Part shown: positions 1 to 64,000 of the stretch, one piece after another
Layout of the letters: each line of letters begins with the position of its first letter
Position numbering within the stretch: position 1 is the stretch's first letter
Assembly (NCBI GenBank): GCA_902553005.1
Contig: CACDIK010000002.1
Span: 19,615-83,614 of the forward strand
DNA length: 64,000 nucleotides
Reading direction: 5' to 3'
From: an uncultured Alphaproteobacteria bacterium
GTDB taxonomy: Bacteria > Pseudomonadota > Alphaproteobacteria > HIMB59 > GCA-002718135
Notes under the pieces: generated by a model
Told to the model about the DNA's origin: nothing
What the model saw: only the letters and a program-made list of their open reading frames with translations
The model's database searches: none
Made by a program: the position numbers and the translations under genes

Positions 1-1138
1 TTTTCTGTTTATCATTATTTTGTCCAAGTTCTATGTCTGACATAAAGTAACAGATTTCTTTTGATGGATTAGATCCAATCATACCTGAAATATTTTCCCT
101 AGCCAAATCCCAGTTTAGATTTTTTATAGCAAAATACACTAAAAGTTTTTTAGACTCCTCTGAATTTAAATTATTTTTAACCAAATCATTTATAAATTTT
201 ATTTCACTTAAATCATTCTGAATTAAAATTTTTGTTATAATAGATCTCAGTAAAGAACTTTGATTTAAGTTCCAATACTTCTTAATTTGTTTACTTAAAT
301 TTCTTTTATCATTTAAATTTGCAAGAATCTCTAAGTGTAATTTTATATATGGAGCAAAGCTTTTCTTTAATTCAATTGCTTTTAGAATATTTTTTAAAGC
401 ATCTTTTAATTCACTATCAGATTTAATTTTTGCTATCTCATAATATCCAATTGATTTATTTTCACTAAGATCATTTTTATTTATAATTTTATTTGAGAAG
501 GCTTTATCTGATAATAAAATTAGTTGATTCCAATTCTTTGTTTTGGCAGCAATAAATATTAATGTTTCATAAAGCTTTTCAATATTAGGGTTTAAAGAGA
601 ATAATTTTTCTCCATATAAAAAAGCATGGTGATAATCATGGTTTTTTAAATTTTGTTCCATTAAACCCCTATAACCTAGTGTTTCTGTCTTTTTTGATTT
701 AATCATATCCTCATAGACATTGTTAAGTTCTGGAAATTTTTTCTCTATCTTTAATACCTCAGATTTTAATAAAAGAGATAAAGATGGGTCATCTTTTAAA
801 TAAGAGGTCATTTTTTTATGAGATTTTATTGCAGATTTATTGTCTTTATTTGCTACAGCAATCATTGCATCAACAAAATGTAAGTAACCTTTTTCAATTT
901 TATTATATTTATTTTTTAGAAAATATTTACCGAGTGAAAGTCGTGATCGGAAAAATAAATAAAGCACAAAATATAATAGAAAAACAAAAGATAAAAAAAC
1001 AACGGCAAATAAATTTGAAGAAAAAGAATATTTTAAATTTCCTATATCTAAGGATACAATAAATGGATTAGTAAAAATAAAAGTGAGCGCTATGATTAAT
1101 AGTAAAAACTGCAATACAAAAATTGAAAATCTATACAT
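1..1138 (-). CDS. HemY-like membrane-anchored TPR protein (3' end runs off the window)
   Basis: Not in the ORF track. Hand translation from ATG at 1138 gives MYRFSIFVLQFLLLIIALTFIFTNPFIVSLDIG..., two hydrophobic helices then helical repeats (TLGYRGLMEQ). The start overlaps the stop of the upstream gene, and the position matches the alphaproteobacterial COG4223-hemY pair. Confidence 0.75.
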   Translation of the reverse strand, partial: MYRFSIFVLQFLLLIIALTFIFTNPFIVSLDIGNLKYSFSSNLFAVVFLSFVFLLYFVLYLFFRSRLSLGKYFLKNKYNKIEKGYLHFVDAMIAVANKDNKSAIKSHKKMTSYLKDDPSLSLLLKSEVLKIEKKFPELNNVYEDMIKSKKTETLGYRGLMEQNLKNHDYHHAFLYGEKLFSLNPNIEKLYETLIFIAAKTKNWNQLILLSDKAFSNKIINKNDLSENKSIGYYEIAKIKSDSELKDALKNILKAIELKKSFAPYIKLHLEILANLNDKRNLSKQIKKYWNLNQSSLLRSIITKILIQNDLSEIKFINDLVKNNLNSEESKKLLVYFAIKNLNWDLARENISGMIGSNPSKEICYFMSDIELGQNNDKQK

Positions 1139-2015
1139 TATTTAATTTTGATATTTCTGTTATAAAATTATTATAGTTATTCATTTCATTTAAAGATACT
1201 TTAAAAAAAACTTTATAATTTTCTATCTTACTTATACTGTTATAAGCTTTTGTTATGTTTCTATTTTTAATAAAAAATTTAGTTTCCTCTAATATTAAAA
1301 TTTTTTCATCAGAAATAATATTTTCAGAAGATGGAGAGAGGTTTATATGAGGTAAAAGAATTTTGTTAAATAAACTATTATTTTCATTCACAATATTCTT
1401 CAAATATAAATTAACTTCTTTATTAAATTGATCTTCTAGAAATAAATGACCTTTGTATTTATTTCTTTTTAGAATTGATAATTTTTCCAAAATAGGTCTT
1501 TTGTTGTTTTTTAAAATTGTTTCAAGATATTTAAGCTCTCTTTCAAAATCTATGTTGTTTTCATATTTGATTTTTATTAGTTCAACTACTTCTGTGATAG
1601 ATTGATTTACTAGCTCAGGATTGTTATTAGGCTGATCTGCAATATTTTTATTTTTTATAGAAGAAATCTCATAACTTAAAGAATTAAAATTCTTATTTAA
1701 CAATTCTATACTTTCATTAATTGACGTCAAATCAACTTTTGATTCTTTATTTGAATTTTCTTTAATAAGTTTTTCTATGTTTGTTAAAGCAGTTTTTGTT
1801 TCTAATATTTGTTTAGATATATTTTTTATAAATTCAGAATTTTTATTAATATTGTCTCTAAGTTCATTTTCTAATTCAATCTGAATTTTGGATACCTTAT
1901 CTTCATTTTGATAATTCGTATAAAGAAGATAAATTAAGAAAAAAACACATAATAAAAGAATAAAGCTTAATGAAAATTTAGAAAAAATATAAAAACTTTC
2001 AAAAATTTTTTTCAT
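1131..2015 (-). CDS. Membrane-anchored coiled-coil protein, COG4223/mitofilin (alphaMic60)-like
   Basis: N-terminal TM helix, long coiled coil, directly upstream of the HemY-like gene and divergent from tsaD. Confidence 0.6.
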   Translation of the reverse strand: MKKIFESFYIFSKFSLSFILLLCVFFLIYLLYTNYQNEDKVSKIQIELENELRDNINKNSEFIKNISKQILETKTALTNIEKLIKENSNKESKVDLTSINESIELLNKNFNSLSYEISSIKNKNIADQPNNNPELVNQSITEVVELIKIKYENNIDFERELKYLETILKNNKRPILEKLSILKRNKYKGHLFLEDQFNKEVNLYLKNIVNENNSLFNKILLPHINLSPSSENIISDEKILILEETKFFIKNRNITKAYNSISKIENYKVFFKVSLNEMNNYNNFITEISKLNNV

Positions 2016-2076
2016 GCCCTTTTTTTAGCATTATTAGTTTGTTGTTTAACAGTGTAAAATACTATACCAAAAAAAT

Positions 2077-3087
2077 ATGCTTGTATTTGCTGCAGAAACT
2101 TCGTGCGACGAAACATCGGTGTGTCTAATGAAAAACAGCTCTATTGTAGAACATATTACTTTTTCTCAAGAAATTCATAAAATACATGGTGGGGTTGTTC
2201 CAGAGTTAGCATCAAGATCACATTTAGAGAAAATACAAAGTATAACATTTGATTTATTTCGTAATAAAAAAATAGAACCAAAAGAAATAGATGTTTATAC
2301 TGCTACTTGTGGACCCGGACTTATAGGCAGTTTATTGGTTGGCTCAACTTTTTCCAAATCTTTAGCAATTTCTTTCAACAAACCATTCATTCCAACTAAT
2401 CATCTAGAAGGACACATATTGTCTACAAGTTTTAATAACAATATTAAATTTCCAAATCTCATCTTGCTTTTAACCGGGGGGCATACTCAGGTTTATTTGA
2501 TGAAAAGTGAGAATGAAATAGAGCTATTAGGACAAAGTGTTGATGATGCAATAGGAGAAGCTTTTGACAAAACGGCAAAATTAATCGGCCTATCATATCC
2601 TGGTGGTAGTGAAATTGAACAACAAGCACTTAAAGGGAATGAGGACAAATTTGTTTTACCAAAACCATTAGTTAAAGAAAAAAATTTTAATTTTTCATTT
2701 TCTGGTATTAAAACAAATATAAACCTTTTAACAAAAAAAAATAAAATTGATAAAAAATTTGTAGAAGATTTGTCAGCATCATTTCAAAAAAATATTACTG
2801 AAATTCTTATTGAAAAGTTAGAAAGAGGCTTAAAAAGATTAGGATCTGAAAATAAAAATATAAGATCAATTTCCGTAGTAGGAGGAGTCTCAAATAACAA
2901 ATATATTCGAAGTAAAATAGAAAATTTTTTTGTCAAAAAAAATATTGAAATTTATTATCCTATAAAAGAAATGATGGGAGATAATGCTGCAATGATTGCA
3001 TGGGCATGTATGAAATTTTATAAAAAAGAAAGAAATGATTTATTTTTTAAACCAATGCCTAGATTAGATGTAAGAAGTGTATTATAA
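2077..3087 (+). CDS. tsaD: tRNA N6-threonylcarbamoyladenosine transferase TsaD
   Basis: ETSCDETS, HGGVVPELASRSH, NHLEGH, GGHT and DNAAMIAW motifs. Confidence 0.97.
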   Translation: MLVFAAETSCDETSVCLMKNSSIVEHITFSQEIHKIHGGVVPELASRSHLEKIQSITFDLFRNKKIEPKEIDVYTATCGPGLIGSLLVGSTFSKSLAISFNKPFIPTNHLEGHILSTSFNNNIKFPNLILLLTGGHTQVYLMKSENEIELLGQSVDDAIGEAFDKTAKLIGLSYPGGSEIEQQALKGNEDKFVLPKPLVKEKNFNFSFSGIKTNINLLTKKNKIDKKFVEDLSASFQKNITEILIEKLERGLKRLGSENKNIRSISVVGGVSNNKYIRSKIENFFVKKNIEIYYPIKEMMGDNAAMIAWACMKFYKKERNDLFFKPMPRLDVRSVL

Positions 3088-3126
3088 AATTAATCTCGTA
3101 AAAAATATGAACTAAAAAATATTAAA

Positions 3127-3531
3127 ATGAAATATTGGTTGTTGAAATCTGAACCAGATGCGTGGTCTTGGGATAATCAAGTTAAAGAAGGTGCATCGAT
3201 GTGGGATGGAGTTCGAAATTATCAAGCTAGAAATAATTTAAAAGAGATGAAAAAAAACGACTTATGTTTTTTTTATCACTCAGTAACAGAAAGAAGTATT
3301 GTTGGTATTGTTAAGGTTGTAAAAGAATATTATCCAGATCCTACTGATAACTCAGACCGTTTTGTTGTGGTCGATGTTAAAGCAATAAAAAAATTAAAAA
3401 ACCCAGTCTCTCTTGATCAAATAAAAGAAAATAATAAGTTGAAGGATATAGCTCTTGTAAAACAAAGCAGACTCTCCGTAATGCCTTTAAAAAAAACTGA
3501 ATGGGATATTATAATTAAAATGTCAAATTAG
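3127..3531 (+). CDS. EVE domain protein
   Basis: YWLLKSEP, WDGVRNYQARN, FFYHS, SRLSVMP. Confidence 0.95.
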   Translation: MKYWLLKSEPDAWSWDNQVKEGASMWDGVRNYQARNNLKEMKKNDLCFFYHSVTERSIVGIVKVVKEYYPDPTDNSDRFVVVDVKAIKKLKNPVSLDQIKENNKLKDIALVKQSRLSVMPLKKTEWDIIIKMSN

Positions 3532-3586
3532 CTTAAAAAAATATTTACTTGTTGATATTTTAATAAATTAGAATTACTCTCTTAAT

Positions 3587-5509
3587 ATGGAAATCAAAGA
3601 ACAATGGCTTAAAAATGCAAAAGTAGATGAAGAAAAATATTCTTCAATGTACAATCAATCGCTACATAACAATGATGAATTTTGGTCTGAACAAGCAAAT
3701 AGAATTGATTGGATAAAAAAATTTACAAAAATCAAAAATGTAAAATATTCTAAAGATGATGTGAGTATTAAATGGTTTGAAGATGGTAATCTTAATGTTT
3801 CTTATAATTGTATAGATAGATATGCTAAAAGTAGTCCTGATAGAACCGCAATAATTTGGGAGGGTGATGATCCTAATGAAACAAAAAAAATAACTTATAA
3901 AGAGCTATTATTAAATGTATCAAGAGCAGCAAATGTACTTAAAAAAATTGGTGTAAAAAAAGGTGATAGAGTAACCATATATTTAACAATGATACCTGAG
4001 TTAGCGTATATAATGTTAGCTTGTGCAAGAATTGGAGCTGTACACTCAATTATATTTGGAGGTTTCTCCGCAGAGTCTATTGCTGGTAGAATTAAAGATT
4101 GTCAATCAGAGTATATTGTAACCGCTGATGAAGGAGTAAGGGGTGGCAAAACCATTCCTTTAAAATTAACAACAGATAAAGCACTAGAATCATGTCCCGA
4201 TGTTAAGAAGTGTTTAATTGTTAAAAGAACAAATAAAGAAATAAAATTAATAAAAGACAGAGATTTATTCTATGATGATGTTCTTAAAGAAGTTAATGAT
4301 TTTTGTGAACCAGAAATTCTAAATGCTGAAGATCCATTATTCATTTTATATACATCAGGATCAACGGGTAAGCCAAAAGGGGTAATGCATACATCAGGAG
4401 GTTATATAGTTTATGCTTCTATGACTCATGAATATATTTTTAACTACAGTGATGGCGATATATATTGGTGCACTGCGGACATAGGATGGATAACTGGTCA
4501 TAGTTACATTATTTATGGACCTCTTTCTAATGGAGCTACAACTTTAATGTTTGAAGGAGTTCCAAACTATCCTGACTTCTCAAGATTTTGGCAAATAGTA
4601 GATAAACATAAAGTAAATATTTTTTATACTGCTCCAACTGCAATTAGAGCTTTAATGAGAGAGGGTGATGATTACGTAACTAAAACTAGTAGATCATCAT
4701 TAAAGCTTTTAGGAACAGTTGGTGAGCCTATAAATCCAGAAGCATGGAAATGGTACTTTGAAATTCCAGGTAATTCAAATTGTCCAATTGTTGACACTTG
4801 GTGGCAAACTGAAACTGGGGGAATATTAATATCTCCTCAAACTGGTGCTATAAAATTAAAACCTGGTTCAGCTTCAAAACCATTTTTTGGTATTGAACCA
4901 TGTATTGTAGATAAAGGTGGTAATGAACTAGAAGGGGAATGTGAAGGAATGTTATGTATGAAAAAATCATGGCCCGGCCAAATGCGAACAGTTTATGGTG
5001 ACCATAAAAGATTCATTGATACATATTTTTCGCAATTTGATGGAAAATATTTTACGGGTGATGGATGTAAAAGAGATAAAGATGGCTATTATTGGATTAC
5101 AGGTAGAGTCGATGATGTAATTATTGTTTCTGGTCATAATCTAGGTACAGCAGAAATAGAAAGTGCCTTTGTTTCTCATAAAGATGTATCTGAAGCAGCG
5201 GTGGTGGGCTACCCTCATGATATTAAAGGTAATGGTTTATATTGTTATGTTTCCTTAAAGGTGGGTATAGAAACGTCTGATGATTTAGTACTAGATTTAA
5301 AAAAAACTATCAGAGAAAAAATAGGTCCAATTGCAACACCTGATTTTATACACATCACTGCTGGTTTACCAAAAACTCGATCAGGCAAAATTATGAGAAG
5401 AATTCTGCGAAAAATTGCCTGTAATGATTTTGATAATTTGGGAGATACATCAACACTAGCAGACCCATCAGTTGTTAATGATTTGGTTAAAAATAGAAAA
5501 AATAAATAA
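3587..5509 (+). CDS. acs: Acetyl-CoA synthetase
   Basis: [41 protein letters not shown]. Confidence 0.97.
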
Positions 5510-5512
5510 AAA

Positions 5513-6064
5513 CTATCGAGGCTCCCAGTGCTTTAAACATCTAGGCTCATAAATATTTGCTGCTCCAACTTGCGTTCTTTCACCCCCCAATGTTTTTCTA
5601 AAAGTTTTGGTTGCCTCCAAACCACATACATTGCAAAAACCATAAATCTTTACTATTTTATCTGACAACCCCAGTAACATCGAAGATGTTTCCCAAGGTT
5701 TACCTCTTGAGTCTTGATCAAGACCTGCGCAAACAACATCTATACCTTTATTCAATATTATTTCTACATTGTTTAATGTATCTTTTGTGTCCATAAACTG
5801 AATTTCGTCTAAAAAAACCATATCAACTACATTTTTTTCAAAAATAAATTTTTTTAACGTTGTTGCCCAATCATTCATTGCGTAACACTCATGACTCAAA
5901 TCATTATGTGTAATTATTTTTTCATTTGAGTATCTGTTATCAATACTTGGTTTAATTACTATAATTTTTTTATTTTGATGTTTTGCCCATAGAATTCTTT
6001 TCAGTAATTCACTTGTTTTGCCTGCAAACATCGCTCCAACGATTGTCTCAAGATTTCCTCGCAT
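5513..6064 (-). CDS. tdk: Thymidine kinase (TK1 type)
   Basis: GAMFAGKT P-loop, KPSIDNRY, DEIQF, AGLDQD, Zn motif CNVC...YEPRCLKH. Confidence 0.93.
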   Translation of the reverse strand: MRGNLETIVGAMFAGKTSELLKRILWAKHQNKKIIVIKPSIDNRYSNEKIITHNDLSHECYAMNDWATTLKKFIFEKNVVDMVFLDEIQFMDTKDTLNNVEIILNKGIDVVCAGLDQDSRGKPWETSSMLLGLSDKIVKIYGFCNVCGLEATKTFRKTLGGERTQVGAANIYEPRCLKHWEPR

Positions 6065-6133
6065 AACTCAATATATTTTATTTTTACAATTTATTATATA
6101 ATTATTTTAAATAAGTATAAACTTTATAAAGTA

Positions 6134-7399
6134 ATGATAAAAGGTGTAAAAATTAGATTTGAAATTCATAATATATTATTTTCAATTTATAAATTTAATA
6201 AAACTCTAAATAATTCTTTAGTTAAAAAACAAATTAATAAACAAAAAAAAGAAGATATAGCTTTTTTATATAATGTAACGCTTAACTCAATGAGGTTACA
6301 TTTACATTGTTTAAAGATAATGGACAAATTTATAAAAAAAAAATTAAGAGATCAGGAAAAGATTTTATTAATAAGTGCTATTACCCAAATTGTATTTTTA
6401 AACTTTAAGGAGTACGCTGTCATAAATTGTTCAGTTGAAATAGCAAAAAAACTAAAATTATATCCTGGAATTATAAATGCAACATTAAAAAAAATAGCCA
6501 AAAATAAAAATGATTTGAAACAAATCAAAATTAATTTTAGCAATTTGCCTCCGTGGTTTCAAAAAAAAACTCACTTTATGTCTGATTATGAAAAAAAACA
6601 ATTTTTACAAAATTTTCACAAGGAACCAAATATTCATATTGTTTTTAAAGATGAAGAAAAGTTAAAAAAATTTGATGATAAATTATTTAAAACATCAACT
6701 ATATCTGGTTTTTTATTAGATGAAAAAAATTTTCAGGAAAAAATTTCTTTTATTAATGGTGATTGGTGGGTGCAAGATTTTAGCTCTTTTCTTCCATTAT
6801 ACAATTTTAAAGAAATAAATAAAAATAAGCTACTTCTTGATGCCTGTGCTGCACCAGGTGGAAAATCTTTTCAAATTTTATCTAAGAAATTAAATGTTAT
6901 CTTAAATGATAAAAGCAAAAATAGAATTCAAACTCTTAAATCTAATTTAAAGCGACTCAAATTAAGTGCTAAAATTTTGAATGAAGATTTTATTCGATTT
7001 GATAATAAAGGAAAGTATGACGTAATTATAATTGATGCTCCTTGTTCGGCTGTTGGAACAATAAGAAGGAATCCTGAAATTTTTTTTAAAAATAAAGGCC
7101 CAAATTTTGACAAGCTGCTTTCTTTACAAGAAAATATGTTAGAAAAAGCATCATTTTTATTAAATACAAACGGATTTATAATTTATATGACTTGTTCTTT
7201 TTTAAAAATTGAAACCATAGATCAAATTAAAAAGTTCCTTAAATTAAACAATAATTTTGTGCTTTCAAATTTTAAATTAATAGAAAATCAGAAAAATTAC
7301 TCAAAATTTATTAAAAATAATTTTATGATAACTATTCCTAATGTGATTTTTGACTATAATATTGATGGATACTTTGCAGCTTTTTTAAAGAAAATATAA
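6134..7399 (+). CDS. rsmB: RsmB/NOP family 16S rRNA m5C methyltransferase with NusB-like N-terminus
   Basis: WVQD, DACAAPGGKS, DAPCSAVGTIRRNPE, YMTCS, DGYFAA. Confidence 0.9.
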   Translation: MIKGVKIRFEIHNILFSIYKFNKTLNNSLVKKQINKQKKEDIAFLYNVTLNSMRLHLHCLKIMDKFIKKKLRDQEKILLISAITQIVFLNFKEYAVINCSVEIAKKLKLYPGIINATLKKIAKNKNDLKQIKINFSNLPPWFQKKTHFMSDYEKKQFLQNFHKEPNIHIVFKDEEKLKKFDDKLFKTSTISGFLLDEKNFQEKISFINGDWWVQDFSSFLPLYNFKEINKNKLLLDACAAPGGKSFQILSKKLNVILNDKSKNRIQTLKSNLKRLKLSAKILNEDFIRFDNKGKYDVIIIDAPCSAVGTIRRNPEIFFKNKGPNFDKLLSLQENMLEKASFLLNTNGFIIYMTCSFLKIETIDQIKKFLKLNNNFVLSNFKLIENQKNYSKFIKNNFMITIPNVIFDYNIDGYFAAFLKKI

Positions 7400-8931
7400 T
7401 GATTTTAATAATAAAGAAAATATTATTTATATTTATAACCTCTAAGTTCAATGCAAAAAAAAATTTATCTTTTTTAGATTTAAACTTTAAAAAAATAGAT
7501 TTTACAAATCACGATAAAATAAAATCATTTATTTTTAAAGAAAATTTTTATACTTACAAAAATAAAAATATTCATAGTTTTGATTTTTTAAATTTCTCAA
7601 ATAAACTTGGTGGTAAAATAGGTATAAATTTGTCTAAAAAAGCAATCTTTGGGTGGCATAAACTAAACAAAAATAAGTTAGGCTTTCCTTGGATAGAAGA
7701 TCTATCATCTAAAAGACTAATAAATCTTTTGTATAACTATGAATATATAAATTCTGCTTCAAAAGAAGGTGACAAGAAAAAGTTAGATTTTATAATCTAT
7801 TTTCATATTCAAAGAATTTTATTTGATTTCAACTCAAAAAAAATATCTGAATTTACTTCGTATGATTTAAAAGCATATTTGTTATCTTGCTCACTCCTAA
7901 AAAAAATTAATGAAACAGATATTGATTATATAAAATATATTGTTGATAACCAAATTGATAAAATTGGTATGCATAAAAGTTATAATCTCTTGGAGCATTC
8001 TAAGTTTATAAATAATCTTAGTGAAATAAAAAATATTTTACTTTTTTCTAAATCAAATAAATCAAATGTTTTTGATGAAGTAATTCTTAAAATGACATCA
8101 ATATTGAATGAATATTTTCATTTAGATGGCTCACTAGCTCTATTTAATGGTACTAATAATGTTTATACAATCAATATCTACAAATCTTTAAACAAAGAGA
8201 GTTATTTAAAAAAAAGAGAGTTTTCAAATATTAATAATGGAATTGCATTTTACTCAGATAAAAATAAAAAAATATTTTTTGATGTAGTGCAACCTAATTC
8301 AGATATGATAAGTTCTAACTTAAGTGCGGGAACTTTATCACTTGAATTGAGTGGTTTTGGAGAGAAAATAGTTACAAATTGTGGTGCCTCAGAAAGTTAT
8401 GGTAAAAATCCAGAATATTTAAGATACAGTGCAGCTCATTCTACTATTATTCTACAAAACACTAATATTAGTGAAATAAAGGAAGACAACCCACATATTA
8501 AATTTCCCCAATCAGTAGTCTTTAGAAAGGAGACTAACGGTCAAGAAGAAATATTTGAGGGGTCACATAATGGATATTTAAAAAAATTTAATAAAATATT
8601 AAAAAGAAAATTAATTATTTATAAAAATAAAAATAAATTAAAGGGAGAAGATAGCTTTATTTCTTATAAAAATCTCCGTAATAGATTGATTTACCATATA
8701 AGATTTCACCTAGCCAATGAAATGATTTTAAATTTTACAAATAATAAAAAAAATATAATTTTAAAAACAAAAATGAACAATATATGGCTGTTTAAAAGTA
8801 ATACTGAACTTATAATAGAAGATAGTATATCGGTTGATAATAATATTACTAAACCTACTAAACAAATTGTAATTAAGGGTGTATTGTCAGATAAAAAGAT
8901 TATAGAAAAATGGTCGTTAGAAAAAATCTAA
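7399..8931 (+). CDS. Heparinase II/III-like protein
   Basis: HLDGSLALFNG, AGTLSLE, VTNCG, AAHST, GSHNGY, IRFHL; conserved position between rsmB and purH. Confidence 0.8.
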   Translation: MILIIKKILFIFITSKFNAKKNLSFLDLNFKKIDFTNHDKIKSFIFKENFYTYKNKNIHSFDFLNFSNKLGGKIGINLSKKAIFGWHKLNKNKLGFPWIEDLSSKRLINLLYNYEYINSASKEGDKKKLDFIIYFHIQRILFDFNSKKISEFTSYDLKAYLLSCSLLKKINETDIDYIKYIVDNQIDKIGMHKSYNLLEHSKFINNLSEIKNILLFSKSNKSNVFDEVILKMTSILNEYFHLDGSLALFNGTNNVYTINIYKSLNKESYLKKREFSNINNGIAFYSDKNKKIFFDVVQPNSDMISSNLSAGTLSLELSGFGEKIVTNCGASESYGKNPEYLRYSAAHSTIILQNTNISEIKEDNPHIKFPQSVVFRKETNGQEEIFEGSHNGYLKKFNKILKRKLIIYKNKNKLKGEDSFISYKNLRNRLIYHIRFHLANEMILNFTNNKKNIILKTKMNNIWLFKSNTELIIEDSISVDNNITKPTKQIVIKGVLSDKKIIEKWSLEKI

Positions 8932-9509
8932 AAAAAAAATTTGCTTTAATATCTGTATTTGATAAAAAAAATTTAAAGTATCTCTGCTCAAACTTGAGTA
9001 AATTTAATTACAATTTTATGTCCAGTGGTTCTACGGGAAATAAAATTCGTGAATTAGGATTTAAATGTAAAGATATTTCAAAAATGACAAATTCTAAAGA
9101 AATGTTTGGAGGTAGGGTTAAAACATTAAATCCATTAATATATAGCTCACTACTTTACATTAGAGATGATAAAATTCATAAAAAACAGTTTCAATTATTA
9201 AACATACCTGAAATAGATATTGTTGTAGTTAACTTATATCCTTTTAAAAAATATTTAAAAAAAAATAATTATGATCAAATTATTGAAATGATTGATATTG
9301 GTGGGCCAGGTTTATTACGAGCTGCCGGAAAAAACTTCAAATACATAACTCCAGTAGCTGATATTAAGGATTATAAAAAATTAGTAACAAATTTAACTAA
9401 GAATAATGGGGAAACAGACATTATTTTTAGAAAAAAAATGGCTCTTAAGGTTTTTAAACAATCAGCACAATATGACAAAATTATTTATAATTGGCTAAAT
9501 GAAAATTAA
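8910..9509 (+). CDS. purH: PurH N-terminal half (IMP cyclohydrolase, MGS-like domain)
   Basis: ALISVFDK, GGRVKTLNP, VVVNLYPF, IDIGGPGLLRAAGKN. Confidence 0.88.
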   Translation: MVVRKNLKKKFALISVFDKKNLKYLCSNLSKFNYNFMSSGSTGNKIRELGFKCKDISKMTNSKEMFGGRVKTLNPLIYSSLLYIRDDKIHKKQFQLLNIPEIDIVVVNLYPFKKYLKKNNYDQIIEMIDIGGPGLLRAAGKNFKYITPVADIKDYKKLVTNLTKNNGETDIIFRKKMALKVFKQSAQYDKIIYNWLNEN

Positions 9510-10416
9510 AAATAGTAAAATCAAATTAAGATATGGAGAAAATCCAAATCAAATAGGCTACTTAATTAGTAATAAAAGAAATTCAATTTTTAGCTATCAA
9601 ATTAGTGGGAAACAAATAAGTTATAATAATTTAATTGATATTGATAGTGGATTAAAATGTTTAAAAGAATTTCTTGAGCCTACTTCCATAATTCTGAAAC
9701 ATACTAATCCTTGTGGTATAGCGTCAGCAAAAAACATAGAGGCCGCTTTTAATAGATCTTATGAAAGTGATCCTAAAAGTGCTTTTGGAGGAATAGTTTT
9801 GCTAAATAGAAAAGTAACTTCTAAACTTGCTATGAAAATATACAAAAATTTTTACGAAATGATAGTTGCTTTAGATTTCAATCAAGATGCACTAAAAATT
9901 TTAAAAAAAAAGAAAAATTTAATTTTATTAAAAATACCCAATATAAAAAAAACGACCCTCGAATATAGATCAACTTTATTTGGTGATCTTTATCAAACAA
10001 CAGATTTAAACCCAATTAATAGAAAGTTTTTAACCTTAGTTTCAAGAAAGAAAGGGTCAACAAAAACAATTAATGATTTAATTTTTTCACTTAAAGTTGC
10101 AAAACACTTAAAATCAAACGCTATTGTTTTATCCAGAAACAAACAAACTCTAGGTTTGGGTCATGGTCATACAAACAGAGTAGATGCATTATATTATGCT
10201 ATTAAAAATATGAATAAATATTTTAAAAAAGGTAATTTCGTTTGTGCTTCAGACGGTTTTTTTCCTTTTGTAGACAGTATAAATTTACTAAATAGGAATG
10301 GATGCAATGCTGTAGCTCAGCCAGAAGGCTCGATAAATGATAAGGTAATAATTTCTTTTTCAATAAAAAATAAATTATCATTATATTTCATAAAAAATAG
10401 ACTCTTTAAACATTGA
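9499..10416 (+). CDS. purH: PurH C-terminal half (AICAR transformylase)
   Basis: LRYGENP, SYNNLID, KHTNPCG, SAFGGIV, KSNAIV, ASDGFFPF, RLFKH. Confidence 0.88.
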   Translation: MKIKNSKIKLRYGENPNQIGYLISNKRNSIFSYQISGKQISYNNLIDIDSGLKCLKEFLEPTSIILKHTNPCGIASAKNIEAAFNRSYESDPKSAFGGIVLLNRKVTSKLAMKIYKNFYEMIVALDFNQDALKILKKKKNLILLKIPNIKKTTLEYRSTLFGDLYQTTDLNPINRKFLTLVSRKKGSTKTINDLIFSLKVAKHLKSNAIVLSRNKQTLGLGHGHTNRVDALYYAIKNMNKYFKKGNFVCASDGFFPFVDSINLLNRNGCNAVAQPEGSINDKVIISFSIKNKLSLYFIKNRLFKH

Positions 10417-10565
10417 ATAAAAAAAATAAAATTTCAAAATATTTAAAAATTTTAATTAAAGATCATCCTAAAATTACATCAGGTAGGAAAAATTTTGATC
10501 AACATAATTATAGAATTATAAAAACAATAGAAATAATTAAGAAATATTTTAAATTTAAAGAATAG
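10413..10565 (+). CDS. Small 50-aa ORF or truncated gene remnant
   Basis: TTG start overlaps the purH TGA; 50 open codons MNKKNKISKYLKILIKDHPKITSGRKNFDQHNYRIIKTIEIIKKYFKFKE; below the ORF-track cutoff. Confidence 0.35.
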   Translation: MNKKNKISKYLKILIKDHPKITSGRKNFDQHNYRIIKTIEIIKKYFKFKE

Positions 10566-10572
10566 ATCAGAA

Positions 10573-11337
10573 TTAAAAAGAGGTATTATTTAAAATATTT
10601 TCCCAAGCTTCTCCAGTTTCTATCTCTTTGAGAGTCCACTGACCATATGCCAAATTATTAAAAATTTTATAATCTATAATGGGATTTTCTATGTTCTGTA
10701 TTTTACCTATGTAACTTAAGGTTTTGTCAGTAAAGTATGATGGAACTCCGTTATACATTGCCATAAAACCTGCTGTAGATTGTAAACTAACAAATGCCCA
10801 CGCATCTTTTAATAATAAATTCAATGGTTTTTTTGATAATTTATTATGTACTATAATTCTTCTATCGGAATATTTTTTAACTAATTGTGTTGTCTCTTCA
10901 GTCCAATTTGGTACGTTGTACATTTTTTTCATAGTTTCAGATGGTTCAGAAAGGATAATATAGCTACCTGTTTTTTTTTGATCAAGTATCTTTAAGTTTA
11001 GCTTACTTAGTCTATCACTTGGAAAATTGCCCTTACCATTATGTATAAAATTGTTATAGACAATTCTAAAATAACCATCCATATTTTTAACTTTAGTTAA
11101 TTTATTTTCAAATACTCTTTGTGACTGATTAAAATAACCATGATCCATATAGTAAAAATTCTTAACTTTATTAATTACGTCAAGAGTTCCTCTAAGTACT
11201 CCATAAGTCGCAATAGTTTTATCAAATTCTTTAAAATTATTTACATGACATAAAACAGAATTAGAACCTTTAGCAAAATTATAACATAAAGTTCTATTCA
11301 TTATATGATCTGTGTAAATAACTATAGGTTTTTCCAT
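10573..11337 (-). CDS. Putative GT-B glycosyltransferase, capsule-synthesis (KpsS/KpsC)-like
   Basis: YYMDHGYF, AWAFVSLQSTAGFMAMYNGVPSY and LAYGQWTLKEIETGEAW resemble capsule-polysaccharide-modification-like proteins; the family call is an inference. Confidence 0.45.
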   Translation of the reverse strand: MEKPIVIYTDHIMNRTLCYNFAKGSNSVLCHVNNFKEFDKTIATYGVLRGTLDVINKVKNFYYMDHGYFNQSQRVFENKLTKVKNMDGYFRIVYNNFIHNGKGNFPSDRLSKLNLKILDQKKTGSYIILSEPSETMKKMYNVPNWTEETTQLVKKYSDRRIIVHNKLSKKPLNLLLKDAWAFVSLQSTAGFMAMYNGVPSYFTDKTLSYIGKIQNIENPIIDYKIFNNLAYGQWTLKEIETGEAWENILNNTSF

Positions 11338-11787
11338 TATATTTATATTATAAATTAATAAATTTTTTTATAAATTTTAAAATATGGTCTAATAATTTAA
11401 AATTAGTATTAATATTTAAATTCTTTAATTACCTTATGTAAGATAGGTTTTTTCCCTAAATAAAGTGCATAAAAGTTTAAACCTATCTATTAATTATACA
11501 TCTTGATTTTAAGACATAAATAAACATAGATTATCGAATTTAATAAAAAATAGATTTATTTAAGTTATTTGAATTAATATACTTATTAACAAAAAATTAT
11601 GATTAACAATTTTAATTCTGCATAATATTCCAAATTTGCTATAAATTTATGTGATAAAAAAATATTTTAATATGAAATATTTACTATTTGCATTTAATAT
11701 TGGAGGAAAAATTTTTTTGACTTTTTATCAATTTAGTAGATTAAAAACTACTTGGATTAATTTACAATTAATGCTGCGATAATTGCC

Positions 11788-12504
11788 TTGATCAATTTTA
11801 TTTTTTTTTATGTGGATACTAAAAAGGGCTACTTGTCTGAAAGACACAGAGGTATTGAGCGCGAAAACATTGATCTGTTTATTAAATCTATAAGAAAATA
11901 TCATATTGAATCAACAATTATTCACTGTACTGATAAATTTACAAAAACTTTTAAAGATGTTGATATAGTTCATAGAGAGAAATTTGATTTAAACCACATA
12001 ATGTTTGGTAGAGTAAAATGTTTTTCAAGTTTTCCTATTAATAAATCATCAATTTATTTAGACCCTGATATGCTTGTAATGAAAACAATACCTGTAAAAT
12101 TATTTGAAGAAAAGGCTGATGTTTTCTTATTAAAGAGAAGTTTTGATTTAACAGATATAATGCCAACTACATTTAGAAAACTAGAATTTCCAAATCACAA
12201 AAATAAAAATTTGGAAAATATCTATCCTTTTATTGGTTGTTTTGTTATCCTTAAGAAACAAAATTTCTGGTTAGAGTGTCTAAACTATTATGAAAATCTT
12301 AGTGAAAATTATAAAAATTGGTTTGGTGACCAAGAAATATTTAAAAGGTTAGTAGAGGAAAATAATTATAAATTTGCTTTTTTAGAAGAAAAAAATTTTG
12401 CATGCCCTCCACAGCATCTGAGTGGAAAAGATAGGCCATTTATAGTTCATTTTAAAGGTAAATATAATAAGGAATTAATAAAAAAATATTTTGAATTTGT
12501 TTAA
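11788..12504 (+). CDS. Putative GT-A glycosyltransferase (nucleotide-diphospho-sugar transferase-like)
   Basis: DxD motif (YLDPDML), WFGDQE, IVHFKG; TTG start. Confidence 0.65.
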   Translation: MINFIFFYVDTKKGYLSERHRGIERENIDLFIKSIRKYHIESTIIHCTDKFTKTFKDVDIVHREKFDLNHIMFGRVKCFSSFPINKSSIYLDPDMLVMKTIPVKLFEEKADVFLLKRSFDLTDIMPTTFRKLEFPNHKNKNLENIYPFIGCFVILKKQNFWLECLNYYENLSENYKNWFGDQEIFKRLVEENNYKFAFLEEKNFACPPQHLSGKDRPFIVHFKGKYNKELIKKYFEFV

Positions 12505-12539
12505 AAAATTAAATTAAATAATTAGGTACAAATTACAAT

Positions 12540-12745
12540 TTAGTTAAAGAAAATATAATATAGATTTATTAAATTCATTTTGTAAAACGTATATATTTGC
12601 AAGGTTTATATATGCTTTATTATTTTTACTATTTAACTCAATTGCATTTAAAAAAAGTGATTTTGCTTCATCAAAATTACCTACTTCTTGGTTTTTTAAC
12701 CCTATCATTAATTAATACTTTATAGTTATTTTTATTTTTTAACAT
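12540..12745 (-). pseudogene. Frameshifted, truncated TPR-protein remnant
   Basis: MLKNKNNYKVLIN, frameshift, then IGLKNQEVGNFDEAKSLFLNAIELNSKNNKAYINLANIYVLQNEFNKSILYFFN*. Aligns by eye with the N-terminus of 13550..15172 (NYKNLIENG...SYINLANVYIMQ). Confidence 0.65.
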
Positions 12746-12796
12746 TTTCTATTTACTAAAAAAATTTAAGATATATTTTCGTATGATAAATAAATC

Positions 12797-13393
12797 ATGT
12801 CTAATCCTAATCTTTTCTTCTCTACACCTGTTTGGGTTTCTACAATAAATAATTATAAAGAAACTAATGAAAAAATATATCATTACATTAAGAATTTACA
12901 AAATGAGGATAACAAAGGAATAATTCGCAGTAATGTTAAAGGGTGGCACTCCAACAATTTTAATTTAGAAGATGAAAATGTAATTGAATTTATTAATTTG
13001 ATTTCTCCAAATATTAACAACGTTTTAAATGATATGAATTGGGATATATCTAAACAAAGAGCAAAGATATCAGCTATGTGGGCAATAATTAATATAGGAG
13101 GAGCTTCCAATTCTAGACATCATCATGGAAATAGTGACATAAGTGCTGCATATTATGTAAGAGCACCTAAAAATTGTGGTGAGATTGTTTTTTATGATCC
13201 AAGACCCGCCCCAGTATACTTTCATCCATTATCAACAAAACCAAACAGTTTAAATGCTATGCAGAATGCCGTAAATCCAGTAGAAGGTGGTTTAGTACTC
13301 TTTCCTAGTTATTTAGATCATTCAGTAAATCCAAATCTCAGTAATGAAGAAAGAATTGTGATAAGTTTTAATCTAAATTTAGTTAGGAAATAA
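12797..13393 (+). CDS. Putative 2OG-Fe(II) oxygenase (TIGR02466-like)
   Basis: FFSTPVW, SNVKGWHS, HHHGNSDISAAYYV, LFPSYLDHSV, ERIVISFN. Confidence 0.88.
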   Translation: MSNPNLFFSTPVWVSTINNYKETNEKIYHYIKNLQNEDNKGIIRSNVKGWHSNNFNLEDENVIEFINLISPNINNVLNDMNWDISKQRAKISAMWAIINIGGASNSRHHHGNSDISAAYYVRAPKNCGEIVFYDPRPAPVYFHPLSTKPNSLNAMQNAVNPVEGGLVLFPSYLDHSVNPNLSNEERIVISFNLNLVRK

Positions 13394-13549
13394 ATATTTT
13401 AAGATTAAAATCTTTTTTGATACAGGATTAAGATTTCCAAACATTAAAAGATAAGTAAAATTCGAGGATAATCCATCTTTTGTTTAAGCTAAAATATTGA
13501 ATTATTTTTTAATTGATAGCATGTTAATAATAAATAAAAGAAAGTATTC

Positions 13550-15172
13550 ATGAATTATAAAAATCTAATTGAAAATGGAATTAAATATGCACAAAAAGGA
13601 AAGCTTATAGAAGCTGAGAATAATTTTAAGAAAGCTATTGAAAAAGATTCAAGTCTTACTGATTCATATATAAATTTGGCCAATGTATACATAATGCAAA
13701 GAAGAGTTGAAGAGGCAATTAATTTATTAAAGACTTACTTAAAAGATATATCTTTTAATCAAAATATCATTGGTCATTTTTGGAAAATTAGCCAAAATTT
13801 TAATAGAGAAGAAAAGTTCTTTGAAATAATTAGTTCCTATGAAGATTCAAAAACTCTGAATAAAAAAGAATTGGCTTACATATATTATATACATGGAAGA
13901 TATTGTGCCAAATTAAATGACATTGAATTGTCAATTAAATATTTTAAGAAGTCTATATTTTTTGATGAATTGTTTACGGATAGTTACATCAATCTTGTAG
14001 ACTGGTTAGAAAGAATAAATGAAATTTCACAAGCAAACTTATATTTAAATAAGTTTAATAATGTAGTAAAAAAAATTGATTATAAAATAAAGTTTTTTGA
14101 AGCATTATTATTGTCAAGAGTAAAAAAATTTAAAGCATCTGAAAATATTCTAAATAAATATAAATTAGAAAAATATTTCGAGAAAGATAAATATTATTAC
14201 ATTAAACTATTAAATCTTAAATCGAAAAATAATGAAAGGTTAAGAAATTTTTCAATAGCTTATAATTCAATTGTGAAAAGAAATTTATTTTTATCTAACT
14301 TAGAAGAAAATCAAAAAATTGATAGAGGTGATATTAATCAAACCATACAAAATTATAAAAAAGTTTACACAAAACATAATAAACATTTTGATATAAATAA
14401 ATTAAAAATAGGTAAAAAAATTGACCTCGTTTTTTTAATTGGATTTCCAAGATCAGGAACTACATTACTAGATACTATATTGCGTACTCATTCAAAAACA
14501 CTTGTTTTAGAGGAGGAAATTTATCTTGAAAATACAAGAAATTATTACTTTACTTCTAAAAATAATAGACTTGACGCAATAAAAAATATTTCACTAGAAG
14601 AAGTAATAAATTTGCGCAAACATTATTTTGATCAAATAAATATTGATTATAAAAATATAATAACTGTAATTGACAAACTACCTCTTACAATTACAGAATT
14701 GGGATTTGTAAAAAAAATTTTTCCAGATGCTAAAATAATTCTAGCATTAAGACATCCATGTGATGTAGTTATAAGCTGTTTTTTTAGCTCTTTCAAAATG
14801 AATAGGGCGATGATTAATTTTTTGAGTATTAAAAACACAGTAGACTTTTATAATAAAGTATTAGATCTATTCGAATTTTATGAGAATGAGTTAGATCTTG
14901 AAATTATAAAAATAAAATATGAAGATATTGTCTTCGATTTTGAAAATGAAACAAAAAAATTATTTAAATTTTTAAATCTTGAGTATGAGGAAGATATTAA
15001 TAAATTTTATGAAACTGCTCAAAGTAGAAAAATGATATCAACACCAAGTTACTCACAAGTAACTAGCCCTATATATTCAAGTTCTATTGATAGATGGAAA
15101 AATTATGAATCGTTAGTTAAAATTGAAAAACCGTTAAGAAAATGGATAAAAAGACTGAATTATTTAAACTGA
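13550..15172 (+). CDS. TPR-containing sulfotransferase family protein
   Basis: N-terminal TPRs; PAPS loop GFPRSGTTLL, DKLP, RHPCDVVISCF, YEDIV, TPSYSQV. Confidence 0.9.
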   Translation: MNYKNLIENGIKYAQKGKLIEAENNFKKAIEKDSSLTDSYINLANVYIMQRRVEEAINLLKTYLKDISFNQNIIGHFWKISQNFNREEKFFEIISSYEDSKTLNKKELAYIYYIHGRYCAKLNDIELSIKYFKKSIFFDELFTDSYINLVDWLERINEISQANLYLNKFNNVVKKIDYKIKFFEALLLSRVKKFKASENILNKYKLEKYFEKDKYYYIKLLNLKSKNNERLRNFSIAYNSIVKRNLFLSNLEENQKIDRGDINQTIQNYKKVYTKHNKHFDINKLKIGKKIDLVFLIGFPRSGTTLLDTILRTHSKTLVLEEEIYLENTRNYYFTSKNNRLDAIKNISLEEVINLRKHYFDQINIDYKNIITVIDKLPLTITELGFVKKIFPDAKIILALRHPCDVVISCFFSSFKMNRAMINFLSIKNTVDFYNKVLDLFEFYENELDLEIIKIKYEDIVFDFENETKKLFKFLNLEYEEDINKFYETAQSRKMISTPSYSQVTSPIYSSSIDRWKNYESLVKIEKPLRKWIKRLNYLN

Positions 15173-15221
15173 AATTTCCATTTGGGTAAGTGAAACTTTT
15201 GAAACTAACCCGCTCAATATT

Positions 15222-15272
15222 TGGAGCGGGCGAAGGGTTTCGAACCCTCGACTTCAACCTTGGCAAGGTTGC
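15222..15272 (-). repeat. Displaced 3' part of tRNA-Gly(GCC); att core direct repeat
   Basis: 51-bp copy of 16507..16557 with one mismatch (15238 T vs 16523 A, in the T-loop); it covers the anticodon arm to CCA and lacks the 5' end and D-arm. Confidence 0.92.
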
Positions 15273-15346
15273 CTAATAGAAATAATTTGTAATTTCCTTC
15301 AAATTATGTGAAATAATTTTAAAACAAGTTTAGTTTTTGTAATCGA

Positions 15347-15368
15347 AGTGTCCCCCATATGTCCCCCA
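15347..15368. repeat. Tandem TGTCCCCCA x2 (11-bp period), putative integrase arm-type site, left
   Basis: AGTGTCCCCCATATGTCCCCCA; the first 20 nt match 16451..16470 at 18 positions, same orientation. Confidence 0.7.
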
Positions 15369-15392
15369 AAAGAGAGATCTTTGAGCTATTGA

Positions 15393-15426
15393 AGGCAACA
15401 ATTCTGAAAGGCAACAGAGAGGCAAA
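15393..15426. repeat. Three AGGCAA direct repeats
   Basis: AGGCAAC at 15393 and 15409, AGGCAAA at 15420, in non-coding DNA next to the arm-type repeats. Confidence 0.5.
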
Positions 15427-15462
15427 TTCTTATTTTTTTATAATCATACTTTGTCCTGATTA

Positions 15463-16290
15463 CTAAATATAATTAAAATGCTTCATTAACGTTTTTAAAT
15501 TATTTTCTATAAGCCCAAGCTTTGTTTTTGATAAAATATCTTTCCATTGATTTGATGTTCCGGATCTGAAAAATCTTGAATGTTCTGAAGATTCATCAAA
15601 ACCATATTTATTTTCTATTTTTTTAAGATTATTAAAATTAGTATTTTCTATTGTTTGATCAATGTCTGCGTCACTTAAATTGAGCTTTATTCTGTGCGTT
15701 TTATTTAAGAATTCTATAACTTTAATAACTACTTCCTTTATATTTACCTTTAAGTCTTCATACCTAATAATTAATCTGGGTACAGTTTTATAATTTAACC
15801 ATGATAAAACATTAAGCTCCCAAGTAGAAATTAGTTCATAAGCACCATTTGTATTAATTATGTTTTTTTTTTCAAAAAGAAGCTCATTAATTATTTTATC
15901 TAAACTTTTGCCGCTAAAATTTTTAAAAGAAATGACCACATCCCTTGGGTCTCTTATAATATAAATAAAACCTGCATTTACAGTTTCATTTGTAAATTTT
16001 TTATGTCTAACACTATGGGTTTTAAATATATTTAAGTGATTTGATTTCTTATTTAGTATTTTTTGACAATCAATAATATTTTCTGATACCCAGTCAAAAT
16101 GCAAAACATTGTTGTCAGAATAGATTTTATTTTCAAATTCATCAAAGTTTTTTTTAATTGACAATAATGGTATTGACTTTAAGGTTTTTAGATTAAACTC
16201 TTTATCAAAATTATAAAGGTTTGAAATTATAGCTCTCATCCATGTATTGCCAGATTTAGGATATGAAGCCAAAAAAATATTTTTAAACAC
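15463..16290 (-). CDS. Sulfotransferase domain protein (Sulfotransfer_1 type)
   Basis: LASYPKSGNTW, KTH, YIIRDPRDVVIS, RYEDL, FFRSGTSNQWK; GTG start. Confidence 0.92.
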   Translation of the reverse strand: MFKNIFLASYPKSGNTWMRAIISNLYNFDKEFNLKTLKSIPLLSIKKNFDEFENKIYSDNNVLHFDWVSENIIDCQKILNKKSNHLNIFKTHSVRHKKFTNETVNAGFIYIIRDPRDVVISFKNFSGKSLDKIINELLFEKKNIINTNGAYELISTWELNVLSWLNYKTVPRLIIRYEDLKVNIKEVVIKVIEFLNKTHRIKLNLSDADIDQTIENTNFNNLKKIENKYGFDESSEHSRFFRSGTSNQWKDILSKTKLGLIENNLKTLMKHFNYI

Positions 16291-16419
16291 TTAAAATATT
16301 TAGGAAGAAATTTCTAAATAAAAATTTCAAATTTAAATATTTATTTTTTTTAATAAATATAATTACTAATTTTAAAAATTTATATCTGGTAATGAAATTA
16401 ATTATTATATTTTGTTTAA

Positions 16420-16432
16420 AATCAAGGTGTTG
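16420..16432 (+). promoter_or_regulatory. IHF-binding consensus
   Basis: AATCAAGGTGTTG matches WATCAANNNNTTR exactly, with an AT-rich tract upstream, 18 bp from the right arm-type repeat. Confidence 0.5.
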
Positions 16433-16450
16433 TATTATTTTGATATATGG

Positions 16451-16470
16451 AGTGTCCCCCAATTGTCCCC
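16451..16470. repeat. Tandem TGTCCCC x2 (11-bp period), putative integrase arm-type site, right
   Basis: AGTGTCCCCCAATTGTCCCC, 36 bp from the tRNA CCA end. Confidence 0.7.
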
Positions 16471-16506
16471 GGAGATTTTAAAATAATATGAATTTAGTAT
16501 ATTTGT

Positions 16507-16581
16507 TGGAGCGGGCGAAGGGATTCGAACCCTCGACTTCAACCTTGGCAAGGTTGCGCTCTACCCCTGAGCTACGCCCGC
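16507..16581 (-). tRNA. tRNA-Gly (GCC)
   Basis: GCGGGCGTAGCTCAGGGGTAGAGCGCAACCTTGCCAAGGTTGAAGTCGAGGGTTCGAATCCCTTCGCCCGCTCCA; cloverleaf, anticodon GCC, encoded CCA. Confidence 0.97.
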
Positions 16582-16591
16582 TTGAAATACA

Positions 16592-16619
16592 CAATTACCA
16601 TTTTGAATTTATAAGTCAA
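16592..16619 (-). promoter_or_regulatory. Putative sigma70 promoter for tRNA-Gly
   Basis: TTGACT-N16-TAATTG on the minus strand just upstream of the tRNA. Confidence 0.4.
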
Positions 16620-16635
16620 TATTTGAGAAAACGAT

Positions 16636-17454
16636 TTATTTAAATCTTCTTCTGTAGACAATATCAACAAGTAACATATGAGGAAGCGTTAAAGCAGCGA
16701 GTCCAATGAAAATTACTTTTAATATCGACTCATATAATGATAAATTTTGGACTAAATAATAAACAATTAATAAACCTCCAATCCAAGAAATTACTGTAAA
16801 AATTATTGTGGAGTAAATAACAAAGTATTTATTTTGTAAATTTAAATAAATATTTTTAATCAGATGTTTTAAATGTTTGTAAGTGTGAAAAAAACAGAAA
16901 TATATAGCGAAGCTTAGTAATGGATCGAAAAAATAAAAAATTAATAAAAGAAATATAATCTCAATAATTCCTTTTCGTAATTTCTTTTCAAAGAAAGAGA
17001 GATAAACAAAATATATTATAGATAATAATGTTAAAAAATATGGGATGAAAAAAAATTTTTGGATTGAGTAAATATTATTATTTGTCAGATATTCAAATAT
17101 CAAAAAAGATTGATCTTCGTTGAAAAATATTATTCCAAAAATAATAGTCATTCCATAAGTAAAGCTTATAGAATACTTGTATTTATTTATTTTAAAATTT
17201 GTCCAATCACATAATCCAAAATGGGCAATAGTCATTATAATAAAAATCGTTAATGAAATAATAGGAAAATATAACCAAAATAAAATGACTAGAAAAAATA
17301 AAATTAGGTAGTAAAATAAAAATTGTAGAAATTGAATTCTGTTATTAAAACCTACTAAAGAAGCAACAGCACCATCAAATGAACCATGTGGAAGACCAAT
17401 GAAAAAAATTAATAAAAAGGAAATAATATTTAAAATTGTTAGGTCTGCTAACAT
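16636..17454 (-). CDS. blh: Beta-carotene 15,15'-dioxygenase (Brp/Blh)
   Basis: Polytopic membrane protein with GLPHGSFD, HFG, YFCFFHT, LAALTLPHM; last gene of the crt operon. Confidence 0.95.
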   Translation of the reverse strand: MLADLTILNIISFLLIFFIGLPHGSFDGAVASLVGFNNRIQFLQFLFYYLILFFLVILFWLYFPIISLTIFIIMTIAHFGLCDWTNFKINKYKYSISFTYGMTIIFGIIFFNEDQSFLIFEYLTNNNIYSIQKFFFIPYFLTLLSIIYFVYLSFFEKKLRKGIIEIIFLLLIFYFFDPLLSFAIYFCFFHTYKHLKHLIKNIYLNLQNKYFVIYSTIIFTVISWIGGLLIVYYLVQNLSLYESILKVIFIGLAALTLPHMLLVDIVYRRRFK

Positions 17455-17455
17455 A

Positions 17456-18538
17456 TCATTTAAATAACTCTTTTATAAAAGGAAGCTTGGGCATGCTATT
17501 TATAATTTTTAACTTAGTTAATAAATTCGATTCACCCATCATAAAACTTTGGAATTCTTTTCCATTTAGATTAGATGCGAGTTTTATAAATGACCTTCCA
17601 TCTTCTCTATTATTTTTTAAAAAATTAATAAAAACTTTATCCATTTTTCTTTCTAAAAAATTATGTATATTTACATAATTGTTCTTTGAATTTTTTAACA
17701 ATTGAATTTGTTTTATAAGAAATGAAAAAGCATATCCAGTAGAGGGTTTGCAAGCACCTCCTCTAATACCAATATTGAAGATTTTAGAATTAACTGATTT
17801 TTTTTCCCCTGCAAAAAACATTGGTATTACCCCTTTTTCTGAACTCTGTTCTTTAAAATTATTAATATTATTTTTCTTTAAGTAATCATTTATTCTTTCC
17901 CTATACCAGGAACTGTGAAAGACATCTTTTGAAAAGACCGTCGATTCAACAAGCGCTTTATTGTGACTAAATGGTAGGATGTATATAAAATGCAAAATAT
18001 TATTTTCTTCCGTAAAGTGCATCAAGGTTAATTTATCTTCATTAAAAGTATTATCTGCCACGGTAATATGAATTCCAAAAAAATGTTGTAATAATTCATC
18101 TTTTTTTTCTTTTGCTGATCGTGAATCATATATTTTTTCAGCGTAATATATTTTATCATCAGTAGTGATTATTTTAAAATAATTTTTTTCAGGAAAATAT
18201 TGGACAACTTGTTTGTTTATAATTTTTAAATTATTTTTTGTTTCTAGGCAAAATTTTTTCCAAGTTTTAAAACTAATGACACAGTAAGGTTTATCCAAAC
18301 TTGTATGTGTTACATTGGTATTTTTGTTGCCAATACTCCATTTGTACCATTTTTTTTCAATAATTTTTTCAAATGGCTTCATCCAATCTGTTAACCAAAA
18401 ACCAAAAATATTATCTCTTTTGTTTGTATCTTCACTTTCAAATGCAATAATTTCGTTAAAACTATCTCCGTAAAGAATTTTATTTACAGCTAAACCACTA
18501 GGGCCTAACCCAATTATAGCAGCTTTATAAATTTTCAT
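17456..18538 (-). CDS. crtY: Lycopene beta-cyclase
   Basis: GLGPSGL FAD motif, LLQHFFG, FIYILPFS, ALVESTVFS, EKGVIPM, KPSTGYAF. Confidence 0.92.
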   Translation of the reverse strand: MKIYKAAIIGLGPSGLAVNKILYGDSFNEIIAFESEDTNKRDNIFGFWLTDWMKPFEKIIEKKWYKWSIGNKNTNVTHTSLDKPYCVISFKTWKKFCLETKNNLKIINKQVVQYFPEKNYFKIITTDDKIYYAEKIYDSRSAKEKKDELLQHFFGIHITVADNTFNEDKLTLMHFTEENNILHFIYILPFSHNKALVESTVFSKDVFHSSWYRERINDYLKKNNINNFKEQSSEKGVIPMFFAGEKKSVNSKIFNIGIRGGACKPSTGYAFSFLIKQIQLLKNSKNNYVNIHNFLERKMDKVFINFLKNNREDGRSFIKLASNLNGKEFQSFMMGESNLLTKLKIINSMPKLPFIKELFK

Positions 18539-19406
18539 TTGGGAGATTATCTCTAATTTTTTGATACTGATATTTCATAAAAGGGATAAAAATAAAAAGT
18601 AAAATTGATTTAGCTGTAATTAAAGATTTCTCTAATAAGTTTAAATATACCCTTTCTCTTAAATATTTTTTTTTATTGGATTTTATCTTAATACCAATCC
18701 CTCTATAAATATTAGCCGCAATGAATATTCCTAGTCTTGTGGATGGTGGGATATACTTTAAACCAGCAAAACCATTTTTATAAAACATATCTGAAAGGAC
18801 TATTACTTCATGAATTGCATTTGATATTCTTTCATCTTTTTCTGAGCTTTTGTTATGAAGATCAGTTAAATTTTCTAGTGATATATCAGGTATCCAATTA
18901 GCAGGTAAATATATTCTTTTCATTTTGGAATCTTCATAAACATCTCTAGCTATATTTGTTAGTTGCATTCCAATACCTAAATCAATTGCAGATTTTGCTG
19001 CTTTTTCATTTTTTACTCCTATAATTTTAGACATCATTAATCCGACAGTTCCGGCAACATGATAAGAGTATTTTATAAGTTCTTCCTTGTTTTGAATTCT
19101 TGTTTTTTTCTGATCCAAAATTAATCCCTCTATTAAGTCTATAAAAATTAAATTGTTAATTTCATTTTTTTGCAAAAAAATATTTACTTTATTATTTTTA
19201 TTGGTCTTTATTTCTTCAATTGAATTTTTGAGATAGATAGTTTGATCTTTGTTGTGTTTATCAGCAATATCATCAAAATATCTACAAATTGAATATAGAA
19301 TACCAGCATTTTTTTTTGAACTTTTTGGTAAAAAAAAACTTGCCCAATAAAAACTTTTACCTTCTCTTTTAAGGTCAGTCGACGAATTTAGTTCTAAATC
19401 AATCAT
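18525..19406 (-). CDS. crtB: Phytoene synthase
   Basis: KSFYWASFFL, CRYFDDIAD, YHVAGTVG, QLTNIARDVYED, RIYLP. Confidence 0.95.
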   Translation of the reverse strand: MIDLELNSSTDLKREGKSFYWASFFLPKSSKKNAGILYSICRYFDDIADKHNKDQTIYLKNSIEEIKTNKNNKVNIFLQKNEINNLIFIDLIEGLILDQKKTRIQNKEELIKYSYHVAGTVGLMMSKIIGVKNEKAAKSAIDLGIGMQLTNIARDVYEDSKMKRIYLPANWIPDISLENLTDLHNKSSEKDERISNAIHEVIVLSDMFYKNGFAGLKYIPPSTRLGIFIAANIYRGIGIKIKSNKKKYLRERVYLNLLEKSLITAKSILLFIFIPFMKYQYQKIRDNLPNENL

Positions 19407-19408
19407 TG

Positions 19409-20884
19409 TTATTTTAATTCAGATTTGATGATATTTTCAACAACTTTAGCTGAGGAAAGAACACCTGGTATTCCAGCCCCTGGATGTGAGCCTGCTGCAG
19501 AAAAATATAAATTTTTAATTTTTTTGTCTTTGTTGTGATATCTAAACCAAGCTGACTGTGTAAAAATTGGGGCTATAGAAAATCCTGCTCCGTGCATAGA
19601 ATTGTAATCGTTTTTAAAATCTTTAGGGTTCATCCAAAAAACATCTGTAATACTCTTTTCTAAATCTGGCATAATTGTTTGTGATAATTCTTTAACTATC
19701 TTATTTTTAAGGTTTTCTGATTCAACATCCCAATCAATTTTGCCTTGTAAATTGGGTACTGGGCATAGAACATAAAAACTATCACATCCTTCTGGAGCAA
19801 ACGATTTATCAGTTGCGGTAGGCCTATGAATATATAAAGAAAAATCTTCAGATAATATTTTATTTTTAAATATATCATGAAGTAAAGATTTAAATCTTTC
19901 AGTCATCCAAATAGTATGATGAGCAACTTTATGGTATTGTTTTTTCGTACCAAAGAAAAGAACAAAAAGCCCCATTGAATACAATAAGTTTTTTTCTTTT
20001 AATACAGGTCTTTTTAAATTTTGTTTTTTTAAAAGTTTAGAGTAAACCATGGGTGGATCAGCATTACAAACAACTAGATCTATATTAGAAATCTCTTCAT
20101 TGTTTGTTAATATTTTTGTTATCCTATTATTTTCCACAATAAATTCTTTTGCCTCTGTATTTGTTTTTATTTTAATACCACAATCAATCATTAATTGTTT
20201 TAGTTCAGATACAATTTTACCAGTTCCGCCCATACAAAAAAATACGCCCCATTTTCTCTCTAAATAATGAATCAAAGCGTAAATAGATGTTGTTGTGTGT
20301 GGATCACCTCCAACTAAAAGTGGGTGAATTGAAAATGCTTTTCTAAGATATGGATTTTTTAGATAACTATTTACAAGTTGAGATACTGTGAAATAACTTT
20401 TTAAAATAATTAAATTAGGAATAACACCTAACATTTTAAAAAAAGAAATAAATGGTTTGTCAGCTAATTGTGTGAACCCTACATCAAAAATTTTTTTTGA
20501 TTGATTTAAGAGTTTAGAATATCCTTTGATGTCTCTATTATCATATTTGCTTATTTCATTATTTGTCTTTTCGATAGTAGAACAATAATCAAAAGTTTTA
20601 CCATCATGAAAATAATATCTATACCAGGGCTCAAGAGGAACAAAACTCAAATAATCTTCTCTTTTTTTCCCAAATAGACTAAATAATTCATCAAAAAGAA
20701 ATGGTGCTGTTATAACTGTTGGTCCAGCATCATGTTTAAAACCATTCACTTCAAAAACTCTTGCTCTTCCTCCAAGCTCGTCTAGTTTTTCAATAATTGT
20801 TGTATCATAGCCTAATTTTTTTAGTCTTAGACTAATCGCAATACCTCCAAAACCACTTCCTATAACTACTGCTTTTTTTCCCAT
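19409..20884 (-). CDS. crtI: Phytoene desaturase
   Basis: VIGSGFGG, DAGPTVIT, LLVGGDP, QSAWFR, HPGAGIPGVLSSA. Confidence 0.96.
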   Translation of the reverse strand: MGKKAVVIGSGFGGIAISLRLKKLGYDTTIIEKLDELGGRARVFEVNGFKHDAGPTVITAPFLFDELFSLFGKKREDYLSFVPLEPWYRYYFHDGKTFDYCSTIEKTNNEISKYDNRDIKGYSKLLNQSKKIFDVGFTQLADKPFISFFKMLGVIPNLIILKSYFTVSQLVNSYLKNPYLRKAFSIHPLLVGGDPHTTTSIYALIHYLERKWGVFFCMGGTGKIVSELKQLMIDCGIKIKTNTEAKEFIVENNRITKILTNNEEISNIDLVVCNADPPMVYSKLLKKQNLKRPVLKEKNLLYSMGLFVLFFGTKKQYHKVAHHTIWMTERFKSLLHDIFKNKILSEDFSLYIHRPTATDKSFAPEGCDSFYVLCPVPNLQGKIDWDVESENLKNKIVKELSQTIMPDLEKSITDVFWMNPKDFKNDYNSMHGAGFSIAPIFTQSAWFRYHNKDKKIKNLYFSAAGSHPGAGIPGVLSSAKVVENIIKSELK

Positions 20885-20941
20885 TTTTAATTTTGTAATT
20901 GTATTTAAATACCTTATTTCTTAATAAATATAATATTATTT

Positions 20942-21454
20942 ATGCTTACAAAGACAGATTTATTTGAATTACTTAGTGTAAAAAATAAAGATTTTCAAAT
21001 TCATGATCATGATCCTTTATTTACAGTTGAAGACTCTGAAAATCTAAGGGGTGAAATTAAAGGAGCACATACAAAAAATTTATTTTTAAAAAATAAAAAA
21101 AATAATTTTTATCTTTTTAGTTGTGATGAAAATGCAAAGGTTGATTTAAAGCAATTTTCTAAATCTATCGATGCTAAAAATTTATCATTTGCTAATGCTG
21201 AATATTTAGAACAATTTCTAGGTATAAAGCCAGGATCAGTTTCACCATTTGCCCTTCTTAACGACAAGCATAATGTTGTTGAATTTTACTTAGATGAAAA
21301 GCTTTTTAACAGTGAATTAATTAACTTCCACCCCCTAATTAACACAACAACTATAAGTATAAAGACTTCAGAATTTATAAACTTCCTCCTTGAAAATAAT
21401 AAAAAAATTCATATTTTTTCTTTGGATAGTTATAGTATAGTTAAATCTTTATGA
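20942..21454 (+). CDS. YbaK/ProX aminoacyl-tRNA editing protein
   Basis: HDPLFTV, HTKNLFLK, GSVSPFAL, NFHPLINT. Confidence 0.9.
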   Translation: MLTKTDLFELLSVKNKDFQIHDHDPLFTVEDSENLRGEIKGAHTKNLFLKNKKNNFYLFSCDENAKVDLKQFSKSIDAKNLSFANAEYLEQFLGIKPGSVSPFALLNDKHNVVEFYLDEKLFNSELINFHPLINTTTISIKTSEFINFLLENNKKIHIFSLDSYSIVKSL

Positions 21455-22317
21455 GTGAAAATACAAATATAATCGATGTTACTGAAGCAGAGTTTAATGA
21501 TCAGGTTATTGAGGCAAGTGAGAGAAAATTAATTGTTGTTGATTTTTGGGCTCCTTGGTGTGGTCCTTGTAAACAATTAACACCAATTTTAGAAAAAATA
21601 ATTTCAAAATCAGGAGACAAAATCACTTTAGTAAAAATAAATATTGATGAAAATCAACAAATTGCTGCACAATTAAGAATTCAATCAATTCCTACTGTCT
21701 ACGCTTTCAAAGATAAACAAATTGTTAATGCATTTCAGGGTGTTATTCCTGAAGGCCAAATTATTGAATTTATTGAAAAGTGTTTAGGTTCTAAAATTAA
21801 TGAAGACTTCACTGAATTTTATAATGAAATAGAAAGTGCTATGGCTGAAAATAAGTTTGAAGAAACTAAAGACACTCTTCTAGAATTTATTTCTAAAAAC
21901 TCAGACGAAATTAAAGGTATTTGTTTTTATTTAGAGTGTTTGATTGAACTTAAACAATTTGAAGAGGTTGAGATGTTCATTAGTTCATTAGAAAAAGATG
22001 TACAAGATAAGGATGAAGTTAAACAGGTTTTAAAAAAAATGGAAATTGTGAAAAATAATTCATCCGGACCAAATATAAATGAGTTGCTTGGCAAACTTGA
22101 GAGTGAACCAAATAATATTGATTTAATTTTAGAAATATCAGATAAATATTTTTCAATGAAACAATATGAAAATGGAATGGATTTGCTTCTAAAAAATTAT
22201 CCAAAAAATAAGGATAGTATAAAAAATAAGATGGTAGAATTTTTTGCTGTACTTGGAAATACTGATCAAATTACTATTCAGTATAGGAAAAAACTTTCAC
22301 AATTAATGTTTTCATAA
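21451..22317 (+). CDS. Thioredoxin-TPR chaperedoxin (YbbN/CnoX)
   Basis: DFWAPWCGPCK, QSIPTV, C-terminal helical domain ending YRKKLSQLMFS. Confidence 0.9.
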   Translation: MSENTNIIDVTEAEFNDQVIEASERKLIVVDFWAPWCGPCKQLTPILEKIISKSGDKITLVKINIDENQQIAAQLRIQSIPTVYAFKDKQIVNAFQGVIPEGQIIEFIEKCLGSKINEDFTEFYNEIESAMAENKFEETKDTLLEFISKNSDEIKGICFYLECLIELKQFEEVEMFISSLEKDVQDKDEVKQVLKKMEIVKNNSSGPNINELLGKLESEPNNIDLILEISDKYFSMKQYENGMDLLLKNYPKNKDSIKNKMVEFFAVLGNTDQITIQYRKKLSQLMFS

Positions 22318-22318
22318 C

Positions 22319-22912
22319 ATGGAAATCCCTATTTTTCCTTTAAACGGTGCCGTCCTTTTTCCAGGAACAAGCTTGCCTCTAAATATATTTGAAAAAAGAT
22401 ATATTGAGATGGTTGACTACGCTCTTTCAAAGGAAAGGCACATAGGTATGATACAATCTGATGAAAAAAATAAACTCTATAATATTGGTTGTATTGGAAA
22501 AATTCATAGTTTTAGTGAAACAGCAGACGGACGATATTTAATTAGTCTACAGGGAACTAATTGTTTTAATGTTAAGAAAGAATTAGAAAAAAACTATAAG
22601 TTTAGGTTAGTAGAAGCTGAATTGTTGGATTTTGAAGAAGATAGGAACATCATAAATGAAAAACAAAAAAATAATCTTTTAGATAAGTATAGCCAATACA
22701 TTAAAGTCAAAAAAATTAACTTAAATTTAGAAGAAATTCGAAACATAGATTTTAATCAAATTGTAAAGTTTATAGCAATGATATCCCCTTTTAGTGATAT
22801 TGAAAAACAAGTTCTTTTGGAAACAAAAAATTTAAGCGATTTTTATAAAAAACTTCATTCAATTTTAGAGCTTGAAATTGTTGAAGATAATAATAGCAAA
22901 ACTATTAATTAA
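22319..22912 (+). CDS. LON peptidase substrate-binding domain protein
   Basis: IPIFPL, LPLNIFEKRY, DGRYLISLQG, EKQVLLE. Confidence 0.9.
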   Translation: MEIPIFPLNGAVLFPGTSLPLNIFEKRYIEMVDYALSKERHIGMIQSDEKNKLYNIGCIGKIHSFSETADGRYLISLQGTNCFNVKKELEKNYKFRLVEAELLDFEEDRNIINEKQKNNLLDKYSQYIKVKKINLNLEEIRNIDFNQIVKFIAMISPFSDIEKQVLLETKNLSDFYKKLHSILELEIVEDNNSKTIN

Positions 22913-24086
22913 CACCCATAGCAAAATCGCTTATTTGATTTTTTAATTTTTTACTTTTCTCAATTAGATTGATAGCTGAAAATCTTGCATGATTAAAAAT
23001 TGTATTGTCTAATTTAAAGACACTATCAACTTTGTCAGTAATTTGATAAAGCCTATAAGCTTTGAAAAAATTATCTTTCTGAAACTCTTTACAAAATATA
23101 TCATCTCCCAATTCAAAACCTAGAGAGTTATATTTTTTAACAAGATTATATAGACTTTCTACATCTTGCATACCTAGATTCCATCCTTGTCCTGCAATTG
23201 GATGAAATGAATGGGCTGAGTCGCCTAAGTAAATAATTCTGTTCTCAAAAAATTTAGAGTTTAAATGAGCTTTTAAGGGAAAGCTTTGTTTGGTGATTAT
23301 TTTTTTTATCTCACCCACACTTCCCTGTGTCCTTTCATTTAGAATGGAAATAATATTATTATCATCTAAGGAAAGTAAAGAATTTATAAATTTATTATTG
23401 TTTGTCCAAACTATTGAGCTTTGAAACTGATTTTTATTTTTTTGCATTGGTAGGATTGCAAGAGGTCCATTTTTAAAGAAAAACTCATAAGCAGTATTAT
23501 AGTGATTCTTTGAGTGATAAAAATTTATTACAATTGCTTTCTTTTTATAATCTTTTTTATAAATTGGTGTTTTAAAAATTTTTCTTATGGAACTATTTTT
23601 GCCATCACACGCGAATAGAATATTTGAATTAACATAGAAATTATTTTGCTTAGTTATAATTCTGTCGCTTTGATAAAAAATATCTTTAACATGAACATTG
23701 TTAAAAATTTCTACGTTTTTTTGTTTTTGTAATTTTTTATACAGGCAATAAAGTATAAACTCGTTTTTGACTATATATCCAAGATTGGATTTTCTTCTTT
23801 GATTGTCAAAATAAATTTTGTTTGATTGATTTCTGTCTATTATTTTAATATTCTTTATTGGTTCTGCGTGATTGCTAATATCCTTCCAAATGTTTATTTC
23901 TTCGAGAAATTTTTTTGTACCCTCTGAAATTGCTGTTGTCCTTTTATCTAAATAATTTTTATGATTAAATTTAGTGTTTTGCTCTAAAACTACTACTTTA
24001 TTACCAAGTTTAGAAAGTGAGTAAGCTGCGACTGCCCCTATAAGCCCTCCTCCTATTATATTAATATTTGATTGAATTTCTTTCAT
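22905..24086 (-). CDS. UbiH/UbiL family FAD-dependent hydroxylase
   Basis: IIGGGLIG, CDGKNS, GPLAILP, GDSAHSFHPIAGQGWNLG. Confidence 0.9.
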   Translation of the reverse strand: MKEIQSNINIIGGGLIGAVAAYSLSKLGNKVVVLEQNTKFNHKNYLDKRTTAISEGTKKFLEEINIWKDISNHAEPIKNIKIIDRNQSNKIYFDNQRRKSNLGYIVKNEFILYCLYKKLQKQKNVEIFNNVHVKDIFYQSDRIITKQNNFYVNSNILFACDGKNSSIRKIFKTPIYKKDYKKKAIVINFYHSKNHYNTAYEFFFKNGPLAILPMQKNKNQFQSSIVWTNNNKFINSLLSLDDNNIISILNERTQGSVGEIKKIITKQSFPLKAHLNSKFFENRIIYLGDSAHSFHPIAGQGWNLGMQDVESLYNLVKKYNSLGFELGDDIFCKEFQKDNFFKAYRLYQITDKVDSVFKLDNTIFNHARFSAINLIEKSKKLKNQISDFAMGVN

Positions 24087-24133
24087 AATTTTCTTCGAAT
24101 TACCATAATCTAAATGTATTACAATCTAACTAT

Positions 24134-26356
24134 ATGTTCAAGTATGGTTCTTTTCGAAATTTTGTCATTAAATTTTTTGTAGGAATAATTTTATTTGGTT
24201 TTGGATTAATTTATTTAGTCAGTCTATATACATTTTCCCCTAATGATCCGGGTTATCAAAATTTTAATGAAGGTGAGATTCAAAATATTCTGGGCCACTT
24301 TGGTGCATATTTATCAAGTTATTCATTAGTATTTATTGGAACACTAAGCTATTTATTTGCTCTATTTTTAACAATAGAAGGTGGTAGGTTTTTTCTAGGT
24401 ATTGCTAATCGATTTGTAATTTTAAATTCTATATCAAATCTAGTTGGTATTATAAGTATAAATATTTCCTTAAAATCATTTGGTGAATATTATTTAGAGA
24501 AGGGTGTATTGTCTCAGATCATTGTAGATCTATTTTCAATTATTAATTTAAATTTTTTAGATAATATTTTTGTTTATTATATCAGTAATTTTTTAATTTT
24601 TGTAATTGGACTTTTTTTAATACTTGTATCCTTTAGAACAAAAATGTCTTGGATAAATAAAATTATTCATTCGTTAAGAGTGTTCAGATATTTAAAGTTT
24701 TTGTTTTCAGTATTTAGTCTGTTAAAATATTTAAAATTTAAAAAAAGAACTTCTAAAAAAACTTTGAGGAGTGAGCCAACTATTAAAAAAAGAAATTATG
24801 TAAATATAAATAGAAATAGTAATTTAAGCACTAAAACTGAAAAACAACTAGAATTGGATAACTTCAGTTTTAGTCTTCCTTCAAAAGATCTTCTTTCAAT
24901 ATCAAACTTTAAAAAAAATCAAAATAAAGAACTCGATAAGATAAATACTGATGCGGCTTTAAAATTAGAAAAGACACTTTCCGAATATGGTGTTGAAGGA
25001 AAGATAATTGGTTTTAGTAGTGGTCCTATTGTTACCTTGTTTGAGTTTGTTCCAAATGCAGGTATCAAATCGAGTAAAGTTATAGGTTTATCAGATGATA
25101 TTGCTCGAGCAATGTCCTCTATCTCTGCTAGAATTTCAACTCAACCAGGTAAAACCAGTTTAGGAATCGAAATACCAAACAGTAAAAGGGAAAGTGTTTT
25201 GTTTGGGGATTTAATTAAAGAAGGAGAGTTTGAGATAGAAAACGATTCTCTAACACTCGCACTAGGAAAGGATATATCTGGAAAAAGTATTTTTGCAAAT
25301 TTAGAACGAATGCCACATCTCTTAATAGCTGGAACAACAGGTTCTGGAAAATCAGTAGGCATTAACACAATGATCTTAAGTATTTTATATAAATTTAAAC
25401 CCAATGAGTGCAAATTAATTTTGATCGATCCTAAAATGTTAGAACTAAGTATTTATGAAGATATTCCTCATTTATTAACACCTGTTGTAACAGATCCAAA
25501 AAAAGCTGTTTTTGCTCTTAAATGGGTCGTGAGAGAAATGGAAAACAGATATAAATTGATGAGTTCTTTAAATGTCAAAAATATAGATTCCTATAATGAT
25601 AAGGTTGTTAGAACTGTTTCATCTGGAAGAAAAATTTATAGAGAGGTTCAAACCGGAATTGATGATGACTCAAGAAAGCCAATAATTGAAAAACAAGAAA
25701 TTCTTCTAGAAAAAATGCCTTACATAGTTGTTGTAATTGACGAGATGGCTGATTTAATGATGGTTGCAGGAAAAGAAGTAGAGTCATTAGTACAAAGATT
25801 AGCTCAGATGGCTAGAGCCTCTGGTATACATCTTATAACAGCAACACAAAGACCTAGTGTTGATGTTATTACTGGAACGATAAAAGCAAATTTTCCAAGT
25901 CGTATAAGTTATAAAGTATCAAGTAAGTTTGATAGTAGAACAATATTAAATGAAATGGGAGCGGAACAACTACTAGGAAGTGGTGATATGTTATTTTTGG
26001 AAAACGGGGGTATTATTAAAAGACTACATGGTGGGTTTGTTGCAGAAAATGAAGTTGATAGGGTTGTAGCTCATATAAAAAAACAAGCTACATTTGATCA
26101 TAAAAATGAAATTTCTCTATTTGAAGATGATTTAAGCTCTACAATGAGAGAGGATTTGATTTCAAATAATAATGATGAATTATATAGTAAAGCGGTTGAT
26201 ATAGTTATCAAACAACAAAAAGTTTCTACTAGTTATGTTCAACGATATCTTCAGATTGGCTACAATAGAGCAGCTAGAATTATAGAAAAAATGGAAGAAG
26301 ATGGAATTATCAGTGAGGCGAACAACGCAGGTAAAAGATATGTTCTTAAAAAGTAA
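24134..26356 (+). CDS. ftsK: DNA translocase FtsK
   Basis: N-terminal TMs, PHLLIAGTTGSGKS, DEMADLMM, ATQRPSVDVITG, gamma domain IGYNRAARII. Confidence 0.97.
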   Translation: MFKYGSFRNFVIKFFVGIILFGFGLIYLVSLYTFSPNDPGYQNFNEGEIQNILGHFGAYLSSYSLVFIGTLSYLFALFLTIEGGRFFLGIANRFVILNSISNLVGIISINISLKSFGEYYLEKGVLSQIIVDLFSIINLNFLDNIFVYYISNFLIFVIGLFLILVSFRTKMSWINKIIHSLRVFRYLKFLFSVFSLLKYLKFKKRTSKKTLRSEPTIKKRNYVNINRNSNLSTKTEKQLELDNFSFSLPSKDLLSISNFKKNQNKELDKINTDAALKLEKTLSEYGVEGKIIGFSSGPIVTLFEFVPNAGIKSSKVIGLSDDIARAMSSISARISTQPGKTSLGIEIPNSKRESVLFGDLIKEGEFEIENDSLTLALGKDISGKSIFANLERMPHLLIAGTTGSGKSVGINTMILSILYKFKPNECKLILIDPKMLELSIYEDIPHLLTPVVTDPKKAVFALKWVVREMENRYKLMSSLNVKNIDSYNDKVVRTVSSGRKIYREVQTGIDDDSRKPIIEKQEILLEKMPYIVVVIDEMADLMMVAGKEVESLVQRLAQMARASGIHLITATQRPSVDVITGTIKANFPSRISYKVSSKFDSRTILNEMGAEQLLGSGDMLFLENGGIIKRLHGGFVAENEVDRVVAHIKKQATFDHKNEISLFEDDLSSTMREDLISNNNDELYSKAVDIVIKQQKVSTSYVQRYLQIGYNRAARIIEKMEEDGIISEANNAGKRYVLKK

Positions 26357-26927
26357 ATATATAAATTATTTGTGTATTATAATTTTTTTAAATTTTTCTA
26401 ACAGCGTTGATGCAAATACTAAAACTAAGATTCTAGATTATTTAAATTCTCTTCAATATTTTTCTGCATCATTTATTCAAAATGATAATGAAACCTTAAG
26501 TGAAGGGATGGTTTACATTGGGGATAAAAGAGTAAGAGCTGAATATTTATCACCTTCAAAAATTTTAATAGTTTTAGATGAGGATAAGGCTATGTATTAT
26601 AATTATGAATTAGAAGAAGATGAGTTTTTTAATCCCAAAAACACAAATGCTTGGTTCTTTTATGATATTTTTAGAAATCCAAATTTTTTTGAAGATAGTA
26701 AAATAAAAATTAAAAATAAAGAAATAATACTTGAAAAAAGTGGTTTTAATAATCAAGAAACAAAATATTTAATAAATGTTTATTTTGAAAATAATCCAAT
26801 GATATTAAGAAAAATAGAGGTTTTCATAAATGATGAATTCCTTCAAATATCTATTTTTAATCATAGTTATAATGAAGATTTTGATAAAGATTTTTTTAAA
26901 TTGATAAACCCAAGCCTTCTTGGTTAA
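26340..26927 (+). CDS. lolA: Outer-membrane lipoprotein carrier LolA
   Basis: Signal peptide from ATG 26340, FSASFIQ, RAEY; directly after ftsK. Confidence 0.75.
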   Translation: MFLKSKYINYLCIIIFLNFSNSVDANTKTKILDYLNSLQYFSASFIQNDNETLSEGMVYIGDKRVRAEYLSPSKILIVLDEDKAMYYNYELEEDEFFNPKNTNAWFFYDIFRNPNFFEDSKIKIKNKEIILEKSGFNNQETKYLINVYFENNPMILRKIEVFINDEFLQISIFNHSYNEDFDKDFFKLINPSLLG

Positions 26928-27520
26928 ATTGTTATTAACAATTTATCATTTTTTGATTGTATTTTGATAACTGTGTTTATTTGATTCATTTTTTTTCTTA
27001 TTCTTGTAAGGTGACTATCAAGTGAGTTTGTTTGTATTGTACTCTTGATGTTTAAAATATTTTCTTGAATAAAATTTTTTGTGCCTTCTTTTTCATAAAT
27101 TAAATAACTTAAAATTTCTGATTCTAATTTAGTTAAGTAGCAGAAAGAATTATTATTTATATTTGTCATTTTCTCGTTAATAATAGTAATATCGTGAAAT
27201 ATAATTTTTATATTTTCTAAAAAATTTTTAGTTATAGTTTTTATCTGGTTAATTGATATTGGTGTTTTTATTAATTGGTTATTAATTTTCATACTTTCAT
27301 TTTCTATATTTGATAATATTAGAAAGTTCCCTTTTAATTTTTTAAAATCAAATGGTTTTGTTCTTTTATCATTATTTAAGATTATAATATTTATATTATT
27401 GTTTTCGATATAATTTTGAGTTTCACTGAGACTCATAAAATATAACTCATAATCAGAAAATAACTCGCTCAAGAAAAAATTAATTTTTTTATCTGAAAAT
27501 ATATTTATTTTATTTTTCAA
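26924..27520 (-). CDS. Degenerate OmpR-type regulator with C-terminal winged-helix domain
   Basis: LTKLESEIL, TNSLDSHLTRIRKK; N-terminal receiver-like part is eroded. Confidence 0.7.
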   Translation of the reverse strand: MKNKINIFSDKKINFFLSELFSDYELYFMSLSETQNYIENNNINIIILNNDKRTKPFDFKKLKGNFLILSNIENESMKINNQLIKTPISINQIKTITKNFLENIKIIFHDITIINEKMTNINNNSFCYLTKLESEILSYLIYEKEGTKNFIQENILNIKSTIQTNSLDSHLTRIRKKMNQINTVIKIQSKNDKLLITI

Positions 27521-28155
27521 TTTCTTTTACCAAACAGAATTGTTCCAAGTCTTATATAGGCTGGTTTAAAAGGGAGTGCTTCTTTATAGTCTCCACTCAT
27601 GCCTATACTAAGTTTACTAATACTATTTTCTTTTGCTAAGTTTTGAAGTTGTTTAAAATGATATTTTGGATCATCTGCTATGGGGGGTATACACATAAGC
27701 CCTTGTATATTTAAATTAATTTCATTTTTTAAGAAGAAAAGAAAGTCTTTAGTATCTTCAGGAAAAATTCCACTCTTGGATTTTTCTCTTCCAGTATTTA
27801 TTTGAACGAAAAACTTTTTATCTTTTAACAAATACTGGTGTTTAGAAAATTCCTTTGCAATTTTTTCTCTATCTACGGTGTGAAAAACATCAAACAATGA
27901 TAGAGCATCCTTTACTTTGTTTGATTGTAAGGGGCCTGTTAGGTGTAATTCAATTTTTGGATTGTCTTTTTTTATATTTACAAATTTGTTTTTTGCTTCT
28001 TGAACTCTGTTTTCTCCAAAAATGTGTACACCCTCTTTTATAGCCTCAATAACGCTCTCTAGTGGGTGGTTTTTAGAAATTGCAACAATTTTCCCTGTTT
28101 TGCTGTGTTTTTCTAATATTTCCCTAATTTCATTGAATTTTTCTATATTAAACAT
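27517..28155 (-). CDS. yggS: PLP homeostasis protein YggS
   Basis: VAISK, FGENRVQE, GPLQSNK, GLMCIPP, SIGMSGDY, IRLGTILFG; start moved to ATG 28155. Confidence 0.95.
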   Translation of the reverse strand: MFNIEKFNEIREILEKHSKTGKIVAISKNHPLESVIEAIKEGVHIFGENRVQEAKNKFVNIKKDNPKIELHLTGPLQSNKVKDALSLFDVFHTVDREKIAKEFSKHQYLLKDKKFFVQINTGREKSKSGIFPEDTKDFLFFLKNEINLNIQGLMCIPPIADDPKYHFKQLQNLAKENSISKLSIGMSGDYKEALPFKPAYIRLGTILFGKRN

Positions 28156-28254
28156 AAAAATAGATGTTGTAAAAAAACAACATAATTTAAAAAAATATAA
28201 TAAATCATTATGCTTTTTTTGAACTTTATTCAATTTTTAAATAATAGGATCTTC

Positions 28255-28294
28255 AATACAAGTTTGTTTCTTGTATTTAATGAATATTCATTAA
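28255..28294 (+). promoter_or_regulatory. Two adjacent dyads in the porin leader
   Basis: AATACAAG-N7-CTTGTATT followed by the perfect 18-bp palindrome TTAATGAATATTCATTAA, just before the AAGGAG Shine-Dalgarno. Confidence 0.5.
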
Positions 28295-28310
28295 CTCAAA
28301 AGGAGTAATT

Positions 28311-29354
28311 ATGAAAAAAGAACTATTATTGGGAACTGCTCTAGTTTCTACGCTTGGCGCTGCTTCAGTTGCTGAAGCTGTAACAGCTACTATGAGCGGT
28401 AATCACCAAACTGGTATTGAGTTTGATTCACCAAATGGTGGAACTGACACAAATTCTCAGACTCAAGACAACAACTTTACTGTGTCATTATCAGAAACTA
28501 CTGATGGCGGTATGACTATTTCTTCAAGCTTTATGCTTATGAATGAAAATGCTGCTGCTGGTGATTTAGATGCTGGTTTCACTTTAGCATTTACTGATGG
28601 ATCTAAGCTTGATGTAATTAATGCTGGTAACGCATCTGGTACACATGACATTTCTATCCCAGGTTCAGCTGGTGCAGAAGGTGTAACAACTGCAACTACT
28701 AACTCAGCAGAAACTGGTTTAGATTTTGCAACTGGTGCATCTAAACAAGGTATTGAGTATCACACAGCTTCTGATTTCTTAGCTGATGGACTAAAAATGT
28801 CTTTCTCAGCTTCAACAGATGGTGGTGAAACTGCTGGTACAACTTACAGAATTGACGGTCACGTTGCGATTGGTGCTACTTATGTAACTGATCTTGGTGA
28901 CAGCGCTGTAACAATTGGTGCTGGTTGGTCTGAAGTAGACGGATCAAAAACTAGTACTTCTGCATCAAATGACACTGGTGGTTTCCATGTTGGTCTAAGT
29001 GCTGTAACTGGTGACTTAACTGTTGCTGTTGGTTTTGCTGATGGTAACAAAGTTGGTACTGGTATCAAAGGCGCAAAAGAAATGAGTGCTGATGTTGTAA
29101 AAGCTGGTATTAAATATGTATCTGGTGATCTAACATTTAATGTTGGTATTGCTTCAGGTGATTCAAAAGATAATACTATTGGTTCTATCTCTGGATCTGA
29201 TGATTCAAAAGATGTAACTTCAGCTAGTGTTTCTTATGCTGTAGCTGCTGGTGTAACTGCACTTCTTGGTTATACCTCTGTAGAAGCAAGTGATGAAGGT
29301 GCTTCATCAACTGATGGATCAGCTTGGTACATCGGTGCTAATATGGCATTTTAA
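28311..29354 (+). CDS. Major outer-membrane porin
   Basis: Signal peptide (LLLGTAL...AEA), Gly/Ala/Thr-rich beta strands, terminal Phe, strong SD, codon bias typical of high expression, located between yggS and leuS. Confidence 0.88.
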   Translation: MKKELLLGTALVSTLGAASVAEAVTATMSGNHQTGIEFDSPNGGTDTNSQTQDNNFTVSLSETTDGGMTISSSFMLMNENAAAGDLDAGFTLAFTDGSKLDVINAGNASGTHDISIPGSAGAEGVTTATTNSAETGLDFATGASKQGIEYHTASDFLADGLKMSFSASTDGGETAGTTYRIDGHVAIGATYVTDLGDSAVTIGAGWSEVDGSKTSTSASNDTGGFHVGLSAVTGDLTVAVGFADGNKVGTGIKGAKEMSADVVKAGIKYVSGDLTFNVGIASGDSKDNTIGSISGSDDSKDVTSASVSYAVAAGVTALLGYTSVEASDEGASSTDGSAWYIGANMAF

Positions 29355-29374
29355 TTAAAGATTTTATATCTTAT

Positions 29375-29406
29375 AAAACGGCACTTTAACGAGTGCCGTT
29401 TTTTTT
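29375..29406 (+). terminator. Rho-independent terminator of the porin gene
   Basis: AAAACGGCACT-TTAACG-AGTGCCGTTTT followed by a T-run. Confidence 0.9.
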
Positions 29407-29445
29407 ATATTTTACATTTAGTCGACTATACAATAATTATATTAA

Positions 29446-30054
29446 ATGATTTTAACCCGATTAATTATCTCTTTTTTGTTACTTTTTATCTTTTCTTGTA
29501 ACAGTAATAAGAGCGATGAGGAAATGGATGAGTTGTGGTCAAAAGCGCAAACAACTGGTGAGATAGTAAATAGATCTGGGACAAAATTTAATACAGCTAC
29601 AAATAAAGAGTTAGCAATAAGAGACGCTGAAACCAGACTTCAATCAGGTGGTGGTTTGTTTGGGAAGGGCGGTATGTCCTTGGGTGGTATTATGGGAGGA
29701 AATAATCAAGAACAAAACATGTCAGAGGGGATGATTGCAATGTCAGTAAATCCGTTTCTTTGGAGAGCTGCATTAGAAACTATTGATTTTATGCCTCTTA
29801 GCTCAGCTGATCAAATTGGAGGCACAATTATTACCGACTGGTATTCTACAACAAGCAATGAGAAAGAGCGTTGCAAACTTAATATTTTTATTACAGGTTT
29901 AAATCTTAAAACAGAGAATCTTAGGGTGGTATCTTTTTGTCAAGAATTTAAAAACCCTACTTGGATAAACAAAGAAACAGAGAAGGAAAATAATATTAAG
30001 ATAGAAAACGCAATATTGAATAAAGCAAAAAAATTAAAACTACAATCAAGTTAA
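29446..30054 (+). CDS. DUF3576 family lipoprotein
   Basis: Lipobox IFSC; VNPFLWRAALETIDFMPLSSAD, GGTIITDWY; upstream of leuS. Confidence 0.85.
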   Translation: MILTRLIISFLLLFIFSCNSNKSDEEMDELWSKAQTTGEIVNRSGTKFNTATNKELAIRDAETRLQSGGGLFGKGGMSLGGIMGGNNQEQNMSEGMIAMSVNPFLWRAALETIDFMPLSSADQIGGTIITDWYSTTSNEKERCKLNIFITGLNLKTENLRVVSFCQEFKNPTWINKETEKENNIKIENAILNKAKKLKLQSS

Positions 30055-30057
30055 AAA

Positions 30058-32571
30058 GTGTCATCGCGATACAATCATAAAGTAGTTGAAAAAAAGTGGC
30101 AGGATATTTGGTCAAAAAATAAAATTTTTCAGACTTCGCGAGATGAAAAGAGAGAGAAATTTTATGTTTTAGAAATGTTCCCATACCCTTCAGGTAAAAT
30201 ACATATGGGCCATGTAAGAAACTACACACTAGGAGATGTGATTGCGAGATACAAAAAAATGAAGGGTTATAATGTATTACACCCAATGGGTTGGGATGCA
30301 TTTGGTCTTCCTGCAGAAAATGCAGCTTTAACTGAAAAAAAACATCCTGAAAGCTGGACATATCAAAATATCAAAACAATGAAAGAGCAGCTTTTAAAAA
30401 TGGGGTTATCTCTTGATTGGCAAAGAGAAATTGCAACATGTCATCCAGAATATTACAAACATGAACAGAAATTTTTTATTGATATGTTTAAAGCCGGTCT
30501 TGCTTATAAAAAAGAGGCTGAGGTCAATTGGGATCCTGTAGACAAAACTGTGTTAGCCAATGAACAAGTTATTGATGGTAGAGGTTGGAGATCAGGGGCT
30601 GTTGTTGAAAAGAAAAAATTATCACAATGGTTTTTAAAAATAAGTAAATATTCTGATGAGCTCTTGCAAAATCTTGATAATTTAGAAAACTGGCCAAACA
30701 AAGTAAAAATAATGCAATCTAATTGGATTGGTAAATCAATAGGGGCAGAAATAGACTTTCATGTTTCAGAAAGTGAAACAAAAATTAAAATATTTACAAC
30801 GAGACCAGACACTATTTATGGAGCAACTTTTTTAGCTGTTTCAAGTGAACATGAGTTAGTAACTAAAATTTCAAAAAATAATAGTGGTTTAGAAAAATTT
30901 ATTAAGGATTGTGAAAATATAAACCCTGATAAAGTTAAAAAAGGTTTTGATACTAGTTTATTTGCAGACCATCCATTTATAGAAGGTAAAAAACTTCCAA
31001 TTTTTGTCGCTAATTTTGTGCTTAAAGAATATGGGTTGGGTGCAATTTTTGGTTGCCCTGCACATGATCAACGAGATCTTGATTTTGCAAGAGAATATAA
31101 TCTTGATGTAATACCGGTTGTTAAACCAGCTAATATTGTTGAAAATAATTTCAAAATCACAACTGAGGCTTTTACTGATGAAGGTACAATGATTAATTCA
31201 CCTTCAATAAATGGATTAAGCATAAATGATGCTAAAGATAAGATTATTGAACATATTGAGAAGAAAAAAATTGGAAGAAGAAAAATAAACTTTAAGTTGA
31301 GAGATTGGGGGATTTCACGTCAAAGATTTTGGGGTTGTCCAATTCCGATAATTTATAGAGAGGATGGAGAGATTTTGGCTGTTGAAGACTCTGAGTTGCC
31401 TGTAAAACTTCCAGAAATAAAAAAATTTACTGAATCGTCCAGTGCGCTAAACAATATCTCTGAATGGAAAGAAACTGTTTGTCCTAAAACAGGTTTAAAG
31501 GCTAAAAGAGAGACAGATACGTTTGATACTTTTTTTGAATCTTCTTGGTATTATTTTCGCTATTGTAATGCAAGATTGGAAAAGCCTTTTGACAAAAAAG
31601 ATATAGATTATTGGTTGCCTGTTGATCAGTATATCGGTGGTATTGAACACGCTATATTGCATCTTCTTTATTCAAGATTTTTTACAAAAGCATTAAGGGA
31701 CCTGAATTATTTTAATTTAGATGAACCGTTTAAGGGTTTGTTTACACAAGGAATGGTAACCCACATTACTTACAAGAATAAAAATGGGGTTTGGTTAGAG
31801 CCAAAGGACGTTGAAATAGTAAATGGTGCTTTTAGAGATAAAAATGGTCAAGAAGTTACAACTGGGAAAATTGAAAAAATGAGTAAATCTAAAAAAAATG
31901 TTGTTGATCCAAACGACATTATTAGTTCTTATGGGGCAGATACAGCTAGGTGGTTTATGTTATCTGATAGTCCACCAGAAAGAGATTTGCAATGGACTGA
32001 TACTGGTATAGCAGCATCTTTTAAATTTATTAATAAATTATATGAATTGGTTGAGAGGTATAAAAAACACCAATCAAATAATGATCAAAATTCTAAAGAT
32101 ATAAATGAATTAAAAATTATCATTAATGAGGTTGCAGAAAATATAGAAACGTTTCAATTCAATAAATCAGTTGCAAAAATTTACGAATTTGTAAACATTC
32201 TTAATGATGCATTATTAAGAAAAAAATTGTCACAAAAAAACTTTAAATGGTCTTTGGAAAAATTATCAATTATATTACAGCCGTTTGTGCCCCATATAAG
32301 TGAAGAGATATGGTCAAGCCTTGGAAACCAAACCTTATGTATTAATCAAGCCTGGCCCTTAGAAGATGTAATGAGAAAATCAGAAATAAAGATTGCCGTA
32401 CAAATAAATGGTAAAACCAAAGAAATAATTGAAATTGATGACAAGTTTTCTAAAGAAAAAGTTTTAGAAACTGTAAAGCTTAATGATAAGATTAAAAAAA
32501 ATTTATTAGGTAAAAATATTGTGCGGGAGATCTATGTTCCTGGTAAGATTGTAAACTTGGTTATCAAATGA
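30058..32571 (+). CDS. leuS: Leucine--tRNA ligase
   Basis: MFPYPSG, HMGH, editing motif TTRPDT, KMSKS. Confidence 0.98.
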
Positions 32572-33056
32572 AAAAGTTTTTTTTTATTACTTTTTTTATA
32601 TTTATTATATCATGTGGTGAAGTTGAATTTGTTTACAAAGAAGATAAAAATCTCATAAATCCATTGTATGGAAAAACTGAAGTTAATACCTCAGGTTATA
32701 ATATAAATTTTATAAATTCATACTTACCAATGTTTTTTGGAAAGAATAAAGATGATCATTTCAATCTATCGATTAAAATTGAGCAAAATAAAACAAAAAG
32801 TTCTGTTGAAACTAATCAGGCTGCGTCTAAAATAAGATATGAACTTAAATTTATTTATATCTTAGTATTAAATGAAAAAAATTGTGTTACTTTTAATAAA
32901 GAATCAATATCTTATTTTTCAATAATTCCTAAGTCTGCGGGTTATAATTATGGTACCGACTCATCTTTAGATAAAAAATATCAGTTGGCTATAACAGAAA
33001 ACTTAAATCGATTTGTTTCTTTAATAACTGATAAAGACTTAAATAATTGTTTATGA
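32568..33056 (+). CDS. lptE: LptE-like LPS-assembly lipoprotein
   Basis: Lipobox IISCG, PLY motif, position between leuS and holA. Confidence 0.6.
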
Positions 33057-33991
33057 AAATCAATTCAATAAACATACTTATAAACCAAAAATCTGTTCTT
33101 AATAAAAAATTTTATTTTATAAGTGGGAATGAAAAAACTCTTATGGAAAAAATAAAAACAATAATTGTTGAAAGTTTTAAAGAAAAAGAAAATGTTCAAA
33201 TTAAAAATATAGATAATATTAATGATTTTGTTGATGAAATTGGGCTTTTTGGAGATAAAAGTATTTACATTGTAAATGGAAATAAGGGAATAGATGAAGA
33301 GACTTTGGATAATCTGAGGTCATCGGAAAATCATTTTATTTTTTTTCAGGAAAATTCACAGAAAATTAAAAAAATAAAAAATTTATTTAGTGTTGATAAA
33401 GACTCTTACCTAATTGACTGCTATGAATTAGACAAAGATTCAAAAATAAAAATTTTAAATGAATTTTTACGAGTAAACAAATTAGAAATCTCTCAAGATA
33501 TTTATTGGTTCTTAATTGATAAATTAGACAGCAAATATATCTTCTTTGAAAAAAATTTAAATAAAGTACTGGAATTAGACCAGAAAGACATAATATTAGA
33601 TAAAATTAAAAAAATATTGACTGTTGATGAATCTGGTAAAGAAAGAATTTTCTTCAATTTATTTGAAAAAAATAAGAAGATTATAGGACTTTATAGAGAT
33701 AAAATTATAAATAACTCAGATGTAAACGAGCTTTATTATTATTGTAAAATTTTCTGCCAACTTATCATAGATTGTAATAGTGAAGATGAATATATAAAAA
33801 AAATTCCAATATATTTATTTAAAGAAAAAAACTATTTAATTGATATTTATAGAAAATATAATTCTAAAAAGAAAAAAATGCTTTTAAAATTACTTTCATC
33901 AACCGAAAGTGTTTTGCGAAAAGAAAGTGGTTTATCTTTGACTCTTGGTCTTCGTTTTCTTTTGAATATTAAAAAAATTACTATTTCTTAA
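33053..33991 (+). CDS. holA: DNA polymerase III delta subunit (divergent)
   Basis: YFISGNE, GLFGD, IDCYE; leuS-lptE-holA synteny; ATGA overlap at 33053. Confidence 0.7.
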   Translation: MKINSINILINQKSVLNKKFYFISGNEKTLMEKIKTIIVESFKEKENVQIKNIDNINDFVDEIGLFGDKSIYIVNGNKGIDEETLDNLRSSENHFIFFQENSQKIKKIKNLFSVDKDSYLIDCYELDKDSKIKILNEFLRVNKLEISQDIYWFLIDKLDSKYIFFEKNLNKVLELDQKDIILDKIKKILTVDESGKERIFFNLFEKNKKIIGLYRDKIINNSDVNELYYYCKIFCQLIIDCNSEDEYIKKIPIYLFKEKNYLIDIYRKYNSKKKKMLLKLLSSTESVLRKESGLSLTLGLRFLLNIKKITIS

Positions 33992-34820
33992 GTCTTTTCA
34001 TTAAATCATCTAATTGATTTAAATCAGAGTAATAAAGAGTTAGTGAGCCAGATGAGCCATTCTCATTAAATTGAATAGATGTTTTTAGACCTATTTTGTC
34101 TGAAAGCTCCTTTTCAAGATCGGTTATATTTGGGTCTTTTGAAATTTTTTTAGTTTTATTTTTTTTAAATTGAGATGTTATTTTTTCTATCTGTCTTACG
34201 CTAAGTTTTTTCTCAATTATTTCTTTTGCCTTATTAATAGCATCGGGTACACCAATAAGAGCTCTCGCGTGGCCCATTGATAAATCACCATTTATTACCA
34301 TTTGTTGTATTTTTATATCAAGCTCTAAAAGTCGTAAAATATTTGAAACGTGGCTTGCACTTTTACCAATTAGTTTAGCGAGGTTTTCATTATTGATATC
34401 TTTAATATCAATTAATCCTTTGTAGGCATTAGCCTCTTCAATAACATTTAAATCTTCTCTTTGAATGTTTTCAATTAAGGCTGCTTCTAGAACATTAATG
34501 TCATCAAGATTTTTAATGACACATTCTACTTCATGCATTCCATTTAATTGACAAGCCCTCCATCTTCTTTCTCCCGCAATAATCTGGTATTGATCATCTT
34601 TTATTGGCTTTATGATTATAGGTTGAATTAATCCTTGGTTTTTAATTGAAGAGGAAAGCTCTTTAAGATCTTCATCTTTAAAGTTTTTTCTTGGTTGAGA
34701 AGGATTAGGGATTATTTGAGATATATTAATTTTTTGAATCCCGTTGCCGCTGTTAGAATTATTATTTGTAGTTGATAAAAGAGCTCCTAGGCCCATTCCT
34801 AGTTTGTTTTCTTTATTCAT
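33981..34820 (-). CDS. parB: Chromosome partitioning protein ParB
   Basis: LGMGLGALL, QPRKNF, IIAGERRWRA, ENIQREDLN, GHARAL. Confidence 0.97.
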   Translation of the reverse strand: MNKENKLGMGLGALLSTTNNNSNSGNGIQKINISQIIPNPSQPRKNFKDEDLKELSSSIKNQGLIQPIIIKPIKDDQYQIIAGERRWRACQLNGMHEVECVIKNLDDINVLEAALIENIQREDLNVIEEANAYKGLIDIKDINNENLAKLIGKSASHVSNILRLLELDIKIQQMVINGDLSMGHARALIGVPDAINKAKEIIEKKLSVRQIEKITSQFKKNKTKKISKDPNITDLEKELSDKIGLKTSIQFNENGSSGSLTLYYSDLNQLDDLMKRLKK

Positions 34821-35586
34821 GGTTTTTATTTTGATTTAAAATTACTTCTTTTGCAAGCTCTATATAAGCCAAAGAACCTGCGGCTTGTGTATCATATATT
34901 AATGCTGGTTTTCCATGGCTGGGAGCCTCAGATATTTTTACATTTCTTGGAATTGTTGTTTTATAGACTTGATCACCAAAATGATGTCTTACATCTTTCT
35001 CAACTAAAGAACTTAATGAATTTCTTTTATCCAACATTGTTAATAGTATTCCTTCGATTTGAAGATCATTATTATAGTTTTTTTGTATTAATTTGATTGT
35101 TTGCATCAAAGCTGAAAGACCCTCTAGAGCAAAAAACTCTGATTGAAGAGGAATTAGTGTAGTGTCTGATGCTACTAATGAGTTAATAGTTAGCAAACCA
35201 AGTGCTGGTGGGCAGTCTACAAAAATAAAGTCAAAATTATCAATTTCAGCAAATATTGATTTAAATACATACTCTCTGTTTTCAAAATTTGTCAACTCTA
35301 CCTCCGCTGCAGCCAAATCTGTGTTAGCTCCAATTATTTTGAGACCAGGAATTAATGTTTCTTTTATTCCTTCTGTAAGAAGTTTCTTTTCATGAATCAT
35401 TTCATAGATCGATGGTTTTCTTTCATCATAAGAAAGTCCTAATCCTGTACTAGCATTACCTTGTGGGTCAGCATCGATGATTAAAACATTTTTTTTCACT
35501 GCAGCTAATGAAGTAGCTAGGTTTATTGTGGTTGTGGTTTTGCCAACACCGCCTTTTTGGTTGGATATAGAAATAATTTTTTTCAC
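34813..35586 (-). CDS. parA: ParA/Soj ATPase
   Basis: NQKGGVGKTTT, DADPQGNAS, DCPP, EAPSHG. Confidence 0.97.
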   Translation of the reverse strand: MKKIISISNQKGGVGKTTTTINLATSLAAVKKNVLIIDADPQGNASTGLGLSYDERKPSIYEMIHEKKLLTEGIKETLIPGLKIIGANTDLAAAEVELTNFENREYVFKSIFAEIDNFDFIFVDCPPALGLLTINSLVASDTTLIPLQSEFFALEGLSALMQTIKLIQKNYNNDLQIEGILLTMLDKRNSLSSLVEKDVRHHFGDQVYKTTIPRNVKISEAPSHGKPALIYDTQAAGSLAYIELAKEVILNQNKNHE

Positions 35587-36188
35587 AGTTTTTTATATTT
35601 TTTTATTTTTAATACATAACCATCACCCTCACTTTGACTTGGAAAAAGATCGTATTCAAAGCTAAAGGATTTTTTTGCATCTTGTATTTCTTTCTTAACA
35701 TTTCTTCCTTTTAGAAAAAGAAGTGATGTATTTTTTTTACTAAAAAACCGTGAATAATCTAATAGTTTTAATAGTGGAGCGAAGGCTCTGCAGATAATAA
35801 AGTCAAATTTTTGATTTTTGATTTTCTCTACCCTTGTGCAAATAGTTTTAACTCCTAAATTCTGTTCGTGTGCAAATTCTTTAATAAAGTTTATTTTTTT
35901 TATTTTAGAGTCTATTAATAATATGTTTGTATACCCAAAAATATATAAGATCACGCCTGGTAAACCTGCACCAGTGCCAAAGTCTATTATTGAAGCATTT
36001 TTTTTCAAAATAAACTCAGATAATTGCAATGAATCATTAATGTGTCTATCCCATGCAATATTAATTGTGGAAGGCCCTACTAAATTATGTATTTGGTTAC
36101 TTTTTTCTAACTTCAGTATGTAGTTATCTATTAAATCAATTTGCTTTCTACTAAGATTATATTTTTTTATTACAGAGCTTTTATCCAA
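35583..36188 (-). CDS. rsmG: 16S rRNA m7G527 methyltransferase
   Basis: RHINDS, DFGTGAGLPG, CRAFA, FLKG. Confidence 0.95.
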   Translation of the reverse strand: MDKSSVIKKYNLSRKQIDLIDNYILKLEKSNQIHNLVGPSTINIAWDRHINDSLQLSEFILKKNASIIDFGTGAGLPGVILYIFGYTNILLIDSKIKKINFIKEFAHEQNLGVKTICTRVEKIKNQKFDFIICRAFAPLLKLLDYSRFFSKKNTSLLFLKGRNVKKEIQDAKKSFSFEYDLFPSQSEGDGYVLKIKKYKKL

Positions 36189-36189
36189 A

Positions 36190-38055
36190 TTATGCTGCTT
36201 TTTTATTTTTATTTTTTTTAATGTATCTGAGCAAGGCTATAGTGGCTGCTGGTGTTACGCCTGATATCCTTGAAGCAGCACCAAGTGTTGGTGGCTTAAT
36301 TTTTGATAATTTTTCAACTATCTCATTAGATAAACTTCCGACTAATTTATAATTAGTTGATTTAGGGATTTTTAAATTTTCTTCCTTTTCAAAATCTTGT
36401 ATATCCATTCTTTGTCTATCAAGATAACCGGCATATTTAGCCTCTATTTCTATTTGCTCCATTACATCATCCTCTAGGTCATTTAACTCCGGAAGTATTT
36501 TTTTAAGCTTATGGGTTGTAATATTAGAAAAGGACAAGAGGTCTATAATATTTCTTTTTTTTCCATCTTTGTTTATTTTTATGCCTTTTTTAAGGAGTGC
36601 GTCTGGTGAAAATTTTTGATTTTTAACAAACTTAAAACCCGCATTTATTCTTATAGATTTTTTTTCGAATTTTCTTTGCCTATCTATATCAACACAACCG
36701 ATATCAATTCCTAGAGGCGTAAGTCTCAAATCTGCATTATCAGCCCGAAGTAAAAGTCTGTATTCAGACCTTGAAGTAAACATTCTATATGGCTCTTTAG
36801 TTCCTTTTGTAACCAAATCATCTATTAAAACACCTATATATCCAGAAGATCTGGGTATTATAAATTCTTTATTAGATGTTGTTTTAAGCGATGCATTTAT
36901 TCCAGCCATTATACCTTGTGCAGCTGCTTCTTCGTATCCAGTTGTTCCATTTATCTGTCCTGCAAAAAATAAATTTTTAATTTTTTTAGTTTCAAGAGTG
37001 TGTGTTAGTTCTTGTGGATCAACAAAATCATATTCAATAGCATAAGCGGGTTGTGTAATTGTAACATTTTCTAAACCTTTAATCGTTTTAACAAATTGCT
37101 CTTGAATTTCAGTTGGAAGTGAAGAGGATATTCCGTTTGGATATATTAGATCACTATCTAATCCTTCTGGCTCAAGAAATATCTGATGTGATGACTTATT
37201 TTTAAATTTATGAATTTTGTCTTCAATAGATGGGCAATACCTAGCCCCCATTGATTGTATCTCACCTGAGTACATAGGTGATAGGTTAAGGTTTTGAGCA
37301 ATTATTTCGTGAGTGTTTTTATTAGTATGGGTAATAAAACAAGATATTTGAGGAATGTGGATATCTCTGTTGATAAAAGAAAATGGAATAAGCTTTTTAT
37401 CTGGGTGTTGTTTGTTTAAGTCATTGAAATTTATGGTTTTTTTAAGTAATCTTGGGGGTGTTCCTGTCTTTAACCTGCCTATTGAAAACTTTAACTCTTT
37501 AAGCCTTTTTGCAAGCTTTATTGAGGGTTTATCTCCAACCCTTCCTGCTTCTTGCTTCTCAGATCCTATTCTTATTAATCCTTGTAAGAAAGTACCTGTG
37601 GTTAAAACTACAGATTTGGAGAATATTTTTTTGTTGTCATCTAAAACAACACCCATCACGCTATTGTTTGAAACAATTAAGTCTTCAACTGATCCTTCGA
37701 TAATTTGAAGGTTTTTTTGGTCAGATACGAGTTCATTTATAGCATTTTTATATAAAATTCGGTCTGTTTGGGCCCTTGGACCCCTTACAGCAGCGCCTCT
37801 ACTGGAGTTTAACATCCTAAATTGTATACATGATCTATCTGTGGCTTTAGCCATTATTCCATCTAAAGCATCTATTTCCTTTACAAGATGACCTTTTCCA
37901 AGGCCTCCAATTGCAGGATTGCAAGACATTTCTCCTATTTTTTCAATTTTATGAGTTATTAGGGCTGTTTTTGATCCGGTTCTTGCAGATGAGCATGCTG
38001 CTTCTACGCCCGCATGCCCTCCACCAATCACAATTACATCAAATTTATTGTCCAT
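36190..38055 (-). CDS. mnmG: tRNA uridine 5-carboxymethylaminomethyl modification enzyme MnmG
   Basis: [44 protein letters not shown]; ATG 38055 preferred over GTG 38067. Confidence 0.97.
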
Positions 38056-38059
38056 GTTT

Positions 38060-38075
38060 ATTTTCACGTGAAATT
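38060..38075. promoter_or_regulatory. parS site
   Basis: Core palindrome TTTCACGTGAAA (38062..38073) in the mnmE-mnmG junction; consensus is TGTTTCACGTGAAACA. Confidence 0.75.
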
Positions 38076-39360
38076 ACTTACCAATACAAAAATCACTAAA
38101 TATTATATCTAAAATTTTCTCAATATCAAACTTTTGATTAATTCCATCAATATACATAATTGATCTTCTAACATTTTCAGCAGCAATATCTATTTCTTTT
38201 AAATCTAAACTTTTAAGCAATACAAGGGATTTCTTTAGGCTTTCCATATGTCTTTCACGTGAAAAGACCGGTCCAGAAATTGGTTTTTTCTTTAATTTAG
38301 AAGATATGGTTTTAATAAGAGGCTCAATCCCGTAACCAGATACTGATGAAATGCTATGCACCCCGCTAATTTTCTTTTTATTAGTATCATATTTTGATTT
38401 AACAAATATTTTTGATTTGATTTTACTGTAGTTTTTCTTTTCATTGTTTTTGAGAAAAACTATATTTAAATCAGATTTTTCAGCACTTTCTAAGGATCTT
38501 TCAATGCCTATTTTTTCAATTAAATTCTTATGTTTTCTTATTCCAGCTGTATCAATAAATATGTATTTATCCCCTTGTATATCAAGCGTGGAGCTTACTA
38601 AATCTGTTGTAGTTCCTGGTATACTAGTAACTATAGAAACTTCCTTGTTGTTAATATAATTAATAAAGGAAGACTTTCCTGTGTTTGGCTTTCCAATAAT
38701 AGTTACTGTAAAACCGTTATGAATTTGTCTAGATAAAGCTGATCTTTCGATAATATTTTCAATTTGTTTATATATGTTCTTATTTTGTTCTCTTATGCTT
38801 TTATATATTTCTTTAGGAAGGTCTTCGTCAGCAAAATCAATTATGGCTTCTATATCTGCTAGAAGTTTTTTTTGTTTATTTGATATTTCATTAACTAATT
38901 TATCTAAATTTCCACTTAAATTACCAATGGCTATCCTTCTTTGATTTTCAGTTTCTGCATTAACTAAATCATTAATTGTTTCAGCTTCTAAAACACTAAG
39001 CTTATCATTGATTAGAGCTCTTTTGGTAAACTCTCCAGGCTCAGCAAGCCTGATCTGTTTTTTTAATAGGATTTTAGTTATTTTGTTAATTACAGAAATA
39101 CTTCCATGACAAGATATTTCCACCATATCCTCCCCCGTATAGCTTTTTGGTGATTTAAAAAAAGTTGTTAGCGTCTGATCTACAACACTCTTTCCGTCCA
39201 ATAAGTCGTTTAATGTAGCAAAGTTTGTTTTAAATTTTTTTTTAGAAGATATTGATTTAATAATTGTATGAGATCCTTTTCCCGAAACCCTAAAAACAGC
39301 TATACCTGATTTACCTCTTTGAGTAGCAAGGGCAAAAATCGTATCCTTTGAAACTTTCAT
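38074..39360 (-). CDS. mnmE: tRNA modification GTPase MnmE
   Basis: SYTGED, EPGEFTKRA, GKPNTGKSS, DTAG, FSDFCIGK. Confidence 0.97.
   Translation of the reverse strand: MKVSKDTIFALATQRGKSGIAVFRVSGKGSHTIIKSISSKKKFKTNFATLNDLLDGKSVVDQTLTTFFKSPKSYTGEDMVEISCHGSISVINKITKILLKKQIRLAEPGEFTKRALINDKLSVLEAETINDLVNAETENQRRIAIGNLSGNLDKLVNEISNKQKKLLADIEAIIDFADEDLPKEIYKSIREQNKNIYKQIENIIERSALSRQIHNGFTVTIIGKPNTGKSSFINYINNKEVSIVTSIPGTTTDLVSSTLDIQGDKYIFIDTAGIRKHKNLIEKIGIERSLESAEKSDLNIVFLKNNEKKNYSKIKSKIFVKSKYDTNKKKISGVHSISSVSGYGIEPLIKTISSKLKKKPISGPVFSRERHMESLKKSLVLLKSLDLKEIDIAAENVRRSIMYIDGINQKFDIEKILDIIFSDFCIGK
38251..38266. promoter_or_regulatory. parS site inside mnmE
   Basis: Second TTTCACGTGAAA core at 38253..38264. 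Confidence 0.7.
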
Positions 39361-39465
39361 TTTTTGGGAATTAAACCCAAGATGATGTTATGTAAATAAG
39401 AAAAATATTAGCCATTAAGTTGCTCAATTGTTGTTTTAAATAATAAATGGTTTATTTTAATTTAT

Positions 39466-40752
39466 GTGAGAAAAATTTTAATTATAACTTTCCTATTTTT
39501 TTCCCAAAAAGCATACGCAGATTTGAAAATCAATTATCCTTATCAAGTTTTTATACAATCTGATGAATTGATTAATAATATAAAATTTTATCAATCTTCA
39601 AAATATCCATTTATATGTAATCAAGATGATGATGATTTCGATAATGATGTGGTCTCAATTAAAAACACAGCGTTTAAAGAATCATTAAAGCTGTCTTTTA
39701 ACAAAACGTTTACTGATTGGGATACCATGGATGAATTTTCATCAAAAATGGTAGAGTTTTCGTTGGCAACCTGCAAGACAATGTTGTTTGGGTCTGATGC
39801 AGAAAAAGAAGAATTATTAAACTTTATAATTGAAATTTCAAAACTAGAAAAATTTTATTCAATTACTCCTGAGTGGGTTATGGATCATAGTGGGCCATTT
39901 TGGTTTGCAAGACACGTTCCTCCTGTTTTATTTGCCTGGAGCTATGTAAGGGATATGGCTGATGAAAAAGAACAAAGGCAAATTAATGAATGGGTTGAGG
40001 GTTTATACAACAAACTAATTGTTGATGATAATTGCCTAGAATGGAGGGCAGGTTCCTGTTTTGCCAACCATGCTTACAATGTTCGTAATGCATTAATAGC
40101 TATGTCAATAATGCTAAATGATGAAGAAAAGTTTAATCATAATGTAGATGCTTTTTTTAAAGTATTAGAATTAAATATTAGAAAAGACGGTCTTTTAGAG
40201 AATGAATTAAGAAGAGGGCATTGTAGTTCTCATTATCATATGTTTGCTTTTAGTGCGATCTTTGGCATTTTACAAAATCTGAAAACCCAGGGGTATGACT
40301 ACTACAACAAAGAGCTGTACAATGGTTTTGAAATTAAAGATATACTGGATGTAGCAATAAATAAATTTCTTATTTATCCAAAAAAATATTTATCTACTGT
40401 CAAAGATCCTTATGCAATAACAACATGTCCTACAAAAGGTCAAGAATTTGTATATGAGTTTGAGCAAACAGATTTTTTTGCTACTGCTCACTATGGTTTT
40501 GTGTCTTTATTTCAGAGTAATGTTGAGGATTCAGAAAAAATTGATTTTTCAAATATAAAAAAATTACAAATCACATGGGATAAAAAAGTTGGTAACGACC
40601 CAAAGTATTTTTATGAAGATTATAACGAAAATGGAAAAGAAGACTCGTTATATTACAATGTCTATGATGTTACAAAAGGTATGTATTATCACTCTTGGGG
40701 AAACGCAGTGTATGGTGGTAACCCAATATTACTTTCTAAAATAAATTTTTAA
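39466..40752 (+). CDS. Secreted alginate-lyase-like protein (PL5/AlgL-type alpha/alpha toroid)
   Basis: Signal peptide ending AYA; ANHAY resembles the AlgL NNHSYW motif and ELRRG...HYHMF resembles the ELxR...YH motif. Confidence 0.6.
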   Translation: MRKILIITFLFFSQKAYADLKINYPYQVFIQSDELINNIKFYQSSKYPFICNQDDDDFDNDVVSIKNTAFKESLKLSFNKTFTDWDTMDEFSSKMVEFSLATCKTMLFGSDAEKEELLNFIIEISKLEKFYSITPEWVMDHSGPFWFARHVPPVLFAWSYVRDMADEKEQRQINEWVEGLYNKLIVDDNCLEWRAGSCFANHAYNVRNALIAMSIMLNDEEKFNHNVDAFFKVLELNIRKDGLLENELRRGHCSSHYHMFAFSAIFGILQNLKTQGYDYYNKELYNGFEIKDILDVAINKFLIYPKKYLSTVKDPYAITTCPTKGQEFVYEFEQTDFFATAHYGFVSLFQSNVEDSEKIDFSNIKKLQITWDKKVGNDPKYFYEDYNENGKEDSLYYNVYDVTKGMYYHSWGNAVYGGNPILLSKINF

Positions 40753-40759
40753 TATTAAT

Positions 40760-42199
40760 TTATTCTAACCAATCAACCCACTTATTAACCTGTTCTGGTT
40801 TTAAAATATCAAACCGCATGTTTCCTTTGTTAAGGAGAAAAATATTTGCGCTCCTTGTGTCTTGAACCATTGCCGAACACATCGCGTCCATCAAGCCGTC
40901 ACTATTAACATCAATAAGAATGCTTTTGTTGCAGTAGGTGTTCCAAGGGTGTGAGTGCTCATCTTTAACCATCGAGCCCCATTCCTTTGGATCTTGCCAT
41001 TCATCAAGTGGTTTTAAATGGATGTTGTTATCAGAAAGCTCTAACTTTCCATTTATATTTTCATAAACAACCCAAGAGGATGCCGAATAAAAAGGACCAA
41101 CAACGGAGCTTATAATATCAACGTCTCCATCGTTATCAAAATCAAAAGAGGTCATTTCTGCAACAGTTGAAAAAATAAAATTGCCGTCTTTTGCAGGTTT
41201 TAGCTTTTGGGCAATCTTAAATTTTCCCGTTCCATCACCGTGCATTAATATTGTTTTTTGTACAGATTTATCAGACCATTTTTGAGGGGAGTATTTGGCA
41301 TATTTAGGATTATAAAAATCGTGTGATGATATGATATCTAGAAAACCATCGTTATTAAAATCACCTGTTGTTATAGAATGACCACCATGTTTAGTGCATA
41401 AAACTGCGTTGAAGTTTCCTTCTCCATCATTAAAGTGGCATACTGTGCCTTTAAATTCAGAAGTAATAACATCAACATCACCATCATTATCTATGTCTCC
41501 AGCATCTGACCCATGAGAAAACCCTAGATAAAGATCGTGTTCTTTGTCTGTTAAATAACCTGTATGTTTTGATTTTACCCAGCTAAAAGATTTTTCAGAA
41601 ATAAGAACATGGTTTGGGCTTTCATAACTGAAATTTCCATCTATTAATTGAACTGAGGCGTTTGGATGGAATATATCATCTATATTATCTCCGTTGAAAT
41701 CATCGACGATCATTCTTTGAAGAGAGCTTGCATAACCAGCCTCGTTTGATCCATTATACTTAAAGAAATTAGGGTTTTTTATTTTGTTGAATGTAAAACC
41801 GCTTGTTATTAGATATGGTAGAACAGGGTTATAAAGTGCGTTTCCATTGGCACAACCTTGTCTTCCTTCTGACTGAGTAAAGTTTCCTGTTGTGCCGCCG
41901 GTACCACACCTGTGTCCTGCACCAAAACCAAGATAGTCTAGTTTATTATCTCCATTCCAATCACCAAAAGCTGATCCAGATTTATAAAAAATTCCTTTGT
42001 CCGAGTTGATATTTTTTTTAAACCATGAGTTGCTGGGTAAAACATACTTTCCGTTTTGGTTTTTAAGTGTTTCGTCTATAAAATGTCCTGAAAGGGTAAT
42101 ACCTAGTTTACTAGCACTTTCTCTAAATTCATTTGCTTGAACGTTTGAGAAAAAAAATAGAGTTAAAAAGAGAAATGTTAATAATTTTTTAGGAAACAC
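40760..42199 (-). CDS. Secreted FG-GAP/VCBS-repeat beta-propeller protein
   Basis: Signal peptide ending VQA; six Ca-blade motifs: DWNGDNKLD, DFNGDNIDD, DIDNDGDVD, DFNNDGFLD, DFDNDGDVD, DVNSDGLMD. Confidence 0.85.
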   Translation of the reverse strand: MFPKKLLTFLFLTLFFFSNVQANEFRESASKLGITLSGHFIDETLKNQNGKYVLPSNSWFKKNINSDKGIFYKSGSAFGDWNGDNKLDYLGFGAGHRCGTGGTTGNFTQSEGRQGCANGNALYNPVLPYLITSGFTFNKIKNPNFFKYNGSNEAGYASSLQRMIVDDFNGDNIDDIFHPNASVQLIDGNFSYESPNHVLISEKSFSWVKSKHTGYLTDKEHDLYLGFSHGSDAGDIDNDGDVDVITSEFKGTVCHFNDGEGNFNAVLCTKHGGHSITTGDFNNDGFLDIISSHDFYNPKYAKYSPQKWSDKSVQKTILMHGDGTGKFKIAQKLKPAKDGNFIFSTVAEMTSFDFDNDGDVDIISSVVGPFYSASSWVVYENINGKLELSDNNIHLKPLDEWQDPKEWGSMVKDEHSHPWNTYCNKSILIDVNSDGLMDAMCSAMVQDTRSANIFLLNKGNMRFDILKPEQVNKWVDWLE

Positions 42200-42248
42200 A
42201 ATTTTTTTTTATTGGAAAAAAATAGAAAAAAAAAGAGAATTTTTAAAT

Positions 42249-43505
42249 TTATTTTGTTCCCATGCTTTGGAAGAACTCACTATTGGTTTTTGTATTTTTC
42301 ATTTTATCTAACAAGAACTCCATCGCTTCTGTACTTCCCATTGGGGCTAGTATTTTTCTTAAAATAAAGATTTTTCCAAGCTCGTCTTTATCAAGTAATA
42401 GTTCTTCTTTTCTTGTTCCTGACTTACCAATATCAAAAGCTGGATAAGTTCTTTTTTGACTAAGTTTTCTATCTAGAACCATTTCACTATTACCAGTACC
42501 TTTAAATTCTTCAAATATAACTTCATCCATTCTGCTTCCTGTATCTATTAAAGCAGTGGCAATAATTGTAAGTGATCCACCTTTTTCTACGTTCCTTGCA
42601 GCTCCAAAAAATCTTTTTGGTCTTTGTAATGCATTGGCATCAACACCACCTGTTAATACTTTTCCACTAGATGGAACAACAGTGTTGTAAGCTCTTCCAA
42701 GCCTAGTGATTGAATCAAGAAGGATTACAACATCATGTTTATATTCAACTAGTCTTTTAGCTTTTTCAATTACCATTTCAGCAACCTGAACGTGACGAGA
42801 TGCAGGCTCATCAAAGGTTGAACTAATTACCTCACCCTTAACTGATCTTTGCATATCAGTAACTTCTTCTGGTCTTTCATCAATTAACAAAACAATCAGT
42901 TTAGCGTCTGGACTATTAGCAGTAATAGCATTAGCAATTTTTTGCATAATTATTGTTTTACCAGTGAAAGGTTGTGCTACGATTAATTGTCTTTGTCCTT
43001 TTCCAAGAGGGGCAATAATATCAATTATTCTTTCTGTATTATCTGGCATAGGTTTTTCTTGCTCAAGTTTGAACCTTGCTTCAGGATACAACGGTGTTAA
43101 ATCTTCAAAGTTAACCCTGTTCTTAACTAAATCAGTTTCTTGACCATTTATTTTGTTAATTTTAGTTATGGCAAAATATCTTTCTCCTTGCTTTGGAGAT
43201 CTTATTTCACCTTCAACGCTGTCACCTGTTCTTAAGCTAAATTTTTTAATTTGAGATGGAGAAATATAAATATCATCTGGCCCTGGAAGATAGTTTGATT
43301 CTGAAGACCTTAAAAAGCCGAAACCATCTTGCATAATTTCAATAACCCCTAAACCAGTAATAATTTCACCTTCTTCAGCAATTGTTTTTAGAATTGCAAA
43401 CATCAAATCTTGTTTTCTAAGAGAAGAAGGGTTTTCTATACCAAGCTTATCTGCTTGTTTTAAAAGCTCTTGGGGTTCTTTTCCTTTTAATTCCTGTAAA
43501 TTCAT
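42249..43505 (-). CDS. rho: Transcription termination factor Rho
   Basis: [48 protein letters not shown]. Confidence 0.98.
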
Positions 43506-43933
43506 AATGTTGTTGGGGTAGTTTAGAAATGAAATATTTTAATAATCAAAATTGAAGTTAATGTCAAAATAATAATAAATATATAATTTATATATTTAAT
43601 TGTAGTATTAGTTGTAAGGTTAAAAAGCTTAATTACTGCTTTATTATTACACCATTCTTTATTTACCAACATATGAATAACAAACCTAACAAATATGTTA
43701 ATTTAAAGAATTTTGAAAAAAATTATTATTTTTAAATAATTTGCGATACAATAAATCTATAATAACTTGTTATTAATTTTGTATAATAAATATATTAACA
43801 ACCACCCTATAATATTTAGACAAGTTATTAAGTTGTTAACAACACATTTTTAAAACAAAAGAACTATTTCTTAAATTCAAATTATATTTAATAGTGTTTA
43901 TAACTATAATTTTTATTAACACATTTATGCACC
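43506..43933. other. Candidate replication origin (oriC)
   Basis: AT-rich gap between divergent rho and maf, where oriC lies in many alphaproteobacteria; DnaA-box-like 9-mers (TTACCAACA 43663, ATATTAACA 43792, TTGTTAACA 43833, TTATTAACA 43913, TTATGCACC 43925); trio-like TAGTATTAGTTG at 43603; parS/parAB nearby. Confidence 0.6.
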
Positions 43934-44517
43934 AAAAATTTATACTAGCTAGTTCAAGCAAATCTAGATACAAAATATTAAAAAACGCAGGATTAAACTT
44001 CACACAAAAAAAACCAAATTGCAACGAAGAGGATATTAAAAAAACTATTAATAGAAAAACAAAACCTGAGATTTTTGCAAAAAAACTTTCTTATGAAAAA
44101 GCAAGAAGTGTAAGTATAAAAAAATTGTATGCTAATAAGATTGTTTTGGGCTGTGATACAGTCATTTATCACAATGGAAAAATTTTAGATAAAGTAAACT
44201 CTATTGATAAGGCCAAAAAAAAAATCAAGTCTTTATCAGGAAAGGAACACCTAATAGTATCAGGTCTAACTATTTGTTTGAACGGCTACAAGATTTGGGA
44301 AAATTACGAAAAAACTCATGTTAAAATAAGAAAACTTAATAACAATGAAATAAATACATATCTAAAAAAAACAGGCAAACAAATACTAAGCTCCGTAGGG
44401 TGTTATCAAATAGAAAGTTTAGGACCAAATATTATTGAGAGCATAAAGGGGGATTATTTTAATGTTATGGGATTACCTTTATTTAATTTACTAGATTATT
44501 TATATTCAAAAAAATGA
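43927..44517 (+). CDS. maf: Maf family nucleoside triphosphate pyrophosphatase
   Basis: ILASSSKSR, LGCDT, LSGKEH, GCYQIE, GDYFNVMGLP; ATG 43927. Confidence 0.93.
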   Translation: MHQKFILASSSKSRYKILKNAGLNFTQKKPNCNEEDIKKTINRKTKPEIFAKKLSYEKARSVSIKKLYANKIVLGCDTVIYHNGKILDKVNSIDKAKKKIKSLSGKEHLIVSGLTICLNGYKIWENYEKTHVKIRKLNNNEINTYLKKTGKQILSSVGCYQIESLGPNIIESIKGDYFNVMGLPLFNLLDYLYSKK

Positions 44518-45299
44518 AAAAACTTTACGTAGTTGGGAACAAAGCATCTAAAAGTCTTTCACCAACAATATTTAACTATTGGTTTAAAAAATATAACATT
44601 AAAGCAAGATACGGGTATTTAGAGCTTACAGAAAAAAACTTTCATAATAAAATAAAAGATGTTTTGGAAAAAAAAGATACGCTTGGTTTAAATGTTACCA
44701 TTCCATTTAAAAACAAAATTATAAAACATCTTGGCAAAATAGACGCTCATGCAAAAAAAATTGGTGCAGTAAATTGTGTAACAAATAAAAAAACTATAAG
44801 TGGAACGAATACTGATTGGACAGGGTATTACAAAACCCTACCAAACATAAAAAAAACTAAAAATAGAAAAGTTATTATTTTGGGTTATGGAGGCGCATCA
44901 CACGCTATTCACTATGTTTTAAAGAAGAGGGGTTTTAAGGATATTTTAATTTTCAATAGATCTAAGAAAAAAATTAAATATTCAAAAAACACTGAGTATA
45001 CAAAAAAATATAGTGATCTTCAAACACACCTTGAAGGAGTTTTTTTAATAATTAATACTACACCAATAAACCCTGTGTTGAAAAAACACTTAAAACTTAT
45101 TACCAAATCCACAATTGTAAGCGACATTGTTTACAGCCCAAAAAAAACTTCGTTTCTCAAACAGTTTCCGAAGAATAAAAAAATTTATGGAATATCAATG
45201 TTGATAGAACAGGCCAAACCGTGTTTTAAGATGTGGTTTGGTAAAAACCCATCTGTAGATGCAAAAATGCTTAAGGCTATTTATAAAAAAATTAAATGA
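44514..45299 (+). CDS. aroE: Shikimate dehydrogenase
   Basis: SLSP, NVTIPFK, GAVNC, NTDW, GYGGAS, DIVYSP. Confidence 0.95.
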   Translation: MKKLYVVGNKASKSLSPTIFNYWFKKYNIKARYGYLELTEKNFHNKIKDVLEKKDTLGLNVTIPFKNKIIKHLGKIDAHAKKIGAVNCVTNKKTISGTNTDWTGYYKTLPNIKKTKNRKVIILGYGGASHAIHYVLKKRGFKDILIFNRSKKKIKYSKNTEYTKKYSDLQTHLEGVFLIINTTPINPVLKKHLKLITKSTIVSDIVYSPKKTSFLKQFPKNKKIYGISMLIEQAKPCFKMWFGKNPSVDAKMLKAIYKKIK

Positions 45300-45886
45300 C
45301 AAAAACCATAGCAATAACAGGTGGCATAGGGTCAGGTAAATCAACCTTTTGTAGTAAATTAAAAGAAAAAGGATTTAAAATTCACAGCTCAGATGAGCAG
45401 GTGGCTAAAATATATAAAAACCCTGAAAAAAAATTTCTTACTTATTTACACACCATAGGGTTATCTAAGTCTATTTCAAAAAAAAACATAGATAAAAAAA
45501 TTATATCAAAGATTATTTTTGAAAACAAACAGATAAGAAAAAAGCTTGAGTTATACATATTTAAAATAGTTAGAAAAAAGAGGTCTGATTTTATAAAAAA
45601 AGAAAAAAGAAAAAAAACAAGATTAATATTTATTGATATACCATTATTATTTGAAAACAATTTAGAGAAACAGTTCAGCATAGTAATATCAATAATAGCC
45701 TCCAAACCAGTAAGGCTAAAAAGATTAAAAAAAACAAGAAAAATGAGTGAAAACCAATTTAAGAATATAATCCGATCTCAAACATCAGACATTATAAGAA
45801 AAAAGAAATCTGATTATGTTATTTATAACAACTCGACATTAAAGGATTATAAAATTAAGATTAATAAGCTAATAAGTAAACTTTAG
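45296..45886 (+). CDS. coaE: Dephospho-CoA kinase
   Basis: ITGGIGSGKST, DIPLLFE, DYVIYN. Confidence 0.95.
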   Translation: MTKTIAITGGIGSGKSTFCSKLKEKGFKIHSSDEQVAKIYKNPEKKFLTYLHTIGLSKSISKKNIDKKIISKIIFENKQIRKKLELYIFKIVRKKRSDFIKKEKRKKTRLIFIDIPLLFENNLEKQFSIVISIIASKPVRLKRLKKTRKMSENQFKNIIRSQTSDIIRKKKSDYVIYNNSTLKDYKIKINKLISKL

Positions 45887-45894
45887 TTAAAACA

Positions 45895-46569
45895 ATGAGA
45901 GAAATAGTAATTGATACAGAAACCACGGGCCTTGATTATAAGACTGGTGACAGAATAATAGAAGTTGGTTGTGTGGAACTCAAAAATTTTATTCCTACAG
46001 GAAACACACTCCAATTTTATTGCAAACCAGACAGAAGTATAAGCGAAGGGGCAAAAAATATCGTAGGTCTTTCAGATGATTTTCTTAATCAACAAAAACC
46101 ATTTGAAGAAAACCATAAAGAGCTCTTAAATTTTTTGAAAAAAGACACATTGATAATTCACAATGCATCATTTGATTTAGGTTTTATAAATAATGAGCTA
46201 TCAATCTTAGGATTACCTCATTTAGATAATCCAGTAGTTGATACAGTTTCTCTTGCAAGAGAAGTTCTAAATACAAGAATAGCTAACCTCGACTATTTGT
46301 GTAGAAGATTTAACATTGATTTATCAGATAGATCATTTCACGGAGCCTTACTTGACTCCCAACTTCTAGCCGCAGTTTATTTAGAGTTAAGAGGAGGTAA
46401 GCAATTTTCTATGGAGCTGAATTCAAACATTGATGAAAAAAACACACAAATTACCAACAAAAATGAAACAAAAACCAAAATAATAGAAGTTAATAAAGAA
46501 GATTATCTTGCCCATAAAGAAATGTTAAAAAAACTAAAAAACCCCCTCTGGAAAAAATTTAACTATTAA
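45895..46569 (+). CDS. dnaQ: DNA polymerase III epsilon subunit
   Basis: DTETTG, HNASFD, HGALLD, LRGGKQ. Confidence 0.96.
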   Translation: MREIVIDTETTGLDYKTGDRIIEVGCVELKNFIPTGNTLQFYCKPDRSISEGAKNIVGLSDDFLNQQKPFEENHKELLNFLKKDTLIIHNASFDLGFINNELSILGLPHLDNPVVDTVSLAREVLNTRIANLDYLCRRFNIDLSDRSFHGALLDSQLLAAVYLELRGGKQFSMELNSNIDEKNTQITNKNETKTKIIEVNKEDYLAHKEMLKKLKNPLWKKFNY

Positions 46570-46599
46570 TATTTAAAAAAGTTATTATATTAAAATCAA

Positions 46600-47181
46600 A
46601 TGATTTACGGCGACCTTCAATTTTTTGATATTCTAATTTTTGCAGCTATTGCTGGTTTTATTATTTATAGATTGAGGAGTGTTCTAGGGAAAAGAACAGG
46701 GTTTCAAAAAAATATTTCAGAACCAAAACCTCAAGAAACCAAAAAACAAGAAGATATTCAAAAAATACCATCACTAATGGATAATGAGACAAAGCTTGAG
46801 GCTGTATATAAAAAAGTAAATAATTTTAATCACAGAGAGTTTCTTGAAGGTGCCAAGAAAGCCTTTGAAATCATAATTTCATCTTTCAACAATGGAGATA
46901 AAAAAACACTGAAAAATCTTGTGTCTAAAGATGTTTATTCTGCTTTTGAAAAAGCGATTGATGAAAAAACAAACAATCCAGAATCACAATTTTATTCACT
47001 TATTGTAGAGGGTATCGCAGATGCGAAAGTAGAAAAGGACACAATATCAATATCGGTCAATTTTATTAGTGAACAGATGTTAAATAATGATGAGGGTTCT
47101 ATTGTTAAAAATAAAGACACCTGGACTTTTGAAAAACCAGTAAACTCTACTAGTCCTATATGGATATTAACGCAAACTTAA
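46600..47181 (+). CDS. Tim44/TimA domain protein
   Basis: RLRSVLGKRTG, FLEGAKKAFE, FISEQ, DTWTF. Confidence 0.9.
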   Translation: MIYGDLQFFDILIFAAIAGFIIYRLRSVLGKRTGFQKNISEPKPQETKKQEDIQKIPSLMDNETKLEAVYKKVNNFNHREFLEGAKKAFEIIISSFNNGDKKTLKNLVSKDVYSAFEKAIDEKTNNPESQFYSLIVEGIADAKVEKDTISISVNFISEQMLNNDEGSIVKNKDTWTFEKPVNSTSPIWILTQT

Positions 47182-47184
47182 TAT

Positions 47185-47613
47185 TTGTCTTTTAAAGAAC
47201 TCAAAGACCGAATTAAAAAAAACGAGGGTTATTCTGACAAGCCTTATCAAGATCAATTAGGGTTTTATACTATTGGTTATGGTCATCTTATTACAGAAAA
47301 AGATAATAAATATTACATTAAAAAATTTAAAAAAAAATATTTTGAAGAATTGTTTGAGATAGACTTTAATAAAGCACACGAACAATACAAAAAAAAATTT
47401 TTTAAAAAAGGCCACACAACTTCAGAGGAGGAGTTATTAATAGAAATGATTTTTCAACTTGGAGCAAAAGGTGTCTCTAAATTTAAGAAAATGCTCTATT
47501 TTCTAAACAAAAAACAAAAATTCATGGCATCACTAGAGATGTTAGACAGTTTGTGGTATTTGCAAACACCGGAAAGAGTAAAGAATTTAATAAAAAACTA
47601 TACAAAAAAATAA
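47185..47613 (+). CDS. T4-type (GH24) lysozyme
   Basis: NEG...YQD...YTIGYGH (E-x8-D-x5-T triad), MIFQLG, WYLQTPERV (T4 lysozyme has WYNQTPNRA); no signal peptide. Confidence 0.85.
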   Translation: MSFKELKDRIKKNEGYSDKPYQDQLGFYTIGYGHLITEKDNKYYIKKFKKKYFEELFEIDFNKAHEQYKKKFFKKGHTTSEEELLIEMIFQLGAKGVSKFKKMLYFLNKKQKFMASLEMLDSLWYLQTPERVKNLIKNYTKK

Positions 47614-48152
47614 TGGATGAAGATTTTTTTCTAAAAAATATGAAAGGTGTAAAACCTTTTAAAAAAGATACCTCTATAGTTAAAACGAAAACAACTAATA
47701 AAAAAAATGTAAAATTAGATAAAAAAACTAATACTAAAAATACCAGCAAAAAAACAATAACTGAACACAAAGTTAGTAGCTCAGAGTTTAAATTATCATT
47801 TGGTGAGGTTAATAAGGAGCTTAAGAGAGGAAAAATTAATATAGACAGAAGAATTGATCTTCATGGATACGGTTTACTCGAAGCGCATGAAAAATTTATA
47901 AGTGAGGTGAAAAAAAATTATAACAAGAATAAAAGATGTTTGCTTATAATTACTGGAAAGGGTGTTCATAAAAAAAATCAAAATGAGCAAGACACAAACC
48001 CTAAACTTTTCTATGGAAAGATTAAAAACTCAATAATAAACTGGATAAACGAAGACAATCTTAAGAAATATATCCTAACATATCAAGATGCGGGTTTTGA
48101 ACATGGGGGTGACGGAGCTCTTTTTGTCTATTTAAGAAAAAAAAAGCTTTAA
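47613..48152 (+). CDS. Smr/MutS2 C-terminal domain protein
   Basis: IDLHG, LIITGKG, HGGDGALFVYL; ATG 47613 overlaps the lysozyme TAA. Confidence 0.92.
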   Translation: MDEDFFLKNMKGVKPFKKDTSIVKTKTTNKKNVKLDKKTNTKNTSKKTITEHKVSSSEFKLSFGEVNKELKRGKINIDRRIDLHGYGLLEAHEKFISEVKKNYNKNKRCLLIITGKGVHKKNQNEQDTNPKLFYGKIKNSIINWINEDNLKKYILTYQDAGFEHGGDGALFVYLRKKKL

Positions 48153-48823
48153 ATTCTTTCTAACTTAAATACCCTTTTTTTGAAATGAATAAGAATTTCA
48201 TATGGAAGTAAATCATCTTTAACTAAAAATTCAATTTTTTTTAAATCATTTCTTTTATGGTCAGCCCAAATATTTACATAGTCTTCAATTTCTAAAATTA
48301 TATTTCCGTCCTCACTTTTGTTTTGTTTAAGTGTGTAAATTCTTCTCCCATCAATTGTTTTTGCCTCATTTTCTCCATGTAAAATATTTATAAAAGAGGT
48401 AATTGGGTCAAAATATAAATATAACTCTTCTAGGTCTACTCTAGCTATTTCTTCTTCTATAGGCTCTTGTTTTAATTCAATTAAATAATCATCAAAAGAC
48501 ATTTTAACTATTTTTGTTTTCTTATTAGTTTTCCAAAACTGTTTATAATTTTGGGTCTTAAATATGTTGTTTTCAATAACCCCAGTTGAAAGATAACTTC
48601 CTTCAAATTTATATAAAGGTGAAAAAATGCCAGAATTTTTCAAATTAATTTCTGTTTGATAAATATTATCATTAATATTTAATGACCAACTAAAATTACC
48701 AATTTTTATTCCTGTTGTGCTGACTTTATATTCTGCACTAAAATTATTTGCATAGGATGTGTTAATTACAAATATAATAAAAAATACTAGAAATTTATTC
48801 AAACACAACCTCGTAAACATCAA
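48149..48823 (-). CDS. DUF3108-like exported protein
   Basis: Signal peptide, YKVSTTGIKIG, DPITS, IDGRRIY. Confidence 0.5.
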   Translation of the reverse strand: MMFTRLCLNKFLVFFIIFVINTSYANNFSAEYKVSTTGIKIGNFSWSLNINDNIYQTEINLKNSGIFSPLYKFEGSYLSTGVIENNIFKTQNYKQFWKTNKKTKIVKMSFDDYLIELKQEPIEEEIARVDLEELYLYFDPITSFINILHGENEAKTIDGRRIYTLKQNKSEDGNIILEIEDYVNIWADHKRNDLKKIEFLVKDDLLPYEILIHFKKRVFKLERI

Positions 48824-50180
48824 GTTTTCTCTTTGTAAATTTCTGATCAGGTGAATTTATTTTTAACACCTTATATTCTTTCTCTAAATAATTAATATCT
48901 GAGGGGCTCCCAATTAAAGTAAAGTTTTCATTTATATTTTTATTAAGAGGAGATACTATTTTAAAGTGGTTTGTTATTTCACTACCTTCTTTATGTGGCA
49001 TATAGAAATTAATATCCTTATCTCTTAATTCAAAATTAAGGCTTGAAAATAAAAGCCTATCTGAAACCACTATATTTTTTACAACACCATCTGAAGAACC
49101 ACTGTAAATTTTTAGAGCATAATCATTTATACCACTTATTCGGTCAAAAATTTTAGACGGATAGCTCATTCCAATCATTACAAAAAGAATTAAGCAGATA
49201 ATAAAATTAAACATGTAATTAGCTATCTTTAAAAAAGAATTATTAATTCTAATATATAAAAGAGCAAATAAAGAAATTAAAGCTGGAGCAGCCCAATTTG
49301 CATTAGCTCTGACAATAATAGCTTCTACTAAAACAATTAAAATTATAGGCATAGAAAATATTAAAAAAATTTTTTGAATATAGTTCCATTTATTAAATCC
49401 AAATATCCCACCCAAAACCATAAACGGGCCTAACATTAAAACTTGAATTAACAAAAATTCTAAACCTCTAATGAGATCTATTTCAATATTTGAAAAATTT
49501 GCATTATCTGCAGTATGCTGAAGTGTTATCCAGTCATTATTAAAGTTCCAAATAATATTTGGTATGATAATTATAAATACACATAGAATAGTAAGACTAA
49601 AACCAAATAAATTATCGAAAAAAATTTTTCTAAATCTTTTATCAAATAAAATTAAAACAAATAAACAAATTATAAAATATATAGCTGCATATTTTGACAA
49701 AAAACTTAACCCCAGAAAAATACCTAATAATATAAAATTTTTTAAACTTTGTTCACTATTGATCTTAATTAATTCATTAAGTGAAAGTGTCCAAAATAAT
49801 AATAAAAAAAGATCAGTACTAATGATAAAAGATGAAAAAGAAACAGCGGGTATAAATAAAAAAATTAAACAACCGGCAAATGAATCTTTTTTATTTAATC
49901 CAGAGTTAAATAAAAGATTATAAATACTCCAGGCAATCAATAAATACACAAACGATGGGAGAAGTTTTAATGAAAAAAAACTACTACCTAATATTTCCGT
50001 ATAAACTCTTATTATCCAGGACAAAAAAGGGGGCTTCGAAAAATAACCAAAATCAATATCTTTTGACCATAACCAATACTGTGCCTCATCACCAAACAAA
50101 TTAAAAGTAGTTAAATTTAATGCGCCTATTTTTAATAAAAGTAAAACGATGAATGAGGGCAATAGAAACTTATTTAGCAT
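48795..50180 (-). CDS. ArnT/PMT-family (GT-C) membrane glycosyltransferase
   Basis: DEAQYWLWS, GYFSKPP, STD, LSKY, ANWAAP; ATG 50180 preferred. Confidence 0.88.
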   Translation of the reverse strand: MLNKFLLPSFIVLLLLKIGALNLTTFNLFGDEAQYWLWSKDIDFGYFSKPPFLSWIIRVYTEILGSSFFSLKLLPSFVYLLIAWSIYNLLFNSGLNKKDSFAGCLIFLFIPAVSFSSFIISTDLFLLLFWTLSLNELIKINSEQSLKNFILLGIFLGLSFLSKYAAIYFIICLFVLILFDKRFRKIFFDNLFGFSLTILCVFIIIIPNIIWNFNNDWITLQHTADNANFSNIEIDLIRGLEFLLIQVLMLGPFMVLGGIFGFNKWNYIQKIFLIFSMPIILIVLVEAIIVRANANWAAPALISLFALLYIRINNSFLKIANYMFNFIICLILFVMIGMSYPSKIFDRISGINDYALKIYSGSSDGVVKNIVVSDRLLFSSLNFELRDKDINFYMPHKEGSEITNHFKIVSPLNKNINENFTLIGSPSDINYLEKEYKVLKINSPDQKFTKRKLDVYEVVFE

Positions 50181-51504
50181 AATATTTTTTATACAATTCA
50201 AATAAAACTATATTTAAAATTACAATTAAAAAACCAGCAAAAAAAATGTCACTTAAGAAATGACCACCAGCCATTATTCTAATTAAACCTAGTACTAAAC
50301 CAGCAAAAGCACTTGCATAGAGAAAAATTATTTTTTTTGTAATTAAATATAGAATTATAATTGAAAACCCAACAGAAGCATCGCCTGAAACAAAAGAGCA
50401 ATTTGTTTCGCAAGCGTTGCTTATTTCAAACCACGGCGAAAAAGTTTCTTTTCCACCTAATTGTAAAATATCATTTGGTCTAGCCCTCCCCCATAAATTT
50501 TTAAGTATCAGGTTTACAAAAATTAACACCCCAACAATTTGAGAACCCCACAACAAAACTATTTCCTTGATAGAAAATTTATAATTAAAAAAAATTTTAT
50601 CAATTTTAGTGAAACGCCCAACTATTGGTAAAATTAAAATATAAATAAGTATTAATGGTAATAAAATATCTCGAAAAAATATTGAGGTTAAATCAAAACT
50701 TTGTAAAGCAAACTGTTGTGATCCATAATAAAACAAACCTGAAATATACAAATCTATGGATGGACCTGAAGTAATAAACACACAACTAATTACCAAAAAT
50801 AATACATAATTATAAATCTCTGAATTGTCTTCAGGCAACAAATTCGAAAATTTATATTGGGCATATTTCTTTTCTAAGATTGTGTTTATAATTTTGAAAG
50901 ATATAAGTGCTAATACAGCGCCGGCAACAATGTCAGTAAAAAAGTGAGCACCAACTACAACTCTACTCAAAGCAATAACAGACGCTAAAAGATAAAAAAA
51001 ATATTTTAGTTTTGGAAAAGTGGCTACAAGAATAAAACAAATTATAAATATAGTTGATGAATGGCCTGAAGGAAAGGAATGAAAATTTGAGTCGAAAGTA
51101 AAAAAATTAAAACCAAAAGAGTCCTCAAAATTTGTGTGATTGGGTCTTGGTCTACCAACAATATGCTTCAGAACCTGAGTTACAACTCCAACAACCAAAA
51201 TATAAAAAAAAGACGATACAAAAAAATTACTTATATTTTTTTGTTTTTCAATTTTTATAAATTCTAATCTGTTGTTCAAATAAACAACACCAAATCCAAT
51301 AACAGAAATAGCAAAATACCAAGACGAGCTCCCGAGCCTTGTTATGTCTACAAAAAATTCTTTTAAATAAACACTATTAAGACTTTTATTAAAATCTTTA
51401 AAATAATTATACAGCCCTAGATCTAAATTGAATGATATGAAAACATTTAAAGATATTATTAAAAGAACAAGTAGCTCAATTCTTATATTTTTAAAAAGAC
51501 TCAT
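50170..51504 (-). CDS. Tandem double-PAP2 membrane phosphatase (lipid A phosphatase-like)
   Basis: Domain 1: KHIVGRPRP / FPSGH / SRVVVGAHFFTD. Domain 2: KNLWGRARP / FVSGD / RIMAGGHFLSD. Confidence 0.85.
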   Translation of the reverse strand: MSLFKNIRIELLVLLIISLNVFISFNLDLGLYNYFKDFNKSLNSVYLKEFFVDITRLGSSSWYFAISVIGFGVVYLNNRLEFIKIEKQKNISNFFVSSFFYILVVGVVTQVLKHIVGRPRPNHTNFEDSFGFNFFTFDSNFHSFPSGHSSTIFIICFILVATFPKLKYFFYLLASVIALSRVVVGAHFFTDIVAGAVLALISFKIINTILEKKYAQYKFSNLLPEDNSEIYNYVLFLVISCVFITSGPSIDLYISGLFYYGSQQFALQSFDLTSIFFRDILLPLILIYILILPIVGRFTKIDKIFFNYKFSIKEIVLLWGSQIVGVLIFVNLILKNLWGRARPNDILQLGGKETFSPWFEISNACETNCSFVSGDASVGFSIIILYLITKKIIFLYASAFAGLVLGLIRIMAGGHFLSDIFFAGFLIVILNIVLFELYKKYYAK

Positions 51505-51533
51505 TTTATAATTTTTAAAAAATTAAATGAGCT

Positions 51534-52847
51534 TTACAATATAAACTTCGATAAGTCCTGACTTTTAATAAGTTCTCCTAGGCTATTTTCAACGTATTCT
51601 TTATTAATTATTATTTCTGTAGGGCCTATATCTGAGGCTGTATAACTAACCTCTTCAAGTAGCTTTTCCATTACAGTATGAAGCCTTCTGGCGCCTATAT
51701 TTTCTACATTCTGGTTTATCTCTGTAGATAAAGAGGCAATGGTATCAATTCCATCTTCTTCAAATTTCAAATCAACTTTCTCTGTTCCAAGAAGTCCTTG
51801 ATATTGCTTTATCAAGCTGTTTTGTGTTTCAGTAAGAATAAGTTTAAAATCTTTTTTACTAAGACTATCAAGCTCGACCCTAATTGGCAATCTACCTTGA
51901 AGTTCAGGTAGCATGTCTGATGGTTTTGATAAGTGAAATGCCCCAGAGGCAATGAACAAAATATAATCTGTCTTTACAACACCATATTTTGTAGTAACCG
52001 CGGTTCCCTCAATGAGTGGTAATAAATCTCTTTGAACACCTTCTCTTGAAACATCCGCACCACTTCTATCAGCTCTAGAAGTAATTTTATCTATTTCATC
52101 TATAAAAACGATACCATTTTGCTCTACATCATCCAATGCCCTTGAGTTTATTTTATCTTTATCTAAAAGTTTATCTGTTTCCTCATTTAACAAATATGCA
52201 TGAGAATCTTTAACACTCATTTTTTTCATTTTCTTTTGGTTACCAAAACCTTTTCCAAATACATCACCTAAATTAATCATACCCATTTGAGAACCAGGCA
52301 TTCCAGGTATATCCATAGTTGGTAAACTTAAATTTGCATTAGCTGAAACTGGAATCTCAACTTCATTATCATTTAAATCACCTGATCTTAATTTTTTCCT
52401 AAAATTATCTCGAGTCGCTGGCGTTGAACTTTTAGAAACTAAAACATCTAAAATTCTTTCTTCTGCATTTTTTTCTGCTTTTGCCTTTACCTCTTGACCC
52501 ATTTGTATTTTTGTTTTTGTAATACTTATTTCAACGAGATCTCTTATTATTTGCTCAACATCTCTACCAACATATCCAACTTCTGTAAATTTAGTAGCCT
52601 CAACCTTAACAAAAGGTGCATTTGCTAACTTAGCAAGCCTCCTTGATATTTCTGTTTTTCCACAACCTGTTGGACCAACCATTAAAATATTTTTTGGTAC
52701 AATTTCTTCTTTTAAAGAATCATCAAGTTGTTTTCTTCTCCATCTATTTCTTAAAGCAACTGCAACAGCTTTTTTTGCTTTGTTCTGACCAATAATAAAC
52801 TTATCTAATTCAGAAACAATTTCTCTTGGGCTAAAACTAGATTCCAT
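51534..52847 (-). CDS. hslU: ATP-dependent protease ATPase subunit HslU
   Basis: [29 protein letters not shown]. Confidence 0.98.
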
Positions 52848-52849
52848 AT

Positions 52850-53398
52850 TTAAAGCTCGATTGTTTCAGAAATTATATTATGGTTTGTATAAATACAAAT
52901 GTCTGCAGCTATATTAAGTGATTCTAAAGCAATTTCTTTTGCGTTCATTTTTGTATTTTTCATCAATGCTTTAGCGGCACTATTTGCGTATGGTCCTCCA
53001 GAACCTATTGCAAGTATTCCGTCGTCAGATTCAATTACATCACCAGTACCAGATAACAATAAACTTACATCCTTATCAGCGACGATCATCATTGCTTCTA
53101 ATCTTCTTAAATATCTATCCGTTCTCCAATCTTTAGCTAATTCTACACAAGCTCTTTTAAGTTGGTTCTTATATTGATCTAACTTTCCCTCTAATCTTTC
53201 AAATAAAGCAAACGCATCTGCAGTTGATCCTGCAAAACCAGATATAACGGTTTCATCAACACCAAGCCTTCTAATTTTTTTTACATTTGATTTCATTACA
53301 GTATTACCAAGACTGGCCTGACCATCACCCGCAATAACTACAAGATTATCTTTTCTAATTCCTACAATAGTTGTTGATTTAATAATATTTTTTTCCAT
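52850..53398 (-). CDS. hslV: ATP-dependent protease subunit HslV
   Basis: [34 protein letters not shown]. Confidence 0.98.
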
Positions 53399-53407
53399 TA
53401 ATTGATA

Positions 53408-53435
53408 AGATGGCTATTTAATTATTTTTATCAAG
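53408..53435 (-). promoter_or_regulatory. Putative RpoH promoter of hslVU
   Basis: CTTG-N17-GCCATCT on the minus strand. Confidence 0.5.
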
Positions 53436-53479
53436 TAATTTACCTAGAATAAATCATATTTCACTGATATTAGGCAAAA

Positions 53480-54067
53480 ATGCGAAAAGGTAAGGTTGAG
53501 AGAAACACCAAAGAAACAAAGATAAGCTGTGAAATTAACTTAGATGGTGAGGGACAATCTAAAATTTCAACACAAATTGGTTTTTTTGATCACATGCTGG
53601 AATTATTATCTCATCATAGCTTGATAGATATAGAATTAAAATGTGAAGGAGATACTAATGTTGATCTTCACCATTCAGTTGAAGATACAGCTTACGCTAT
53701 TGCTTTAGCTATAAACAAAGCTCTTGATGATAAGAAAGGAATTAATAGATATGGTTTTTCATATGTTCCAATGGATGAGTGTTTATCGAGATGTGTTATT
53801 GATTTAAGTGGAAGGCCTGAGCTTGTGTGGAATGTTAATCTTGGTTTAAAAAAAATTGGTGAAATGGACACAGAGTTATTTCATGAATTTTTTAAAGCAT
53901 TTTCAAATGAATCTAAATGTAATTTACATATCGAAAACCTGTATGGAAAAAATAATCACCATATCATTGAATCATGCTTTAAGGCTTTTGCCAAAAGTTT
54001 AAGATTTGCTGTAGAAATTGATAATAGAAGAAAAGATAATATACCATCATCAAAAGGTACTCTTTAA
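53480..54067 (+). CDS. hisB: Imidazoleglycerol-phosphate dehydratase
   Basis: FFDHML, HHSVED, PMDE, NNHHIIE, PSSKG. Confidence 0.97.
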
Positions 54068-54073
54068 TTTTTA

Positions 54074-54703
54074 ATGAAAAAGATCACTATTGTTGATTAC
54101 GGCTCAGGCAATGTCTTGTCTGCACAAAAATCTTTTATTAAAATAGCAAAAGATAACAATATTAAGGTTGATGTTTTAATTTCAAAAAAATTAAATGATG
54201 TAAAAAACTCAACCCACATTGTATTACCAGGCCAAGGAGCTTTTTCTACATGCATGAATGGCTTAAAAAAAACAGATGGATTGATTGATGAGCTTTCTGA
54301 GTTTGCATTAATAAAAAAGAAACCATTTTTAGGGATATGTGTTGGTATGCAAATGTTAGCTAAGATGAGTGAAGAAAATGGAGATCATGAAGGTCTAGGT
54401 TGGATTGACGGTCAAATTAAATTATTGCCAGGAGATAATTTAAAACTTCCTCATATGGGGTGGAACTTGGCAACACCAACAAATTCAAAATACAATAACT
54501 TAATCTCAAATAAAAATGACTATTATTTTGTTCACTCATATTACTTCGATTGTGCCAATAAAGACAATATTTTGGCAGAAACTAAGTACGGAACAAATTT
54601 TGCTTCAATAGTTGGAAAAGAAAATATATATGGCGTGCAGTTTCATCCTGAAAAAAGTTCCTCCCAAGGATTAAACTTATTAAAAGAATTTATTGGAGTA
54701 TGA
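54074..54703 (+). CDS. hisH: Imidazole glycerol phosphate synthase glutaminase subunit
   Basis: DYGSGN, LPGQG, GICVGMQ, YFVHSY, QFHPEKS. Confidence 0.97.
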   Translation: MKKITIVDYGSGNVLSAQKSFIKIAKDNNIKVDVLISKKLNDVKNSTHIVLPGQGAFSTCMNGLKKTDGLIDELSEFALIKKKPFLGICVGMQMLAKMSEENGDHEGLGWIDGQIKLLPGDNLKLPHMGWNLATPTNSKYNNLISNKNDYYFVHSYYFDCANKDNILAETKYGTNFASIVGKENIYGVQFHPEKSSSQGLNLLKEFIGV

Positions 54704-55242
54704 ACATGTCTACACAACTAAAAGAAAAAATTAATATTTCAGTTGATAATATTGAAACACTTACGGATGTAGATTTGGCAGATCTTTGTAATATTACAGA
54801 ACAAGCAATTAAAGCCGGAGGTGGTTTTGGTTGGTTAAGAGTTCCCACAAGAGATATTTTAATAGACTATTGGACTAAAAGAACTAATGATAAATATATC
54901 AAACTTATTGTTGGAAGACTTAACGGCGTTATAGCCGGAACCCTTCAACTTGCGTATGAGGCTCCTAATATTGAATCTAGGAAAAATATTGCACGTATAA
55001 GAAGACAATTTGTTGCTCCATGGGCAAGAGGTTATGGTTTAGCCAAAACAATGATTGACCACACTGAACAAATTGCCAAAGAAGACAATATTAAATCCTT
55101 GCAGTTAGCTGTTAGAGAAACACAAGATGCAGCAATAAAACTGTTTACGGGTAAAAATTATATGAAGTGGGGTGAAAATCCTTATTATGCCTATATTAAC
55201 GGAAGCTTTATAAAAGGTTATTATTATTATAAAAATCTATAG
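54700..55242 (+). CDS. GNAT family N-acetyltransferase
   Basis: FVAPWARGYGLA acetyl-CoA-binding motif, AIKLF. Confidence 0.88.
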   Translation: MNMSTQLKEKINISVDNIETLTDVDLADLCNITEQAIKAGGGFGWLRVPTRDILIDYWTKRTNDKYIKLIVGRLNGVIAGTLQLAYEAPNIESRKNIARIRRQFVAPWARGYGLAKTMIDHTEQIAKEDNIKSLQLAVRETQDAAIKLFTGKNYMKWGENPYYAYINGSFIKGYYYYKNL

Positions 55243-55982
55243 TGCATATTATACCAGCCATAGATCTAAAAAATAATAAATGTGTTAGGCTCTCTAAAGG
55301 CAAAGACAACTCCAGCATTGTTTACAATGAAGACCCAGAAAAACAAGCCATCTACTTTGAACAAATTGGTTGTAAAAAACTACACTTAATTGACTTAGAC
55401 GCCGCATTTGGTAGATCAAATATTAATTTTGAAACAATAAAGAATATTAGAAAATCTATTTCAATACCAATACAATTAGGGGGTGGTATTAGAAATTCAG
55501 ATTTAGTAAAAAAATATTTTGATGTTGGAATAAATAATTTGATTATTGGCTCAATGTCAGTTGAAAAACCAAATGAGGTTACAATTTTATCAAATAAGTA
55601 TGCCAATCAAGTATATGTATCATTAGATATTCTTAGAGATAACATAATGATAAGAGGGTGGGATGAAAATTCAGGAAAGAAAATAAAAGATATTCTTGAT
55701 ATTTATACTAGCTCTAAGATTAGAGGATATGTAATTACAGATATCCAAAATGATGGAATGCTAAAAGGTTTAAATTTAGATTTTATTAATAATTTTATAA
55801 AAAAAATAAACTTAATTAAAAAATTTAATAAAAAAATTATAATTGCAGGCGGTTTAACAGATTACTCTGATCTAATAAATTTAAAAAAACTAAACACAAA
55901 AAATATTGAAGGAATAATTTCAGGTAAATCTTTCTATGAAGGAAAGATTGATCTAGTAGAAGCGCAAAAAATTCTAAACTAA
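55242..55982 (+). CDS. hisA: ProFAR isomerase
   Basis: [30 protein letters not shown]. Confidence 0.95.
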
Positions 55983-55983
55983 A

Positions 55984-56739
55984 ATGTTAAAAATAAGAAT
56001 CATCCCATGCTTGGACGTTAAAGATGGAAGAGTTGTAAAGGGTATTAATTTTTTAAATTTAATTGATGCAGGGGATCCTGTTGAGCAAGCAAAACACTAT
56101 TCTGATAATGGGGCCGATGAAATATGTTTCTTGGATATTAGCGCGTCATTAGAAAACAGAGATACTATGATCAATGTAGTAAAAAAAACTGCAAACGAGG
56201 TTTTTATCCCCCTTACAGTTGGTGGTGGAATTTCATCAATAGAAAACATACAGGCATTACTTAAAGCTGGTGCCGACAAAGTTTCTATAAATTCTGCAGC
56301 AATTAAAAATCCCAATATCATTAAAGAAGCCTCTGAATATTTTGGAAACCAATGTATTGTTGTGGCTGTTGATGCAAAAAAACACAATGATGATTGGTTT
56401 GTTTATTCTCATGGTGGGACTAAGAAAACCGAATTATTTGCTTTAGATTGGATAGAAAAAGCTCAAGAACTAGGTGCTGGCGAAATTCTCTTAACATCAA
56501 TGGACAAGGATGGCACAAAATCTGGTTTTGACAATAAACTTTTAGAAAAGGTTTCAGAATTTTTAAAGATACCTGTTATAGCTAGCGGAGGAGTTGGGGC
56601 TCTAGATCATTTTTATGACGGTATAGTTAAAGGTAAAGCCGATGCTTTATTAGCAGCCTCAGTCTTTCATTTTAATGAAATTAGCATTAAAGAAGTAAAG
56701 AAATACTTAAAAAATAAAAATATAAATATCAGAGATTAA
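55984..56739 (+). CDS. hisF: Imidazole glycerol phosphate synthase cyclase subunit
   Basis: [33 protein letters not shown]. Confidence 0.97.
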
Positions 56740-56744
56740 ATTTT

Positions 56745-57017
56745 ATGAAAATTGAAGATTTAAGTGAAATTATAGACAACAGAGTAAAAAGTAGAAAAAA
56801 AAACTCTTATACAAATAAATTATTAAAATTGGGACCAAAAAAAATAGCTCAAAAATTTGGAGAAGAAGCATCAGAGTTGATTATAGATTTTCTAAAAGGA
56901 TCAAAAAAAAGAACTATAGAAGAAGCTGTAGATGTAATCTATCATCTATTAGTTTTATTAAAGTCAAAAAAAATTTCAATGAACGAAATACATAAAGAAC
57001 TAGAAAAAAGAAAATAA
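56745..57017 (+). CDS. hisE: Phosphoribosyl-ATP pyrophosphatase
   Basis: SYT, KFGEEASE, EAVDVIYHLLVLL. Confidence 0.95.
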   Translation: MKIEDLSEIIDNRVKSRKKNSYTNKLLKLGPKKIAQKFGEEASELIIDFLKGSKKRTIEEAVDVIYHLLVLLKSKKISMNEIHKELEKRK

Positions 57018-57023
57018 AAAATA

Positions 57024-57374
57024 ATGTATGATAAAAATAATATCTTTGCCAAAATATTAAGAAAAGAAATACCTTGTGACAAAGTTTATGAAGATGAGTT
57101 TAGTTTATTTTTCAATGATATTAATCCCCAAGCTAAAATACATATTTTAGGTATACCAAAATTCCCTTGCACAACTTTTTCTGATTTTTTAAAAAATGCA
57201 GATAATGAAAATATCACATCTTTTTTTAAGAGTGTTCAGTTAGTAATAAATGATATTAATATTGAAGAAACGGGCTATAGGTTGATAACAAACTCAGGAG
57301 AGGATGGTGGACAAGAGGTTCCACATTTTCATATTCATATTCTAGCTGGAGAAAAAATTGGAAGCTTAAGATAA
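57024..57374 (+). CDS. HIT family nucleotide-binding protein
   Basis: NIFAKIL, DINPQA, GQEVPHFHIHIL. Confidence 0.95.
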   Translation: MYDKNNIFAKILRKEIPCDKVYEDEFSLFFNDINPQAKIHILGIPKFPCTTFSDFLKNADNENITSFFKSVQLVINDINIEETGYRLITNSGEDGGQEVPHFHIHILAGEKIGSLR

Positions 57375-57375
57375 A

Positions 57376-57984
57376 TTATAATTTCTCTCTTATAATTACA
57401 TAGTTAACAATTTCATTAACACCCTTTATGTTTTTAAGTGCAATAATCATTTCATCTAATAGATCTTGGCGCGCTGTAATACCCGCTACATAAATTTTAC
57501 CTTGGATAGTTTCAAAATTAAATGTAATTGCTTTGATCCCAACGGTTTTAGCAGCTACAGCTCTTGCTTGAGTATTAATCCATAAATCACTAGCATAGTC
57601 TTTTAATGTTGTTCTATTCCCAATTTCTATTTCATTTATAATTTCTTTAACCCCTTCAACTTCCCAAACTAATCTTACTGCATCAATTCTAATTTCTTGA
57701 TTATCAACAAGACCAGTTAATAAAATTCTACCCTCTAAAACACTTGTATTTATATTTACAAAAAGATTATTCTCTGCATTTAGGAATTTAGCTGCAATAT
57801 TAACCTTAATGGTTGCGTCATCAATTACTGTACCAAGAGACCTCTCACCCTCAGCTACTACCATTGCACTACCACCGCCTGTTGCAAGCACACTTGCTGG
57901 TGAACATCCATAATTTATTGATGTAAAAATCAAAAATATTGGAATAAATAAAATGTTAACTATTTTTTTAATTTTAACAACCAT
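57376..57984 (-). CDS. BON-domain lipoprotein (DolP/YraP-like)
   Basis: Lipobox NYGC, RSLGTVIDD, GRILLTG, two BON repeats. Confidence 0.88.
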   Translation of the reverse strand: MVVKIKKIVNILFIPIFLIFTSINYGCSPASVLATGGGSAMVVAEGERSLGTVIDDATIKVNIAAKFLNAENNLFVNINTSVLEGRILLTGLVDNQEIRIDAVRLVWEVEGVKEIINEIEIGNRTTLKDYASDLWINTQARAVAAKTVGIKAITFNFETIQGKIYVAGITARQDLLDEMIIALKNIKGVNEIVNYVIIREKL

Positions 57985-58802
57985 TTGTATATTTTATTTT
58001 TATTAATTTTTGTAAATTTATGTACTATTTCGACGACGTCGGTCAAAGAAAATTTTGTAGTCATTTTTTTTAATTCTTTGCTATACAAATCAATGTTGTC
58101 AAAATCTTGATTTTTTGATGTTTGTCTATCAATAACAGCAACAAACTCTCCCTTAATATTTTCTTTATCTTCTAGTATTTTATTTTTCACGTTGATTGGA
58201 GTTCCCCTAAAAACGAATTCATTTACCTTAGTAAGTTCCTTACATATTGAAACTGATCTTTTAGCCATAATATTTTCTAGGCAATCTAAAAAATCAATTA
58301 ATTTATGACTCGAGACAAAAAGCACACAAGTACTTTTTTTTTGGGAAATATTTTTACAAAGATCTTCCATCTTTTTTTTAGATTTTGGAACAAAACCAAA
58401 AAAAGCAAATTCTGATATTGATAATCCAGATAACTGTAAACTCGATATAATTGACGAGGGACCAGGTACAGATGTAACTCTAATATTATTTGCAATACAA
58501 TATTGTACTAAATTATATCCAGGATCTGAAATAAGTGGTGAGCCTGCATCAGAAATTAGGACACAATTTTTATTTCTTAATAAAGGCTTAATCTGATCTA
58601 TAATTTTATGCTCATTATAATCATGTAAAGCTATTAATTTCTTTTTAATGCCTAATTTATTTAGTAGTTTAAGAGAATGTTTAGGATTTTCACAAATAAC
58701 GATATCACATTCACCAATAACTTTTACAGCCCTGTAGGTTATGTCATCTAAATTACCAATAGGTGTTGCTACAATTGAGAGACCATTAATAATATTTTCC
58801 AT
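57960..58802 (-). CDS. rsmI: 16S rRNA C1402 2'-O-methyltransferase
   Basis: VATPIGNLDDITYRA, SDAGSPLISDPG, PGPS, KELTK, KGEF. Confidence 0.96.
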   Translation of the reverse strand: MENIINGLSIVATPIGNLDDITYRAVKVIGECDIVICENPKHSLKLLNKLGIKKKLIALHDYNEHKIIDQIKPLLRNKNCVLISDAGSPLISDPGYNLVQYCIANNIRVTSVPGPSSIISSLQLSGLSISEFAFFGFVPKSKKKMEDLCKNISQKKSTCVLFVSSHKLIDFLDCLENIMAKRSVSICKELTKVNEFVFRGTPINVKNKILEDKENIKGEFVAVIDRQTSKNQDFDNIDLYSKELKKMTTKFSLTDVVEIVHKFTKINKNKIYKWLLKLKK

Positions 58803-60069
58803 TATTTATATATTTATATTTATAATCTCATGTACTCCAGCAAATTTAACTAAACAAGATTCAAAAAACAACCAAGAAACAAATATTCCTGAAAAATCAA
58901 TTGAAATTAAAAGTGAAAAAAAAGCAATTGAAAAAAAAGAAAACAAACAAGATAAGCAGAATAAGACTTTAGGTGATGTTGTCTTAGATAAAACAATTAT
59001 TGCTTTATTTGCAAAAGATGATGATAAAAAAACCACAAAACAATTCTTGAATACATATGAATTGGGAATTTATAATCTTGGTATTAGCGATGTTGTTATA
59101 CAAATAGAACTTTTTGAAAATGAAAATGATCTAAAAAAAATTATAGAAAAAAATCTATTACCAGGGAAGATTTTTCTGGGACCAGTTCAATCTAAGTATG
59201 CAAAAATCTTAGATAATTATTGTACTCATGAAGTAATATTTTTTTCATACTCTTCTAAATCTTCATTAGCAAAAGATTGTGTTTATTTAATAAATTTTTT
59301 TCCACAGAATGAACTTTTACAACTTATGTTATATTTAAATGATGATGCAAAAGTTGCTCTACTTTATCCTGAAAATGAATATGGATATTTAATAAACAGT
59401 CTAATCGATGATATAATGTTTGAAAGCCCTGCAATATTAGTCAACAGATCTTCATATAAAGACGAACTAACAAATGTAAGAGAATCAATAAAAGAATTGG
59501 GAAAATATGAATTGAGAAAATATGAATTGAATAGACAAAAACAAATTCTATCTTCTAAAAATGATGAAAAATCAAAAAAGAGGTTAAAAAAATTAGAAAG
59601 ATTCAAAACTACAAGTGACTACGATTTTACACATATCTTGATTGCTGATTATGGATTGAATTTACTACAGGTTGCACCTCTTCTACCATACTACGACATA
59701 GACCCAAATATCGTACAGTTTATGGGAACTGGAGTAATAGATGATAAAACTTTTTTCTATGAACCTTCTTTACAGGGAGCAATATATCCAGGAATTCCTG
59801 AAACTAGTCGAATCAATGTAATTAATAATTATATGGAAATATATGATGATGAGTTTTTGAGAATTTCAACATTACCTTATGACTTAATAGGTTTAATTAA
59901 TTTCATCTACACAAAGGAATATAAATTTGGTGATGTAATTAAATTATTAAACAATCCGAATAAAAAATTTGATGGCATTGATGGAAACTTTTATTTCAAA
60001 GATAATATGATTGAAAGAGATCTTAACATATTAAAAATAAATAACGGAAATTCTTTTGTAATTAATTAA
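58741..60069 (+). CDS. Penicillin-binding-protein activator (LpoA-like) / periplasmic binding-fold lipoprotein
   Basis: Lipobox IISC, FLGP, ALLYPENEYG, LPYD, FDGIDGNFYF...IERDL; divergent from rsmI; start uncertain. Confidence 0.7.
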   Translation: MSSKLPIGVATIERPLIIFSIIYIFIFIISCTPANLTKQDSKNNQETNIPEKSIEIKSEKKAIEKKENKQDKQNKTLGDVVLDKTIIALFAKDDDKKTTKQFLNTYELGIYNLGISDVVIQIELFENENDLKKIIEKNLLPGKIFLGPVQSKYAKILDNYCTHEVIFFSYSSKSSLAKDCVYLINFFPQNELLQLMLYLNDDAKVALLYPENEYGYLINSLIDDIMFESPAILVNRSSYKDELTNVRESIKELGKYELRKYELNRQKQILSSKNDEKSKKRLKKLERFKTTSDYDFTHILIADYGLNLLQVAPLLPYYDIDPNIVQFMGTGVIDDKTFFYEPSLQGAIYPGIPETSRINVINNYMEIYDDEFLRISTLPYDLIGLINFIYTKEYKFGDVIKLLNNPNKKFDGIDGNFYFKDNMIERDLNILKINNGNSFVIN

Positions 60070-60643
60070 TTAAAAAGTTTATCAATTTTGTTACAGCTAT
60101 AGACCTGTGGCTAATTTCATTTTTTTCTTTAGTGCTTAATTCAGCCAATGTTTTGTTATAATTTTTAGGAATGAAAACTGGATCATAACCAAAACCAAAT
60201 CTACCCTTAGCTTGTTCAGAAATTTTTCCATTAATTTTGCCATTAAATATTAGGTTTTGATTATCTTTAACTGTTAGGCTTATTGAAGTTTTAAAGTAAG
60301 CATTTTGTTTTCTGTTTTTTTTAGTACTCTTAATTATACTGTAAAAACAAGCCTCATTGCTTTTGAAATCATTTAAAAATCTTTTTGAAAGAACACCTGG
60401 TTTCCAATTTAAGCTTTCGATACATATTCCTGAGTCATCGGCAAAACAAGGAATGCCAGTTTTATTAAATCCATAGTCTGATTTAATTTTTGCATTTTCT
60501 TCAAAAGTATTACCAGTTTCTTCTGGCTCATTACTTATATTTAGATCATTTAATGAAAGAAGCTCTAGATTAAATTTCTTAAAAATTTTTTTAATTTCAA
60601 TTATTTTATTTTTATTATTTGAGAAAAATAATAATTGCCTCAA
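60062..60643 (-). CDS. rdgB: Non-canonical purine NTP pyrophosphatase
   Basis: EETGNTFEENA, ADDSG, FGYDPVF, KNEISHR. Confidence 0.95.
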   Translation of the reverse strand: MRQLLFFSNNKNKIIEIKKIFKKFNLELLSLNDLNISNEPEETGNTFEENAKIKSDYGFNKTGIPCFADDSGICIESLNWKPGVLSKRFLNDFKSNEACFYSIIKSTKKNRKQNAYFKTSISLTVKDNQNLIFNGKINGKISEQAKGRFGFGYDPVFIPKNYNKTLAELSTKEKNEISHRSIAVTKLINFLIN

Positions 60644-60644
60644 T

Positions 60645-61355
60645 TTATTTCAAAGCCTCTTTTTGTTTAGAAATTATTTCCTTAACCCCAATTTTTGCTA
60701 GTGAAAACATTTCTGTAAACTGAGCATCATTGAAAAAAAATTCTTCACCAGTCGCTTGAATTTCAGATATTTCATTTGAATCACAAATTACAAAATTTGC
60801 ATCTACTTGAGCTTCGGAGTCTTCCCTATAATCTAGGTCCAATAATGCTTTATTTTCAACTATGCCAGTTGATACTGCTCCTATAAAGTTTTTGATAATT
60901 GGTTTTTGAAGATTATAATTATTCTTTAATTTTTCTATTGCCAGATATAAAGAAATAAAACCACCACTGATAGAAGCAGTTCTTGTCCCACCATCTGCTT
61001 GAATTACATCACAATCTATTTTTATTTGACGCTCTCCAAGATTTGAAAGATCAACAATTGATCTTAAGCTTCGCCCAATTAACCTTTGTATTTCTTGCGT
61101 TCTACCCGACTGTTTTCCTTTTGCTGCCTCTCTATCCATTCTTGTATTTGTAGACCTTGGCAGCATGCCATATTCTGCTGTAACCCAACCCTTACCAGTA
61201 TTCTTTAACCAATGAGGAACTTTTTCATCAATTGTTGCAAGACAAAGGACATGTGTATTTCCAAATTTTACTAAGCATGAACCATCGGCATGAATATTCA
61301 CGTTTTTCTCAAATGAAATTTCACGCATTTGATTGAAGGATCTATCTTTTCTCAT
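60645..61355 (-). CDS. rph: Ribonuclease PH
   Basis: WVTAEYGMLPRST, GRTQEIQRLIGRSLR, QADGGTRTA. Confidence 0.97.
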   Translation of the reverse strand: MRKDRSFNQMREISFEKNVNIHADGSCLVKFGNTHVLCLATIDEKVPHWLKNTGKGWVTAEYGMLPRSTNTRMDREAAKGKQSGRTQEIQRLIGRSLRSIVDLSNLGERQIKIDCDVIQADGGTRTASISGGFISLYLAIEKLKNNYNLQKPIIKNFIGAVSTGIVENKALLDLDYREDSEAQVDANFVICDSNEISEIQATGEEFFFNDAQFTEMFSLAKIGVKEIISKQKEALK

Positions 61356-61402
61356 ATAAATTTAATAATAGTAGATAAATATTATTTTTAAATAAAATTC
61401 TT

Positions 61403-62449
61403 ATGTCTGATAATGTATATGCACAAATTAATGATAGATCGAAATTAATTTTCAAAAAATTAGTTGAGTCATATCTTAAAACTGGGTTTCCAGCAGGATC
61501 AGAAACAATTATGAAGATGGGAGGTTTAAATCTTTCTTCAGCATCTATTAGATCAATTTTATCAAATTTGCAAAAAGAAGGCCTTCTATATGCCCCACAC
61601 AGATCAGCAGGGCGAATGCCTACTGAAAAAGGAATGAGATTTTTTGTTGATGGACTATTAGAATTTGGAAGAATATCTAAATTAGATAAAGAAAATATTA
61701 AACAGCAGTGCTTAACTAAGGGCAAATCTTATGAAGAGGCCCTTGATGTTGCTTCTAAGGCTATTTCAGGTTTATCAAGTTATGCTGGAATTGTTATCGC
61801 GCCAAAATTTCAAAAAAATTTAAAGCACGTTGAGTTTATAAGATTAAATAGTAGTCAATTAATGCTTATTCTTGCTTATGAGAACGGAGAAGTAGAAAAT
61901 CGCATTGTTGAAGATAATGGAAAATATAATAGTTCATTATTAGTACAGGCCTCAAACTACCTTACATCAAAATTTAACAACAAAAATATTTCACAAATTA
62001 AAAGATTAATACAAACAGAAATAAAAAATTCACAAAATGAATTAGAATTAATTTCTTCAAAATTAATTCAACAGGGTATTATAGAAACTCAACCTAATAG
62101 TAAAAATCCTTATATTTTTTTACATGGTCAATCAAATTTATTAAAAGATGAAATAGTTTCAAAAGATTTAGATCAAATACGAAATCTTTTTGATGAAATA
62201 GAGAAAAAATCTAGTTTTGTAGATATATTAGAAACGGCAGGAAAAGCAAAAGGGGTTCAGATTTTTATTGGATCTAAAAATTTTTTGTTTAAACACTCTG
62301 GTCTTTCTATGGTAATGGCCCCATATAAAAATAATGATCAAGAAATTATAGGAGCTATAGGTGTAGTTGGGCCAACAAGACTAAACTACTCCAAAATAGT
62401 TCCGTTGGTTGATTATACATCTAAAATTATTGGAAAGGTGATTGATTAA
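61403..62449 (+). CDS. hrcA: Heat-inducible transcription repressor HrcA
   Basis: LSSASIR, PHRSAGRMPTEKGMRFFVD, GVVGPTRLNY. Confidence 0.95.
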   Translation: MSDNVYAQINDRSKLIFKKLVESYLKTGFPAGSETIMKMGGLNLSSASIRSILSNLQKEGLLYAPHRSAGRMPTEKGMRFFVDGLLEFGRISKLDKENIKQQCLTKGKSYEEALDVASKAISGLSSYAGIVIAPKFQKNLKHVEFIRLNSSQLMLILAYENGEVENRIVEDNGKYNSSLLVQASNYLTSKFNNKNISQIKRLIQTEIKNSQNELELISSKLIQQGIIETQPNSKNPYIFLHGQSNLLKDEIVSKDLDQIRNLFDEIEKKSSFVDILETAGKAKGVQIFIGSKNFLFKHSGLSMVMAPYKNNDQEIIGAIGVVGPTRLNYSKIVPLVDYTSKIIGKVID

Positions 62450-63120
62450 TGGTTGAAAAAAAAGAAGAAGATAACCAACAAGAAGAAATTAAAGAACCTG
62501 ATTCTGAGAATATTGAAAACGAAGAAGATAATAATGAAAGTCAAGAAAACAGAGATACGGAAGAAACAAACGAAGATGAAAAAACAGAGGAAGATACTTT
62601 AGAAAAGGAAATTGAAACACTTAAAGAAGAAAAAATCCGATTACTTGCTGAAATGGAAAATCTTAGAAAAAGATTTGAACGAGAAAAAGTTGAAACGATA
62701 AAATTTGGTAGTATTAACTTAGCAAGAGATATTTTATCGCCAGGAGATAATTTAGAAAGAGCGCTGGATGCTTTACCAGAAGATGAAAATCATCCAGAAA
62801 GTATAAAAAATCTTATCGATGGTTTAAAAATGGTGCTTAAAGAATACAAAAGTACTCTTGAAAAACACGGTGTCAAAAAAATTGAAACTTTAAATCAAAA
62901 ATTTGACCATAATTTTCATCAAGCAATGATGGAAGTTGAAAATAATGAAGTTGAAGAAGGAACAGTAGTACAAGAAGTCCAATCTGGCTATACTATGCAT
63001 GACCGATTGCTCAGAGCAGCAATGGTCGGAGTTTCTAAAAAACCAGTCGCTAAAACAGAAGAACCTACAGAAGAAAAAGAAGAAGATAATCCTGAAAATA
63101 AGAGTAAAGAAAAGTCATAA
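62449..63120 (+). CDS. grpE: Nucleotide exchange factor GrpE
   Basis: AEMENLRKR, DNLERAL, FDHNFHQA, GYTMHDRLLRAAMV. Confidence 0.97.
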   Translation: MVEKKEEDNQQEEIKEPDSENIENEEDNNESQENRDTEETNEDEKTEEDTLEKEIETLKEEKIRLLAEMENLRKRFEREKVETIKFGSINLARDILSPGDNLERALDALPEDENHPESIKNLIDGLKMVLKEYKSTLEKHGVKKIETLNQKFDHNFHQAMMEVENNEVEEGTVVQEVQSGYTMHDRLLRAAMVGVSKKPVAKTEEPTEEKEEDNPENKSKEKS

Positions 63121-63165
63121 AAAGCCTTAAATTACTTGTTTTTTTTAATATTAATTGGGAATATC

Positions 63166-63193
63166 CTTGTATTTTAAAACTTTTTTCCCATAT
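63166..63193 (+). promoter_or_regulatory. RpoH (sigma32) promoter of dnaK
   Basis: CTTG-N17-CCCATAT upstream of the GAGGA Shine-Dalgarno. Confidence 0.65.
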
Positions 63194-63245
63194 CTAAAGT
63201 AGCCAATGTTGATTGGTAAATAATTAATTAAAGAGGACATAAAAT

Positions 63246-64000
63246 ATGGCAAAAGTAATTGGTATTGATTTAGGTACTACAAACTCCTGCGTTGCAGTAA
63301 TGGACGGTAAGGAAGCAAAAGTAATTGAAAACTCAGAAGGTGGAAGAACAACACCATCAATGGTAGCGTTCAGTGACACAAAAGAAAAACTTGTTGGACA
63401 ATCAGCTAAAAGACAAGCAGTAACTAATTCTGAAAATACTTTATTTGCCATAAAAAGATTAATCGGAAGAACATTTGAGGATGAAGCAGTTAAGTCTGAT
63501 AGCGGATTAGTACCTTATAAAATTGTAAAAGGTGATAACGGTGATGCTTGGGTAGAAGCACGTGGAGATAAATATAGTCCCAGTCAAATTAGTGCATTCA
63601 TTTTACAAAAAATGAAAGAGACAGCAGAGTCTTATCTAGGAGATACTGTTACTCAAGCAGTTATAACAGTTCCCGCATATTTTAATGATGCTCAAAGACA
63701 AGCAACAAAAGATGCTGGAAAAATAGCTGGACTAGAAGTTTTAAGAATTATTAACGAGCCTACTGCTGCAGCGTTAGCATATGGTTTAGATAAAAAGAAA
63801 ACTGGTACTGTTGCTGTTTATGATCTTGGTGGAGGTACATTTGATATTTCTATCTTAGAAATTGGTGATGGTGTTTTTGAAGTTAAATCAACCAATGGTG
63901 ATACACACCTTGGTGGTGAAGATTTTGATCTTAAAATCATTGATTATCTAGCTGACGAATTCAAAAAAGATAATGGTATTGATTTACGCTCAGATAAACT
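63246..64000 (+). CDS. dnaK: Chaperone DnaK (5' part; runs off the window)
   Basis: Not in the ORF track. Hand translation gives [51 protein letters not shown]. Confidence 0.98.

Follow-up and report, generated by a model that had tools for sequence, protein, structure and literature searches.

Among the streptococcal ICEs, elements known as CIMEs are flanked by att sites, lack an integrase of their own and lie in tandem with related, integrase-bearing elements; these conjugative elements of Firmicutes are thought to be mobile when a related element supplies the integrase. In Prochlorococcus, tycheposons are tyrosine-recombinase elements that sit at tRNA genes with partial tRNA copies between neighbours, and in their islands newcomers displace older elements inward, leaving fragmented integrases and stray partial tRNAs (bioRxiv 10.1101/2020.12.28.424599, partial text). 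The available part of this preprint makes no mention of SAR11, Pelagibacter, 'arm' or 'non-autonomous'. Additive flexible genomic islands, described in Alteromonas and Methylophilaceae and noted in SAR11, likewise share with the locus studied here a tRNA hot spot with varying numbers of cassettes, a partial tRNA repeat for each insertion and near-identical cassettes in divergent genomes. As far as the available portions of that literature go, supplements aside, it offers no mechanism for integrase-less cassettes and describes no paired arm repeats, arm classes or co-variation between arms; one report speaks of 'illegitimate recombination' (PMC4898812, partial text). Large, open pangenomes are found in SAR11 and other streamlined bacteria of its kind, which are nevertheless reported to have almost no canonical mobile elements (PMC11796062, partial text), and the origin of their islands is usually put down, in loose terms, to phage integration followed by decay (bioRxiv 10.64898/2026.04.03.716430, partial text). 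Known pelagiphages integrate at tRNA-Cys, tRNA-Leu and tRNA-Arg, and 'Pelagibacter, resolved' makes no mention of tRNA-Gly, partial tRNA or attachment. No description of paired arm classes was found in the literature searched, supplements aside.

Here we analyse a 1.3-kb single-gene unit of a SAR11-like marine bacterium, which hints at accessory-gene swapping in tiny genomes. The unit lies at tRNA-Gly(GCC) in a 64,000-nucleotide stretch of DNA, referred to as the window, from an uncultured alphaproteobacterium. As in CIMEs, it is att-flanked, integrase-less and placed in tandem with integrase-bearing elements, its tandem partners belonging to other arm classes. It differs from CIMEs in the tiny size of the elements, in its streamlined alphaproteobacterial host, in the many specificity classes that have a single tRNA core in common and in the lack of evident transfer machinery. 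Nor does the unit carry the hallmark genes of tycheposons, namely a deep-branching tyrosine or serine recombinase together with a replication module, since it encodes a sulfotransferase alone. What is known, then, are tRNA-island and accretion systems; what is new is an integrase-less variant of these with paired arm classes, which is not an integron.

A 1285-bp single-gene unit at tRNA-Gly(GCC)

The unit is bounded by a direct repeat (15221-15272 and 16506-16557; 52 nt, 98% identical, one mismatch) with a start-to-start distance of 1285 bp. The right copy is the 3' part of an intact tRNA-Gly(gcc) gene (16507-16581, minus strand), the sole tRNA of the window (ARAGORN; Rfam tRNA, 70.9 bits), and the block of identity extends from the tRNA 3' end across the entire anticodon stem-loop. 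This defines a proximal core within the intact gene (16507-16557) and a distal core (15222-15272, minus strand), the latter being a partial copy of the tRNA-Gly(GCC) 3' half, from the 3' end through the anticodon stem, with one mismatch. No further core-like copy was found in the window with up to 18 of 51 mismatches allowed, and an Rfam scan of positions 12000-20000 returned the tRNA only. Just outside the distal core lies a 17-nt relic (15205-15221, minus strand) from the right arm of a different element, of the GGAGCG class. It represents the core-proximal end of that arm and matches exactly the final bases of the right arm of interval 1 at locus L052. A flank of the GGAGCG type abuts the tRNA at three other loci (L009, L025 and L026), and metagenome contigs, as loose ends, run on at 15186 with complete arm sequence.

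Inside the distal core, a left-arm spacer (15273-15346) leads to a tandem motif of two TGTCCCC copies with an 11-bp period (AGTGTCCCCCATATGTCCCC, 15347-15366, plus strand), and a second such motif (AGTGTCCCCCAATTGTCCCC, 16451-16470, plus strand) is separated from the proximal core by a right-arm spacer (16471-16506). The two motifs, putative arm-type integrase sites, are on the same strand and identical at 18 of 20 positions; they lie inward of the cores, at a distance of 74 nt on the left and 36 nt on the right. When up to three mismatches were allowed, the tandem motif matched just these two places in the window, while not one of 100 shuffles contained any match. All four copies of the TGTCCCC heptamer in the window fall in the two motif sites, although this count alone is weak evidence because 7 of 100 shuffles also reach four. 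An 18-mer pattern of the motif, with up to two mismatches, occurred at only these two places in the whole assembly (1,032,072 bases), and the right motif is retained in all nine aligned copies of the cassette.

The arms enclose a single open reading frame (15463-16290, minus strand), which encodes a 275-aa protein with a Pfam Sulfotransfer_1 match (E 2.6e-26). Its homologues form 2190 clusters at 90% identity (E<=1e-10), and a length of exactly 275 aa is shared by most of the 120 that were listed. The AT-rich non-coding stretch upstream of the gene (16291-16450) presumably holds its promoter region. The sole PF00589 match of the assembly, which is 57% complete, lies on contig C55, the window itself being part of contig C2, and PF00239 had no match in the same assembly. 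A preliminary description of this DNA had reported a 51-bp copy of the tRNA 3' end 1285 bp from the intact tRNA, a GC-rich tandem motif in the same orientation inside both ends, one sulfotransferase as the only cargo and no recombinase in the window. These observations all held up, the repeat matching at 51 of 52 nt and the motif proving confined, within the assembly, to the two ends of the unit.

A family of elements with paired arms

Core copies with up to three mismatches were counted by hand across 101 genomes of the genus, and numbered two or more in 52 genomes and one in 32, with none assembled in 17; where there were several, they formed 2-5 direct copies at tRNA-Gly. The compared genomes are kin, mostly incomplete SAGs. 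Together, the window and 60 stretches from relatives provided 61 loci with 74 core-to-core intervals (479-13788 bp) and 0-4 cassettes per locus, so that, as in additive flexible islands, a tRNA hot spot holds cassettes that vary in number and kind and are delimited by partial tRNA repeats. One layout recurs in cassettes of all sizes, most of which have a tandem motif of their own in both arms. The motif has a period of about 11 bp and direct orientation, and its distance from the core is 31-86 nt on the left side and 32-92 nt on the right. Integrase-bearing cassettes at tRNA-Gly have the same arm layout.

The arm motifs were sorted into 15 classes, including TGTCCCC, TGTCCCG, GTGGGAC, TGTCACA, TGTCGGA, GGCTAC and GGAGCG. 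Counting G+C-containing matches with a score of at least 10 and at least 5 G/C, we found a motif match between the two arms of the same interval in 45 of 74 intervals, compared with 0 of 24 neighbour pairs across one core and 39 of 1343 random non-homologous pairs. The recurrence of the layout at tRNA-Gly and this co-variation of the arms support the attP-like, arm-core-arm reading proposed earlier. In this the ends of the unit resemble the attP sites of lambda, P2 and P4, with an attB-identical core (51 nt at both junctions, one mismatch) and, at the level of sequence, arm-type repeats on both sides within about 200 bp.

Full tyrosine integrases numbered nine in the 74 intervals. Six of these are in the TGTCACA class, which also holds four integrase-less members of 2.0-3.1 kb. 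The TGTCACA-class integrase is 36-39% identical to temperate-phage integrases and is modelled with an N-terminal domain of strand-strand-strand-helix topology (residues 1-50, pLDDT 71-86). In the model, residues 1-159 align to residues 14-175 of full-length lambda Int (1z1b_A; Z 13.8, 152 aligned, rmsd 9.1), and the integrases related to the unit are predicted to have a lambda-Int-like N-terminal part. In addition, interval 3 of locus L037 encodes an integrase and an 868-aa DUF5906 protein and resembles the satellite-like type of tycheposon as characterized in the available part of the preprint. Interval 2 of locus L039 was considered as an integrase-bearing sulfotransferase element and rejected; it is a composite with decayed internal cores, in which an integrase element of the TGTGACC class comes after a sulfotransferase copy and the remnant of a GGCTAC cassette.

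The seven cassettes of the TGTCCCG class carry six cargo families. Their 95-nt left arms are 88-99% identical when pairs with L080_1 are set aside (identity to its left arm is just 78-81%). Where the cargo differs, by contrast, the middle parts of the cassettes cannot be aligned, and none of the six families has an integrase fragment in its cassettes. The exact TGTCCCC motif was found only with sulfotransferase cargo; the six cargo families belong to its sister motif, TGTCCCG. Across the arrays the cargo is mixed (restriction-modification, HNH, oxidase, transporter, methyltransferase) and present in both orientations, so that a shuffling mainly of surface-modifying genes, as the preliminary description had suggested, did not find support.

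Exchange, conservation and decay of the cassette

The sulfotransferase cassette recurs in seven genomes and three metagenome contigs with a length of 1259-1287 bp. It adjoins the tRNA in the window, L034, L035, L036, L107 and L110, and lies farther out, with other cassettes intervening before the tRNA, in L037, L038, L039 and L111. Between the window and L036, identity is 98.4% across the cassette, with 0-4 differences in each 100 bp, compared with 85.6% for the flank, and beyond the tRNA (16622-17921) there are 7-26 differences per 100 bp. The step in divergence is located exactly at the tRNA, as it is for L107. The opposite discordance was seen between the window and L034, where the flank is 94.5% and the cassette 76.9% identical. 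Cassette identity exceeded flank identity by more than five points in 13 of 66 pairs, and nearly identical cassettes are thus present in divergent genomes, as in flexible islands. The different array contexts of the cassette, together with the divergence step at the tRNA, support the view of a discrete unit that is exchanged horizontally and whose breakpoints fall at the cores.

The arms are conserved better than the gene they enclose. Between the lineage of the window and that of L034, L035 and L039, the gene is 69% identical (about 60% at third codon positions), compared with 93-95% for the left-arm spacer and 90-95% for each of the left and right motifs. The non-coding DNA beside the right motif is 78-80% identical in the stretch upstream of the gene and 75% identical on the other side. 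Such high arm identity could reflect recent shared ancestry, through mosaic recombination, instead of selection. Furthermore, four loci (L042, L043, L044 and L048) have homologous cassettes with GTGGGAC repeats on both arms, and these variants hold a decaying relic of the TGTCCCC pair within the new right arm.

Decay is visible elsewhere in the arrays. Integrase fragments of 82-130 aa are found in five GGAGCG-class intervals; at least one mismatch is present in 20 of 50 outermost cores (maximum 7) and in 5 of 24 inner cores (maximum 3); and the outermost sulfotransferase copies, L037_1 and L038_1, have a degraded left arm, left core or both. Since decay demonstrably occurs, as the integrase fragments and degraded outer copies attest, the unit could be a mere remnant, and the presence of arms is by itself no evidence of function, because arms next to the cores outlast any internal deletion. 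The preliminary description had allowed that the unit might be a one-off deletion remnant of a larger, integrase-bearing element at this site. Such elements are indeed present at tRNA-Gly in relatives, but they have other arm classes, and the sulfotransferase unit is a recurrent form (1.26-1.29 kb) and no one-off, so that this objection holds only by half.

Mobilization and alternative explanations

We consider it probable that the unit is an integrase-less, non-autonomous mini-element of a family of elements at tRNA-Gly(GCC), with an attP-like layout, that is moved in trans or together with a neighbour. The elements of this family would use lambda-type tyrosine integrases to insert into the tRNA-Gly(GCC) 3' half, from the anticodon stem-loop to the 3' end, and would stack head to tail, with every insertion leaving a 51-nt tRNA copy. 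The unit appears to retain all that attP needs in cis, with a core at each junction and an 11-bp-spaced repeat pair in each arm, and the repeat pairs would act as arm-type sites to which an integrase with the corresponding specificity binds through its N-terminal domain. If an element sharing this arm class passed through and supplied such an integrase in trans, the enzyme would excise the unit and reinsert it core to core in a site-specific manner; alternatively, the unit may be carried along with an array neighbour, by accretion, as for cis-mobilizable elements. If no helper arrived, the unit would decay in place.

A helper of this kind was sought in several collections. The TGTCCC-type pattern had 23 matches in 15 of the 101 genus genomes, all on contigs with tRNA-Gly arrays, and none of these genomes yielded an element that combines TGTCCC-type arms with an integrase; two cassette-bearing genomes, G081 (88% complete) and G077 (78%), show the conserved chromosomal recombinase only. 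Among 185,579 species representatives, the arm-plus-core pattern was found at 10 loci, all in SAGs or MAGs of the same genus and none with a helper, and in one metagenome scan it was found on six short contigs, none with an integrase. Phage records queried with the right arm and tRNA matched through the tRNA portion alone. Two viral contigs sharing an exact 37-nt core were dismissed as relatives, as neither looks related to the genus: L055 (62% G+C) carries the shared tRNA, and L054 (43% G+C) has no full core. Parts of the stretch are contained, as short Logan contigs, in 18 sequencing runs; in four of these, whose pieces are mostly 90-630 nt, neither the circle joint (16506 to 15273) nor the excision joint (15221 to 16507) was found, a result that does not speak against circles or empty sites, and the same runs hold many variant neighbours of the core. 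Movement in trans thus stays a proposal: these searches yielded no TGTCCC-arm integrase element, circle junction or excision joint. A cognate integrase with an arm-binding N-terminal domain was not found for TGTCCC arms, the unit's own genome being 57% complete, and, in contrast to lambda-type attP, neither Xis nor host-factor sites were identified for the unit; integrases with a putative arm-binding domain do exist in sister arm classes.

It is unlikely, though by no means negligible, that the unit is instead an internally deleted remnant of an integrase-bearing element, spread by RecA-type recombination at the 51-nt cores and tRNA with no present site-specific step, its arms being kept merely because they adjoin the cores. 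Recombination is high in SAR11, and the identical cores could serve as recombination anchors, so that breakpoints at the cores could be expected here too. The integrase fragments, the more frequent mismatches in outermost cores and the lack of a cognate integrase in the genus genomes, species representatives and metagenome scan all fit such an origin. However, a 51-nt anchor is short for efficient homologous recombination, and a passive remnant does not sit well with a right motif that is kept better than both its non-coding neighbours, and far better than the gene. The joint switch of both arms in the GTGGGAC variant, with the old internal motif decaying, and the association of one near-identical left arm with six cargo families free of integrase fragments also argue against it.

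Two other explanations have far less in their favour. The genus has a tyrosine recombinase, the C55 type (352-365 aa), that is conserved on the chromosome in single copy; it might act on the tRNA-derived cores, much as host Xer proteins move dif-flanked modules, making an element-borne integrase unneeded. One match each was counted by hand in about 71 of 101 genomes, including the window's own (profile span about 3-169, 52-67 bits), and these proteins score far under the cut-off of every named Xer model. We regard this as very improbable: a single recombinase fails to account for 15 classes of arm, co-varying as they do within cassettes, its gene lies on other contigs, away from the arrays, and element-borne lambda-type integrases are already present in the arrays. 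Scarcely credible, and disfavoured here, is the idea that the tandem motif regulates the sulfotransferase gene, as an operator, promoter element or terminator, and is unconnected with recombination. The gene does have one copy 160 nt upstream and one 96 nt downstream of it, but equivalent motif pairs with other sequences are found in cassettes with unrelated cargo, in either gene orientation, and the distance of the motif is fixed relative to the cores, not to the genes. Similar 11-bp tandems also lie 13-65 nt past the 3' end of other tRNA and tmRNA genes with nearby integrases.

With the unit read as a mini-element, the locus offers a concrete, testable anatomy for the idea that islands arise when phages integrate and then decay: a single tRNA core serves many orthogonal classes of arm, miniature members lie next to autonomous ones, and single genes are exchanged between lineages with the cores as bounds. 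If the miniature units are moved in trans, genes for defence, the cell surface and metabolism would have an inexpensive means of passing between cells of the ocean's most abundant bacteria. More tentatively, it is possible, if somewhat doubtful, that SAR11-type cells possess a tRNA-anchored system for exchanging integrase-less one-gene cassettes, in which paired arms serve as 'addresses' (at least 15 classes, all with the same tRNA-Gly core). Satellites or phages that visit the cell would bring matching lambda-type integrases, and these would act in trans to capture the cassettes, excise them and deal them out anew; cargo could be re-armed when both arms switch together. If true, such a system would amount to recombinase-free, modular shuffling of accessory genes, in genomes in which canonical mobile elements are said to be lacking.

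Integrons, too, comprise arrays of small, often single-gene units that lack their own recombinase. In the tRNA-Gly arrays, however, what repeats is a piece of tRNA accompanied by arm repeats in double-stranded form, apparently in place of an attC hairpin, no integrase or attI lies beside the array, and cargo genes are on both strands. We therefore rejected an integron on grounds of anatomy, and the earlier term 'integron-like' survives as an analogy for the array alone, given the lack of an adjacent integrase and the presence of both gene orientations.

The arm motifs provide a simple marker for cassette boundaries and for helper integrases in metagenomes. Outside the arrays, PF00589 matches were observed at tRNA-Leu, tRNA-Arg, tRNA-Gln, tRNA-Val and tmRNA genes, in association with other repeat motifs.

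A single-gene unit and its family at tRNA-Gly(GCC)

The only tRNA gene of the window, tRNA-Gly(GCC) (16507-16581, minus strand), contributes its 3' part to the right copy of a 52-nt direct repeat (15221-15272 and 16506-16557, one mismatch, spacing 1285) which takes in the tRNA from its 3' end up to and including the anticodon stem-loop. Just inside both ends of the interval, at 15347 and 16451, the same strand carries a 20-nt TGTCCCC tandem with an 11-bp period, the two copies being identical at 18/20 positions. At up to 3 mismatches this tandem has no other match in the window and shuffles gave none; in the whole 1.03-Mb assembly these two are the sole matches. Between them lies a single gene, encoding a 275-aa Sulfotransfer_1 protein. 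The preliminary description of a tRNA 3'-end copy 1285 bp from the intact gene, paired GC-rich tandems in one orientation and a sulfotransferase as sole cargo is thereby confirmed, as is its statement that the window lacks a recombinase: the 57%-complete assembly contains one tyrosine recombinase, on another contig, and no serine recombinase. Immediately to the left of the distal core, 17 nt represent the tail of an arm of the GGAGCG class (see below), the body of which is deleted.

With the tRNA and the adjacent beta-carotene dioxygenase gene as queries, a search revealed extra copies of the 51-nt tRNA 3'-half (the core) near tRNA-Gly in many relatives, whose names place them among uncultured marine Alphaproteobacteria or Pelagibacteraceae single-cell genomes. 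A census of 101 genomes of the genus (pattern search, hand tally) found no assembled core in 17, a single core in 32 and two to five cores in 52. Sixty stretches were fetched, 47 selected for several core copies and 13 for one; together with the window, these 61 loci yielded 74 core-to-core intervals, 479-13788 bp long, with every core in direct orientation. Cargo of the small cassettes is mixed, comprising HNH nuclease, LexA-like repressor, 2OG-Fe(II) oxygenases, FkbM methyltransferase, alternative oxidase with a flavodoxin-like protein, McrB-like protein, RNase T-like exonuclease, type I restriction-modification subunits, PLD nuclease, MFS transporter and DUF4268. Two full-length tRNA-Gly copies occur in 4/61 loci (L048, L052, L057, L069); some elements thus bring a whole tRNA instead of the 51-nt part.

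The array directly adjoins minus-strand genes of the retinal pathway (16636-19406): a beta-carotene dioxygenase and a lycopene cyclase by Pfam, and a third ORF taken to be phytoene synthase on the basis of its sequence. From these genes, the names of the relatives and the G+C content of about 27%, we infer a SAR11-like organism.

Paired arms and the integrases of large members

In nearly all intervals a short motif with a period of about 11 bp lies near both cores in direct orientation, 31-86 nt inside the left core (median 66) and 32-92 nt inside the right (median 54). Its sequence varies with cassette type, and we sorted 15 arm classes, among them TGTCCCC, TGTCCCG, GTGGGAC, TGTCACA, TGTCGGA, GGCTAC, GGAGCG, CTACTGC and GGAGACG. 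A G+C-containing match was common to both arms of the same interval in 45 of 74 cases, as against 0 of 24 for the two arms flanking one core, which belong to different elements, and 39 of 1343 for random non-homologous pairs; these counts are non-independent, the genomes being kin, although the contrast is still one between classes rather than copies. The TGTCCCG sister class comprises seven cassettes with six unrelated cargo families. Its 95-nt left arms are 88-99% identical when pairs with one interval, L080_1, are left out (the left arm of L080_1 matches the rest at just 78-81%); in contrast, the middle parts are unalignable between cassettes that differ in cargo.

A local profile search of 214 ORFs identified nine full integrases, three of them confirmed by Pfam, and five fragments of 82-130 aa. 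In the TGTCACA class, six of ten elements (5-14 kb) start with an integrase of 314-347 aa, and these elements have type III restriction-modification genes among their cargo. An AlphaFold model of a TGTCACA-class integrase was poor overall (mean pLDDT 61), but its first 50 residues, forming three strands and a helix, reached pLDDT 71-86; residues 1-159 aligned best with residues 14-175 of full-length lambda integrase (1z1b_A, Z 13.8, 152 residues, rmsd 9.1), and the protein is 36-39% identical to temperate-phage integrases. Given the lambda-type N-terminal model and the identity to phage enzymes, we read the tandem repeats as putative arm-type integrase sites, an assignment we consider likely.

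Elsewhere in the genus, integrases lie beside tRNA-Leu (CAA and TAA), tRNA-Arg(ACG), tRNA-Gln(TTG), tRNA-Val(GAC) and tmRNA (loci L113, L115, L118, L121-L124, L126 and L128). Seven of these nine loci (all except L121 and L122) have a tandem of their own sequence, with an 11-bp period, starting 13-65 nt past the RNA gene on its 3' side; in L126, the presence of two motif pairs (815/4031 and 4171/4828) hints that tmRNA received two elements in succession. An unrelated viral contig with 62% G+C (L055, around 4318) carries an identical tRNA-Gly and a tandem GGGAC pair some 10-25 nt past the 3' end of this tRNA; this attachment logic may be widespread in Alphaproteobacteria.

Exchange, arm replacement and erosion

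The sulfotransferase unit recurs as a 1259-1287-bp interval in 7/61 loci and three metagenome contigs. It adjoins the tRNA in the window, L034, L035, L036, L107 and L110, and is separated from it by other cassettes in L037, L038, L039 and L111. Between the window and L036 the cassette is 98.4% identical (0-4 differences per 100 bp), whereas beyond the tRNA (16622-17921) there are 7-26 differences per 100 bp; L107 shows the same divergence step at the tRNA. Left of the unit, the neighbours are altogether different. The reverse holds for L034, with a flank 94.5% and a cassette 76.9% identical to the window. Of 66 comparable pairs, 13 had a cassette more than 5 points above the flank in identity and 32 a flank above the cassette, with 21 within 5 points. 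Such opposite contrasts imply that the cassette has a history independent of the chromosome's, the cores marking where the two meet, and at the level of sequence the unit behaves as a discrete, exchanged module.

Sulfotransferase homologues are very numerous in marine metagenomes, and among the matches listed (P0001-P0120) most lie on contigs of about 0.9-1.7 kb. This is near the length of the cassette, a size that would be expected from assemblies broken at the repeated cores.

When the window lineage was compared with the L034/L035/L039 lineage, the gene was 69% identical (third codon positions about 60%), the left-arm spacer 93-95%, the left and right motifs each 90-95%, the right-arm spacer 75% and the non-coding DNA upstream of the gene a lineage-typical 78-80%, with one copy lower; the arms of the unit look constrained. 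Four more cassettes, whose gene is homologous (about 67% identical), carry GTGGGAC repeats on both arms and, within the new right arm, the decaying remains of the TGTCCCC pair, indicating that both arms were replaced and that the outer matched pair stays intact.

Signs of decay, among them the truncated GGAGCG-class arm beside the window's distal core, point the other way. Five intervals of the GGAGCG class hold integrase fragments only, and mismatches are commoner in outermost than in inner cores. Left arms are degraded in L037_1 and L038_1, the sulfotransferase copies lying outermost (in L038_1 the left core too), and interval 2 of L039 consists of former cassettes fused together, their cores lost. 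Arrays thus grow at the tRNA and decay with distance from it. In two of the 61 loci, L084 and L086, the tRNA adjoins the flank type found outside the outermost core in nine others, making them the best candidates for empty sites.

That flank (in L034, L036, L039, L041, L053, L063, L073, L075 and L077, and beside the tRNA in L084 and L086) contains two to three copies of a CTATATTG-like motif with an 11-bp period. Since the tandem lies in an apparently native flank, the "chromosomal" side may itself be an arm of a very old, fixed element.

Mobility and related systems

Elements that are flanked by att sites, lack an integrase and are moved by relatives are known as CIMEs. The integrase that the preliminary description proposed to seek beside the same arm motifs in phages, satellites and the rest of the genome was not found: no element with TGTCCC-type arms carried one in the genus genomes, viral and phage sequences, species representatives or metagenome contigs searched, and two fairly complete cassette-bearing genomes have the conserved chromosomal recombinase only. 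Sequencing reads for this stretch came as short contigs, too short to reveal a circle or an excision joint. Breakpoints would fall at the cores also if homologous recombination used these identical sequences as anchors. Our confidence is accordingly graded. That the unit is an integrase-less family member keeping an attP-like layout seems highly probable; continuing site-specific movement in trans has roughly even chances; and the explanation as a whole, an integrase-less, attP-like mini-element probably moved in trans, is one we favour with some reserve.

In their available text, accounts of additive flexible genomic islands in Alteromonas and Methylophilaceae, also noted in four SAR11 islands, describe cassette arrays marked by partial tRNA repeats, and the arrays studied here resemble them in this respect. 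Prochlorococcus tycheposons, as far as the available text describes them, integrate in tandem, with newcomers displacing older elements outward and degraded elements leaving remnants (bioRxiv 10.1101/2020.12.28.424599), all features shared with the present arrays. Within the literature searched, the supplements of which may hold detail, we found no description of paired class-specific arm repeats, many arm classes on one tRNA core, a concerted arm switch or a one-gene-unit family with conserved arms.

The tyrosine recombinase of the window's own genome (352 aa; contig C55, locus L003, 479-1537, minus strand) scores well short of the cut-off of every named Xer model. It has single-copy counterparts in about 71/101 genus genomes (hand count, profile span about 3-169), and most genus genomes lack a second PF00589 match; it may be the genus's sole chromosome-dimer resolvase, or something else.

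On the other side of the array, positions 1 to about 11400 form a conserved backbone, 65-91% identical in relatives. It is followed, up to the distal core, by a semi-variable zone (11400-15221) with genes for a 2OG-Fe(II) oxygenase (12797-13393) and for a fusion of TPR and sulfotransferase (13550-15172), both rearranged, inverted or absent in relatives; this zone may represent an earlier part of the island that has become fixed.
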